Shown here: positions 1 through 64,000 of the stretch, in pieces
How the letters are laid out: each line of letters starts with the position of its first letter
Numbering within the stretch: position 1 is the first letter of the stretch
Assembly: GCA_001643675.2 (NCBI GenBank)
Contig: LSRY02000013.1
Span: 806,001-870,000 of the forward strand
DNA from: Monocercomonoides exilis PA203
Lineage: Eukaryota; Protista; Preaxostyla
Reading direction: 5' to 3'
Length of the DNA stretch: 64,000 nucleotides
The notes under the pieces: generated by a model
Databases searched by the model: none
Told to the model about the DNA's origin: nothing
What the model saw: only the letters and a program-made list of their open reading frames with translations
Translations under genes and position numbers: made by a program

Positions 1-878
1 TATGATCATTTCAATCTGCATCGGAAATACAATTCCCTCTGCCACATCCACCACAAGAATCACTCCATCACTCACTCTAATGGCAGCTGTTGCCTCGTCA
101 TAAAAGTTTGTGTGGCCAGGAGTATCCATTATGTGAAGAAGATATGACTTCATTTGCCCATTTTGGACAACTAAAGAAAGGGGACAACTTTTAACAGAAA
201 CTTTTCGTTCATGTTCATCTTTTCGCACTGCAGTGAATTGGGGCTGTTCCAGATAATTAGAATAGTTTAATATTTATTTATGTTATGATTATTGTTTTAA
301 GATAAAGAACAGATGAGATAATAAGTGCAAGACTAATATCAAATAAACCTTCATTTGCTCTACGTGCGTAACTTTTATAAAAAGATCCATCAACGAAGTT
401 TTTCCTGAGTGAAGTGGTCCAACAACGCAAACATTTCTAATCATTTCAGGCATTGTCGATAATTCCGCAAGAAATCTCATGCTAAATCTCGTTTCAGGAT
501 ATTTGCTAGTATCTGTAATGACTAAATCAAAACGTTTAGTATCAACAGGTTTAACAATAGGCTCTTCAATTGGTTGTGCATCTTCATCTTGCACAAGAAC
601 TTCTGCGCCGGGGTAAAGTGACTCTGCAGTTGGAAAGCGAGATTTCTCAACAATTGCTATATAATGTCATCGAGATTTTAAAATGGCAATTTTTATATTG
701 AGACAAAAAATATTTAAATTAATAAACCAGTTTCATGTGAAATGGTCTCTTCTTCAACACTCAATTTATCTTCTTGCTCGCTTGGCTCTTGTTCAGATTC
801 GCTCATAATTTCTTCACTGTCGCTAAAATCATCGCCTCCAGCGAGTAAATTGCCAAATTCATCAAACGTGGCGTCCAT
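1..878 (-). CDS. EFTUD2: U5 snRNP 116 kDa GTPase (Snu114/EFTUD2), 5' part; runs off the left window edge
   Basis: ATG at 878 gives MDATFDEFGN plus an acidic N-terminus. Removing GT-AG introns 657-727 and 244-348 gives VQDEDAQPIEEPIVKP, G1 GPLHSGKTS, DEHERKVSVKS and G3 MDTPGHTNFYDE..AAIRVSDG, all typical of Snu114. Confidence 0.93.
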
Positions 879-1062
879 TTCACTTATTAAGGTCAGAACT
901 TGATCTTTCAAAAGAAACTTTCATTTTTCAGGCAAGTCACAATTTTATTTTATGATATTTAACAAATAAATGCGTTTTGAAATAAAGAAAAAAAGTTTGA
1001 TCGCACACATATTAAATAATTATCACAATTTATCAAGCTGATTTCAAGCTTTATTTGATTAA
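879..1062. promoter_or_regulatory. Short divergent intergenic region (putative bidirectional promoter)
   Basis: Only 184 bp of AT-rich DNA separate the head-to-head ATGs at 878(-) and 1063(+). Confidence 0.5.
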
Positions 1063-4000
1063 ATGACCAATGCATTACAGCGTAATCGCCCAATAGATTT
1101 GAGGCGCATTCACACAATCATTGACTTTAATCAAGATGAGGTTGACAACGAAATAAATATGATGAATATGATGTCGTTCCTTGATCGTCAGCCTTTTTAT
1201 TCTATGATGTCTGACAGGGTGAATAATGTATTATTTATTGGAGGGCTTTATGATTTCTTTCAGGTTGACTCCTGCTTCTTGAATGGAGGCTTTACAACAT
1301 GCCCAAACTTTCGCTTTTCAACTCCTCAACATGCTCTTTCTATATTGGAACGAGGTGACAGATATGATGTCATTATTAGTATGCATGCAACGAATGATGA
1401 AACAACATGGGATTTTGTTCGAAAAATGAAAAGTCGCCATCCAACAGGAACGATCTATCCAATTGTGTTTGAAGTTGACCAGCACTATCCAGTCTATGAC
1501 GATGACCTTCGCGTTCGTATTTTTATGTGGAATGGAAATCCTATGCTTTATCTAGCTTTAATTAAATTGGTTGAAGATAGAAAGAACATGAAGTGCGACG
1601 TTATGGACGGTGCATGTGGTATTATTTTGTATGTGGAAGACACATGCGCCTATTACTCTGAATATCTTCCCATGATTTATGGAGAAATCTTTCAGAGGAC
1701 CATGTCATTTACAGGTCGATCTGCAAAGCATGCAATCACAAGGAAGCGATCTCGACCAAAAATAGCGTTTTGCTCAAGCTTCGAAGAGGCAGTAAGGGTG
1801 ATCCAGAAATTTGATATGAAAGTTCAGGGAGTTATCTCAGACATTGAGTATCCACTGACAAACAGAAACGATGGGCCTACAAACAACTATCTAACTTACC
1901 TTCTTGACAACGGTTTCTACACAAAAGAGCAAGTGGAGAAATCAGCAGGCATAATTTTGCGTGACTTAACACCCAGAACGAAGTATTTGAGATGTGAGCC
2001 AATGCCCCGTATTCCATACCTGTTTATCTCCTCCACCATCTCCAAGCAGTCTGAGGCCAAGAAATACCCCAACTGCCTGTTCGCCCCGAAAGATTCAACA
2101 GAAGTGCAGACAGCTGTACGCCGCTTCCTCGACACATTCATCGGACTCTCCCCTGTCTTCTATGCGCTCGACCCAACTACTTGCACCCCTGTCCCTGGTC
2201 TGCGTGGAGCACACGACCACAACGAGCTGATGACGCTGGTTGCACAGATGCCGTCGGAGAGCCTGCTGTACCACGCGCAGTGCGAGAACTTCAGCCAGTG
2301 GCTGTTTGCCCAGGGCGATTTTGGAGTGTCGATGTTTCTGCAGCGGCTGCGCGTGTCACAGATGAAAGGTGACCCGGATCGACTGAGGGGAATTCTGCTG
2401 AAAGCCCTCAAAAAGTACTCGACAGCACACACCCGCGGGATCTCCATTGACTTTGATGCGCATCTGCTGAAAGAGCGGCACTTCTTCATGACAGTCGGCT
2501 CAGGAAGCGTCGGCGGCAAAGCACACGGGCTGCTGTTTCTGGACTCGCTCATCTCAGACATCGACATCGCCCTCGACAAAGACCCGCTCTGCAGCTCCTC
2601 TTCGCTGATTGTCGGGGTGCCCCGCACGCTCATCCTCACTTCCACGCTCTACTCTGCGTTCTTCGAGATCCACAACCTGAACCACCTCCGCTCGCACAAC
2701 CTGGACCACCGTGTAGTCCACGACTCCTACATCGCCTCTCTCTTTGTGCAGTGCCCTCTGCCTGCTGATGTGCTCAACCTGCTAAGCGTCTTCCTAGATG
2801 CCGTACGTGTTCCCTTGGCTGTGCGTGCCTCTTCTCTTTTGGAAGACTCCCGCAGGCAGCCAGTGGTGGGCGTGTATGCCTCGTATTTCCTGGCAAATAA
2901 CCACCCGTCCTTGCAGGTGCGCCTCCAGCAGCTGTCCATTGCCATCCGGCTGATCTACGCCTCGTCCGTCTGCCACCGCGCCAGGAACCTCAGAAAGAGT
3001 CTGAACGTGCCATCATCTGCGGAAGGGGTCGCTGTGATGATTCAGGAGATTCCCGGTGCTGTACACTCACAGGGCTCTTCTTTATTCTACCCGCACGCCA
3101 CGTTCATTGCAAAGTCCAGGAATTACTACCCTGCACGCACTGCTAACCCGTCCGCAGCGCAGAATCAGCCTTCTCTTTCATCATCTTCTTCTACTTCGTC
3201 ATTGAATGCCAATAATAACAATAACAATAATAACAGTTCACAGTCTGGTTCTACCAGCAGCAACACCCCATCTGTCTTCGATGGCGATGCCCTCGCCACC
3301 ATCGGCTTCGGCGCCTCTATTCGCGACCCCCAAAAGCAGAACTCGTCTTCCTCCAAACTGAAGAAATTCCGCTTCTGCCCAGCGCACCCTGAGATCAGCT
3401 ACTGCCTGCAGCCCGAGGACTACCCGAAGACGACGCAGCAGTCGTTCATTGCGATGGACTTGGATGCAGACCAGAGCATATCTGAGAGGAGGCTGCTGAG
3501 TGTGCAGAAGTGGCAGGTGCACAGGGCAGAGGTGCTGCTCGACAGAAGCTCAGCTTTGTCGTCAGGAACAGACAGCCCTTCGATTCATAGAAAATCGGTG
3601 GAGATGCCACAAACACCAGGTGAAATGGCAGAGAATGAGAGACACTCAGCTCAATCTCAGTTGCAATTGCAGCAACAGCAACTGAGGCAAAGCTCTCCTT
3701 CTCCAATTTTCATGGCCTCCCCTTCCATTTCGCAGTATCCCACCCCCACTCTCTCCTCTGCCTTGCTTGCCCGCGGTACAGCAACCTTCACTCCGCCTTC
3801 CTCTGTCTTCTCTGCCTCTCCCTTTGGCCAGCCTCAGCTCGCTCAGTTCACTCCTGGCTCTTATTCTCCTTCTTCTTATGTGTCACCTTACCACTCTGCC
3901 ATCGCAGACACCACAAGACTCGCACAGCCCAGCGCCTCCCAGCCATTCGCTGGCTACGTCCCTCCATCTTCCTCCTCTCCTTCCCCTTCTCCTTTCTCTT

Positions 4001-7000
4001 GCTTCTACTCTCCTTCCTCATACACATCCCAAATCTCTGGCTTAGTGCCCTTCCATCGCCTGCCCACACAAAACCCGGCTGCTCAGGTTGGCTCTATCAG
4101 CCCGCTGTACACCAGCCATTTGGCTCCTTCTGATGCTCTCCAGACACAAATGGCTCAACTGTCGCTGTCTTCTCCTTCTCCTTCTCCTCAGCCACTTTGC
4201 TCAAATACGTCTGCTTTCATTAGACTCAATAATGGAAATAACAACAACAATAATAATAATAATAATAGCAATAATATTTCCAATGTCCAATCTCCAACTC
4301 CTCTCCAATCATCCTCTCCTCTTTCTCAACCTCCTCTCTCTGCCTCCTTCCCGGCCACATCATCTGTTTCCTCATCTGATTCATCAATGAACCCATCTCT
4401 TTGCACACAACCTCTTTCCCAGCTGCAGCCCCTCTGCACACTCAACATCAGCCAAAATGCATCTTCAGCTGCTTCAGGCACAGACTCATCCACACAATCT
4501 GCTCCTGTCAGACAGCTTCCGACGAAAGTTGAGGGACAGCAGGGCTCTTCTTCCCCTTCTTCTCCTTCTCCTGTTGCACACACACCTTCTCCTCAGATGA
4601 TGAGTGAAAATGGAAATGGAAGTGGAAATGGAGTGAACAATCATAATGACATTGTATTAAATTCAACTTCAATCAATGAAAATTCCATCGGAATGAATGA
4701 CACAGCCAAAAGTGCGACGTTTTTGGGGCTGGCAGAGTCTGCTGCTGAGAAGAAGGAGCAGATAAACACATCAGAAAAGAGTCAGAAAAATGACTCGAAT
4801 GAAATAAGTTCGAAAAAACAAGAGAATAATCAAGAAAGTTCAAAAGAAAGTGCTCAAGTGAAGAGTCGTGCTACTCCGCTTTCCATCTCTTCTTTCATGC
4901 AGGACGAGTTCAGCTCATCTTCTGAGCTGTTGAATAGCTATTTCTCTGACTTCTCTTCTTCTTCTTCTTCATTTTCTTCATCTTCTGGATGTAGTTTTTC
5001 TGCTTCTTCTTTTCTGCCCACTCCTTCTTCTTCTTCCTCCTTCTCCTCTTCTTCTTCATCTTCATCATCATCTTCTTCTTCCAACTCCTCCGGTCTCATT
5101 CCCATCCAATCATCATCCAATCAGCCAGCCGATGCTCCTCCTCTCTTCACCGTCCCTTTGCTTTCTCCGCCTTCTGACGGGTTCAGCTATTCTTCTCCTA
5201 CTCTTCCATACGACGCCTCCTCTACCACTTCTGCTTTCTGCCCAAGGCCTTCTTTCCTCTCTTCTTTCTCTTCAGCAAATGCAGAAAACAATCAATCGTC
5301 GCAATTAACTTCGTCAATTTCATCTTCATCATCATCTTCTTCTTCTTCTTCTCTTCAGCCACAACTTCCACATCACCCTTCTGCCCAAAAACCCTGCCTC
5401 CCTTCCTCTCCTTCTCCAACACCCACACCTCTTTCCTTTGCTCACGATCAACGTCCTCCTTCTTCATCATTATCTTCTTCTTCCTCCTCCTCTTGTTCTT
5501 CCACCATATCCTCCGCCTCCTCTTCCACCTCATCCACCCCCACCCTCCCCTCTCAGCAGTCTGTTGCCCTGCCAACTGCCCTCCGCCCTCTCCCTCCTCG
5601 TGCCACTCCCCTCCCATTCAACACCGCCACCCCTCCGCCTCGCCCAACCACACCCAATTTGGCTGACAGAAACCACACCTCTTTCCTCAACCCATCAACT
5701 GTGGCGTCCCCCATCCATTCACTCACCCACCCTTTCCTCTCTTCTCCTCTCAGCTCTCCTTCTCCACAGGTCACACTCAACGCCTTCCGCTCTGACCCGA
5801 CCCTTCTCCCGTGGATCAGCGACGAGATCGGCCCTCTTTCAGACCCAGACATTCCCTTCCTGCCTCCACTCTCTCCAGCACCCGATGACAACACAGACCC
5901 TCTCTTTGACCCCGTCTCCTTCGGCCTCCCGCAGTTTCTGGTGGAAGAGCCGCTGGACACTGCTGAAGACGAAGGCCTGCTCACTCAGCTGGGGTGTGAG
6001 GTGTATAACACAGAAACGCATATGGTGAAACCCTTCCACCCATCTCTCCGCAGCTCGTTTGGCGGGGCAAGCACATCTGGTGGAATGTTTTCAGGAGATT
6101 ATTCATTTGGAGATGACAGCAATTGGTGGATGGCATCGCTGCAGTCAACTTCTTCTGAGTCCTCCTCCTCTTCTTCTTCTTCAGAAGCAGCATCTGAAGG
6201 AAGTTCCAGCAATAAGGCTGATGGCAGTGATGGAGGTGATAACACCAGTGCAGGATATGCAAAGGAGCACGATGCAGATTACGAGCCATCCGAGTTTGTG
6301 AAAGAAGCAGCAAAGAGAAGAAAACAGAGGAAAGATGAAAAAGGCCGGAGAGACCCACGAGACTTGGTTGATCGAAGCAAAAACATCAGATGCGTGACAT
6401 TCAACAAGATCATTGGAAACAAAGCACAGCCAGGCAGTCAGCAAGGAAAGCAATCATCATCTTCTTCTTCAACTTCATCCTCCTCCTCCTCTTCCACTTC
6501 CATTGCGCTTGGGCGAGTGCTGATGAATGTGCTGAATGTGACAGAGAAAGCGATGGGGCGCCCAGTCAGTGTAACCTGCTCTATCAACTTGAACACCACG
6601 CCGTGGGAGCTGTGGCTGCTTGAGTTGAGGCCACTGGAGATTGATGTGTCAGGCGATGTGTCTGTCGGGCTGAGGCATCAGATGGGGCAGATTATGGAAG
6701 ACTTGTTCAACATCTCAGTAGACGAGCCAAATGCTGACTTGCTCGCTTCTTCTTCTTCTTTGGGAGGTGCATGTGCAGCGATTCAGCCATTGCAAGCGGA
6801 GAAATTACTGTCTGCCTGCAAAAAACAGCCAGTGAATCGTATTGAAAGACTTCTGGTTAATTCGAATCCACTTTTCTCTCTGTATACACACCGTGTGTTG
6901 TGTGCTGCCTCGACTGTGCTGGGAGCACCGAGTATATCCCCACCAATATTTGATCTCGTGTTCATCGACCCGTGGCGCTTCGACAAGACAGCCACGGTTG

Positions 7001-9060
7001 ATGCAGCAAGAGAGATGGCCATCGTGAACAAGATGTTTTCTTCTGCTTCTTCTTCATCTGCTGCTGCTGCTGCTTGTGCTGCTGATGGCTCTGCTCGAAA
7101 TGACTCACCATTATGTCACTCTGCTTCTTCGCAGCAGCCTTCTCCTTCCACTCCCTCAATGTCTGCTGAAGGAGACAGCAGGAGAGGGTACATTGTTGTT
7201 GGACTGGGAAGATGGGGAACCTCAACTGCATCTTTGGGCATTCCTGTGCAGTGGAGCGAGATCAACAACGCGACGTGTGTGATTGAGACAGGCATCGCCA
7301 GAAAATTCGAGATTGAGTCGTCTTCAGCCTCGCATTTCTTGCACCATCTAATTGCTTCAAAGAAAGCGTGGATGTTTGCTGACCCTGCCTGCTTACAGCC
7401 ATCAACAGTGTCTGCGTCTTCCTTGTCTGCTGCAATTGACTGCTCAGAAGGGAAGAGAGGGAGACAGGGATTTCGAGTGGGAATGGACTGGTTTGACTGG
7501 GCGTGGGTAAAGAGACAGATGGTGAAGCACACAATGTTCTATGGGAAGCATGTGGTGTGTCTCAGACTGGACAAAATGGCAAGTGCAGAGAAGCAGAAAG
7601 AGATGTGCCATGTGCTGGAGCAGAAGGAGTACAAAAGCCCAATCACGGCGTTTGAGATCGAAATGATGAACTTTCTGGGCAAGAACGGTGAAGGAGCAGA
7701 GAATTCTGATGCGAAAAATGTATCAGATAAAACTGAAACTGTAGAAGGATGTGAAAAAGAAGAGAAAGTGGAAGAGAAAGAAGAAGACGATGACCCCAGC
7801 TGCTTGAGAATCATTGTTGATCCGACAAACATGAGAGGCCGAGTGATGATCGACAGCCAGTCGATGCCATTGCCAAGTGTCAGCATCTTCACAGTCCAAA
7901 ACTCAATTCCTTTGCAATCACCTCAAAACAACATCCAAAAATTAGCTGCCAAAGAAAGCTCGACTTCGCATCTTCTGATCTCATCCAGCGATTCCTTGAC
8001 GCCTCACACGTTCACACGCCCCGCCAGAACAAGTGCGAAGACAAGGAGCTGTGCTGTTCCTAAGCCATATGCTCAATCTGCCAAGGGAGAATACGAAACC
8101 AACACACAATCACTGATCATCATCAACCCAGACGATGAATCAACATCACATGAGGGAAATGTGCCAAGTCGAAAGATGAGAGATTCCGATGAATGCAGCG
8201 TGGAGAGCATGGAAAGCCGAGAAGAAAGAGGCAGAAAAAGCAGCACACGCACAGAGTCGATGGATGACATCATTCAGACAGTAGATGATGACGATGATGA
8301 CTTGGACTCTGACACAGACACGGACATCGACGACGACCGCTCAGCTGCCCTTACTCAATCATTTGATGGCTCCTTCTCAAGCTGCCCGAACTCTCTCTTG
8401 GAAATGAAACGCAGCTCTCTCAATCGAATGGCACCTGCCCCAACAATCGATGCAGCGGCAATAACCGCTACGGCAGGCTCAGCTGACAACTTCATTGGAT
8501 CCGATAAGAGCGACACCCAGCCAGTTCCACTGCCACTGTTTTCTATGCCAAAACCAAGAGAGTCAACAAAACCACAATTGCAATCACTTTCTCTTTCGCT
8601 CAATTCTATTTCCAATAAACCTGTTCCTCTCCCTCCAAAACCGCCTTCTCTGCTCCGATTGAGTTCACCTGCTATTAAGAAATCTTCATCCAATCCATCA
8701 TGTCATTCATCAGCATCGCCTCCTGCAATCGCTGCTGGCTGCTCGAGCATTGCCTCTCCTTCTTATCAGTCTAATTCTGCACTGATTCCACCAACCTCCA
8801 ATGAATCAGCACAGTCAGTCAATCAGACCAAGCCACATGCTTCGACTTCTCCTCTACAGCTCCTATTGCCCCAGCCAGACTCAGTAACAATTGCCACCTC
8901 TGCATCTGCCTCTCAAGTGACGCCAGTTGTGGTTGTCTCGCCAGCCACTCCAACTTCTTCGTTTTCGCAGTCGTCCCTCCTCTTTTCACAGGACACAGTT
9001 CCTGACGACATCCCATCTGTGGTGTCTTCGTCGCTTGAAGTGCAGCATCATCAGATGTAA
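1063..9060 (+). CDS. Receiver-domain + PEP/pyruvate-binding (PPDK_N ATP-grasp) protein of bacterial type, with large Ser/Pro/Asn-rich insertions
   Basis: Single 2665-aa ORF. Motifs FMWNGNPMLYLALIKLVED, IILYVEDT..YSEYLP, RSRPKI, VISDIEYP, GSGSVGGKAHGL, PLAVRASSLLEDS, VMIQE, LLELRP and GYIVVGLGRWGTS..LGIPVQWSEI..SHFLHHL match the bacterial (Bacteroidota-type) receiver/PEP-synthase-like family as I recall it. Confidence 0.85.
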   Translation: MTNALQRNRPIDLRRIHTIIDFNQDEVDNEINMMNMMSFLDRQPFYSMMSDRVNNVLFIGGLYDFFQVDSCFLNGGFTTCPNFRFSTPQHALSILERGDRYDVIISMHATNDETTWDFVRKMKSRHPTGTIYPIVFEVDQHYPVYDDDLRVRIFMWNGNPMLYLALIKLVEDRKNMKCDVMDGACGIILYVEDTCAYYSEYLPMIYGEIFQRTMSFTGRSAKHAITRKRSRPKIAFCSSFEEAVRVIQKFDMKVQGVISDIEYPLTNRNDGPTNNYLTYLLDNGFYTKEQVEKSAGIILRDLTPRTKYLRCEPMPRIPYLFISSTISKQSEAKKYPNCLFAPKDSTEVQTAVRRFLDTFIGLSPVFYALDPTTCTPVPGLRGAHDHNELMTLVAQMPSESLLYHAQCENFSQWLFAQGDFGVSMFLQRLRVSQMKGDPDRLRGILLKALKKYSTAHTRGISIDFDAHLLKERHFFMTVGSGSVGGKAHGLLFLDSLISDIDIALDKDPLCSSSSLIVGVPRTLILTSTLYSAFFEIHNLNHLRSHNLDHRVVHDSYIASLFVQCPLPADVLNLLSVFLDAVRVPLAVRASSLLEDSRRQPVVGVYASYFLANNHPSLQVRLQQLSIAIRLIYASSVCHRARNLRKSLNVPSSAEGVAVMIQEIPGAVHSQGSSLFYPHATFIAKSRNYYPARTANPSAAQNQPSLSSSSSTSSLNANNNNNNNNSSQSGSTSSNTPSVFDGDALATIGFGASIRDPQKQNSSSSKLKKFRFCPAHPEISYCLQPEDYPKTTQQSFIAMDLDADQSISERRLLSVQKWQVHRAEVLLDRSSALSSGTDSPSIHRKSVEMPQTPGEMAENERHSAQSQLQLQQQQLRQSSPSPIFMASPSISQYPTPTLSSALLARGTATFTPPSSVFSASPFGQPQLAQFTPGSYSPSSYVSPYHSAIADTTRLAQPSASQPFAGYVPPSSSSPSPSPFSCFYSPSSYTSQISGLVPFHRLPTQNPAAQVGSISPLYTSHLAPSDALQTQMAQLSLSSPSPSPQPLCSNTSAFIRLNNGNNNNNNNNNNSNNISNVQSPTPLQSSSPLSQPPLSASFPATSSVSSSDSSMNPSLCTQPLSQLQPLCTLNISQNASSAASGTDSSTQSAPVRQLPTKVEGQQGSSSPSSPSPVAHTPSPQMMSENGNGSGNGVNNHNDIVLNSTSINENSIGMNDTAKSATFLGLAESAAEKKEQINTSEKSQKNDSNEISSKKQENNQESSKESAQVKSRATPLSISSFMQDEFSSSSELLNSYFSDFSSSSSSFSSSSGCSFSASSFLPTPSSSSSFSSSSSSSSSSSSSNSSGLIPIQSSSNQPADAPPLFTVPLLSPPSDGFSYSSPTLPYDASSTTSAFCPRPSFLSSFSSANAENNQSSQLTSSISSSSSSSSSSSLQPQLPHHPSAQKPCLPSSPSPTPTPLSFAHDQRPPSSSLSSSSSSSCSSTISSASSSTSSTPTLPSQQSVALPTALRPLPPRATPLPFNTATPPPRPTTPNLADRNHTSFLNPSTVASPIHSLTHPFLSSPLSSPSPQVTLNAFRSDPTLLPWISDEIGPLSDPDIPFLPPLSPAPDDNTDPLFDPVSFGLPQFLVEEPLDTAEDEGLLTQLGCEVYNTETHMVKPFHPSLRSSFGGASTSGGMFSGDYSFGDDSNWWMASLQSTSSESSSSSSSSEAASEGSSSNKADGSDGGDNTSAGYAKEHDADYEPSEFVKEAAKRRKQRKDEKGRRDPRDLVDRSKNIRCVTFNKIIGNKAQPGSQQGKQSSSSSSTSSSSSSSTSIALGRVLMNVLNVTEKAMGRPVSVTCSINLNTTPWELWLLELRPLEIDVSGDVSVGLRHQMGQIMEDLFNISVDEPNADLLASSSSLGGACAAIQPLQAEKLLSACKKQPVNRIERLLVNSNPLFSLYTHRVLCAASTVLGAPSISPPIFDLVFIDPWRFDKTATVDAAREMAIVNKMFSSASSSSAAAAACAADGSARNDSPLCHSASSQQPSPSTPSMSAEGDSRRGYIVVGLGRWGTSTASLGIPVQWSEINNATCVIETGIARKFEIESSSASHFLHHLIASKKAWMFADPACLQPSTVSASSLSAAIDCSEGKRGRQGFRVGMDWFDWAWVKRQMVKHTMFYGKHVVCLRLDKMASAEKQKEMCHVLEQKEYKSPITAFEIEMMNFLGKNGEGAENSDAKNVSDKTETVEGCEKEEKVEEKEEDDDPSCLRIIVDPTNMRGRVMIDSQSMPLPSVSIFTVQNSIPLQSPQNNIQKLAAKESSTSHLLISSSDSLTPHTFTRPARTSAKTRSCAVPKPYAQSAKGEYETNTQSLIIINPDDESTSHEGNVPSRKMRDSDECSVESMESREERGRKSSTRTESMDDIIQTVDDDDDDLDSDTDTDIDDDRSAALTQSFDGSFSSCPNSLLEMKRSSLNRMAPAPTIDAAAITATAGSADNFIGSDKSDTQPVPLPLFSMPKPRESTKPQLQSLSLSLNSISNKPVPLPPKPPSLLRLSSPAIKKSSSNPSCHSSASPPAIAAGCSSIASPSYQSNSALIPPTSNESAQSVNQTKPHASTSPLQLLLPQPDSVTIATSASASQVTPVVVVSPATPTSSFSQSSLLFSQDTVPDDIPSVVSSSLEVQHHQM

Positions 9061-9617
9061 TTGAGAACACACAGAAATGAAAGGCAATTGAAGTTATTTT
9101 TAAGCGTGATTGCACTTTATAATTCCAAAAAAAATTTTTGATTTTTATTTTTAAAGATAAAAACTGTTTTTTAACAAATTTTTCTGTGTTTATTGAAATT
9201 GCAAAAGTTGTTTTTCAATTTTCACTTTAATTTATATTTTTAATAAGCTATCTTTGTGTCTAATTATTTGACATTTACAAAGAGAGAGAAAAAATACAAA
9301 TGTAAAATTTAATCATTTAATATTTCATTTTATCACTCGTGTTTGCTCGTCTTTTCCATTGTTGTTTTAGAAACATCTGAAATTTATTCTTTTTCTTTTC
9401 TTTTCTTTTCTTTTTTTTGGTTGTGTTACTATTGATAATAACTAACATGTTAATTGAATCTTTCCCCAGAGAGGAAGATATCTGGCTTTGTATGCTAATA
9501 AACAAAACAAAAAATTTACTAAAAAAAACCTTTTCTCACAAAATTGAAAAGCATTGCACAAAATATTTTTATTTCAATTATATTTTTTATTTTTTCCATT
9601 TTTAAACTTGCTTGCAA

Positions 9618-12600
9618 TCACATGTGCTTTTTGCTCCACTCAAGCTTTGGAAAGAGGGAGCCAATCTGATTCTGGTAGAGATCGCAGTAAACAATTGGTG
9701 TAACATCAACAAGTGCTGGCAAATCAGACAGACGAATATTCAACTTGTTTGCAAGCTGCTCATAAAACGGTACAAGTTTCTGATTTTGCCGAAGAGATTG
9801 AGTGATTTGCGTGCGGCTGTTGGATGTTTGAGCAGAAAATGGCGAAACAGAAGAGCGAGTTTGGATGCTGAACTGGCTGTCCCGCCCTGATGAAGAGGAT
9901 GAGGAGGAAGAGGATGAGGAGGAAGAAGAAGAAGAATTGCTTGAATGAGAAGAAGAAGATTGTGACACAGAAGCAGTTGATGATGATGATGGCAAAGTTG
10001 TAGAAGGAGAAGGAGAAGGTGTTGGAGAAGGCGAAGAAGAAGCTGAACGACGTTTCTGATGTTGAATTTGTTGAGGCTGCTTCATTGAAGAATTGGCAGA
10101 AACAGAATGCAGAGGAGACGAGCCTGTCTGCTTGTTAATTGAAGACAAAGGTTTTGGAGGAGTTAGAGATCGAGCTGTCATAATTGAAGCAGAAGAAGCA
10201 GAAGAAGCAGACGCAGAAGAAACAGGAGATGAGGACGTAGATGATGAAAGTGGAGTAGGAATCTGCTGTTTTTGAGGAGAAGGATATCGAACCGAATATT
10301 GAGAAGCAGAAGAATGAGAAATAAACATGCTCAGCTTCTGGAGTGAAGCAGCCTGCTGTCGAAGCGGAGTTGAAAGCGAGGTCATTGTGTGGCTGAATTG
10401 CTGGTTCTGAGAAGAAGAAGAAGGGTTGTGAGGTGACTGATTGTTCAGCGGAGAGTGAGAGACGGGTGAGATTGCCAAAGATTGAGGAGTTAGCTGGCGC
10501 ATTGGAGTGGCTGAGGGAGAATGTGAAGAAGAAGATGGAGATGTTCTGTTATCTGTGTTGTGCATATGCGACAAAGAAAGCATTCGTGATGAGAAAGCAC
10601 CAGAAGGAGAGGAAGATGAAGGAGACACAGAGAAAGGAGATGGGATCTGCCCTTGTTGCAGAGGAGAAGCCGATGAAATGGCAGAAAGTGGGCGCTGGGT
10701 GACTTGCGGGTAGTTCAGAGGAGAGATGGAAGAAGGATTGAGCGAAAGAGAAGGAGGTGGGGTGTGTGTTGTTGATGCAGGAGATATCGACATTGAATTC
10801 CGAATGGATGAAGTGGAAGGCGTTTGATGGAGGGAATTGGAATTTTGAGGGGAGTCAGATGGAACGGGAAGTGACTGAGATGAATGTGGAATGACCTTTG
10901 AAGTGGATGGAGTGCTGATGGATGACTGGGAAGGCGAAGAGGAAGTCAAAGCTGTTGGAGCAGCTGCCGTTGAAGATGACATTGCTGAAGAAGAAGGCGA
11001 AGAAGCAAAAGGAGATGAAGAAGGAGAAAAAGAAGAAGAAGAGGAGGAGGAGGAGGAAGGGTTGGATGGTGAAGAAGATGCGGAAGGAGTTGCAGATTTT
11101 GACAGGCCGCTTCCCAAAGATGACAATCGAGGCCTGTCTGCTGCAAGAAAGCGACGTGAACTCAACGAAAAGCGGTTCTGAGCAGAGTTTGTGGGAGAAG
11201 TGGAGTTTATCTGAGCAGCCAGAGAAGCAAGTGCAGAAGGAGCAGAAGACATGATTGATGAGAGGCTTGTGGGTGTTTGGAGAGTGCTTGAGAACAATGA
11301 CGATGATGATGGGGATGACGAAGAAGGCGATGATGATAATGCTGATGATGACGGAGATTGAGAGGGAGAAGAAGATATTGAAGATGAAGTGTCTGCGGGG
11401 TTCAGTGGCGATGAAGTGGTCAGGGATATAACAGATGTTGAAGAAGAAGCCGAGGTAATTGGAGTTGCAGGTGTGGTTGTGGAAGAAGAAGAAGGAGAAG
11501 GCGAAAATGGTGATGGAGAACTTTGAATGGGCAAGTCTTCTTTCTTGATAGAGAACTCCATCGGCTTTTGAGGCAAAATTGATTCATGAGAATTCGAGAA
11601 AGGCACATTCTCTTGAGTCGCAGGCGTTTGAGCAGCTATCTTCTGGTGCAGCATAAACAGCGATGTTGATCCATTTGTGAGTGATGTCTGAATCTGTCCG
11701 ATTGGACGCTTGTTGGACAATTCGTGTGAATTAATCCGAGATGTCTCCTGTTTAATCGTTGAGTGTTTTGCTTCTGCCATTTTCCTCGCGTTCCTTTCAC
11801 TTTCTTTTTGTGCTCTTCTCTGCTTCTTCCTCCGTAAAGCCAGTCGGCGCCTTCGTGATATAACCGGACTTGGAGGTGGCGACGGATTCTTTGGACGCGG
11901 CACCTGGCGCGAAATGGGGCCAGTTGTCCTTTTCGTGGCACTTCTGAAACGATATGTGACAAACCCTGAGCTGCCGTCCTGCTGTGTGAATGAGACAAAG
12001 CTGTTAAGAACGTTCGGAATGTGATAGCGAACAGGTGCATTGTGCTTGGTGGTTGTGGTTGTGACCATGTCTGAAGACTTGCTTGAACTGAGCAGCCGTT
12101 CTGTTCGAGCTGCTTTTAGTTTAGCTCCGCCCATTGCCAACTGATACTCGTAGTACAATCTGTACTCTTCCAAGTTGGTGGGGATGGGGAATGAGCCAAC
12201 AGATGCAATCCTTGGCAAAGAAACAGGAGTCTGTGTGAAGTAATCAGATGTCGTCTGCCAGAACACTCTGTCTGATGAAGAGGTTGGAAAGACAGTTGTA
12301 GATGAAAAAGAAGGAGAAGAAGGAGAGAAAGGTGTTGATGAAGCAGAATTATCTGCCGAGTCTTTTCTGTTGTTGAGTCTCAAATTGAATGAAACAGGTG
12401 CTCTGCGTACCATCTGTGCCCTCATCACACTCTTCCACAGCTCGTCTTCGCTTTGAAGGAGCGACAGCTGTCGATAGAAGGATGTCATCAAAGGCGAGGA
12501 AGGATGTGGGAATTGCAAAACAGACGACGAAAATGAAGATTTCTTGTTGTTTCGTGAAGAACCCTTTTCGTTTTCACTCTCATTTTCATCTTCATCCGTA

Positions 12601-15600
12601 CTGATTCTCTTCGCAATGGAAGATAAAAGATGTGTGTGGAGATGAATTCGTGTGCCAAAAAGCGGGCTGTTCTCATAAAAATCAAGACAAGCCTCAGGAT
12701 TAGCAAAGGAAGGAATCGTCTCTTTATCACTAGATGATGAATAAGCTGTTATATTTTTCTTGTTCGATTCACTCGAATTGTTTTCGCTTCCTGTGAACTC
12801 TTTTGAAGCTGGTTTTTCACCGCAAGTGAGCAAGCGAGGATACGGGAATGAAGGCTGAGGCAGATCTTTCTCCAGCTCAAGTGATGCTCCTTTCTTCTTC
12901 TTTTGTCCGTTCGACATTTCGTTCAAAAATCTGATCCGCTGCACAACATCGAAGGCATTCATGTAGCGGCTCTTCGCTTCTTCCTCGTTGTGAGAGAGGA
13001 TTCCAGACAGCATCTTCGAGAAAAGTGCAGAGTTGTGTGCCGTCAGAAGACGCAGATTATCTTGAAGCATCAGAATAATCGCATCGACGATGGAAATGGA
13101 AGAATGAATAATTGCGTCATTTGAAGAATTCATTAATTTTGTGTTTGTTGAGACATCATCAGAATTTGTTTCTTTTCTCTGTGCATTTCTCTTTTGAACT
13201 GTCATCGATTTTGTTTCTTTCGTTTCTTTTTCTTTGGAAAATGGATTTGAAGCGGCTGAATGCAACGAATTTAGCAGATTGTTCTTTCTTGTTGCCATCC
13301 TCTTTTGATGCTCTATCTTTCTTTTTGCAATTTTCTCCTTCATTTTTATGATTTCCTCTTCTTCCTTTTTCAGTTTCTCCGAATCATCATCTGCGCTCTT
13401 CTGCAACAGAGAAGGTGATTCAATCGCTTTTCTTTCCATATTTTTCGATTTCTCCACAAAACCCCCCAGCTCGTTCCAGCATTGCTGCTCTGATATCATC
13501 CGCTGCTGCACTTCGCTCAAAGAAATGCCATCCAACGGAGCCCACCATTCGTCTTCTCCAAATGTTATGGACATTTTCAGAATGTTCTGCGCAACGAAAT
13601 CTTTGCTGCAGATCTCAGAAGAGGTGAGATGATGCAGAATAAGTTGCAGTGCAGGTCGTGTGTCGAATGATGGAGAAACTAAATTAAAAGCATCAGAATC
13701 TATTGAAGAAGATGATGATGATGAAGGAATGCAGATATCTATTTTTTGAGGAAGTGTTAACGAAAACGAAAACGGAGACAGACTCAGAGCATCCAGAACA
13801 GGCCGTGGAGGAGGAGGCAGCAACGATTCTGAGAAAAGTGGTGACAAACAGATTGATCTGAGCTTTGTGGCACCAAAAGTGGCGTGCTGAAGATGGTGTC
13901 TTGGGAAGAGCGAAGGATACATTGCAGACAGCTCGTCCAGCGACAACTGGCAATCTGCAAGAATTGCTTGCTGAGTCAGTGCGGCTGGTTGCCTCACAAA
14001 CGAAGTGTTTGTTCTGCCCTGAAACTGGGCGTCGCTGGAGGAGCTTGTCGTGTCTGTGCTTTCGTCGGTTGTCGAGTCGTCGTCTGAGTTGCTGCGCCCA
14101 GCTTGATTTCTGCGGGAGTTCGACTGCTGAATGGCTCGGGAGAAGTTTAGGGCGTATTTCACTTTCTTCGAAGGGACAGGCACAGCAGGGTAAATAAAGG
14201 CATCATTTTCGTCTGGGCTGAGGTATTCCTGAACTTCGGTTGTTTTTGGAGGTGGCTCAACAATGTACACATCACTCTCTCCCTGAACCTCTGTTGACTC
14301 TGACGATTCAGACAGGTCTTTCAATTCTTCTGTTTCGAATGATTTTGTCACTTCAATTGATTGAATGGATTCTTTTATTTTGTTTATGTCTGCAGTTTCT
14401 GCTATTTCTGGTGTTTGAGGAGGTGTTGTTATCGCTGAAACATGTGTCTCTTGCAAAATCTCTGGTTGTTGCTGTGATTGCAATGACTGTTCACTCTGAA
14501 CAGATGCTGGCAATGTCTGAGAAGATTCAGAACCATCTGGCGAAGAACTCGCAAATTGCGTGTCTTCTTCAGATTTCTTTTCTCTTTCGTCTTTGACCCG
14601 TTCATCATCAATGCTGTTCTCTTCGATTTTTCCTTTATCATTATATTTAACTTCAGAAGATATTAAAGAAGGCAAATTTACTCTCTCCTTTCTCTCCTTC
14701 TTTATTGTCACAGTGAAATATTTTGGTGTGGCCTCCCTGTCACCTTCATTTGTCTTCCATTGCAGCATCTCCAAGTACGTTTTTGGTCTTCGAAAAGCAA
14801 ACGCAACAACTTCAGGTGAATGTGTCTTATTTGGGAAGTATCCTTCTTCTTGAGGAAGAAGTGGAAACAGGAACGAAGAGAGAGCGGCTGAAAGAGAGGC
14901 AGACGGGCTGAATGTGGATCGAGTGGCAAAGTAGTAATCGTCGTGTGTCAGCCCATGCAGCTGCTCAAGCTGTGCAATCAACCGAGATCCCGACTGTTTC
15001 TTGCTTTGCTCCTCAGACGAATACTTTCCTTCTTCGGTAGCATTATGAGATCCATCTTGAATGGCTGATGCTTTTTCTTCTTTGAGCGCTTCTTCTTCCA
15101 TCGCAATCTGAGCAGACACAGAAGAAGTTATAAACAAAGCTGAATTTTTCTCGAATGGCGATTTCAAAATGCGTTCAGTGATGTCTGTTTGGCTTTCTTC
15201 CTTCAATTCTGCCGGTTCCTCTTTCAGTGACTTCTCTTCTTTGACAGCTGCTGCCTGCTTTTCTTTGTGTTCCTTGATAATTGCTTCAGCCTTCACGAGA
15301 ATAGATGACACATCCATTCTTTCTCTTTCTGCCTCCTCTGCATAGTTTTCAATCTGTGCTCGTATCATTGAAATGATCTCTTCTTTGATTTCAACGAAAA
15401 ATGTTCCCATAAAATCAATCAATGTGAAATATTCTTCAGTCAGTGATGATCCAACAAGGAACTGCGACGAGCCACGAGTCGAGTTGGCAATCACACGCAT
15501 CGATGAAAACATGGAAGAAGTTGGGAAAGGTGATGACGTTGAAATAGGAAGACCATCCAAACGATTAGAACCTTGTTGTTCACTGATCGGAGTCTGGCCT

Positions 15601-18600
15601 TTAGAAAGAGAAGGAAATGGAAGAAACTGAAACGGAAGCTCGAGCAGATCTTTCCATATTTTATCTTGCTTCTCCGGTGGCAAAGTCAAAAATGGAGCCG
15701 GCAAAGAAAGATAACCATTCTCATCCTTCAAAGAATTCATCATTTCACGCGCTTCGGGAGGCTGTGCAACAGGTGGAGGGACAGTTCTCCATTTGATCTC
15801 TTCCATTGATTGAATGCGTGTCTGCGCATCGTAACTTTCTGACAAACCATTCCTTCTGATTTGCAAATATGATGTTGAAATATCTCCATCTCCATCTCCA
15901 TTTCTGCTTCCTTTCCCAGCATTGCGTAATGAAACAACCTTTACCACATCCAAAAGTTGCTTCCATCTTCTGTGATTAGCCATAGAAACTGTTTGTGATT
16001 GCACAAGTGACAGAGAAGCGGAATAGCAATGAGGCCAATGCTGTGGAGGTGCGAGACTTGGAGGAGGCATCGGAGTATGAATGCAAAATGATGCGATGTT
16101 TTTGGTTGGAAATGGAAAGATGGGAATTGCTTGCCTTCTTTCCTCTTGGTTGTGTTCTTTTCTATCTTGCATTGTTATCAACTGTCCAGCCATCAGCATC
16201 TCTAAGTACTTCACGAGCAGTGATACTGTCTTTCTGGCAACAGCCTCTTGAAACGGGATCTTAATTCCCAGTGCCAGAGCATCTGTTGCTTCGAGCAAAT
16301 GCCCTCGCTGTTCAGCTAGTGCTCTCTTGGTTTTCATTCTCATCAGCGTCCTTTCACTGTGCTTCTTCTTCTTCTTCTTCTTCTTCTGCACCTTCCTCAC
16401 ATTGCCTTCCTCATCAACCTCCTCTTCTTCTGCATCTGTTCCACTTGTTTCTTCGTCAGCAAACTGAAAGCATGTGCGAACAAAAGTCGATTCTGCAACA
16501 TTTCCAATCGAAAAAAGACCTTTCACAGCATCATCCATCGCTCGCTTCAGGCTCTTTTGGACACTCGATGATGACAACACAGAAGAAGATGGCGTGGTGT
16601 GTGTAAAGTCGCGCCCAAACAACGGATAGAACATCACAGACAGCAACTGTGCTCCAACTCCATTTGGAGCAAAAGGTTGCATTTTTGTGTGATCTCGCGC
16701 AGAAACAGGAGCGAGTGAAGTGCTGTTGATCATACCGTTTATCATATTTTGAGCATGTTTGATTCGATCTTTTGTCCAGTCACGTTTCAAAATAGTGTCA
16801 AAAATACGTGTTGAGACTTCAACTTCAGTCTGATTCATTTTCAGACCAATCAACCCAAATAACTCCAGCAATGCATCTACTCCTTCGCTCAGCATATTCA
16901 CATGTAGCATTTCCTTTTCAATCTCTCTTGCGCGCCCTCTTTCTCTCTCTCTCACTTTTTCTCCCCCTGGTGCTTTGATCGCGCGCATACCTTCATCAAG
17001 AACGGATAATCGCATTCGAACACGTTCTATTTGTGTTGCCAGAGACTGTGATGACTTGTCTCGCTCCATCTCCAATCTGCTTTCCAGTTTTTCCACAGCC
17101 ATTTCCCTTGCTCTTGCTCTCACCCTCAGCCCTGATAATCCAATTGGTAGCATCGGCTTGATTGGAGACAGTCCAGTTCCCGATGCAGCAGATAGCAAGC
17201 GCCGCTGAGGAAGGATATGCCTCCCGCGCCCAGCCTGCCCGCCTGGCCTAGACGGTCGCACAATTCCCGAATGGAGGCTGCCCTGAGCTGTCAGCGAGAC
17301 GCCTCCAAAATGAGATGCAACGCGGCCTCTTTGGCGGTGGAAAGCAGTGGCTGGCTCGTTCTCAGTAGATTGAGCAGTCGTGCCATCTGTCGTGGTCTTG
17401 ATCGGCTTGACAACAGAAGGATGAGTGACAACGTATCTGCTAACAGGCATGAAGAATTGGTATAAATGACTGGAGATCCACGGACGGCGCAGGACGGCAT
17501 ATTTGCTTCGAAAGTTCAGATTGATGATGGGGAGAGGAGGAACATCCAGTTCTGAAGGATTTGTGGGATCTTCTGAAATTGCCGCAGAAGAAGAAGAAGA
17601 AGAAGAAGAAACAGAATTTGATGAGGAAGATGAAGCAGAAGAAGATGATGATGCAGAAGCTTCTTCTGCTTTTGGCAAAGAAATTGTCGAATCATCTTCG
17701 TTAGCATGTTGATCAGGCTGTACACTTAATGAGTTTCCTTCAGATGCATTCTCCGTTGCATTATCTTTCTGATCTTTATCTCCTTTCTTGTCTGCTTCTT
17801 CATTTTGCTTGCTTTCATTATTTTCAGTCTTTTGTGTGTCTTGCCTTCCAGTAAGCTCCTCAATAGGAAGACAGCCAATAAACTGTCCTTTATAAAATGA
17901 ACAATATTGGCTTATTCCTGCGGTGTGCTCACCATTATATGCAATGCGTAGTTTGAATTCTCGAATATCAGACTGGGTTGCGTCTCGATGCTTATGAGTT
18001 GTCTTTTTGTCTTTCTTTGTTTTCTGTTTTCCCTTCTGTTTTTGGCTCAATTGAGCGTCTTCAGTTAAAAAATTATCTTCCAGGTTGCGAGAAAGAAGCT
18101 GTGGATCTACCAAATTTGAAAGTATTTTCTTTTTATCTTCCCACACTCTTTTTTGTTTATTAAACATTTCCCCTAAAGTGTCCGAAACTCCAAAACCAAC
18201 TTCAGGATAAAATTTTTGTGCCTGATGATTGCATTGAAATTCAAGTGAAGGAATGTCTGTAAAATTTCAAGTGCATTGAGAAAATTGTTTTAAAAAAAGT
18301 CAAACCTATTTCATCGTCCGTAGAAGGAACTATTGAATTTTTTGGGGAATCTTGTGCTGAACTTTCTCTAAAAATCAAATTTTAACAATATAAAAGCATT
18401 TATAAACAGCAAACTGATGACTTAAAGCCTGAATGTCAAATTTTGAAAGATTATTTGCAACAATCATTCATATAATAATATAAAATATAAAATAAAATTG
18501 AATGCAATGTTAATATAATATTGATGCTATTGTAAAAAAGAATAAGCCTCTATAAATTGAAATTATTAAGAAACTTATCAAAATATGATTTTCAAACTTT

Positions 18601-18835
18601 TCTTTGCTGATTGCCTAAATTCAGATGTGATCCATTGCAAGCTTAATGGATTATTACGTTCAAATGTTAGGATTAAATCTTCATTTGCTTTTGTTGTCGT
18701 ATCTATGCTTTCTAACTTCAAAAGATCATCATCAGAAATCATATCAACAACATTTTCAGTCTTGCAAAGTTTTTGTGTTAACGCAAAAAGGTCCTGTGAC
18801 TTTTTAAAAAATGTCTGAAATAAGTCTTCAGCCAT
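9618..18835 (-). CDS. Very large hypothetical Ser/Pro-rich protein (main exon 9618-~18256; short upstream exons probable)
   Basis: 2849-aa open frame that extends upstream to an acceptor near 18257. A candidate exon at ~18306-18367 is bounded by AG/GTTTG, and ORF 18578-18835 has an internal GTTTG donor. The upstream exon structure is uncertain. Basic NLS-like tracts are present; no domain recognised. Confidence 0.7.
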
Positions 18836-18947
18836 TTTGATTTATGGCTTTAACAAAAAGAAAAGCAGAAAATAATTTTTAAAGAGAAAATAAAGCAAAT
18901 AGTGGGTGAAGTGTAATTTTCTGCAATTATTAAAAACAACGCTGTAT

Positions 18948-19777
18948 TCATTCTTTCCATGAATCAATCATTGCTCTGCATGCTTTTACATATCCTTCGA
19001 AATGTTGCTTTGCAACAGGATTATTTGTACTTGTGACATCTTCAACATTTGGAGCATATTCATACCACAAAAGTGCTTCTTGCATTGGCTTTTCTTCAAT
19101 ATCCATATCCTTCGCAGTGCTAACCGCTGTTTCTTCACTTTTTGCTGTTATTGGTTGTACCTCTTTAACCAAAGGAACTGAGGCATCAAGCTCTGGCTTT
19201 ATTTCTTTCTCTTCTTTAACTTCGTCTTCTTCATCTTCATCTTCGTCAGCAAGTTTCATTCGTTTCTTTCCAGCAAATTCAACCTCAAGTTTATCTTTTG
19301 GATCCTCTTTGATGCTTGCCTGTTCTTCTTTCATTGCCATTTTCTTTTTAGCCAACAGAAAACGACTCAGTGAAGATCCCCTTGGCGAAAGAGGAGGACT
19401 TTTCACAGAAGAAGATGAAGAAGAAGAGCTCTCAGAACTGCCTTCAGCTGCATCCATCCCAAACATTGCCTGAGAAGGAAAGTCAGTGAATTTTCTTTTG
19501 GAGATGCGAGAGAGATACGGTTTGAAGTCTCTGAAATGCTCTTCGGGAATTGGCACACAAATCAGCCCTGTTTGTGGATGGATGGTCCAAGGTGATTTCA
19601 GAAGATGGTTAAATTTCTAATGTTTGAAACAATTTTTTATTTTAATTGGGAAAAAAAATTAGCAGAAGGCAAAAGAAGGAAATGAATTATCATGAAACAT
19701 TTATGAATGAAAAGCATTTATGAATTATCAATCGACATAAGCATGATAGAATATTATATTCCAAATAGAAAGGTTTT

Positions 19778-19812
<35 letters not shown>

Positions 19813-21229
19813 TCAAAAGCCATACCATTGACACGTTTTCATCAAGCCTTGGGAAGCAACAGTACAACTTAAATTTAGTTAATGCATAATCAAGAAGCAT
19901 ATCTTGCGGATTTGCAACATTCATGTGAAGAATTGTATTCCTGTTGGATATACAAAAGAAAAAAGAAAGAAAAGAAATAGGAAAAAGAAAGAAAAGGAAA
20001 AGGTGTAAATATTGAGTTTAAACTGAATTTTTAAATAGAATGATTTTTAAAGCTAACCAGATATCATAAGAAGAACTCTGAGATTCAATCATCGTTGTAA
20101 ATATTTTTCGGATGGCTTTTTTGGCTGTATTGTCGAAAATATCCAATTTGTTTATAAATTCGAGGTATTAATCATAAAATGAAAAAAAAAAAGAAAGAAA
20201 GAAATGCAAAATCATTTCAAACCGCTTTCTGTGCAAAAATCTAAAAATGTATCTCGAACTTCAGGTTTCTGAAATACATCCATTCCTCTCAAAATAACGT
20301 TTTCAAAATGTTTGTCGATTATTTCAACTGCCTGTAAAAGTGCTGGTGGAAGACAACGTGGAACATTTGCAACAGATCGTTTCTATTGTTAAATAATTTA
20401 ATTCATTTTGCAAAGTTGTTGACAAAAGAAATTAAGATTGGTTTGTAAAATAGAGTACAAAATAGCATCGTTCTTTCATCACACCTTCACAACACTGCAA
20501 TATCCAACAACGGCTGCTCGGCACTTCTCATCCAAAAACCGCGCACTTTCATCAAACACCCAACAATGCATACCTCTTCTCCCAGAAAATACCCAAACGA
20601 AATGATTCCATCCAAAATCTGTTGAAAGTACTCTGCTAAGAACATCGTGGGCGATCCACATTAATGGCCAGCATTTTTTACACAAACTGGCACCAGAGCA
20701 GCACGTTCTTATATCATCATAATCAGTTATATCAATATCAAATACAAGTTCTTTTTGAAGTGGTATCCAATCTTCTCCGTGAAGTTGTCGTTCTTTTGGC
20801 TAAAAAATGTGTTATTTTGAAGGAGTTCGGTTTTTAATGAAAAGTGAAAATTATTCAAATCAAACTTCAAAATTGTATACAGCACCAAGATCAAAACGAT
20901 ATGGATGACGCTGAATCATCTCCTCCCTGAAATTTTGAATTGATGAAAACGACAAAAAACGATTAACGTAGCCATCGATCGTCATTGTAAATTCCCTATG
21001 CGTAAAACATTCGTCTAAGTGTGTGCGTTCGTTAAAACAATCGCCAATTCAAATTAAACGTTCAAACCGTCATCATTTCGATATAAATCATAAAATTCTT
21101 TGTAGGGAAAGTAATTTTCTAAAGGACAAATATTTTATTTTAATTGACGTTATTCTCATTAATCAATTTTTCGTTCATACTAAAATATGAAGTGCATCTG
21201 CTGGGAGGAACGACAGCGTCTTTTTCCAT
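18948..21229 (-). CDS. PRIM1: DNA primase small (catalytic) subunit, 8 exons
   Basis: Spliced product contains NYFPYKEFY, HREFTM, RFDLGAVY, KELVFDIDITDYDDIRTCCSGASLCKKCW, WVFSGRRGMHCWV, FPRLDENVS and NHLLKSPWTIHPQTG. All introns traced are GT-AG and in phase. Confidence 0.95.
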
Positions 21230-21395
21230 TCGAATTTTGCGTTATATAATAATGGGAATGATATATCATCAATAAAAAATATTTGAACTTTTGCAAAAGA
21301 ATAAACAGTTAATTATTGATATTTTTTTATTTTCTTTTCCTGAAAAAATCACCATAATAATATTATTTTTGAACTCTTAAACTTCCTCACTTCTT
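21230..21395. promoter_or_regulatory. Short divergent intergenic region (putative bidirectional promoter)
   Basis: 166 bp between the head-to-head ATGs at 21229(-) and 21396(+). Confidence 0.45.
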
Positions 21396-25327
<3,932 letters not shown>

Positions 25328-25823
25328 TTTTTAATTTTGAAAATATTGTGTATTTATTATATTATTTGGAGAATGATAACTTCAGAATTGCTCAACCTTT
25401 TCTCGTTTTATTGTAACTAACTTTATCGGAAAAGAATTTATTTTAATGCAAAATTTTTATAAGTCTGTTGACCTGTTAAACAAAATGAATGAATAAAAAA
25501 TGTAAGAATTCCCAAATTATTTTCATCAAACAAAACAATTAACGAAATATAATTAACTTCAAATATGAAAACAAATTTTGAAGGTTAGATAATTACCCCA
25601 GTTTATAATATCTAGACAATAAAAAGAAAGCACTCTCAAATCTGAAATGTTTGATATGAATTGAATAAACGTCTCAAATTCAAACTACTGTTCAATAAAA
25701 AAAAAGGAAAAACAATATATTTATGTTCAAAATGTTCTTTTTGAAAGAAAACAATTGTTGTTGAAGGCAAATAGTTGTTTTTTTTCACTCACAAAAAGTG
25801 AAAAAGTTAAACAATATATAAAA

Positions 25824-25897
25824 CGAGCTAGGCAGGACTTGAACCTGCAACCTCCTGATCCGTAGTCAGGTGCTCTATCCAATTGAGCCACTAGCCC
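25824..25897 (-). tRNA. trnR-ACG: tRNA-Arg (anticodon ACG)
   Basis: Reverse complement GGGCTAGTGGCTCAATTGGATAGAGCACCTGACT-ACG-GATCAGGAGGTTGCAGGTTCAAGTCCTGCCTAGCTCG folds as a cloverleaf with A and B boxes and is followed by a TTTT Pol III terminator. Confidence 0.96.
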
Positions 25898-26469
25898 CTG
25901 GAATAGCGTGTCAAATACCCGGGAATAATTCCCTTTCTAATTATTAAAAAAGATCAAACATAAATAAATCCCATTTTGAGTACAAATTAAAATATTCTTT
26001 GTGATTTTTCTATCTTATATGAACAAGTTTGAGTGAAACATTTTGTAATTTAACAATTCATTAAAATGTTTGTTATATTCTTTCTTTATTTTTTTTTTCC
26101 AACTTCTAATTCTCTAATAATTTCTTTTTCATATTGTTCATTCTATTTTTCGATAAATCCAAACTAACGCAAGAATAATAGATATAATTATTCACCACAA
26201 TTCATGTGGAAGAATGTGCAAATAATGTTTTGTAAAAAACAACAAGTTTGTTCAGTTTTAATTGTTTTTATATCATTATTTGGTTTGTAATTAAATATTC
26301 TCATTGTGTGTGTAATATTCGCTAATATAAATGTTTTTATTGATTATTACGTTACGAATTCTTTCCAGTTGTTAGCAATCAAAAGACTGTACTTAAATGT
26401 ACTCGCGAAGAAGTAGATAATCCTATATGCAATTATAACGCCTGTGAAATAACAAGTCTCTTAATCATT

Positions 26470-28981
26470 AACATCTTATTGTGCGTGACCCATCTCAACA
26501 TCATCCTTCTCTGCGGTTGTCCACTCCTCACTGCCAAACACAACTCGGCTGCCTCCATCTGTTCCTCCACTTGCCTTATCAATCCAACAGCAAAATCTCC
26601 GCCTTTCCTCTCTGCCCATGCCTCTCTCGCCTTCACAAACTTCTCCCTAGCCACCCGCAAACCTGCCATCTTCTCCTTACCCCTCTTCTCCCTCTCAAAC
26701 AATCTCCTCTCAGATCCCCACTCCCCAATCCCTGCCTCCTTCTCCATCTCCCATTCCTCTTTCTCCTCATTCATTCTCTTCTTCCACCTCTTCCTCTTCT
26801 TCTTCCATCAATCCGTCTTCTTCACTCACCCCACCTCCCGGCTATGATGACAGCCCCTCTTCCTTCGCACCTTCTGAGCAATCAAACTCACCCAACTCTC
26901 CCTCTTCCTTTCTCAGCTCCCTCTCTGCGCATAAGTCTTTCACTGCACGTGCTGCTGCCTCTCCTCTCAGAAGATCTACAGATTCTAATTCAAAAAATGG
27001 GCTGCACGGAATCCCGCAAACACCTTCAGACAGAATTGAAGGCATTGATAGTACAGAAGCAGTTCTCGAGACGCTTAGCGAGGTCGACGAGTCACAAAGT
27101 CCTGGTTTCAAAGAACGCATAAAACAGTTCTATTATTAATATGAAAAGATCACAACACTCTCTACGCTTTCAGCAGAAGATGGACATTGCAGTGCAGATA
27201 GAACAAGGAATTCTTCTTCATCATCATTCAAGACATCCTTATCACATCCTTATTTACCAATTTGTGCTCTGGCCTTTTCTTCACATCAGATTCAGAACTT
27301 GTGTGGAATCTCCGACAGCTCTCATAAAGCAAGTGCATATGCAGCTGCCTCTGTCACAACTGCACTACTTCTGTCTATCCTCCTCTCCTCCCCCATTATC
27401 GGCCAGTCCGTTCTCTTCCCTTTCCTCTCTTCACTCGCCAAGGACATCGAGCTGCTCGTCACTCCAATCCTCTCGTTTTCATAGCAGCAGAAGGAGAGCA
27501 GAGCAGACAAAACAGCCAAGCTGCACGGCATGAACACTACAAACAACAACCAGCTGCCCTCTCAGCTGCTCAGCAGCGACATCATTCGGAAGATCAGCGA
27601 TGAAGACAGCGCAGCTCCATCGTCTCTGATGCAGACGATAATGGACAAAGGTATCCTCACCAGCTGACCACAGAAGGTGTTCAATCTGCTGGTCGATGCA
27701 GTCAATCCGATCCTGTCTCTACTTGCATTCTTCAAGGAGATGACTTATTTGGTACAGAAGAGGCTGGCGGGGAAAAGCAATGCTTTGGGTTATCCACAGT
27801 CTGCTTCATCGTCTTCGGCATTGCTTGCTCCTGTTATGCCAACTTCTCCTTCATCTTCTTCCTCCCCTTCCTCATCTTTTGCATCATCATCTTCATCTCT
27901 TCCACCAACAACGATGTATCTTCCCCCTTCTTCTCCCAATGCTCTTCTCCCCTCTTTCTATTCCACCTTCATTTCCCGGCACCGCTCCATTTCTTCCATC
28001 CGTGATGCCCTCTTCCTCCTCTCCTACGCTATCAAACAAGCCTCCTTCGAGCATCGCATCATCAGCACTGCGCAAAAGCGGAACTTTCCGGATTCCATTC
28101 TTCCGCCTGATATGCTCTCTCTTCTCAGCACAGAAGGTGACTTTGCAGAGAGAAAGGACTTCTTCTCAACGGTGGATGAAGGAGAGCTGAAAAGAGCAAT
28201 TGGAAATGAAAATTCACTATTATTGGCTTTGTTGTGTATGTACTCAGAAATGATGGTGTACGATTCAGATGCAAATGGATGAGACTTTGTGTGCTCACAC
28301 AATGTCTGTGTAGGAAGAAATTTCCATACAAATACCACTTTTTTCAGTCAAAGCAGCAATTCACAGCAAACAAATAAGAATCATACAGGAAATAACAATT
28401 CTTCATCTGAGATGAGCATCAATCCATTTGCTGATCCATCCAACGAGGATATCGTGCCTTCTGAGCAGCAGAGGCAGCTTCAAGGAACAATCGGAAGCTA
28501 TCTGTTTTTGGCAGACAAGAATGGAATGGACTGATTTCGCAAAGCGGCTGTAGTGTCAAGGCAGCAGATGATGTTCATGGAGCAAATAACAGTGAGTGTG
28601 AACAATGCGGATAGGAGAACTCGCTCATCATCTTTGCCTCTTTCTTCACTTACACCTCATTAGGAGCAGAATTCTGTATCTTCATTGAGTGCAGTCCAAC
28701 AGAAATCAGATGCTGTTTCATCATCATCAGCAGCAGTTGAGCTCTCATCTTTTTCTGTACCAATTCCACCTCCGCTCACTTCTGCTGACACCTCCACCCA
28801 ATCTACTCCTTCTCTATCTCTTTTGTAACTTTCTGTATCTCCTTCTTTATCTTCTTCTCCTCCACCTCCTCAGCTTCCTTCCTTCAGCTCTTCCATCAAC
28901 CAGCTGGCTTTGCAGCTTCTGAACCCTCAAAATCCTTCTGTTTCAAACCCAGTTTCATTCACCAACGAAAAGTTGTTTTAA
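26470..28981 (+). pseudogene. Decayed fragment of a host-type Ser-rich protein gene
   Basis: Coding-like GC content and Ser-rich composition. One apparent frameshift (~26770), then a single frame interrupted by stops at 27137, 27482, 27665, 28280, 28532, 28661 and 28826, ending at 28979. Confidence 0.7.
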
Positions 28982-29192
28982 TGAAATGAGTTGATCAAAT
29001 TTATCTATCAAAGTTTTCCAAAGAAATTTACTGAAAATCTGAACACTTCTTCAAGTTGAAAAATGAAAATAATCGATGGAAGATTTCTTTCAAAAAGAAT
29101 TATTGAATTATTATTATGGAAGCGAATGAAAGAACCTTAATCAAATCATCGTTGATATTCCCCCTTTGCTTTGTTTTTGTGATGATGAAAAA

Positions 29193-30682
29193 ATGGAAGA
29201 ATTTTTAGAAAAGGAAGATAGTGGAGAAGATTCAAGCCAAAAGGATGTCGAAGGAGAGGATGATTCAATGATGCTTTATAACCATGTCATTGAAACCAAT
29301 GCAGTCGACAGGGAAGAGAAGTTGCTTGAATTGTTGGATGCAATGGAATCGAAGAAGCTTAGGCCTACAGATTTATTCAAGAACGGATTAGTTACGAAAA
29401 GTAGCCTTTATCGTGCTGCAAAGGCAAGGAAGGAAGGAAGGGACATTTGCAAAATAGGAAGACCCCCAATTCTGAACAAGCGAAGCAAAGCTACATTCTT
29501 CACAAAAATAAAAGATAAAATACAACTTGGTGCCTTTCCGTGTGCAAGACAAGCAAGAGATATAGTTGGATTTTTCTTTCTTTCTTTTTTTTTATTTAAG
29601 TTTTGTGTTTATATCTTTTTGCATGCTTTTATTAGGCAATAGAAGTAATATCCGAAGATCAACACAAGCCAACTCAGAGCATTCAAGTTTGCCGCACTTG
29701 GCCATATTCTTTTATCAAATCGAACGAGGACCTTTTCTTTGTGCATCCCATTCATTTGCCAGCAGCGAGAGCTGCTCATTCTACAAAGGAATGCCTTTTT
29801 CCTTGGTTTGAAAAAGTTAAGCATTTATATGATGAGCATAGGTACAAATCGCAATTAATTTTTAATCTGGACGAAGTGTTTATCACAACTACTGAAGTCA
29901 AGCCGAGCCTTGTTGTTGCTTCAAATAAAAAAGATGCATGCATGACGCCAGAGCCATCTCTCCCATCAGGTATCTCAGGGCTCTTCATGGTTTCAGCAGA
30001 TGGAGTGAGTTATCCAGCCATTTTCAAAATCAGAGCAAAAAAACTACCAAAGGAATACTCAGACGCTACTGAACACTCATTACGGTTTACGGTTGATGAC
30101 ACTCCCTCAATGACTGCAGAAAGCTTCCAATTCTTTTTCGAAAAAGCGATTGTTCCGTTTATGATCCAAAGAAGAAAATTTGTCAAATGCGAAGAAGAGC
30201 ATTGTTTACTGTTCATGGATTCACTTGCTGCTCATTTGTCAAGGAATATCATTCAATGTGCGAAGGACAACAGTATTGATCTATGCTTTCCTCCTTCACA
30301 TACTTCTCATTTGGTACAACCTTTGGATCTCTACGTTAATGCCAATTTTAAAAATTCTCTAAGAATAACTGATTATGAAACTCATGAACCCAATGCGAGT
30401 AGTGCAAGGAGAAACTTTGTTTTGAAACTGAGAACTGCATTACATGCTGCATTTAGTCCCTCTACAATCACAGCTTCATTCAGAGATGCAGGCATCTGGC
30501 CTTTCAACCCTGATATTGTGCTTTCTTAACTTCCAGAGAAAAAGCCGGAGTGGGCAAAAGTATCTTCAAAAATCATGGATCCTCAATTACCTTATTTCAA
30601 TGGAAGAATTTTTTTATCAACAGACCCAATGGCCCCTTATGATGACGGAGTTCATCCATATTTTTTTAATTTTCATGTTTAA
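29193..30682 (+). mobile_element. pogo/Fot-like DD35D transposase 1 (HTH + DDE_1), one intron, probable premature stop at 30527
   Basis: IGRPPIL linker, intron 29565-29635 (phase 0), FNLDE...LLFMDS-(35 aa between Ds)-PSHTSHLVQPLD, and ASFRDAGIWPFNP. The frame stays open ~50 codons past the TAA at 30527-30529. Confidence 0.88.
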
Positions 30683-30700
30683 TAACATTTTCAAACTGTA

Positions 30701-30780
30701 TTTTTTTTTTAATGTTTAATATTTTTTTTTAATGTTTAATATTTTTTTTTAATGTTAAATATTTTTTTTTAATGTTTTAT
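30701..30780 (+). repeat. 20-bp minisatellite x4 (T-tract + AATGTTTAATA)
   Basis: Four near-identical tandem units downstream of transposase 1. Confidence 0.85.
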
Positions 30781-30888
30781 TTCAATAAAATAAAAATATA
30801 TGATAGTTGAATTTTTTTCTTTTGTTTTCAGAACAAATATCGTTCATATTTGAAATAAAATCAATTATTAAAAAACGAAAAAAATGAA

Positions 30889-30926
30889 GTTCCGGGTTTA
30901 TGACATGTCCCGGATTTTTTACGCAC
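30889..30926 (-). repeat. Candidate right terminal repeat of the transposase-1 element, followed by TA
   Basis: Inward reading GTGCGTAAAAAATCCGGGACATGTCATAAACCCGGAAC: two CCGG-containing subrepeats 18 bp apart, with TA at 30927-30928. Confidence 0.5.
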
Positions 30927-31136
30927 TAAAGACAAATTTTTCCTTTAATTAATAGTCTCGTACGAATAAAACTGAAAAACTCAAAATGAAATTTTGTGAA
31001 CCGAATAATGTGTCTATTTTGAATCTTGATTCATTTTTTTACGTGTATTTATCTTCTAATAATCATCTCCGATTCGGTTATTATAAATTTTTTTACTTTT
31101 TTGAATTCTGCTGATAGACAATGTTCGAAACAAATG

Positions 31137-31172
<36 letters not shown>

Positions 31173-31851
31173 ATCTTCCACAAAGTTTTTTTAAGAGATA
31201 GAGTTTGCACAAAAAATACCGGACATCGCAAAAAATACCAGACAAGATCGATTTCCCAACAACCTCGAGAAATGATTCTGTAAAAATTTCCACAAAATAT
31301 ATCTCATAAAGACAAACTCATTTGATAAACAAAACTTTCAAAATATCTATATTTGTGCTCAGATAAAATAATTAAAGAAATTTCTGTGTAATTAAAAATA
31401 CTATTTATCCGAATTTTCAAAAATAATTTTCTTCAATGTTCAGTTTTCATTGAAATGAAAGTTTCTTATATCAACTGAGTTAGCATAGATTAGATGAAAA
31501 ATTAAAAGAACAATTGTCAGAATTATTCCTCTGGCAGTAATAAAAAATTTGATTTTGTCTTGAATTTTTTCCACAATCCATATATGAATATTTTGCTAAG
31601 TGATTATAAGAGATAAAAAATGAACAAAAATACTCGGAAAAATGTTTGTGCACCGACAAATGTGACAATAAATGAACATGATTTTCTCCAGTTTTGACTG
31701 AATCTGATAATTATCCCTTTAATATATCTTTCCTTTGCTAACTCATTTGGCATATCAGACTATCATTTAACGATGATTGAATACTACAAAAAATAATTTT
31801 TATAATCCCAGAGAAATATTGTTTGATACATTTGGAATTTTTCAAAAATAT

Positions 31852-32103
31852 GGGTTATTCTTTTTGAAAAGTCGCAAATGTTGAGTATCTGGGTTTTTGA
31901 AAATGGGCTTTATTTGATCATCTTTTGCAATGTATTCATCAAACAACAATGCAATGCACATATTCTTTCAACAAATAAACTTAAAATTTTTCATTAGCAA
32001 AATAATAAAGTTTGATGAATAAATTGCACAAAATGATCAAATATTGGGTTTTTGCATAAAACCCAGATATTAAACATTTGCGACTTTTCAAAAAGAATAA
32101 CCC
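31852..32103. mobile_element. MITE, 252 bp, 46-bp terminal inverted repeats, ATAT on both flanks
   Basis: 31852-31897 (GGGTTATTCTTTTTGAAAAGTCGCAAATGTTGAGTATCTGGGTTTT) is the reverse complement of 32058-32103 with 2 mismatches. No ORF inside. ATAT at 31848-31851 and 32104-32107. Confidence 0.85.
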
Positions 32104-32846
32104 ATATTTATTTATCATATTTTGTTGACGTTAAAAAATGAGATTATGATATGAAAAATGAGTTGGTCAAAACAAGGTTTGTTTTGTGGAGAACTTTCAG
32201 AATTTGACTTTTAGGAGTTGTTTTGAAAACACTCTTTTCATTTATTTTTTGTTCAATCAATAATCTTCTGATTATTGTTTGAATCATATCATAGAAAAGA
32301 GCAATAGCAATGAAATAGCGATGCACAAAAAACAAAAAAGTTTAAAAAGGCTTTCAACAAACTCAACACTGCATTCAGAATCTTTAAAAGCACATTTATT
32401 TTTCGTTGGAACTTCAATAAAAAGCATAAAATTGTTATTTAAATTTATAAAATATGTGTTTGGCATATAACAGCCAATTAATTTGAACTCAAATAGATTG
32501 AATATATATTTATTTAAATCAAAACTTTCAAAAATCTTTTTTCAAGCTTCATTCAAAACCAAGAACTAATCTATTTCAAACACTTTCAATTGCGAATCGC
32601 CGTCAAATAAAAACAAAAAAACCAAAATTGACTATTTTTTATTGGATGAAAAATGTCACTTAAAATATTTGGGTGATTATTTTTGAAATCAAATTTTCTC
32701 TATCAAAATTTTCTGTTCCAAAAATTCACTTGAATATTAACAAATGAATTCTGAAAAATGAAAAGGCTTATTAGAGACATCTGCATCTTTATTTGAGCCA
32801 AAACATTAATTTTAAAAATAGTTGTGATTATTTTTTTACATCTAAT

Positions 32847-35800
32847 GGTGAGGGAAATAATCCGCACATTAAATAAAATCCGCACAAACTGCATTTTTTG
32901 ATTCAAACTATAATTTATAAATGAAAAATGATATTCAAAATCAATTTTCTGTCACGCACTATGATTTTTTTTCATTTTTCATAAAATTTTTTACACGAAT
33001 ATGGGATTCATTCAGTAACCATTATTTTATAAAATTTATGATTACCAAAAGTTGTTCGTATTACAAAGCACAGGAGAAAAAATCACCAAAAAAAACCCAA
33101 GATTACGAAAAAGGATCACGAAATACATACTTCAGTGCTTTAAGAGCTAAAAAAATGAAGGATAAAGGACAAGATACCGGGAAAGTTGGTCGACCATGTT
33201 ATTTAACAGAAGATGAAGAATTGCAATTGGTTGAAACAATAGTTAATTGGAACAATATTCAAACGCAACCGACATATGCAGATATTCCAATGATGGTTTG
33301 ATTTTCAATAAAAATTAATTAAACAGCAATATTCCATATACTTGTTTTAGGCCCTTCATATCAGATTGCAAAGAGATTCGAAAATAAAAGATTATGTTGA
33401 AGCACCGAGTTTGAAATGGGTTAGGGATTTCGTTTCAAGACATAAACAACTTAAGCCTGTTGATCCTGTTCGATTAAATATTGCCAGAGTCCGAGCATCC
33501 ACAACAGAGAATATTCAATCGTTTTTGTCAAAATTGAGATTTTTGATGAAGACAAAAAAATATCACCCCTCTTTGATTTTGCAACTTGACGAGACAAGTT
33601 GTCAATCGAATGAGAGACAAAAAAGAAAGAATATTGTTTCAAGCAATTGTTCGTATCTCCCTGTCTTAGAATCACCTCCTCTCAGACATCTAACAATGCT
33701 TTTTATTGTTACTGCAAATGGAAAGCACCTTCCATCGCATCTTTTACTTACACCAAAATATGAGAATGAAATTAGAAAACAATGGAATGATGAAGATTTC
33801 ATTTTGCACACCTCGCAAAAGGGATGGATGACAAAAGAAATATTTCAAGACATTATGATCAATTACGTTTTATCTTATATTCGCAAACAGAGGCTCGAAG
33901 TCAAAAGATTGAACAATTATCTTTTGTCAACAAATTCACTTTTGAACAATAAAAAGTTTGAAATAAAAGAAGGAGATAGTCGTATTCAAAAAACAATCCA
34001 CTTGAATGAAATTGAAACCGCTCAAAAAGAAAATAAACCTCAGAATGCAGTAATGAACAAGGATGAAGAGATTATTACAAAATGTGATGATTGCTCAAAA
34101 ACGACAGGTTATGCTCTTAAGGATTCATTGAAAACGCATGAATTGCATTTTCATCCAGATCAGCCCGCTGACGAATTGCTTGGAGTCACAAAAGCATTAA
34201 CTGAATCTCCAAAAGATGAACTGCAACGATGCAACGAAGCAGACAAATCTTCAAATGATAAGCAAGAATCAAAAATCACTGAAGACAATGAAATCACATC
34301 ATTCAAAATGATAAAACATGACGGTTTTATAGGTTGTGAGGAAGAAGAGTCAAATCTTATTCGAGACATTCCTGATTATTTCAGTGAAGTGATTCGTCGG
34401 AAGAGGGAAATTATAGACGATGAAAAATGGTGGTTGGAAGAATCGTTTTCGACTCAAACAAAGAAGAACAGTTGTTGTTCATTTTGTGACAATCAAAGAA
34501 AGATGACTGTCAGCGAAGAAGAAGAAGAAGAAAATAATCCGCCTGCTCTAATAATATTGGATGGGCACGCTTCTAGGCATAATATAAACCTTTGGAAAAT
34601 GTTTTCTTCAGCGAATGTTGATGTTGTCGTTTTGCCTTCACATACATCACATATTCTTCAACCATTGGATTTAGGACCAAATGCAGAATTGAAAAAACAA
34701 TTGAAACGCATCAAAAACGAACCAACCATAAGAAAAATGCAAACCCAATTCCTCCCTTTTGTTGAGTCAATCACAGAATGTGCGTACATGGCATTAGCAC
34801 CCATGACAATCAAACACGGATTCTTCGAAGCAGGAATAACTTCTGCCACTATTCACCATGTTTTGAACAAAACGATCCGAGAATTGCCTCCAGGAATGAA
34901 AAAGATAACTCAAGGCAACAGGTGGAGCATTTCAGGGAAATGCATAACATCAGATCTCGTAATTCAAGAATGGGAAGAATATGAAAAAGCAAGAAACAAT
35001 AATGCAAAAATCCAACAAAAATTAAACAATTTGAAAAATAAGCATTTAAAATGCAAACCATTAACGAATAAGAAACGAAGGAAAGACGCTGTTGTTTCTG
35101 AAACATCAGAAAATGATCTTGATTCTGAGCAGGTTGAAGTTGGAAAGATAATGGGAAAAAGCGATTCAGATATTTCAGAATATGGATCTGATGAATCAGA
35201 TTCTCAAGCTGGTGAAGATTCTGTGATTTCAATCCCAATTTTTGGGATCAGAGAATCAAAAGAATCAATTGAGAACCCAATTTTCAGAGACAGAAAAGAA
35301 GAAAAAGAAGAGAGCAGTGAAGAAGCTGTGTTGACGAAGGATTGTGCATCACTTTTATCCCGTGAAACTGAATCAGAAAATGAATCAGATCTATTGACTG
35401 TCAAAAAGCAGAGAATGAAAAGAAAAAATGATGATAGTGACTATGATTATGAGAAGGAAAAAACAGACTCTGCTTCCTCGGAAGAACTTGATGATCTTCC
35501 GAAAATTTATGGAACACGTTCATTGAGAATAAACAAATTTCACAACGATTATGTTTCCAGCTGAGTGCAAAAATTCGAAATCGGGAGATAATACAATAAA
35601 TATTCTTGGAAAATTATCATTTCAAAAGGAAATATTGTTTAATTTGATAAAACAAAATATCATTAAAAAAATATTAATCATTTCAAAGAGTTAGTAATTA
35701 ATTTAAAGACCAAGCATATTGATAAACACCAATCAAATGAATTGAAAACAAATAACAACAGAAGCGAAAATGAAATAAAAGAAAATAGTTGTTTTCCACA

Positions 35801-37481
35801 CTATTTATATTTTTGTTGTTTTCAAATTTCACTTTCACAGCAACGAGAACTCTTGAGAATGTTGAAATCTCCAAATGCATCCATCTTCCTATCCACCTTT
35901 CTGATCAAAATTCTTCTATCTCTATTGAAACTCCACTCACTCAAATTTTGAACACCAAGCCTTTATCAACTCTTAATGTGTTATCTCACTCTCTTTCATT
36001 TTCCCATTCCCTTCCTGATTTCCATAACTTTTGAATTTTATGTACTCCTTCTTCAAAGAATTTCTTCTTTTGCCATCTGTTCCAATTTTTGCCTCTTTCC
36101 CCTCTCATGTTGTTTATCCTTTGGATTGCAGCGTTTCCAAGCCTTCCTCTCCAAGCTCCACTTTTTTTGTTTCTTTCAACAGCTAGTGATCTCTCAGATC
36201 CAGATCTTCAGTTTTGTTGATTTCTATTCTCAATAGTCAAAAGATCATTTTGAATGATGAAAAATCACACATGCGCACGATGGAATCAAATGCATATAAT
36301 GAAGTTATGAACTTCATCTTTCATTCAGGTGTGACACTTTTTGTTGTAATTATTATTTACTATGCATAAGCAAAATATCAAAAACCATTTCACAAAAACA
36401 TTATCATTTTTTTAAATTGGAGGAAAAACAAAATAAATTCCAAAAAAAAGAAGTCAAAAATTTAAGAACTGTTGGACAAACTTTCAATTTGTTTATGAAT
36501 AACAAACTGATCCTTCTAAACGTGCATATCAAATTCATTAAATATTGAGATTGTTTGTTTTAACTTAACTGACGTGAATGAATTGAATTTCCTAATTCAC
36601 TGCTCCATATGAACTTTTCGAAGAAACACATTCTGTTGTAACCATTTCAAATTTGCGCTGTGGTTTTTAACGATTATTATCAAAAAATAATATAATTTGA
36701 AGTGTCGTTTCGTAATTTTGATTCTATCTGGTTGACACAACAATGGCTTTCAATAAATATATGCTTTCTCATTAATAAATATTTGAGATTGTTTGTATAT
36801 AGCTTGTCAGGTTGAATCGAAATAGAAATTATTCCCATTATTTGGGCATTCATTTATGATTTTTTCCATAATAATAATCTTTTTTTTATATAAAGAATAA
36901 TAAATAGGTGTTTCATCCAATATGAGAATTTGAGATATTAAAACATTATTTCAGGCTTCTTTTCAGTTTTAATTTTTCATAAACAATGTTGTTTTCATTC
37001 ATCTTTTTCTATTAGCTTCAGATCATTAGGAAAAAAAACATTCGTTAAAAGTGATGCAATTCCTCTGCTTTTTGTCAGGATTTTGAGAATTTCTGTATTT
37101 TTTAATTTTTAATATCTGGTTTTTCGATAATTGATTATTGCACTTCACGTTTTTAAAGAATGCATATTGAAGAATTGTCAATATAATCTGATGATCTTTG
37201 AAACAAATCTTCTTTTAAAAAGAAAAATGATCACAAGGTTAATTCTGAACTTTTCGAATCAGATAAATTGATAATCATAGAGAATATTTTTAAACATAAA
37301 ATTAGTATTAACAATGAGATCAAATTATCCATTCTTTTAAGGAAAGTTTTTTAAAAAGGAAAAAACATCCCAATCCACTTATCATTTTTCATTAATTGTT
37401 TTTTGTCATTAATGGATTATTGTCAAAGATTATAAATATATTTGATGTGCGGGTAAATAATAATGTTCGGGTTTTTCACAC
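32847..37481 (+). mobile_element. Putative extent of the transposase-2 element, bounded by degenerate inverted termini
   Basis: Left AATCCGCACATTAAATAAAATCCGCACA (32859-32886) versus right, read inward, ACCCGAACATTATTATTTACCCGCACA (~37446-37472). Both have two CCGxACA subrepeats 18 bp apart. No TSD established. Confidence 0.4.
33038..35564 (+). mobile_element. pogo/Fot-like DD35D transposase 2, intact frame, one intron, large insertion in the DDE domain
   Basis: VGRPCYLT linker, intron 33296-33350 (phase 0), SLKWVRDFVSRH, LQLDET, KGWMT, IILDGHASR-(35 aa between Ds)-PSHTSHILQPLD, and an acidic C-terminal tail. Confidence 0.92.
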
Positions 37482-37625
37482 AATCATAAATACAAAATCT
37501 CTTCCCTTTGACAAACAAACTTTGAAGAACAAACACCCCGAAATAAGTTATGATTTGAAAAATAATCACCCATTTCGAAAATTGCAATTAGGGGAAGGTT
37601 GCTTTTTAAATAATAACCTCCACAC

Positions 37626-37768
37626 GAAAAAAAAAAAAGAAAAGAAAAGAAAAAAGAAAAAGAAAAGAAAAGAAAAGAAAAAGAAAAGAAAAGAAAAAGA
37701 AAAGAAAAAGAAAAGAAAAGAAAAGAAAAAGAAAAGAAAAGAAAAGAAAAGAAAAGAAAAGAAAAAAA
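37626..37768 (+). repeat. (GAAAA)n microsatellite with GAAAAA variants
   Basis: About 140 bp of pure purine repeat. Confidence 0.95.
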
Positions 37769-38139
37769 TGAAGCAAATATTCAACATTTATGTGAATTGA
37801 TGTCAGTTATCTTTAAAACATAATATTTTTACGATAAAGTTTATTTTCAATTCCAAATGATATCTGAATGAAACCAAAAGTATTAAACAAAGATCAACTT
37901 TTGAATTGCCCCAAGGAAACAATGTGCAAAAGAAAAATACAAAAAATCAAATAATTATTATTCTAATTTCCAGAGAGTATTTTTTTTTGATGCGATTGAT
38001 GCCCATTTTCAAGAATGAATTAATCATCCATTCGCATATATTTTTGCCTTTTAAACAAATAGATTTGCAAAGTCGAAAAATCAAAAAGTGAAATGATCAA
38101 CAAATAATATTTTCACCAAAATTAAAAAATGAGAAAAAA

Positions 38140-40230
38140 AAGCGTGGATATGCTCTTAGGCAGCACAAAAACGGATGAATGTGTTATGTTGCAGGATATA
38201 ATAGAATTTAAGCATTGAACAAAGATTGCAATTTGTGCAGAGAGCGTATCATTTGAAAGATGATTTTTGTTTTCCTATCAATTTGTGCGTGCCGGACTGT
38301 TGTTGTTCTGTGAAGAGCAACCGTTGCGAGAAGCCACTGAGCAAAAGCTATTTTCATTGCAGATGATAATGTTCTTTTATTTTTTTCCTCTCATTTTTGT
38401 GGAGATTCTTTTCGATGACTCAAAAAACGAGGGAATGGCTGGCGCCAGCACAGAAAGACATTGCTCGAAATAAAGCAATAAAGCATATCTCAAGGCGTTC
38501 AATCTTTTGGAATTGCCCAATATCGAGCGTGAAATGCCTTTTCTTTTCGATGCCTTATTTATTTTTTTCCAAAAATGGAAAAAGAGTCTCTCCTTTGCTT
38601 CTGCTTGAGGATCCGATAATAAAAATATTGAATGCATTGCAGGTGCTAGGGAAAAAAGAGGTTTGGAATTTTTATGAATGGAAAGGATGCTTTTGTTGAA
38701 AAGGCCAGCATTTTTCTTTTTTAAGAGTTTTTTATTGAGAAATTCCATAAGAGCCATATTGGCAGAAAAATCGTTTGGGAAATCGCCAACTGAAGAGGCT
38801 TCAGCTCAGTTTGCTTTTATTGGCACATTTTATTTTTATTTTATTTTATTTTTTCCCCTTCAAAATGCGCTGGCGCCATGTCACATTTTGTGGAAAGCGA
38901 AAATGTGAGGGATGTTTGCCTGCGAAAAGCAAAGAAAATGGCTGAATGAACAAGAACTGAAATTGACATTGACCATCTGATGCGCTTGCCGACAAATAAT
39001 TTTGCGTGCAGGGTATTTGTATCGTTGCTGCTGGTTAAAAACAGATTCTGGAAGGAAAAGGATATGGGGAAAAGGAAAAGCAGCGCTTTTATTGGCGGGC
39101 ATGCATCCAAATGGCAGGTGCGTGTGTTGATTTGAGGGAACAGAGCTGTGGCGATAACAGATTCTTCAAATTGGAAGCAAGGGATATTGCGAATGGAAGC
39201 AGAGAAGCGATGTTCCGATCAAGTTGGAGCGTTCAATAAATGGCCAGCAAATGTTCCATTGGTTCACAATTACATTTTTTTTTAATTTCATTTTCCCCCC
39301 GAAGCATCGCAAGTTAATTGAAAGCTGAAGCTTGAGTGCCTAATTTTTGTTTGTGTCATTGGCAGCGAAAGCGCGTTTCTATTTGCAAAGGGAAGAGATA
39401 TTTATGCATCGGCTGAAAGTGCCAAGCTGGTGATCAACACCGAAACGCAAAATGGATGACAAAGCCAGCGAGGATATTCTGTGAATCTGCGCCTTGCAAA
39501 TGGAGGTGGGAATTTTTCATTGGGGAATGCAGTTATTTTGGGATGGGATGGGAATGCAAGATGCTGGGTGCAATCGCTGCAAGAATGGGCAAGATGACTC
39601 AGCTTGTTGCCTTTTGTCTCGAATCGTCTGAAAGAAGGAGGCAATGAGCTTTCAATAAAAAAAAATAAATTCCAGAGTGTTTCTCCATTCATTTTGATGG
39701 AACTAATTTGAAGCCTCCCATTTCTTTGAGTGCCATTTCCTTTTACATCGTTTGCTGTTATTTTTATCTCAACAATTTTTATATTGTTATATTTCATGTT
39801 TTGAATGAATAAAAAAAAGTCATCTTGGCATGACTCTAGAAATTTGGCCAAGGCTGAGAATGGTGCTTTCTGGGTTTTTGCGCAGGTGCCAACGTTATCA
39901 CATTTTTTTTTTGATTTTGATTTCTTGGCTGAGTCAAAGCAAGGATGCTGGGATTTATTTTTTGGGGAGAATTCATTTCAGAAAAGAACGCAATTCACAG
40001 AGGAAGATCAAAGGATTTCAGAAATCATTTGCCTCGATGTCTTTCCATTTTGAAGTGGGTTTACAAGCAATAAAAGGGAAGTGGTTGTGAAAAATCACTT
40101 TCGAGCGAAGTGCAGGAACAACACAGAAAAACACAAACATCAGACTCTGGCTGGCAAATGCCAAGCTCTGTTTGGAGGCAACAGAAACAAAAGAAAACAA
40201 ATCAAAAGAAAGTCTTCAGAAGCCATGGGC
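38140..40230 (+). pseudogene. Probable heavily decayed multi-exon gene of unknown identity
   Basis: GC-richer coding-like blocks alternate with short T-rich intron-like spacers. Many stops and no long ORF; no family recognised. Confidence 0.3.
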
Positions 40231-40354
40231 AGCACTCATTTCTATCTTTCTTGTAATTATTCACCAAAAGCAAAAATGAAAAAAGGAGATAACGAGATGA
40301 ATACGAGGGGTGCGAACGATAGCGATGCTTGTAATGGGATGAGAGAAGCAAACG

Positions 40355-43300
40355 CTAATAGCTGCAGCAGCTGTTTCTGCTGATGGCAGATTGCTGGTTT
40401 GTGAAGAGTGCGTCAGTCATTGTGGGGAGCTTGGCCGACTCGGGGAACTTCTGAAAGAACTCTCTCGAAATGGAGACGAGAGAAGGCCTGTTGGAAGGCT
40501 GAAAGGAGAGGCATTCGCTGACGACCAAAGAGAATGTGCTTGCAGCATTTCCGCACATGCTCAAAGCCTCTCCTTTTGCAATCTTGTCTCCAGCAATCAC
40601 AGCCTCGTACTCCCCGAACGGGATGTGGAGTGTCAGGCACTCCCACAGCATCATCCCGATCGAGAATGCCACCGACTCCTTTGTTGCCCCCATGTTCTTG
40701 TTGATCAGCAGCTCTGGCGCCTTCCACCTCAAACACTCTTTTTTGAAGCTATCTTCATCGTCAAATGCCGATGAAGGAAGGGAGTCACTTTCATCATCAT
40801 CATCATCACTTGCAGACGTGATAACAGTTGATGATGAGATCGATGATGAATCAGAGTCATCTGACAATAAGTCAGAATGCATGACAATGCAGATGACCAT
40901 ATGTTCTGAGAATAATACAATGTGAGGGCTCAGATTGGAAAGTGACTGAAGCTTGTTTTCCATCTCATCAAATGAGTGGAGGGCGAGATTAGCTACCCAG
41001 AACAGGATTTGGGCAGCTGTCATCTCCCTCTCCTCCAGTGTGCCAATCGCCATCTCTTTCTTCTCATTCTTCCCGTGAAGCAGCATGAAAAGTGAATCTC
41101 TCAAATCCACAATCAGTTTCTCATGAGGCGAAGAACAGGCCATTGCATCCACCAGATTCGACATGGATGAAGTGGTTGGGCACAGATCTTCCCTTCGAAC
41201 AAAAGTGGACTCTGTGTCTGAAGTGTCTGTGGATGAAGTGGATGAAATGGATGGAGAAGGAGTTCTTTTTCGTGTCTCCTCCTCATCAACTTTTTCCAGT
41301 ATCCATTCAGGGATCTTATCTGAATCCTTTCCCAAGATATATTCAGTCGATCCACTCTCAGCCAGCAAATGCTCAGATGATTCTGAATGCTGAAGGCTTT
41401 TCGCATATTCCCTCTTCTTTATCCTTTCATCGTTCTTCTTCTCAGCCTCCCTCTCTGCTCTCTTCCACTGTGCCTCAGGTGACATCTCCATCGTCACCAT
41501 CTCAAAAGCCTTCGGATCCTTTCTGATGTTAGCATTCACAATCTCTCTCAGATCTTCTGCTTCATTCTTTGCCTTTCTCCATCTGACTGCAAGAATAACA
41601 GAAACAATCAGAACAATCAATAGAACAATAGCCATAATGATCACAATCAATGCCCATGATGATTTCCCTTCTTTTTCTCCCTCAGCAATCCTTTCATCTC
41701 CGCTTGTCTGAGACTCGCTCTTGTTCTTCAGAATAAGAGAGTCAGTTGATGAAAAGGTCTTGCCTTTTCCAAACAAAATACAGACAAAAACCTCTTCTTC
41801 TCTTGCAGCAGAGCTTATAAGAGACATGCTAATCTTTCCTTTCGCTTCATTTTCGGAATCAAAGCAATCTTCAGAAAACGGAAAAGTCTCTATTGAGCTG
41901 ACATCATCTATCTTTGACACAATTTGGAAACTCAGATTGCATGGGATGAGGAGCCTTCCTTTGAAAGTCAGTTCCGCAGCATCTCCATTTTCTTTCACTT
42001 CCACAGCATCCAGTGATGGGATAAAGAATTCAGATAGCCTTTCAGTTGGAATCCCCGTGAGCTCGCATCCTTCATTCAAAATCCACAGTGATGTGTTTGG
42101 CAATAGTCCATCTCCTCCCTTCAAGCTGTCGATCTCAAGCTTTCCATTGTGTTCGCAGAGGATGTTTCTTCTGATTGAAGGGAATCTGGCGATTGATGGA
42201 TCATTGCCCACAAACTCTCCCTTTTCAATCTCAACTTTCCCTCCAGATATCCCCACCCCTCCTTCACTCGAGTTCGCAACCGTTGTCTCTCTCATCGTTG
42301 CATTGCTGTTTTCTATGCTAATCAATGATCCATTCCACACGCAAATTTCTTGAGCATCGTTTGCTGGTAAATTTTCATTTTTCAGCTTCCCTTCAAAATG
42401 GCATGAATCTACGGTAGCTTGATGAATGAATCTTAAATCAAATATGCTCCCAAACTTTGAAATCGAGAAACATTCAGAAATGGAACAATTTATTGAATCA
42501 AATACATTATAATTTTTCCCATCCAAAATCAAAATGCTTGCACCCACTGTTGATTTGCTTATGTTCTGAAATGAACACAAAGTGAGTTTCAGCGTTTTCT
42601 CGTATTTGGAATTCTCGAAGTTTAGACCCGATGTCCGAGCTAAACTGATTAATGATCCATGTTCAAGTGTGACGCATTCAACTGTAATTTCCTTTAGTAC
42701 GATATTTGAAGATATCGCATCAGACTGGATAAACGAAAATGAAAGTGAGATATAACTTATTGAAACATCAACAATATTAATTGATGATTCTCCTTCAATG
42801 AAGAAAAAATCTGATCCAACTTGAACATTTTTTGCTGAAAAGTTTTCAATATTTAGTTCTCCTCCATGAACAGAAAATATATGAAATGGAACATTTCCTT
42901 TCTCTTTCTCTTCTTCACCTTCAACCTGGACTTTTGATATAAGAACCACCCCGGAATTTATATCCATAAATGTTTTATGCGAGGATTCAAAAAGGCGAGA
43001 AAATTTGAAAGTTAGATAGCTAAGCTCAACATTTGCGTTTGCATTTATTACACATTCACAAGTGCACTGCATCTGCAATCCAATTCGAACAATTGCTTGC
43101 TCTTTCAACTTTGAACGGATCGTTATTTCATCAAGTATTATCTCTCTTTCAATCTCGCTTTCTTCTTCAATCAAAATCTTGCTCTCAAAGATCCTCGTCA
43201 CATGATCAAATCCATATGCAATCGTTGAACAAGGAAGCATTCTTGTTCCACATTTCCTTGAATTATCATTTTCAATATCAATAGCAGATGATACAAAAAT

Positions 43301-46300
43301 TGTGTCTGATTGATATATCATGATAAAATCAAGAAGATTCACAGGCACATCAGAATAATTCGAATGGTCAATGCCGTACATTGCATTTATCTGATTGTAC
43401 ACTTCGCTGCTGAACACCTGCCTGAACTGTGTCTCGTTAATTTGCGATGAGATGTTCTGGCATTCAATAAATAGATCTCTTCCTGAATATGCTGTATTCG
43501 ATTCAAAGCCGATCGAAGCAAACATCATCGGCAGATCGCCTTCAAACGTCGTACCAATGAAAATCCCACCACCTCTTCCTTTTGAAGTCGAGCATCCACA
43601 TAGGAGAATAGCTGTACACCACACTTTAACACTTCCTCCTTCATCCAGATGCATCATCATCATTCCTCCTTTTTCGGATAGAGACGAGGAGCATATCTGA
43701 ACGCTGCTTTTGTTAACAACAACATCCAGCAAATGAGATGAATTGCAATTCAATACTCCTGGCCCATTCCCATTCTTCACAATTGCTTCAAATGATGAAT
43801 TATCAATCTTAAACATTGAAATGCTTTCAGGCTCCTCATCCTCCATCTTTGATTCTTTTGCTCTCTGAACATCCAATACTGATCCTTTCCACATATTCAC
43901 GGATGACACAATTATATTGTTGACTTCGCATTTTCTTGCCCCGCAAACAACAAATATGCTTCTGTCTGCATTCACATTCACAACATCCACTTCTTCGACA
44001 ATCAGTTCTCCTCCATCGCACAATAAAAACGAAAATAATCCTGGTGTAATAGATGTATGAAGAGATCTCATTGAACACTTCCGTAACATAATTTCTCCAT
44101 TTTCATTCAAAATCAATGCTTCTCTATCGTTTTTGAATGTTTCACTTGCAACAAACTCAATTCCAACAACTCTCAGACTCTTTTTGTTCAAAATAGCAAT
44201 GTCTCCTCCTTTGCTTTCTTCAAATGAAATCGTTCCCATTCTTTTTTCTTCACTCATCACGACTAACGATCCAATCTCAAATCCAGACAGATTACAAGTT
44301 TCATAAATTCCAATTTCATCCTTCACAACAACTTTTTTCACTTCTCCTTCATCGATATGATTTAGTCCCATCATTAACGATCCACATGGCTCGCTTTCAC
44401 TTCCACACCGCAATGCATCATATCCATCTTTCGATACATGCACCTCACTTCCTCTGTACTCCACAATAAACATTAGCAAATCCACATAATCAAATGAATT
44501 GTCACTTCCAGCAAACAGATTTCCATCTGTTTCACTCGAAAGTCCGTCTATTTTAAAGCTTTCTGTTGTGATGCTCTCATTCAAATTAATATCCCAAATA
44601 AAAATGTTTACACCTAACGATGCACCATTCTCTTCAAATTCAACTTTTTCAAATGCAAATTTGTTTGCACTCAATGCTTCCATGCTATTAACAAGAGCGC
44701 CACCTCCTTTTCCACTATCTGTGTTGCACTTGCATCTCTTTATCATTGTCTCCTTTAAAAGCACACTTCCTTGCCCTTTAATTTCCGCGTATATCGCACC
44801 TCCATTTTCTGATCTCATCGAATTAATATCTTTCATTTCGCACCCACATAACATCACATCCCCATATGCAGCTCCTCTCAGTACGATACCTTCCTTTGCT
44901 AAGTCTGATTCCAATTTCGAAAAAATACTTCTATTCAATACAATACCAGACATTTCATTTTTTGATGCTTCCTTTGCAGTTGTTGAAGGAGACAAAGCAA
45001 ACACAGAACAGTCTCCAAGTGCAACATCCTCAATCATAATTCTTTCAATTGACATCGTCGCAGCTGCCGACAATTCAAATAACGAAACCGACGAAGAATA
45101 ATTCTGCACTTTGCACTCATTCATTATCACACTTCCAGATCCTACAACAACAATACTAAACTCGATAGCTATATCACTGATAATTTTGAATATGCAATGG
45201 TCAAGAAGAATGCCCTCAGAATACGCATTTGAAAAAATGAGACACGTTACAGCTCCACTAGATGGTTGAAGGAGCAAAAAGTCTATCCAAAGAATATCTA
45301 AAGAATCACCATTCATCAACACACCTTTAACTTTGTCACGAATATTGTTTGTGGAAATTTCTAGAGTTGCATATAACGATTGCTCCATTGTGAAAGAAAA
45401 AATTGAAAATCTGGAAACGTCATAACAATCGCGAACATATGTTGATCCATCAACAACCATTTCGTGTACGTCCATGCTCTTTTCAGTGTTGCTGTATCCT
45501 CTCCAAAACGTCTGACAAGGATATTCAACCATTCCACACCCGCTCATATCATATCCTTTTTCAGAAACAAAAACACGCGAAGAGTGGTACTGCTCCAGGA
45601 AATGAACCAAATTAACTGGTTTTTCGATGAAATATTCAGCATCTTCTCCTTTCAAATCAATGCTCACTTCTTCGATGGATGACAGATTCACAAAACAAGT
45701 GGACCTGATAGTTTCATTCAGAGAAATGCTGAAAACAAATACGTCTCTTCCATAAGTTGCTGAGTTGTTTCCAAATGATACGTCTTTTAGCAAATAATTA
45801 GATTGGAAACTTTCACCAAACGAAAGATATATTCCTCCTCCTTTTTCATTCACAGCAACTGTTTTGCAATTCTTTAGGCTGCAGTTCTCAAATTTCATCG
45901 TTTCACTTCCGCTCATCTCGTTTTTTATCCCTCCTCCATTTCCTTTCTCAGCTATGCAACCATCAAAGCAGCTTCCGTTCTTCACAGAAAGATCCTGAAC
46001 ATTCCTTGTCTGAAATAAAGTCAACTCAGATGAGCAATTAACAACACAAACACCATTCACTTCAACAATCTTGCAATCTTCGCAAGTTATAAGTGTGCAA
46101 CCAGCAGAATGAACATTCATTATTTCTGTATTCTCAATTACAAATGTGCAATTGTTTCCCGAGAAAACTCCCCCAATCCCCTTAAATGGGCCACATTCAA
46201 TAGCAATACCACTCATCATAATAAGTCCGCCACTTCCTCTAACAATCCATATATCTTCTATCATTTCGGTGCCCTCACCAGTTCCAAACGAACAGTTCAC

Positions 46301-49300
46301 AATCGAACATCCACCAGAGGAAACTATCAAAACTTCTGTGAATGACGAAATGCAAGGAAGAAGAATTTGCAGTCTATTCAGAGTTAATCCAGCATTTGCT
46401 CCTCCATTTTTCAACTCTAAATGCCCTCCTACCTCAATAATCATTAAAGAATTTTCGTTTTTTCCCCCTCTGATTGTCAGAGATTTTTCGTTTCGTTGCA
46501 CAATTCCACCGATTACTCCTCTCTCAATAATTTGAATTATCGACTGATTATTGTTCATCCTTCCAACCCCAAATTTCACATCAAAGCACGGTCTCACCTC
46601 GATTCCACAGTCATTAGAGTTTTCTCCATCATTTCCTTTAACAAATACAATCGCATCATCTGCGGGAAACAGATAAGGCAGCATCGACATGCTTCTCCCT
46701 GTTGAAGTTTCATAAACCCACAGTTGCTTTTTCTCAAGATCATCCTCATCTGCAGATCCTGCCCACCACATTGCATTTACTGATACTCGTGCAATTGGGC
46801 AAACAACAAACACATCTTTTCCCTCAAACGCTTCGTTTCTGCCAAACTCGATATTTTTCATTGAATAAGTCAACTCTGTTGAATCCAGTGTTAAATGAAT
46901 TCCTCCTCCATGTCCGCTTTCTGTGTCCACTTTACTCTCCTTCACTTCGTTCGAATCACACTCAAAAACGCCTCCTTTCTTCACCTCAACAAATACACTT
47001 CCTCCTTTTCCACTTTCATCCAAACATGTAATGTTCCAAAAGAAGCACTCTTTCACAATTGCTTTCTTTTCAGAACCAACAATACCAACAATAGCCCCTC
47101 CATCCCCATCATTCCTTACCAACTCTTCAAATGTGTTGTTCTTCAGTTGTATTGTGGTAAGTTCAGCGAAAGCAATGGCTGGATGGCTAGAGAATGCTGA
47201 CGAATTAAACGTCGAGTTTTCACATCTGACAGAAGCAACTTCATTTACGCATACCAATCCAATGCCTCCTTCACTTTTCACGTTTTTGAACACAACAGAA
47301 TCAATCACTCCATGAGCTTCCATCCCTTCTATAATTACAGCTTCTGTTGATAAAAACTCAATATCCTTCATCAACACACTCTCAATCACCATTGCTCCTG
47401 AGCAACACTTCGCAAACTGATATTCCAACGAACCAGATTCAGCTTCGATGCTGCACTTAGTCACATTTAAAGTTCCTCCTAAACAAATAAACAGGCTGTT
47501 GTGTACGCCAGATATTCTTGGTGGAGCACAAAACAGAATGTGAGAAAGCGAAGCCACTGACTCTTTCACAACGAATATACCTTCTTCACCCCCTCCGATG
47601 CTCTCATTAATTTTCACCAATTCCATTTCACTACTTGTATCGATATTCATTTCCTGTGTATCAATTATCACTTCGCATATGATCTTGAATCCAGAAAGTA
47701 TTCGGATATTCGCATTATCCCCTTCAAAGCGAGTTCTGCCAGCATATCCAATTGTTAAACATGGATACCATTCAAATCCACACAACGCATAATCAACCCC
47801 ACCTATTCCAACATATCCAGGCTCGCTCCACTCATTCACAAATAATGAAAGTGGCACAATCACGTTATCTTTCCAATCCAGTCCCACAAATTCGTTGCTC
47901 AACGTATTTGTTCCAAAAGCTCCTATCTTTAACGAAGATTTTAAAAAGCTCTTATTCAGCTCATGTCCTTCACCAAACAAATTTATTCCAATCCTTGCCT
48001 CGTTGTTCTCAAACGAAAGGCTTTCGAGAACAAAGTTTTTTGATCCCTTCCCACAACACTCGATCGAAACTCCTCCTCCATATCCTTCTCCATTTCTGTC
48101 TTTCATGCTTTTACATCTTCTAAATAATGTACTTACTCCTTCATTCCCAATTCGAATCATTCCATCTTCCTTAATCTTCATTTTCATACCTCCACCGCTT
48201 CCGGCTTCTGCAGTGCAATCTGAAACAACAACACCTCTCCACTCAAAACTCGTCCCTTCTCCCACAATTGCTGATGCAACAGTTCCATTTCCTTCCTTTC
48301 TTTTCCAACTGCTGAAGTTCGAGTTTGATACTGATATGCTCCTTCCTTCGCTCATCCATATGGCTGTACAACTTGTCAACTCTGAATTTCCCGTTATCAC
48401 ACAGCCATGAATCGAAAGTGCTCCTTTTTCTGAAACTTCAATCAGTCCTGTTGAAATTGTTGAGCTGCAGCCTGAAATGTTACTTGAAGATAAAGTAATT
48501 AAACCTTCGCCTGATGCTTTACAGAACTGACAATCCAAAAAACATATTCCATGCACAATTACTGAAGAAAGAATCGCTGATCCCTTAATAACTTCCAACA
48601 TCTTATAGTCCACAGATGTACCACTTTTCAACTCGATTTTTGTCGAGATAATTGATAAAACTCCTTCCACATTGCGAAACAACCCTTTCCGTCCATTCAA
48701 TTGTGTTGGTACTTTTATTTTCACATTTTCTACAACTGTGGACGCACCATTTTGCACTAACACTTCTAGTATTTTTTCTCCTTCCGCAGTAATGTTTATT
48801 TCATTTTCCAACGCTTTTCCTTTTATCTCCACTTTCCCCTCCATCACAATGTGTTCGTGGCTCATTTCCACGCTGCCTTCAATTTCACTGCAAATACCAA
48901 GGATGCCTTTCCTCTTTTCAAGAGCAAAATCCAATGTTAAGCATGGATACCCTTCATAACCACATTTATCAAAATCATTTCCGTTTTCGCCTTTGACAAC
49001 AATTGATACAGGTTCTGAGCGAAGATATAGCACTAATGGAATTGCATACTGCTTCTCATTCTCAAATCCCATTAGTGTGGACATATCTGTTATGTTTGTG
49101 CTGAATCCAATGCTCCTGTTATTGATAACTTCTGTAAAGCTTCTAGCTTCCACAAACATATCTCTTCCATATTTAGATGCATTGCACATCACGAACCTGA
49201 CCATTGTAAGCAAGAAATCCCTTCCGCCTTTCACCTTCAAGATCATCCCTCCACCAAGTCCTCCACTCAAATCCTCCCCATTTGCATAACATTTCTCAAA

Positions 49301-52300
49301 AGTCACACTCGTCTCGTTTCCTATTCGGATAATTCCTTCATCTTCAATCACAACTCTTATGCCTCCGCCATTTCCCATTTTGCACTTCCCATTTAGTAGT
49401 CCTCCATCAATGCTCATTCTTTGATTCGTCCCAATAATTCCATTCACAAGGCTCCCATCACCATGTTCCAATACAACAGAAGAAAAGTTGCACATTGAAA
49501 CGTTCACATTTTTTGCACTCTCGCTCTTTAAGAAAGAACATTCATTCATATGAACGTCTGAGACACTCAAATCGCTCATATCAATTTCGCTCGTCAATCC
49601 GCAAGCATATACAAAAGGCATGGAAATCAATGAAAGTGATGATATAGATAGCTTCTTCATTGAAGCCTTTCCGGCTCTCATAACGAGAAAATGGTATTCT
49701 ATCGTATCAACGGTTTCATCCTCGCACACATCGCACTCATTCATAGAGATTCTCGCTCTCTCTTCAAGCAATGCTACAACACTCATTTCGGAATACAAAA
49801 GCGACGATTGAAGCATGAATCTCAGAAGCTCAATCGTTACATTGCTCTTAACAATAAGCACACCATTTGTAGATCCTGTGTTTCCAACCGCCATCACAGA
49901 GGATTTTTCATCAACACCTCCAAGAACATATCCTCGTTCATCTCCAAATATCATGTTTTCCATAATTCGATATTGCGGATGAAATATTATTTCTCGATTC
50001 GTTTCTTCCAATTGCAAAATCGAATATTCCAGTGTTTTGCACGGGTAATTGAAAAAACCACATGCTGATACATCATACCCCTCATTTCCAACTGCCACTT
50101 TTTCTTCTCGCCTCAGAACATAGTATTCCAAAGGAATGAATACATCACTCCATTTTTCATCAATTCCAATAACATCTTCCAGACCTTCTGAAAAACGACA
50201 CATAAACTCCATTGAGCTGTTTGTAATGCTGGTCTTCAGATCGGTTGACTCAACGAACACATCATTTCCCCATTTAGCCTCATTTCTCTCAAATCCCACA
50301 TTTTTAAAGCAATAATCAAACGAAGCATTACACAGCCTTAGATATATTCCTCCTCCTCTTCCTCTACTCCCTTCTCTCGAAGATGCTCGACAACCTGAAA
50401 ACTGTGTTGAATTTGCAATAGACGAACAATTCCCAACGGACAATCTTCCGCGCCCTCCAGTACTAAAGTGCACACATCCACCGTTTCCATTTTCGCATGC
50501 ACACTCGGAAAATGTGCAGTTGTCAAGATCAAACTTCTCGTCATTGTCAATAGAAATCCTTAATACACTTCCATCTCCTTCCACTTTTCTTATCTTTCTG
50601 ATTATCACTTGGCTCATTTCCAGATGTGCCAAAGAGCCAACGGTTAACAAACTGGCTTGTTGAGCTAGCACAAAGTTCTCGATTATTGATGAAATAATAG
50701 AGGCTTTTCCTTTTTCAATCTTAACAATTGGTGATTCAATAGTATGTACACTCAATTCATTCGCACAACCAACAATACAGTTATTCACTGTTAGCTCGCC
50801 ACTTCCTTTTAGCTCAAATAATGAAATAGAATTTGAATTATCAGCTATTGTTGAAGAAATATTCATGAACTCAATTTGAAGAGATCCTGTGGTAATTAAA
50901 AATAAGGATCCATCTTTATGTGTGGTGATAAGTGTTCTTTTTAACTTTTGGCTGTTTTCATTCGGACAAATGCGAATTGTTTTTTCTCCAATCTCCATTT
51001 TCCCTTCACGCACTTCTTCACTCACAATCTCCAGAACCCAACTATGTTGCTCAATTGAATGAATAATTGCTCCATTAATCGTTTTACATGTTTCGTTTAT
51101 TCTCAATCCGCAAGTCCATTTGGTGTCATTTCCTATTGAAGAATCAATAAATCGTTTCTCAAACAATGGAATCAAATCAAGATTAAATCCTAAAACGCTG
51201 TGAAAAGCTCTGTTTTGAAGGCATGTTGAAAAAGTGCATGAGAATTTTTCCTTTAGAAATTTGCAATTTGAATCAACAATGAATAAATCATTTCCCTTTG
51301 AAGATGTGGCACAACTATTGTTGTGAAAAAAACAAAAATTGATATTTGAATCATTGTAATTCATATTTGGTAATATTGCTAAATATAATGCTCCTCCAGC
51401 TTCTGAACTTGTTGAGTTTTCAATGACACATTCAGTGACGAAAAAATCTGATTTTGTTTGCTCGAAAGCAATTGTTCCACCACAATTAACTTTGACTTCA
51501 TTATTTGTAAAAGAACAATTGAATACAGAATCTGCCGTAGAAGAGAAAACAACATAGTCCCTTGCACGAAAAAAAAGTGCTCCTCCATAATTCATTTGCT
51601 TCGATCCAAAAAATGTTGAATGTTGGATCACTGCACCATCAATAATTTCAAGAAAATGAAGACATCCCCCATAACCTGTTGAAGATGAATCAAAACAAGA
51701 ACAATTTGAAAAATCTGACATATTGATGCAAACAGAATGAAGACTTTCTCCATGAATAGCACCACCACTAAAAACAGATTTGCAATTCCTGAAGCTGCAA
51801 CAATTAACAATTAAATCTGTATCTTTTACAATGGCGTATATTCCGCCTCCATAACTGGAGGAGCAATTCACAAATACATCATTTTCAAAATGTGAAGACT
51901 CTTGAATTGAAATATGACCTTCTTCCCCAGAATATATTGCATTTAAATTCGAATATTTTTGCATCCTGCAAAAAGTGTTATTGAATGAATTCAAAAATGA
52001 ATTGGGCACATTTATTGAATGAACAATTCCTCCATCAAACACATCATTTACCGTATCAAAAATGCTACAATGTATTTTAACGAAAAAATTGTATCGAGAA
52101 ATATTCCTAAAACCTTCTTCAAAGTCTGCTGTTAAAGAAGAAATATTTGTAAAAGATGAGGTTGTAATGCCCACAGAATTCAATTCTGATGAAAATATAA
52201 AAGGTATTTGAAGAAGACTAAAAGAACGAAAGCATGTGCTGATTACAGAAAATGATCCTGAATGAGTTTCCATTGTTTGAATTGTTCCCTTTGCTATCAA

Positions 52301-52753
52301 TGGAAGGTGTTTTTGCAATTGATGCAAATTATATACAGAAATATTGTTGAGAACAATATTTCCGCAACAATTAGAAAAAATGAAATTTTGTGCATATCCT
52401 AATGAATAAAATTTGGAATCTTTAACCAGAAGGTTGGAGGAAATATCAACAAGGGGAAATGCGATTTTTTCGCTGTGTTGAATTGATGAATCAGCGATTT
52501 CCACAGTTGAATTTTTGAGTGAAGTTACGAGATCTATAACACTTGTTTCAAAATAGCTGTGTAACTCTATGGATTTGCATTCGTCTATATTTTTTGTTGG
52601 CATGATAATACCGTTTTCTGATTTACCGTTCAAATTTGTTTGGGTCTCGTAAAACAAGTTATTTTCATTTTCTTGAAAATCACTAATTGTCACTGTTTCA
52701 CAAGCAAATATTTGCCCCAAAAAAATGATGTATGCATTCGCCACAAATTGCAT
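40355..52753 (-). CDS. Giant type-I membrane protein: repeated beta-helix (pectin-lyase/Pmp-like) modules, one TM helix, cytoplasmic degenerate kinase-like domain
   Basis: Intronless ~4130 aa from ATG 52753 (hydrophobic MQFVANAYIIFLGQIFAC). Many GGAI/GGGI...FxxNxAxxGxD motifs and 8 CG-x-PCxT-like modules. TM WALIVIIMAIVLLIVLIVSVILAVRW (~41579-41656). Tail has LRWKAPELL..SVAFSIGMMLWECLT..PF..NRPS. Confidence 0.88.
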   Translation of the reverse strand: MQFVANAYIIFLGQIFACETVTISDFQENENNLFYETQTNLNGKSENGIIMPTKNIDECKSIELHSYFETSVIDLVTSLKNSTVEIADSSIQHSEKIAFPLVDISSNLLVKDSKFYSLGYAQNFIFSNCCGNIVLNNISVYNLHQLQKHLPLIAKGTIQTMETHSGSFSVISTCFRSFSLLQIPFIFSSELNSVGITTSSFTNISSLTADFEEGFRNISRYNFFVKIHCSIFDTVNDVFDGGIVHSINVPNSFLNSFNNTFCRMQKYSNLNAIYSGEEGHISIQESSHFENDVFVNCSSSYGGGIYAIVKDTDLIVNCCSFRNCKSVFSGGAIHGESLHSVCINMSDFSNCSCFDSSSTGYGGCLHFLEIIDGAVIQHSTFFGSKQMNYGGALFFRARDYVVFSSTADSVFNCSFTNNEVKVNCGGTIAFEQTKSDFFVTECVIENSTSSEAGGALYLAILPNMNYNDSNINFCFFHNNSCATSSKGNDLFIVDSNCKFLKEKFSCTFSTCLQNRAFHSVLGFNLDLIPLFEKRFIDSSIGNDTKWTCGLRINETCKTINGAIIHSIEQHSWVLEIVSEEVREGKMEIGEKTIRICPNENSQKLKRTLITTHKDGSLFLITTGSLQIEFMNISSTIADNSNSISLFELKGSGELTVNNCIVGCANELSVHTIESPIVKIEKGKASIISSIIENFVLAQQASLLTVGSLAHLEMSQVIIRKIRKVEGDGSVLRISIDNDEKFDLDNCTFSECACENGNGGCVHFSTGGRGRLSVGNCSSIANSTQFSGCRASSREGSRGRGGGIYLRLCNASFDYCFKNVGFERNEAKWGNDVFVESTDLKTSITNSSMEFMCRFSEGLEDVIGIDEKWSDVFIPLEYYVLRREEKVAVGNEGYDVSACGFFNYPCKTLEYSILQLEETNREIIFHPQYRIMENMIFGDERGYVLGGVDEKSSVMAVGNTGSTNGVLIVKSNVTIELLRFMLQSSLLYSEMSVVALLEERARISMNECDVCEDETVDTIEYHFLVMRAGKASMKKLSISSLSLISMPFVYACGLTSEIDMSDLSVSDVHMNECSFLKSESAKNVNVSMCNFSSVVLEHGDGSLVNGIIGTNQRMSIDGGLLNGKCKMGNGGGIRVVIEDEGIIRIGNETSVTFEKCYANGEDLSGGLGGGMILKVKGGRDFLLTMVRFVMCNASKYGRDMFVEARSFTEVINNRSIGFSTNITDMSTLMGFENEKQYAIPLVLYLRSEPVSIVVKGENGNDFDKCGYEGYPCLTLDFALEKRKGILGICSEIEGSVEMSHEHIVMEGKVEIKGKALENEINITAEGEKILEVLVQNGASTVVENVKIKVPTQLNGRKGLFRNVEGVLSIISTKIELKSGTSVDYKMLEVIKGSAILSSVIVHGICFLDCQFCKASGEGLITLSSSNISGCSSTISTGLIEVSEKGALSIHGCVITGNSELTSCTAIWMSEGRSISVSNSNFSSWKRKEGNGTVASAIVGEGTSFEWRGVVVSDCTAEAGSGGGMKMKIKEDGMIRIGNEGVSTLFRRCKSMKDRNGEGYGGGVSIECCGKGSKNFVLESLSFENNEARIGINLFGEGHELNKSFLKSSLKIGAFGTNTLSNEFVGLDWKDNVIVPLSLFVNEWSEPGYVGIGGVDYALCGFEWYPCLTIGYAGRTRFEGDNANIRILSGFKIICEVIIDTQEMNIDTSSEMELVKINESIGGGEEGIFVVKESVASLSHILFCAPPRISGVHNSLFICLGGTLNVTKCSIEAESGSLEYQFAKCCSGAMVIESVLMKDIEFLSTEAVIIEGMEAHGVIDSVVFKNVKSEGGIGLVCVNEVASVRCENSTFNSSAFSSHPAIAFAELTTIQLKNNTFEELVRNDGDGGAIVGIVGSEKKAIVKECFFWNITCLDESGKGGSVFVEVKKGGVFECDSNEVKESKVDTESGHGGGIHLTLDSTELTYSMKNIEFGRNEAFEGKDVFVVCPIARVSVNAMWWAGSADEDDLEKKQLWVYETSTGRSMSMLPYLFPADDAIVFVKGNDGENSNDCGIEVRPCFDVKFGVGRMNNNQSIIQIIERGVIGGIVQRNEKSLTIRGGKNENSLMIIEVGGHLELKNGGANAGLTLNRLQILLPCISSFTEVLIVSSGGCSIVNCSFGTGEGTEMIEDIWIVRGSGGLIMMSGIAIECGPFKGIGGVFSGNNCTFVIENTEIMNVHSAGCTLITCEDCKIVEVNGVCVVNCSSELTLFQTRNVQDLSVKNGSCFDGCIAEKGNGGGIKNEMSGSETMKFENCSLKNCKTVAVNEKGGGIYLSFGESFQSNYLLKDVSFGNNSATYGRDVFVFSISLNETIRSTCFVNLSSIEEVSIDLKGEDAEYFIEKPVNLVHFLEQYHSSRVFVSEKGYDMSGCGMVEYPCQTFWRGYSNTEKSMDVHEMVVDGSTYVRDCYDVSRFSIFSFTMEQSLYATLEISTNNIRDKVKGVLMNGDSLDILWIDFLLLQPSSGAVTCLIFSNAYSEGILLDHCIFKIISDIAIEFSIVVVGSGSVIMNECKVQNYSSSVSLFELSAAATMSIERIMIEDVALGDCSVFALSPSTTAKEASKNEMSGIVLNRSIFSKLESDLAKEGIVLRGAAYGDVMLCGCEMKDINSMRSENGGAIYAEIKGQGSVLLKETMIKRCKCNTDSGKGGGALVNSMEALSANKFAFEKVEFEENGASLGVNIFIWDINLNESITTESFKIDGLSSETDGNLFAGSDNSFDYVDLLMFIVEYRGSEVHVSKDGYDALRCGSESEPCGSLMMGLNHIDEGEVKKVVVKDEIGIYETCNLSGFEIGSLVVMSEEKRMGTISFEESKGGDIAILNKKSLRVVGIEFVASETFKNDREALILNENGEIMLRKCSMRSLHTSITPGLFSFLLCDGGELIVEEVDVVNVNADRSIFVVCGARKCEVNNIIVSSVNMWKGSVLDVQRAKESKMEDEEPESISMFKIDNSSFEAIVKNGNGPGVLNCNSSHLLDVVVNKSSVQICSSSLSEKGGMMMMHLDEGGSVKVWCTAILLCGCSTSKGRGGGIFIGTTFEGDLPMMFASIGFESNTAYSGRDLFIECQNISSQINETQFRQVFSSEVYNQINAMYGIDHSNYSDVPVNLLDFIMIYQSDTIFVSSAIDIENDNSRKCGTRMLPCSTIAYGFDHVTRIFESKILIEEESEIEREIILDEITIRSKLKEQAIVRIGLQMQCTCECVINANANVELSYLTFKFSRLFESSHKTFMDINSGVVLISKVQVEGEEEKEKGNVPFHIFSVHGGELNIENFSAKNVQVGSDFFFIEGESSINIVDVSISYISLSFSFIQSDAISSNIVLKEITVECVTLEHGSLISLARTSGLNFENSKYEKTLKLTLCSFQNISKSTVGASILILDGKNYNVFDSINCSISECFSISKFGSIFDLRFIHQATVDSCHFEGKLKNENLPANDAQEICVWNGSLISIENSNATMRETTVANSSEGGVGISGGKVEIEKGEFVGNDPSIARFPSIRRNILCEHNGKLEIDSLKGGDGLLPNTSLWILNEGCELTGIPTERLSEFFIPSLDAVEVKENGDAAELTFKGRLLIPCNLSFQIVSKIDDVSSIETFPFSEDCFDSENEAKGKISMSLISSAAREEEVFVCILFGKGKTFSSTDSLILKNKSESQTSGDERIAEGEKEGKSSWALIVIIMAIVLLIVLIVSVILAVRWRKAKNEAEDLREIVNANIRKDPKAFEMVTMEMSPEAQWKRAEREAEKKNDERIKKREYAKSLQHSESSEHLLAESGSTEYILGKDSDKIPEWILEKVDEEETRKRTPSPSISSTSSTDTSDTESTFVRREDLCPTTSSMSNLVDAMACSSPHEKLIVDLRDSLFMLLHGKNEKKEMAIGTLEEREMTAAQILFWVANLALHSFDEMENKLQSLSNLSPHIVLFSEHMVICIVMHSDLLSDDSDSSSISSSTVITSASDDDDDESDSLPSSAFDDEDSFKKECLRWKAPELLINKNMGATKESVAFSIGMMLWECLTLHIPFGEYEAVIAGDKIAKGEALSMCGNAASTFSLVVSECLSFQPSNRPSLVSISREFFQKFPESAKLPTMTDALFTNQQSAISRNSCCSY

Positions 52754-53835
52754 CAATGGCGCCGATATTTGAGTTCCTAATCTAAGAATAAGCAATTTTT
52801 CAACTTTTTTATGATCAAACCTTAATCACAAACTTCCGATTTTTTTATTTTGAATAAATGGAAAATCATATCGAGTTAAAGAATATACAAAAGATATCTC
52901 ATCTCAACAACATTATAAAAAATGGACAATTAGAGTTTAATTTATTCCTCTTTTTTATATTATCTTTTGTTTTTCTACTATGATAACAGTTTTGCAAGAG
53001 CTGATATCAATGAAAAAGAAATATAAAAGAGAAGAGAAGAGTTTTGTAACAAATTGTGAGAATTTAAGATTGAAAAGGCTGAAATTGCAGCATTTGGAAC
53101 AAAATTCAGAAAGCGATAAATTTTGTCTCATTTTCATAAAGCGATATCTCTTTAAATGTGAATCGATGTTCATTTTCCATCTGGAAAATATCCTGATCAA
53201 ATTTTTCTTCTCTCTTCTCTTCTCTTCTCTTCTCTTTTTTATTCTTTTTATCATTGAACATTAACTCGTGCGAAGTTGAGTTCAAGTCCCAGAAGACATA
53301 AAATTTATTATCTAAAAAAAGATGACTATGTTATTCTTCATGAATCGTTGCATATGAATTATTTCCGAGTCAAATATAACGTTGGTTTTTCAAATCTTTA
53401 TCTGAAACCGACAACTTAAACCACAAAAAATATTATCACAAATTAATTTGCATGGTCAACTAGAAATTGATTCCATTCCTTGAAAATTTGAAGAGAAGGT
53501 CACAAAAATAGATCAAAAAATGCAACCATCACATTTGAATGGTGAATTTTTTCATTCGCTTCTTTTGAAAAGAATAACACAAGAATAAGTCAAATAATTC
53601 ACCAATCTGTCCATTTACTATAAAGGTCTCATTTTTGAAGTTATTATTTCTGTACGAATGTTATTTAGAGAAAATTATTGAACTTGGTCAAATTGAGGGA
53701 AAGAAGAATTTTAAACAAAATTCAAAAGCTAGATTTTAAGCTATATTTGTGTTATAAAAATAGATAATCTTTCACATTTGAATTAAAAAGAGAACGAAAT
53801 TTCATATATTTGTCTATTAGGTGAAAAAAGACAAT

Positions 53836-56355
53836 TCAAGTCTGTGATAATAAAGATTGCTTCCATGTTTCATCGATCTTGTGACGCTCTTCAGGATCCA
53901 TCAACTGGCGCTCAAGAACCTGAAGATCTCTATCAGAAATTATCTCTACTTCTTCTTCAATTCCGCACCACATTGATGAAGCAGGAGTGAAAACAAGCTC
54001 TTCGTTTGTAAGCAATTTTTGTATTTTGGCATCTTCTTCTTCTTTTTTAACCTCTGTAGCCGAAGCTTTCTTTGCCCTGTGATCCTCAATGGTTGTTCTT
54101 ATGTCTCGTATTTTCGATCGTGTTTGGGCAACTTTCTCTCTCCTTGCAAGTTCTTTGCTGCTGGCTGACTTTATCGAAGAGAAAAGTTCACACATCTGCA
54201 TCGATCCTTCAATCTCTGATGCCCACTCAGGGTACATCTTGCATTCGTTGTTGAGTGCAGAAGGGCAGCGAGAAAGGCAGAAAGCTAACCTTCCGCTGCA
54301 TAGCAATCGCCTTGCTGAAAGTTCTTGGACATCCGCCGCATTCGCAAGAGGAGTTGCAGGATACCCTCGCTCTGCCCTGAAGCTTTCCATTGTTGCTTGG
54401 CGATACCACTGCGAATGCAAAAAGAGAGCCAGACACATGTCTTGAAGAGGCGTATCTTCATCTTCAGCAGTAAATAATGGAAGTTGTAGAACTGTTGAAG
54501 AAAATGAAAAATCAAGCATTCTCTTTCCACCAAAAAGAGGTGCAAGAGAATGACGAAGTGGCGTGGATGGTGGTAAAGTTTTGACATCAGAAGAAGTGGG
54601 CTTATAAGTGCTATGGATCCATTGTCCCATAGTTGCTTCATAAGTGTTTGCATTAAACCACTGCTTGTACCAGGCAAGCATTGCAATTTTCGCTAAATGT
54701 GCTAAAACAGATTTTGGAAGTGGAGGGTCTGTTTCAGCAAGTCCAGATAGCGTTAGCTGCTCTTTCTTTTCGACAGTCACAAGCGGAATAAGCTCGGATC
54801 CGTCTTTGCCTAAGCAATCCAACAAAGGATTTCTCTCCTTTTTCTTCTTTTCGGCTTCTTCGATTGCAAGCCACAATGCCATCACTTCTTGATATTTGTT
54901 GCTATTCCACAGTCTGTTCATCGTTATCAACAGCACATCCGTTGGGCATTGCGTTGGAGGAGGCAACTCATCTTCCTTGAAATCGGCATATTTCCAGTAA
55001 ACTCCTCTTTTCTTCGAAGCTATTTCTTTCTCATCTTTAGAAACTTTTGAAGATGAAGAAGCGGACTTTGATTCAACAGTCAAAGGTTTGCAAATGCTGC
55101 AGCTACAAAGAAATCCACATTGTCTGATCAAAGTGACAGCACGAACCTCCTCCGAAAATGGTCTCCATGCAGGCCTGTAAGAAACATTTATCTCATCTCC
55201 TGCTTTGATGTGTCTGTCAACAATCAGTCTTCGTGCTGTACCATCACACACAATCACTGCATTTGGATCACAAGAGTGATTAATGCGGCATAGGCAACGA
55301 TAGTATCCAAAGCCATATGGAGTTCCCGTGGGAGATGATGCACTGATGCACCAGTCACTGTGCGCTGAGAGGATGCCATACATAAAAGACAGAAGAGATG
55401 TGGTCAATCCCTGTGTTTCTGGAATCATTCTCGTAACAGGTGCAGTTGTGGAGGGATCTGGTGATGGAGATACGACTTTTTGCATCTTAATTTTTCTTTC
55501 AGAAAGATTCAGAAAATGTGTAAGCACTTCTGGTTGCTCAAGCTCTGTGCGCTTAATGCTTTGTTGAGAAAGAGAATAATCTGCGAGATAACGGCAAATA
55601 TCTTTTCTATTTCCATCAAATATATTTATTAGCTGCGACAGTAACTGCCATTCTGGATCAGTACTTGGAATTGAACTATCCCAATCTGTTGCTGATGGAT
55701 CTAATTCATCTTGAAGCAGTCCGTCCATAACTCTAACATTCTCGCTAATTGATGCAGACTGTTTACTGCTCGCCGCTTCTTTTTTCACCGAATCTAATAA
55801 AATGTTCACAAACAATGCAGGTCTTTCCGATACAAGCAGCGTTCCTCTATGAAAATCATTAGCAGCTACAATGTAATAATTTTTATCTTTGTTCCATCGC
55901 AATCTTATTGGACAATTTGACGAATTATTGCTTTGATAGCAAAAATATCCTTTTCCTTCTGAAAACACTTTTGATCCATTTAAAAGGTTAACGCTTTGCC
56001 TATACTTTTCTGCAATACTTTTATCAGCAGGAGATAACGACTTTGCCATGAAAATATCACATTCAGCTTCAAGGAATAGCCCCAATTCCATTCGACACCA
56101 TCCACGTCTAAACCAAGCCTTAGCATTTGCTCTATCAACATTATTCGATAAAAGAGCTTCTGTTGCATCAGCTTCACCATCTTTCCAACGCTTTAATTTT
56201 ATATTGCACATTGAACGGTTGTTATAGATTAATTCTCTTTGTTCTTCTGTAGTTGCGTTTTCAATGGCTGAAGTCCACAGTTCCAGTGCTTTTTCGTATT
56301 CTCCATTAGCGAATTTCCCCTTTGCTAGATTATTTAAATCTTCAGTCGAAGACAT
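53836..56355 (-). CDS. TPR + SET domain protein (SMYD-like lysine methyltransferase)
   Basis: Three N-terminal TPRs (IYNNRSMC, AKAWFRRG). Split SET domain: YYIVAANDFHRGTLLVSERP ... RINHSCDPNA..IKAGDEINVSY, then post-SET FLCSCSIC. Confidence 0.88.
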   Translation of the reverse strand: MSSTEDLNNLAKGKFANGEYEKALELWTSAIENATTEEQRELIYNNRSMCNIKLKRWKDGEADATEALLSNNVDRANAKAWFRRGWCRMELGLFLEAECDIFMAKSLSPADKSIAEKYRQSVNLLNGSKVFSEGKGYFCYQSNNSSNCPIRLRWNKDKNYYIVAANDFHRGTLLVSERPALFVNILLDSVKKEAASSKQSASISENVRVMDGLLQDELDPSATDWDSSIPSTDPEWQLLSQLINIFDGNRKDICRYLADYSLSQQSIKRTELEQPEVLTHFLNLSERKIKMQKVVSPSPDPSTTAPVTRMIPETQGLTTSLLSFMYGILSAHSDWCISASSPTGTPYGFGYYRCLCRINHSCDPNAVIVCDGTARRLIVDRHIKAGDEINVSYRPAWRPFSEEVRAVTLIRQCGFLCSCSICKPLTVESKSASSSSKVSKDEKEIASKKRGVYWKYADFKEDELPPPTQCPTDVLLITMNRLWNSNKYQEVMALWLAIEEAEKKKKERNPLLDCLGKDGSELIPLVTVEKKEQLTLSGLAETDPPLPKSVLAHLAKIAMLAWYKQWFNANTYEATMGQWIHSTYKPTSSDVKTLPPSTPLRHSLAPLFGGKRMLDFSFSSTVLQLPLFTAEDEDTPLQDMCLALFLHSQWYRQATMESFRAERGYPATPLANAADVQELSARRLLCSGRLAFCLSRCPSALNNECKMYPEWASEIEGSMQMCELFSSIKSASSKELARREKVAQTRSKIRDIRTTIEDHRAKKASATEVKKEEEDAKIQKLLTNEELVFTPASSMWCGIEEEVEIISDRDLQVLERQLMDPEERHKIDETWKQSLLSQT

Positions 56356-56539
56356 TTGAAGTTAGAAGTAAAATTGTCTTTTTAATAATAAAAGAATATA
56401 TCTATGATCAAAAAACAAAATCAACTAAAATGTAAAAAACAATCTAAATCACAACAGTGATATGAATATAAATTATAACTTAACATAAATAATTTGGAGA
56501 ATATAAAATTTATCTGACAATAAACAAAAAGATATCTAT

Positions 56540-59500
56540 TTATGCACGTCTTTTACCAAATGTTCCCCATTGAACAGGAACTTCGCTCTTTCGGGTGTCT
56601 ATCCAAGGCTTTGCATTGCTTTCTGAAACTCTGACAACTCTTACCACTTCCACCTTAGCTTTTGGCTCGCACAATTCGAACTGAGAAAAAAAGAAAAAAA
56701 AATTAACAAATGAATATGTTAAGATTCAAAATACTTGATATCGATATCATACCACAACTTTAAGCGGAGCAGGAATATGTGTGAATGTTGTCTTTTGCTG
56801 GTTGCCGTTAACAAAAAAGTGGGCCTGAGTAGGATTTGATTCGAAGTCCATCTCCACAGCAACAATATCTCCATCGCCAAATCTTTCATTCATCAAATGC
56901 CACTGTTTTCCATGCCGCATAGGAGCAGAACTGAAAAACAGAACAAAGAAAAGAAAAGAAAAGAAAAGAAAAGAAAAGAAAAGAAAAGAAAAGAAAAGAA
57001 AAGAAAAAGAAAAGAAAAGAAAAAGAAAAGAAAAAGAAAAGAAAAAGAAAAGAAAAAGAAAAGAAAAGAAAAGAAAAGAAAAGAAAAGAAAAGAAAAAGA
57101 AAAGAAAAGAAAAGAAAAGAAAAGAAAAGAAAAGAAAAGAAAAGAAAAGAAAAGAAAAGAAAAGAAAAGAAAAGAAAAGAAAAGAAAAGAAAAGAAAAGA
57201 AAAGAAAAGAAAAGAAAAGAAAAGAAAAGAAAAGAAAAGAAAAGAAAAGAAAAGAAAAGAAAAAGAAAAGAAAAAGAAAAAGAAAAGAAAAGAAAAGAAA
57301 AGAAAAGAAAAGAAAAGAAAAGAAAAGAAAAGAAAAAGAAAAGAAAAAGAAAAGAAAAGAAAAGAAAAGAAAAGAAAAGAAAAGAAAAGAAAAGAAAAGA
57401 AAAGAAAAGAAAAGAAAAGAAAAGAAAAGAAAAGAAAAGAAAAAGAAAAGAAAAAGAAAAGAAAAAGAAAAGAAAAGAAAAGAAAAGAAAAGAAAAGAAA
57501 AGAAAAGAAAAGAAAAGAAAAGAAAAGAAAAGAAAAGAAAAGAAAAGAAAAGAAAAGAAAAGAAAAGAAAAGAAAAGAAAAGAAAAAATGAAATGAACAG
57601 AACAAGAATTTATTTTTTTAAAAAAAACAGATGGTGATTACTTGAATTACTAAATACATGAGTGTTCATACTCAGTTCCATAATAGCCAGCACTGTGAAA
57701 GTCTCTTCCAGGCCGATAATCACCAGGGATGACATACGAGAAGTCGCATATTCCAAATGCTAAAATGAAAATAGGTCAAAATGAATATGTCAAATGGATT
57801 CGAATAATTAATTGGAATTAAGTTGAATAAATGATATCAAAATTGACAATTGAAAGAAGAAAAGAAATTTTTCATTCTTCAAATAAATCTTTTCTTTCTT
57901 TCATTGGAATTCACTTCTCTCTCTTTTCTTTTCTTCTTCTTCTTCTTTCTCTCATTCATTTCTCATTCATTTCTCTTCTCATTTTTGCATACATTGTTGT
58001 GCGTGTGGCTGTATAAACTTCAGCTCAACATGCCAAATACCCGTCCCAAATTCTTCATTGATAGCAACGCACGACGTGGCAGCGCCAAGACATTCAACAA
58101 CATTTCTGCTGGATGTGCATTTGCCTGGATTGGGAAACTGGAACGTGAGTGTTGTAGGGTCAATTTCTTCCTCTGTTCAAATGAAAAAGGCGAAATTCAA
58201 GCCAAATAAATAGAAATAAAGTTTAATTTGAAAAAAAAAAAATCAATCATCAAAATCAAATTTCCGAATGAAAGAACAGGCAAAAAAATTAGATAAATTC
58301 ACCAAACCGACATTCGTGACCACAACAATCGGCTGCCGGATAACTTCTCTTCTCTTCGTAGTCGAAACAGAAGGTGTTCTTGACATCGTAGCAGAAGGCG
58401 AACCCGAAGCAGATGCTGACCTCTTCAGCTTCATGCTGTAGATGGATGACACATCTGACAGCTCTGATTCAATCTTCGACAGCGACATCAGATCAAAGTC
58501 CTTTTCTTTCTCTTTCTCTTTATCTTTATCTTTCTTCTTCTTGTCTTTTTTATCCTTTTTGTCTTTCTTCTTCTCTTTCTTATCCTTTTTGGCTTCTTCG
58601 CTTTCTGAAAGTGACATGCTCAGCCTGTCACTCTCTATTTCTCTTCCTCTCCTTCCGCCATATGGCTCTGCTGAATCTTCTTTTCTCCTCTCCAGCTCTT
58701 CTGTCCACTTCTTCTCTTTCTCCCACCGCTCTTCTTCTGTCTCCATCAGCGTGCCCATCATAAGCGCCTTGTCAATTCTCCGCTTTAATATTGTTGCTGC
58801 TGAATTAACAACTTTTGCTGTTGGTGCATCATCAGCCACAACCACAGATAATCTCTGAAGCGAAGCCAGCATTTTTCGAGGCATCGTCCCATTTTCAACA
58901 GCATCTGTTCCGCTGATCAGCGCTTGCAAAACTTCTGCATAACATTTTTTGGATTGATTTGGCCTTGATGATTCAAAAGCATCGTAGCATCTTTCAATAA
59001 ATCCACTTTTTGCAACACACAAGCATGCAGATCCACTTCCAGACAGAAGCGCCAGAAGTGCAGTTTTAGCAGAATTAAACATAGATGGATTTTTTGACTG
59101 AATAAAAAAATTTTTTTTGTTTGTGATGAAAAAAGTAATGAAACATACCTCCAGCATATCCAGAAGTGGGATTACAACCATGTTTATCTGAGCCTCGCTG
59201 CTTATAGATTCTACATGATTGGTCAATAATGATAGAAGGTCAACACTCAAAAGCTGTTAAAATAACAATAAATACTTATCAAAAAAGTGAATGCAAACAT
59301 AAACAGGATCTTGAGCCTCTGCAGTGCGCAAAATTTCTGTTAACGTAGGTACAATACCCAAATAAAACATTTTTAAAATGAGTTGTTTCTCTAATATTTG
59401 TGAAAGTCGTGAAAATAACACAAAATGAAAAAAGAATCTCCAAACGAAACAATGCCAGAAACGTCAATTTACGAAGTGTCTGCTCTCTAGTTTCTATGGA

Positions 59501-59666
59501 AAAGCGAAGTGAAATGATCAACTCATCGACTTGAGTTGGCTATATTTGATTAGAACAACAAAACAGAAAATCAATGAAAGAAATTGAATAGAAGAAATCA
59601 AGGGCAAACATTGATGGTTTCGTTAATAAAAGTAACTTGGGATATAGGAGCTGCCTTATCTTCCAT
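56540..59666 (-). CDS. Multi-exon protein: helical (ARM-like) N-terminus, Lys/Glu-rich linker, C-terminal SPRY/B30.2-like domain
   Basis: Exons splice to GIWHVELKF..FGICDFSY..GDGDIVAVEMDFESNPTQAHFFVNGNQQKTTFTHIPAPLKVV..VQWGTFGKRRA* (stop 56540-56542), similar to the gene at 21396-25327. Start uncertain (59666, or 59742 with a 1-nt homopolymer shift). Confidence 0.72.
56945..57588 (+). repeat. ~640-bp (GAAAA)n microsatellite filling intron 56931-57671
   Basis: Pure GAAAA/GAAAAA array that reads (TTTTC)n on the transcribed strand. Confidence 0.97.
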
Positions 59667-60184
59667 CGGAGCTACTTGCCAAGCAGCCTTTTCCTGTTCT
59701 TTTATGAAATGATCAATACGCCCATAAAAAATTATCACTCATTCTTTAAAAAGAAAAAAAGTGCTTTTCAAATTTGAAAAAAATTATAGAAAAATACATC
59801 ACAAACTTTCATATTTTGAGTTTTAATATAATTCTTTATTTCTCAGTGGGTGTAACAAGGGCAATTGGAAACAGCATCCTATTTCTATTTGTTTATTCAA
59901 AAAAACTTTTCTGTTTCCTCTATTTCACTTCCGAGTGCAGAATAATTTTCAGAAATATCATTCATTTGAATGGATATTTCGTTATTTTAAAAACTGTTCT
60001 TTGAGAATAATTAATTTTTATTTTTGTTTTCACGTATTTAAAGAACATCATATTCTTCATCCTGAATAATTATTTCTCATTTTCATTGCTGATTTTTTCT
60101 TAATTAACAAACAAACTTTTCAAAAAAAATGATTCAATAAAATCACAAAAATCACTCCATAATTTTAAACGTTTCTTTTCCAAG

Positions 60185-61860
60185 TTATTTTCCTTCTTCA
60201 GCTTTTGCTTCAACTTTTGGCTGAGGTTTTGGTGGGCGCTCTCCTTTCTTCTTTTCTTTCTTGACAGTCACAGGCTTAGGTGGATGGAGGATTAACATGA
60301 CTTCCTGATGAAGTTTCTAAAGATATTCAAATAAGAAAAGAAGAAATTATCATTTAACAAAATTGCAAGCTTTGATGAAGAGAATGTTGAATACTTGTAA
60401 TTCTTCAGAGGCATCTGGACTGAAATGACGGTGAACTGGTTCGAGAAGGAAGTTTATTGCATCTGAGAAGAAAATCATTTGGTTATTAAAAAATTCACTG
60501 TTTGAGTAAACTTTAAACTTTTAGCACACCTGCAACTGATTCTTTCACAGCTCCCAAAGAAACACTGCCATCAGCCACAACTTCTTTTAATTCGCTCATT
60601 GTTTTCACATTTCTATGCAAATTTGATTGGAATACAAATTTTTTGAAGGAAAAATGAAAATATCGAAACGAATATTTCTATTAAAAACTTTTAACAGAAG
60701 TAATGCTTCAAACTTTTCACCAATCTTGAATTCACCAATAATCGGAATAATGAGATTGAATATCAAATCAATGACACCGCTTGGCTCTTCCAAATCAGGT
60801 GCCAAAAACGCTTTCTTCATCTTCTTCTTTATCTCATCCTAAAAGAAAATAAGAGTTAAATAAAAGTCTCATGCTCTCCTAATGTGACGCGAATGCAAAC
60901 AGTTGTTTCCTCAACAAAAATCGTTGATGCTGGAGTTTTCTTTGTCATAACTTCTTTCGGGTTTGACAATGAGAGAAGCATGTCTGCAAAAGAAAAAACA
61001 ATTTAATTTAAAAACATTGAAAATTAAAATGTTAATAACAGCTCAAAAAATAATAAATCAAACGTTGGTCGACGATGATAGGTTGCTTTATTCCTTTTTT
61101 CGTACAGTAAGTTTTTAATAGATCCGTTATTTGCTCCTGATCACGACCAATTTGAATAACGTCAGCCAGGCGTCGAGATGGGGCAGATTCTGTTGATGAA
61201 GCTGAAGCACTTGACGAACATGCGCAGTGAGTTTCTGTAAAGAACATATTTGCACAGGATAAACAGGGAGACATAATATGAGAAGCCAAAAGCGAATTCT
61301 CTTTTAAATTCTCCATTTGTTGAGAAACACTAACAATGATGAAGAAAACAAAAAGATTGTCTTTTTTAAAAAACTAAAAAAAAGTTCAAACGTTTTCAAT
61401 TTCACAGCTGTAAACACTTGGCTAAAGTCGATCATTTGTTCCCAGTAAATTGGATTTTCACCAACAGCTTCTTTCATCCAAACAATTTGAATATTTTCTC
61501 CAAAAGGAACTCCAAGTGCTTTCCAAACTTCAATGTAGTATTTTCCAATTGTTTGAATGGATTGAAGATTTCCAGTGTGTTTCTCTGATAAAAATGTCAA
61601 AAAATAAATTATTTGAAAATAAATAAGAACAGACTGTGCAAAAATGCAAGCCAATCTCCAATATAAAGGACTATTTTAAAGCCACATTGAACCAAAATTT
61701 TCATGATATGAGCCTTTAAAATCGCCTGAGGAAGGCTCATGCTTCCATTTGGTTCAACAATATCAAATACAATTTTGCTTTCCGAAGATGCAGCAAGTTT
61801 CTCCAGTTCAGATAACTCTGGAGAATCTCGAAAAAGTGTATGAAGGGAATTTGTTGCCAT
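60185..61860 (-). CDS. Tyrosyl-tRNA synthetase-like protein with degenerate catalytic motifs, multi-exon
   Basis: VFDIVEPNGSMSLPQAILKA, LYIGDWLAFL, IGKYYIEVWKALG, YWEQMID, SPCLSCANMFF, QIGRDQ, IKKKMKKAFLAP and AINFLLEPVHRHF align by eye to archaeal/protist-type TyrRS. Confidence 0.82.
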
Positions 61861-62033
61861 CAGAAAATGCAAATATGAAAAAATGATTTTCTTAATGATG
61901 TTGATGGGAAAGATCAGTTTTTAGTTGTATCATTTCAATTTTTGGTAAGAAATTGATTTTATCAATTATTTGCAGTTAAAGCAAAACTTAAAATAAATAA
62001 AAATAGAAAACTTTTAAGTTGTTTTGAATTATT

Positions 62034-64000
62034 TTATTCTTTCTCGCTCACTTCATCAAAAGAAGAAAGCAAAAGTGCCCACTCTCCATCAATCCCCATC
62101 ATTCTACGAGCAGCAGAGCTGCAACTTTTCCTCTCAAGTAGTCTGTTCAGCTTCTTTGCACTTTCTATTTTATCGACTCCCTGAGGCGGCTGTGTGATGT
62201 CATACGCCAGCTGAACAAAAGAATCTGCAGGCTCTTCAAATATCAGGCCATCAATTTCTGTGAAAAGAATAGAAGAAAAAGGGGTGGCATCAGAGTGAAA
62301 TGGAAATGTGGATAAATCTGACTGTTTGCTGCATTTGCCAGTCAGAAACAGCTCATTCGCCTCTTTCATAGCAAACGTGCCTGTTTTGATGTCGTACAGC
62401 TGCTGGTGGAGATCGCTCATTCCATTCAGAAGAGACTCATCTGGATGCACTTTGCCTGTTTCAGAGGGGAATGAATGAGAAGAAGGAGAGAGGGAAGATG
62501 AGGTGGTAGAGGAAGAAGAAGAGGAGGAGGAAGAAGATGATGGTGGAGGGGGTGGAGGTGGAGGTGGTGGAGGAGGTGGCGGTGGTGCTAATGATATTTC
62601 TGAAGAAGAAGAAGAAGATGATGATGATGATGATGTTTGAGTATGATTAAGATTTATTGTTTCTTTACTGACCAGATTAGAAGCGCTGTCTGGATTGAGT
62701 GCAGAGAAGGAGAAAAGCGACGAAAGTGCCTGCTCATCTGAGCCCGAAAGAGGGAACGTGAGTGTCAGAGGATTAATGCTGAAGTGGTTGAGCTCCGACA
62801 CCTTCGATCCTCCATCAAACGGCGGAGGAAGCGGAATCTTCTCTTTCTTCTCATTTTCTGTGCTTTCACTCACTCCCAGCGCATTCTCCTTTCCCAGCAG
62901 CGCCGCCGGCCCCGCAGCCAGCGCGCTCTGCCCGTACCACATCTGCCCCAGCATCGTCATGTGCTGCTGTAGCAGATAGCTCTGCACCGTCTGCATCGGA
63001 TCAGAAAACGTGTCTTCAGTCGCCGATGCCAATCCCATGTGCACTTTCTTCTGCTGCTCCAGCTGCTTCCGGATCTCTTCCTCCATCAGAAGCGCATTCA
63101 GCGGCATTTCCGTGGGCGGACGCTGCGGGTTCTGGCCCCATGCGATACGGACACGCTTAGAGCCTTTTCATATATAAACAAGGTTGTGAATTGTAAAATA
63201 ACATGGGGAGTAATTAAAAAATATTTTTTTATTTTTTGTTATTGGAGATATAAAATATCCATATTATTATAATAAAATTGATTAATTCATAAAGCAATCA
63301 AACCAAGCACCATCCCCACTGAGCTCTGGAGAGCCCTCTCTGCCTCGCTCCTCTGCATAAACATGACAAACGCGCAGTTCTTCGTCGGCGGCATCTTCAC
63401 ATGTGCAATGTGTCCATATTCAATAAACACCCTCCATATGTCTGTCTCTGTGATGGCTGGGTCGAGATTCCCCACAAACAGTGTCGTGTTGTCCGGGTCG
63501 TTCTGGTCGATCACTGCACCCGTACCCATCCCACCCCCGACACCTGGATCAGACACCGTGGGGCCGTATCCTCCTCCTGCCCCCACCATTCCCCCCATCG
63601 CTGTGCCATCAGGCGCTTTCTTCGAAGAGGCAGCTGTCCGCACTTTCATCGCCTGCCCAAAGCAGTACTGCCCGTTCATGTGTTCCAAAGCATGCTTGAA
63701 GTCCTCCTCGCTGGAAAAACGAACAAAACCATATTGCTTGCTTTTCCTTGATCCGGTTTCAACAATCACTTTTGCGCTTTTTACAGATGAGTAGTATTGC
63801 ATAAAAGTTTGCTTAAATTTTAAAATAAAAAATAAATGTTATAAAAATATAAGGAATTTCATACAAGAAGAATTGTATCTGTAACTTGAGGTGATAATTC
63901 CCCAACATACAGCGCAAAATCAATCTCTGATTTCGCTCTGAAGAAAGAATAAGATGAATAAACAATCTTTCTAAAAACAAAAATAAACGAAACCCAATGT
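62034..64000 (-). CDS. Multi-RRM RNA-binding protein (Nam8/Ngr1/RBP45-47 family), 3' part; runs off the right edge
   Basis: LYVGELSPQVTD, SVKSAKVI..KSKQYGFVRFS, DPDNTTLFVGNLD, KNCAFVMF and RVRIAWG. Introns 63812-63864 and 63164-63303 join it to ORF 62034-63107. Confidence 0.88.

Follow-up and report, generated by a model that had tools for sequence, protein, structure and literature searches.

A nuclear gene family of prokaryotic origin in Preaxostyla that combines receiver domains with a PPDK_N-type ATP-grasp domain

The window that we analyzed is a stretch of 64,000 nucleotides of DNA from Monocercomonoides exilis, a mitochondrion-lacking protist. The gene under study is one of four paralogues, which are spread over four contigs of the same genome and which we name by contig (C6, C14 and C19, in addition to the window gene). 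Its reading frame contains no stops over window:1063-9060, whereas each of the five alternative frames has 78-131. The features of the locus are as follows, with HMM positions referring to a model of the related bacterial family.

window:1063-9060, plus strand: the whole ORF, a single ATG-to-stop frame of 2665 codons plus stop
289..911, minus strand: first two exons of Snu114/EFTUD2, the divergent neighbour, a gene that runs on upstream of the window
1195..1572, plus strand: REC1, predicted pseudo-receiver, aa ~45-170 (AF2 model pLDDT 90; Foldseek)
1615..2097, plus strand: REC2, predicted receiver, aa ~185-345, with a helical insert (~45 aa) after strand 1
2110..2472, plus strand: helical linker domain, aa ~350-470 (weak DUF5752 match in bacterial homologues)
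2506..3153, plus strand: ATP-grasp (PPDK_N) part 1, aa 482-697, keeping K486, R588, E594, D595, S607 and Q661
3361..3531, plus strand: ATP-grasp part 2, aa 767-823 (HMM positions 656-714)
3532..5856, plus strand: insert 1, about 775 aa of S/P-rich low complexity within the ATP-grasp
5857..6048, plus strand: ATP-grasp part 3, aa 1599-1662 (38% identity to the C6 paralogue; about HMM 705-741)
6049..6501, plus strand: insert 2, about 150 aa of low complexity
6502..6636, plus strand: ATP-grasp part 4, aa 1814-1858, where the bacterial ExE...QxR reads S1836, T1838, E1854 and R1856
6886..7572, plus strand: C-terminal domain, aa 1942-2170, with GRWG at 2049-2052, LGIPVQW, and H2091 (nt 7333-7335)
7573..9057, plus strand: C-terminal tail, 495 aa of low complexity

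A preliminary description of this DNA had placed the ORF head-to-head with the spliceosomal gene Snu114, in real eukaryotic DNA, and our analysis agrees. EFTUD2 and GTP_EFTU matches fall in window:292-594 on the minus strand, EF-G domain matches mark a further part of the neighbour at L101:1528-4479 on the minus strand, and the GT..AG introns of the Snu114 gene can be seen by eye. The two genes are divergent, with about 186 bp from the Snu114 ATG to that of the ORF. Judged from its letters, the ORF also appears to be intronless, as had been proposed, with the single frame of 2665 codons holding across every homology-bearing block. The C14 and C19 paralogues, whose exons were left unjoined and whose frames were each searched separately, each carry a GT..AG intron in the same position, a spliceosomal intron gained only in the subfamily that we call group B below. 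Together, the Snu114 neighbour and the introns of the paralogues establish physical integration in a eukaryotic chromosome, and this is a genuine nuclear gene of an oxymonad. We therefore reject bacterial contamination or a chimeric assembly, in favour of which we found nothing and to which we assign practically no chance, given a 1.86-Mb contig with intron-containing eukaryotic neighbours, four paralogues on four contigs, a spliceosomal intron in two of them, huge low-complexity inserts found in none of the bacterial homologues, and orthologues in three relatives that were sequenced independently.

The only Pfam domain detected in the window protein was PPDK_N (PF01326), which spans aa 482-667 with E 4e-14 and 52.9 bits, the cut-off being 27. 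BLASTP against the bacterial protein P0006 gave collinear matches, pairing aa 45-696 with 20-646 (31% identity, E 4e-84), aa 1816-1857 with 768-809, and aa 1945-2159 with 829-969, the last including GRWG..LGIPV.W. An HMM of the bacterial family (990 positions) matched at 527 bits in five collinear pieces covering positions 14-938, among them the later parts of the ATP-grasp. Both comparisons bear out the earlier proposal that the ordered segments of the protein follow a bacterial family of ~1000 aa, whose members carry a pseudo-receiver, a receiver, a helical linker, a PPDK_N-type ATP-grasp and a C-terminal domain. Representatives (P0006, Prevotella P0072 and Ignavibacterium P0042) show the same domain order as the window protein throughout, are 28-31% identical to it over the first 700 aa, and share with it the GRWG..LGIPV.W motif, the His of the C-terminal domain and the REC2 acceptor set. 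They differ from it in that their ExE...Q residues are replaced in the window protein, which also lacks their glutamate dehydrogenase (GDH) neighbour. The window protein is 2.7x longer because of its low-complexity inserts and tail: the S/P-rich inserts that divide the ATP-grasp amount to about 925 residues together, a further low-complexity loop of ~42 aa lies within the C-terminal domain, and the tail has neither a Pfam match nor similarity to the C6 paralogue.

No PF00072 match was obtained in the window protein at E <= 0.1, and in bacterial homologues the scores (18-35 bits) straddled the cut-off of 30.2. The AF2 model covering aa 30-480 (pLDDT 90.2) contains two (beta/alpha)5 flavodoxin-like domains, and Foldseek matched it to the tandem receivers of PleD and 3luf with probabilities of up to 1.0. 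In REC1, which is predicted to have a flavodoxin-like fold and whose counterpart in bacterial homologues matches PF00072 and PDB receivers, strand 3 ends without the acceptor Asp (S-M-H, with T or M in bacteria). REC2 keeps the full acceptor set, each residue at its canonical strand end (the acidic pair E192/D193 following strand 1, the acceptor D260 strand 3, S323 strand 4 and K343 strand 5), and these residues are nearly invariant across the family. Regulators of the PleD type likewise have tandem receivers, one with and one without an acceptor Asp (Foldseek E 1e-4 to 1e-5). However, the order of true and adaptor receivers is reversed in PleD relative to the window family, whose REC2 carries the ~45-aa helical insert and whose output is an ATP-grasp rather than PleD's GGDEF.

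As annotated in public databases, the homologues in Blattamonas, Streblomastix and Paratrimastix would make this protein an ordinary metabolic PEP synthase (PEPS) or PPDK, and bacterial members are variously annotated as "PEP/pyruvate-binding domain-containing protein," "CheY-like chemotaxis protein" or "phosphoenolpyruvate synthase." These database names and the finding of PPDK_N as sole Pfam domain speak for such an enzyme. Against it, Pfam searches found neither a PEP-utilizers_C TIM barrel, the part that binds PEP/pyruvate, nor a PF00391 phospho-His domain in the window protein or six homologues; the bacterial protein ends about 170 aa past the ATP-grasp. Scores with NCBIfam models were likewise far below cut-offs, at 36.8 bits for the window protein and 34.5 bits for C14 with the PEPS model (cut-off 883), and at 27-66 bits for bacterial and Asgard homologues with the PEP synthase models (cut-offs 598-883). 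Receivers and a different C-terminal domain are also incompatible with a canonical PEPS or PPDK, an identity that we reject as exceedingly improbable. The protein instead belongs to an uncharacterized family combining receivers with PPDK_N, as had been suggested from the first reading, and the public PEP synthase and PPDK annotations should be corrected, since the defining parts of the enzyme are missing. We found no paper on the bacterial REC-REC-PPDK_N family and none on DUF5752, and papers combining PPDK_N with "response regulator" concerned only unrelated subjects, judged by title.

Among proteins of solved structure, the closest relative by sequence is rifampin phosphotransferase (RPH-Lm, PDB 5FBS/5HV1; PMC4844700), which matches the first half of the ATP-grasp at E 1e-7. 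RPH resembles the window family in its layout, with the ATP-grasp toward the N-terminus, a His carrier domain (putative in the window family) at the C-terminus and no PEP/pyruvate barrel. Unlike that family, it lacks receivers, has a rifampin-binding domain to which nothing in the window family is comparable, and bears its carrier His in a TSH motif that is visible to PF00391. The superfamily of PEPS, PPDK and PTS Enzyme I also has the PPDK_N ATP-grasp in common with the window family, which differs in having neither the PEP-utilizers_C barrel nor a match to the carrier domain at the sequence level.

The preliminary description had reported no phospho-His swivel motif, and this was right in one respect: neither a TSH motif nor a PF00391 signal is present, an alignment of the C-terminal domain scoring a probability of only 0.2% against a PF00391-type alignment in hhalign. 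The model of the C-terminal domain, on the other hand, is predicted to adopt the swivelling beta/beta/alpha fold of phospho-His carrier domains. Among its best structural neighbours are phospho-His domains, those of RPH, PPDK and Enzyme I, at Z 5.3-5.7 (the RPH swivel domain at Z 5.7, 2fm4 and 1vbg at Z 5.5, and 2wqd at Z 5.3), and with the PK C-terminal domain, which is also among the matches, the range is Z 5.3-6.2, within the Z 5-7 interval where a mere common arrangement may be shared. Many other swivelling-fold proteins stand lower in the structural list, and Foldseek returned no match for this model in the PDB. H2091 lies at a helix start in the model, and the equivalent His is nearly invariant among 124 sequences.

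The bacterial family is widespread, spanning at least 598 species and more than 12 phyla, and it is very common in Prevotella and in Bacteroidales gut metagenome proteins. Its reported association with glutamate dehydrogenase was also recovered: GDH neighbours the bacterial gene in about two thirds of the loci (52 of 80), and in 41 the two are adjacent and co-directional. No conserved kinase neighbour was found in these 80 loci. In Monocercomonoides there is no such linkage, the genome's three GDH genes lying on contigs other than those of the paralogues. Most of the linked bacterial GDHs share 57-65% identity with the GDH of this genome, and the one beside P0135, the bacterial sister sequence described below, is not the closest; this comparison of identities gives no signal either way on co-transfer of GDH.

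An exhaustive phmmer search returned 1514 matches, the best of which were three proteins from Blattamonas and others from Paratrimastix and Streblomastix. The search for homologues beyond Monocercomonoides that had been recommended thus found orthologues in Blattamonas, Streblomastix and the free-living Paratrimastix. A long-protein word search yielded one metagenomic protein and missed Paratrimastix, so its blank was given no weight. The nine Preaxostyla sequences form one clade among prokaryotes with SH-aLRT/UFBoot support of 100/100 (LG+F+G4, 1000 UFBoot), a clade also recovered by FastTree (100) and in PMSF quick trees (SH-aLRT 99). Its sister, at 88/97 under LG+F+G4, is P0135, a metagenomic bacterial protein encoded on a bacterial contig with GDH directly downstream. 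Within the clade, group B comprises C14, C19 and Blattamonas P0229, while group A comprises the window gene, C6, Blattamonas P0122 and P0123, and the Streblomastix sequence, with Paratrimastix P0146 as its sister. Among the best 150 of the 1514 matches, the only named eukaryotes were Preaxostyla and one separate clade (P0171/P0215/P0252); because this clade includes an MMETSP transcript, Preaxostyla may not be the sole eukaryotes with the family.

These results demonstrate a single ancient acquisition by an early Preaxostyla ancestor, with the family present in every sampled Preaxostyla genus. Once transferred, the family diverged into two branches (group B versus Paratrimastix P0146 plus group A) and was inflated by disordered S/P/N-rich inserts. 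The source gene was prokaryotic and most probably bacterial, and here the preliminary description holds, since the Preaxostyla clade is nested among prokaryotic sequences with P0135 as sister.

Its more specific proposal of a transfer from a gut bacterium does not. A recent transfer into Monocercomonoides from, for example, a member of the Bacteroidota could be expected to appeal, given that Monocercomonoides is a gut endobiont and that the family is so abundant in Prevotella and Bacteroidales gut metagenomes, but it is contradicted by the orthologues in free-living Paratrimastix and two other oxymonad genera and by the 100/100 clade with its deep internal duplications. No bacterium offers more than about 30% identity, Bacteroidota sequences lie elsewhere in the tree, and no Bacteroidota or gut donor emerges. 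We consequently reject a recent gut transfer as very improbable. The Paratrimastix orthologue and the single 100/100 clade place the acquisition before the oxymonad gut lifestyle, and date it before the split between Paratrimastix and the oxymonads.

Alternatively, the donor may have been Heimdallarchaeon-like, or the gene may have come down from the archaeal ancestor of eukaryotes, with loss in all other lineages. The best prokaryotic phmmer match is OLS23807 of Heimdallarchaeota LC_3 (279 bits), encoded on a genuine Asgard contig that has Arf/Ras/Roc GTPases as neighbours, and a tree forcing Heimdall and Preaxostyla together was not rejected (p-AU 0.75) and lay 21.6 lnL units above a short free search. 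However, the margin over bacterial matches is about 3 bits, the bootstrap tree puts Heimdall elsewhere with bacterial P0135 as the Preaxostyla sister (UFBoot 97), and Heimdall is paired with P0035 in a PMSF quick tree. A single Asgard sequence turned up among the homologues, compared with 598 or more bacterial species, and vertical descent would require losses in nearly all eukaryotes. An archaeal source therefore seems improbable to us.

This acquisition, most probably from bacteria, has counterparts in the SUF system, the enzymes of the arginine deiminase pathway and the 103 LGT candidates of Karnkowska et al. (PMC6759080, 2019), which are likewise prokaryotic, nuclear and present in several Preaxostyla. 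The main text of the Preaxostyla genome papers that we examined does not name this family. Among the bacterial genes that became fixed in a lineage which later lost its mitochondria, our results place a family of signalling type rather than a metabolic enzyme.

The ATP-grasp of the window protein has changed relative to its bacterial counterparts. It keeps 82 of 115 residues that are near-invariant in bacteria, and C14 keeps 93. The E, E and Q of the bacterial ExE...Q are replaced by S, T and E in the window protein and by N, S and K in C6, and substitutions here are common to the group A orthologues of two genera; Blattamonas P0123 is also without the GGK lysine. In group B the catalytic motif is intact, and Paratrimastix P0146 still has both Glu. 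We take the bacterial residues (E778, E780 and Q799) to be the Mg ligands of PPDK, by reference to E323 and Q335 of the C. symbiosum enzyme and to Pfam coverage; a phmmer search of the PDB with the second half of this domain gave no match usable for mapping these ligands, and a literature search on PPDK Glu323/Gln335 found no paper. On this assignment, the presumed Mg ligands have been replaced in the oxymonad subfamily of the window gene. Catalysis by the window protein is probably altered or weakened, and the protein may serve the paralogues whose motif is intact as a regulatory partner.

This raises the potential that the group A paralogue is a pseudoenzyme or scaffold that has lost catalysis, with a nucleotide-binding or structural role and eukaryote-specific disordered inserts, and that only group B is enzymatic. 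The replaced and missing residues, the ATP-grasp broken up by low-complexity sequence and the lower count of near-invariant residues than in C14 are all in line with such a loss. Nevertheless, the window protein retains K486, R588, S607, E594, D595, Q661 and H2091 as well as the REC2 acceptor set, and the first three of these correspond to K22, R117 and T136 of RPH, which are essential in that enzyme (PMC4844700). The Mg-coordinating Glu of RPH is dispensable, a Glu-to-Ala RPH being fully active (PMC4844700), so the group A substitutions need not kill activity. Furthermore, the substitutions are similar across genera (T/S at one site and E/D/K at the other), suggesting a changed site rather than decay. 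We regard complete loss of catalysis in group A as unlikely, although it carries real weight.

Our preferred reading, in which we have moderate confidence, joins the ancient prokaryotic acquisition by Preaxostyla and the split into groups A and B with a model of transfer from ATP-grasp to His. By analogy with PEPS, PPDK and RPH, the His of the swivel-like C-terminal domain (H2091) would receive the beta-phosphate of ATP from the ATP-grasp. The phospho-His could then pass the phosphate to the Asp of the protein's own REC2 (D260), which would constitute an internal ATP-His-Asp relay; this His-to-Asp step is one that we purely infer. Alternatively, the acceptor might be a partner tied to glutamate or 2-oxoglutarate metabolism, with REC2 serving as a switch.

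A six-frame search of the genome found no HisKA (PF00512) and no Hpt (PF01627) domain, with control genomes that responded, although such a search may overlook kinases that are divergent or broken up into short exons. It is conceivable, if rather doubtful, that the family represents a self-contained and undescribed phosphorelay, in which a PPDK-type ATP-grasp, not a Bergerat-fold kinase, would charge a swivelling His carrier that in turn would phosphorylate the receiver Asp of the same protein, with control of GDH or of nitrogen balance as the output. Such a system would have been captured by the early Preaxostyla ancestor and would now run in a eukaryote without detected HisKA or HPt.

Glutamate dehydrogenase in Bacteroides has been described in older work as undergoing "reversible inactivation," on which our literature search found no paper. 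The present gene draws attention to its parent bacterial family, which is both widespread and linked to GDH, and its conserved His and Asp suggest a testable hypothesis, namely that the family exerts a previously unrecognized post-translational control of nitrogen metabolism.

The C7 protein proved collinear with an unnamed bacterial family of about 1000 aa, as its ordered segments had led the preliminary description to propose. The family comprises a pseudoreceiver (REC1), a second receiver (REC2), a helical linker, an ATP-grasp (PPDK_N) and a C domain. A Pfam scan of C7 returned PPDK_N alone (aa 482-667), and with its first 700 aa as query, hundreds of these bacterial proteins matched over 92-96% of the length at 28-31% identity, and a Streblomastix fragment matched at 40%. 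BLASTP against the bacterial member P0006 gave three collinear matches, the C-terminal GRWG..LGIPV.W block among them, and a family HMM (990 positions, from 117 bacterial members) matched C7 with 527 bits over five collinear pieces; a sixth, aa 1599-1662, was detected via the C6 paralogue. In Pfam, bacterial members match Response_reg and DUF5752 weakly and PPDK_N completely, and about 170 aa past PPDK_N belong to no Pfam family. Some of Bacteroidota's members, P0121 / P0155 (1557 aa) and P0223 (1524 aa, Bacteroidales), carry about 570-800 extra N-terminal residues before the standard architecture. The C7 protein also contains S/P/N-rich inserts, with Ser making up 26% of the first.

Low-complexity segments of the C7 protein
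Insert 1: about 775 aa, inside the ATP-grasp
Insert 2: about 150 aa, inside the ATP-grasp
Loop: about 42 aa, inside the C domain
Tail: 495 aa, C-terminal

The gene and its upstream neighbour are arranged as follows; the window spans positions 806001-870000 of contig C7.

Window 1063-9060, plus strand: studied gene (C7), a single ATG-to-stop frame of 2665 codons
Window about 714-911 and 289-594, minus strand: first exons of Snu114/EFTUD2, divergent neighbour upstream

Given that the gene frame holds 0 stops across 1063-9060, versus 78-131 in each of the five other frames, we conclude that it has been kept as coding DNA end to end, low-complexity parts too. Its GC content is 0.49, versus 0.23 in flanking intergenic DNA. 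The neighbour, earlier described as a divergent spliceosomal gene, is indeed Snu114: the EFTUD2 N-terminus and the beginning of GTP_EFTU map to its second exon, EF-Tu domain 2 and then EF-G domains III, IV and C follow beyond the window edge (locus L101), and its pieces are parted by GT..AG introns, read by eye. About 186 bp lie between the two start codons. Downstream, the neighbouring gene is convergent: 2849 codons in one open frame (window 9618-18167, minus strand), with zero Pfam matches.

Four paralogues are present in the 82.3-Mb, 101-contig M. exilis assembly, each one long open frame; for C14 and C19, each frame was searched separately, with exons unjoined.

Paralogues in M. exilis, scored against the bacterial HMM
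C7 (studied gene): open frame 2665 aa, 527 bits
C6: open frame 3195 aa, 584 bits
C14, G000:C14:62401-67994 (L010): open frame 1806 aa, 685 bits
C19, G000:C19:511331-518757 (L011): open frame 2413 aa, 471 bits

At one and the same REC1 codon, just past an ..EE(E/D)E motif, both C14 and C19 carry a short GT..AG intron, gained after the lineage had taken up the bacterial gene. Searched exhaustively with phmmer, 1.84 billion representative proteins yielded 1514 matches, and three Blattamonas nauphoetae proteins and one from Paratrimastix pyriformis headed the best 150.

We built trees from match-state alignments, assembled piecewise from HMM matches. The Preaxostyla sequences formed one clade in every analysis, with support of 100 in FastTree, SH-aLRT 99 in an IQ-TREE LG+C20 PMSF quick search (with five and with nine eukaryotic sequences), and SH-aLRT 100 and UFBoot 100 in a completed IQ-TREE LG+F+G4 run. 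In the last of these, group A (100/100, SH-aLRT/UFBoot) contained Streblomastix, (C7, C6) and (Blattamonas P0122, P0123), with Paratrimastix as its sister (98.6/100), and group B was (C19,(C14, Blattamonas P0229)). With a bacterial outgroup, this topology makes the A/B duplication older than the Paratrimastix-oxymonad split, and the C7/C6 duplication would be particular to the Monocercomonoides line.

Under both model settings, the prokaryote closest to Preaxostyla was P0135 (88.3/97 in LG+F+G4), encoded on a 438-kb bacterial contig with glutamate dehydrogenase (GDH) directly downstream of the family gene. A less probable donor would be an Asgard archaeon. Among the 150 best phmmer matches (of 1514), no prokaryote scored higher than Heimdallarchaeota LC_3; its family member is complete (L099:8001-11042, MDVS01000037.1), with Arf/Ras/Roc-type small GTPase genes on either side and GDH absent among its neighbours, and the contig is truly Asgard-like. 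LC_3 was placed away from Preaxostyla in the PMSF quick and LG+F+G4 trees, but a tree joining the two was unrejected in an AU test (p 0.75) and, so constrained, outscored a short free search. We therefore leave the donor without firm assignment, although it was most probably bacterial; the origin as a whole we regard as highly probable. A separate clade (P0171, P0215, P0252), beside Eisenbacteria and away from Preaxostyla, contains an MMETSP transcript; it may reflect a second uptake by eukaryotes, independent of the first, or else bacterial RNA from a culture. P0215 / P0275 / P0171 / P0252 are 1069-1194 aa long, on single-gene contigs of ~3.3-3.8 kb (L098:108-3506).

C7 is one more bacterial gene in Preaxostyla, yet from an uncharacterised signalling family of unusual architecture. 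The literature we searched contains no description of this family, and it goes unmentioned in the main text of the Preaxostyla genome papers, one of which lists 103 transfer candidates in its Table S9 (PMC6759080).

The AF2 model of aa 30-480 (pLDDT 90.2, pTM 0.90) shows two flavodoxin-like domains, then a helical domain, and Foldseek matched it to tandem-receiver regulators, e.g. 3luf and PleD; C7 resembles PleD in its tandem receivers. REC1 lacks the acceptor Asp. The REC2 residues E192/D193, D260, S323 and K343 sit exactly at the strand ends typical of receivers and are nearly invariant across the family. Six-frame searches of the M. exilis genome left HisKA and Hpt unmatched, which is not proof of absence. 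Two 970-aa open frames there match Response_reg (G000:C7:240500-243450, i.e., L113:90-2951, minus strand, and G000:C23:70708-70956); by Pfam, the former is a fusion of a receiver with a class I cyclic-nucleotide phosphodiesterase, an arrangement also seen in Dictyostelium RegA.

C7 is not a PEP synthase (PEPS) or pyruvate phosphate dikinase (PPDK), as it is without the PEP/pyruvate barrel and PF00391 domain and scores far under every curated cut-off. It is like rifampin phosphotransferase (RPH) in pairing an ATP-grasp with a C-terminal carrier-like domain. In place of the bacterial ExE...QxR motif, C7 has S,T,E,R and C6 has N,S,K,R, and both Blattamonas group A proteins are similarly altered there. 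The motif is whole in C14 and P0229; for C19 and Paratrimastix P0146 the alignment covers ExE, where both Glu are retained. The ExE...Q residues are putative counterparts of the C. symbiosum PPDK Mg ligands E323 and Q335. In our alignment, C7 K486, R588 and S607 correspond to RPH K22, R117 and T136, all required for rifampin resistance, and K22A abolishes in vitro activity too (PMC4844700). Since an RPH mutant without the Mg-binding Glu remains active (PMC4844700), the replacement in C7 suggests altered, not necessarily lost, chemistry.

For the C domain, the AF2 model (aa 1930-2175, pLDDT 76.6, core confident) matched nothing in Foldseek. An exhaustive VIA-align search gave neighbours, matched at the level of fold and with no residue-level alignment.

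VIA-align matches of the C domain
DRTGG domain: Z 6.7
C-terminal domain of B. stearothermophilus pyruvate kinase: Z 6.2
RPH His swivel domain: Z 5.7
PPDK phosphoryl-carrier domain: Z 5.5
Enzyme I N-terminal domain: Z 5.3

Many more swivelling beta/beta/alpha proteins followed further down. Because these Z scores are modest and a profile comparison with phospho-His domains came back blank, we consider a swivelling beta/beta/alpha fold likely and homology to phospho-His domains plausible. The preliminary description had seen no phospho-His swivel motif; the blank comparison and missing PF00391 domain agree with that, whereas the model's resemblance to the swivel fold and a nearly invariant H2091 (SQGTHFFQN in bacteria) do not. 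H2091 starts a helix straight after a strand and loop in the model, presumably the seat of the carrier His in PPDK-type domains.

The most likely mechanism, though one in which our confidence is low, is that the ATP-grasp, like those of PEPS, PPDK and RPH, would load beta-phosphate from ATP onto the C-domain His, which would then pass it to the protein's own REC2 Asp or to a GDH-connected partner. Oxymonad group A proteins, C7 among them, would have a remodelled metal site and may cooperate with, or be controlled by, intact group B paralogues.

The family's frequent position beside GDH in bacteria, also noted earlier, was confirmed across many phyla: of 80 bacterial loci, 52 have a GDH of ~450 aa (ELFV type) beside the family gene, and in 41 of these it is directly next to that gene and runs in the same direction. 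This link is strong. The three near-identical M. exilis GDH genes (C2:1786146-1787420, C11:255743-257017 and C8:582333-583607) are linked to no family paralogue, and their 55-65% identity to family-linked bacterial GDHs (57-65% for most) gives no signal of co-transfer. Across the 80 loci, the conserved neighbours do not include a histidine kinase. A second PPDK_N protein lies near the first in 11 of the 80 (e.g., L020:8376-10943 and L031:8733-10937); the one at L020 is without receivers, and the beginning of a nucleotidyltransferase domain comes after it.
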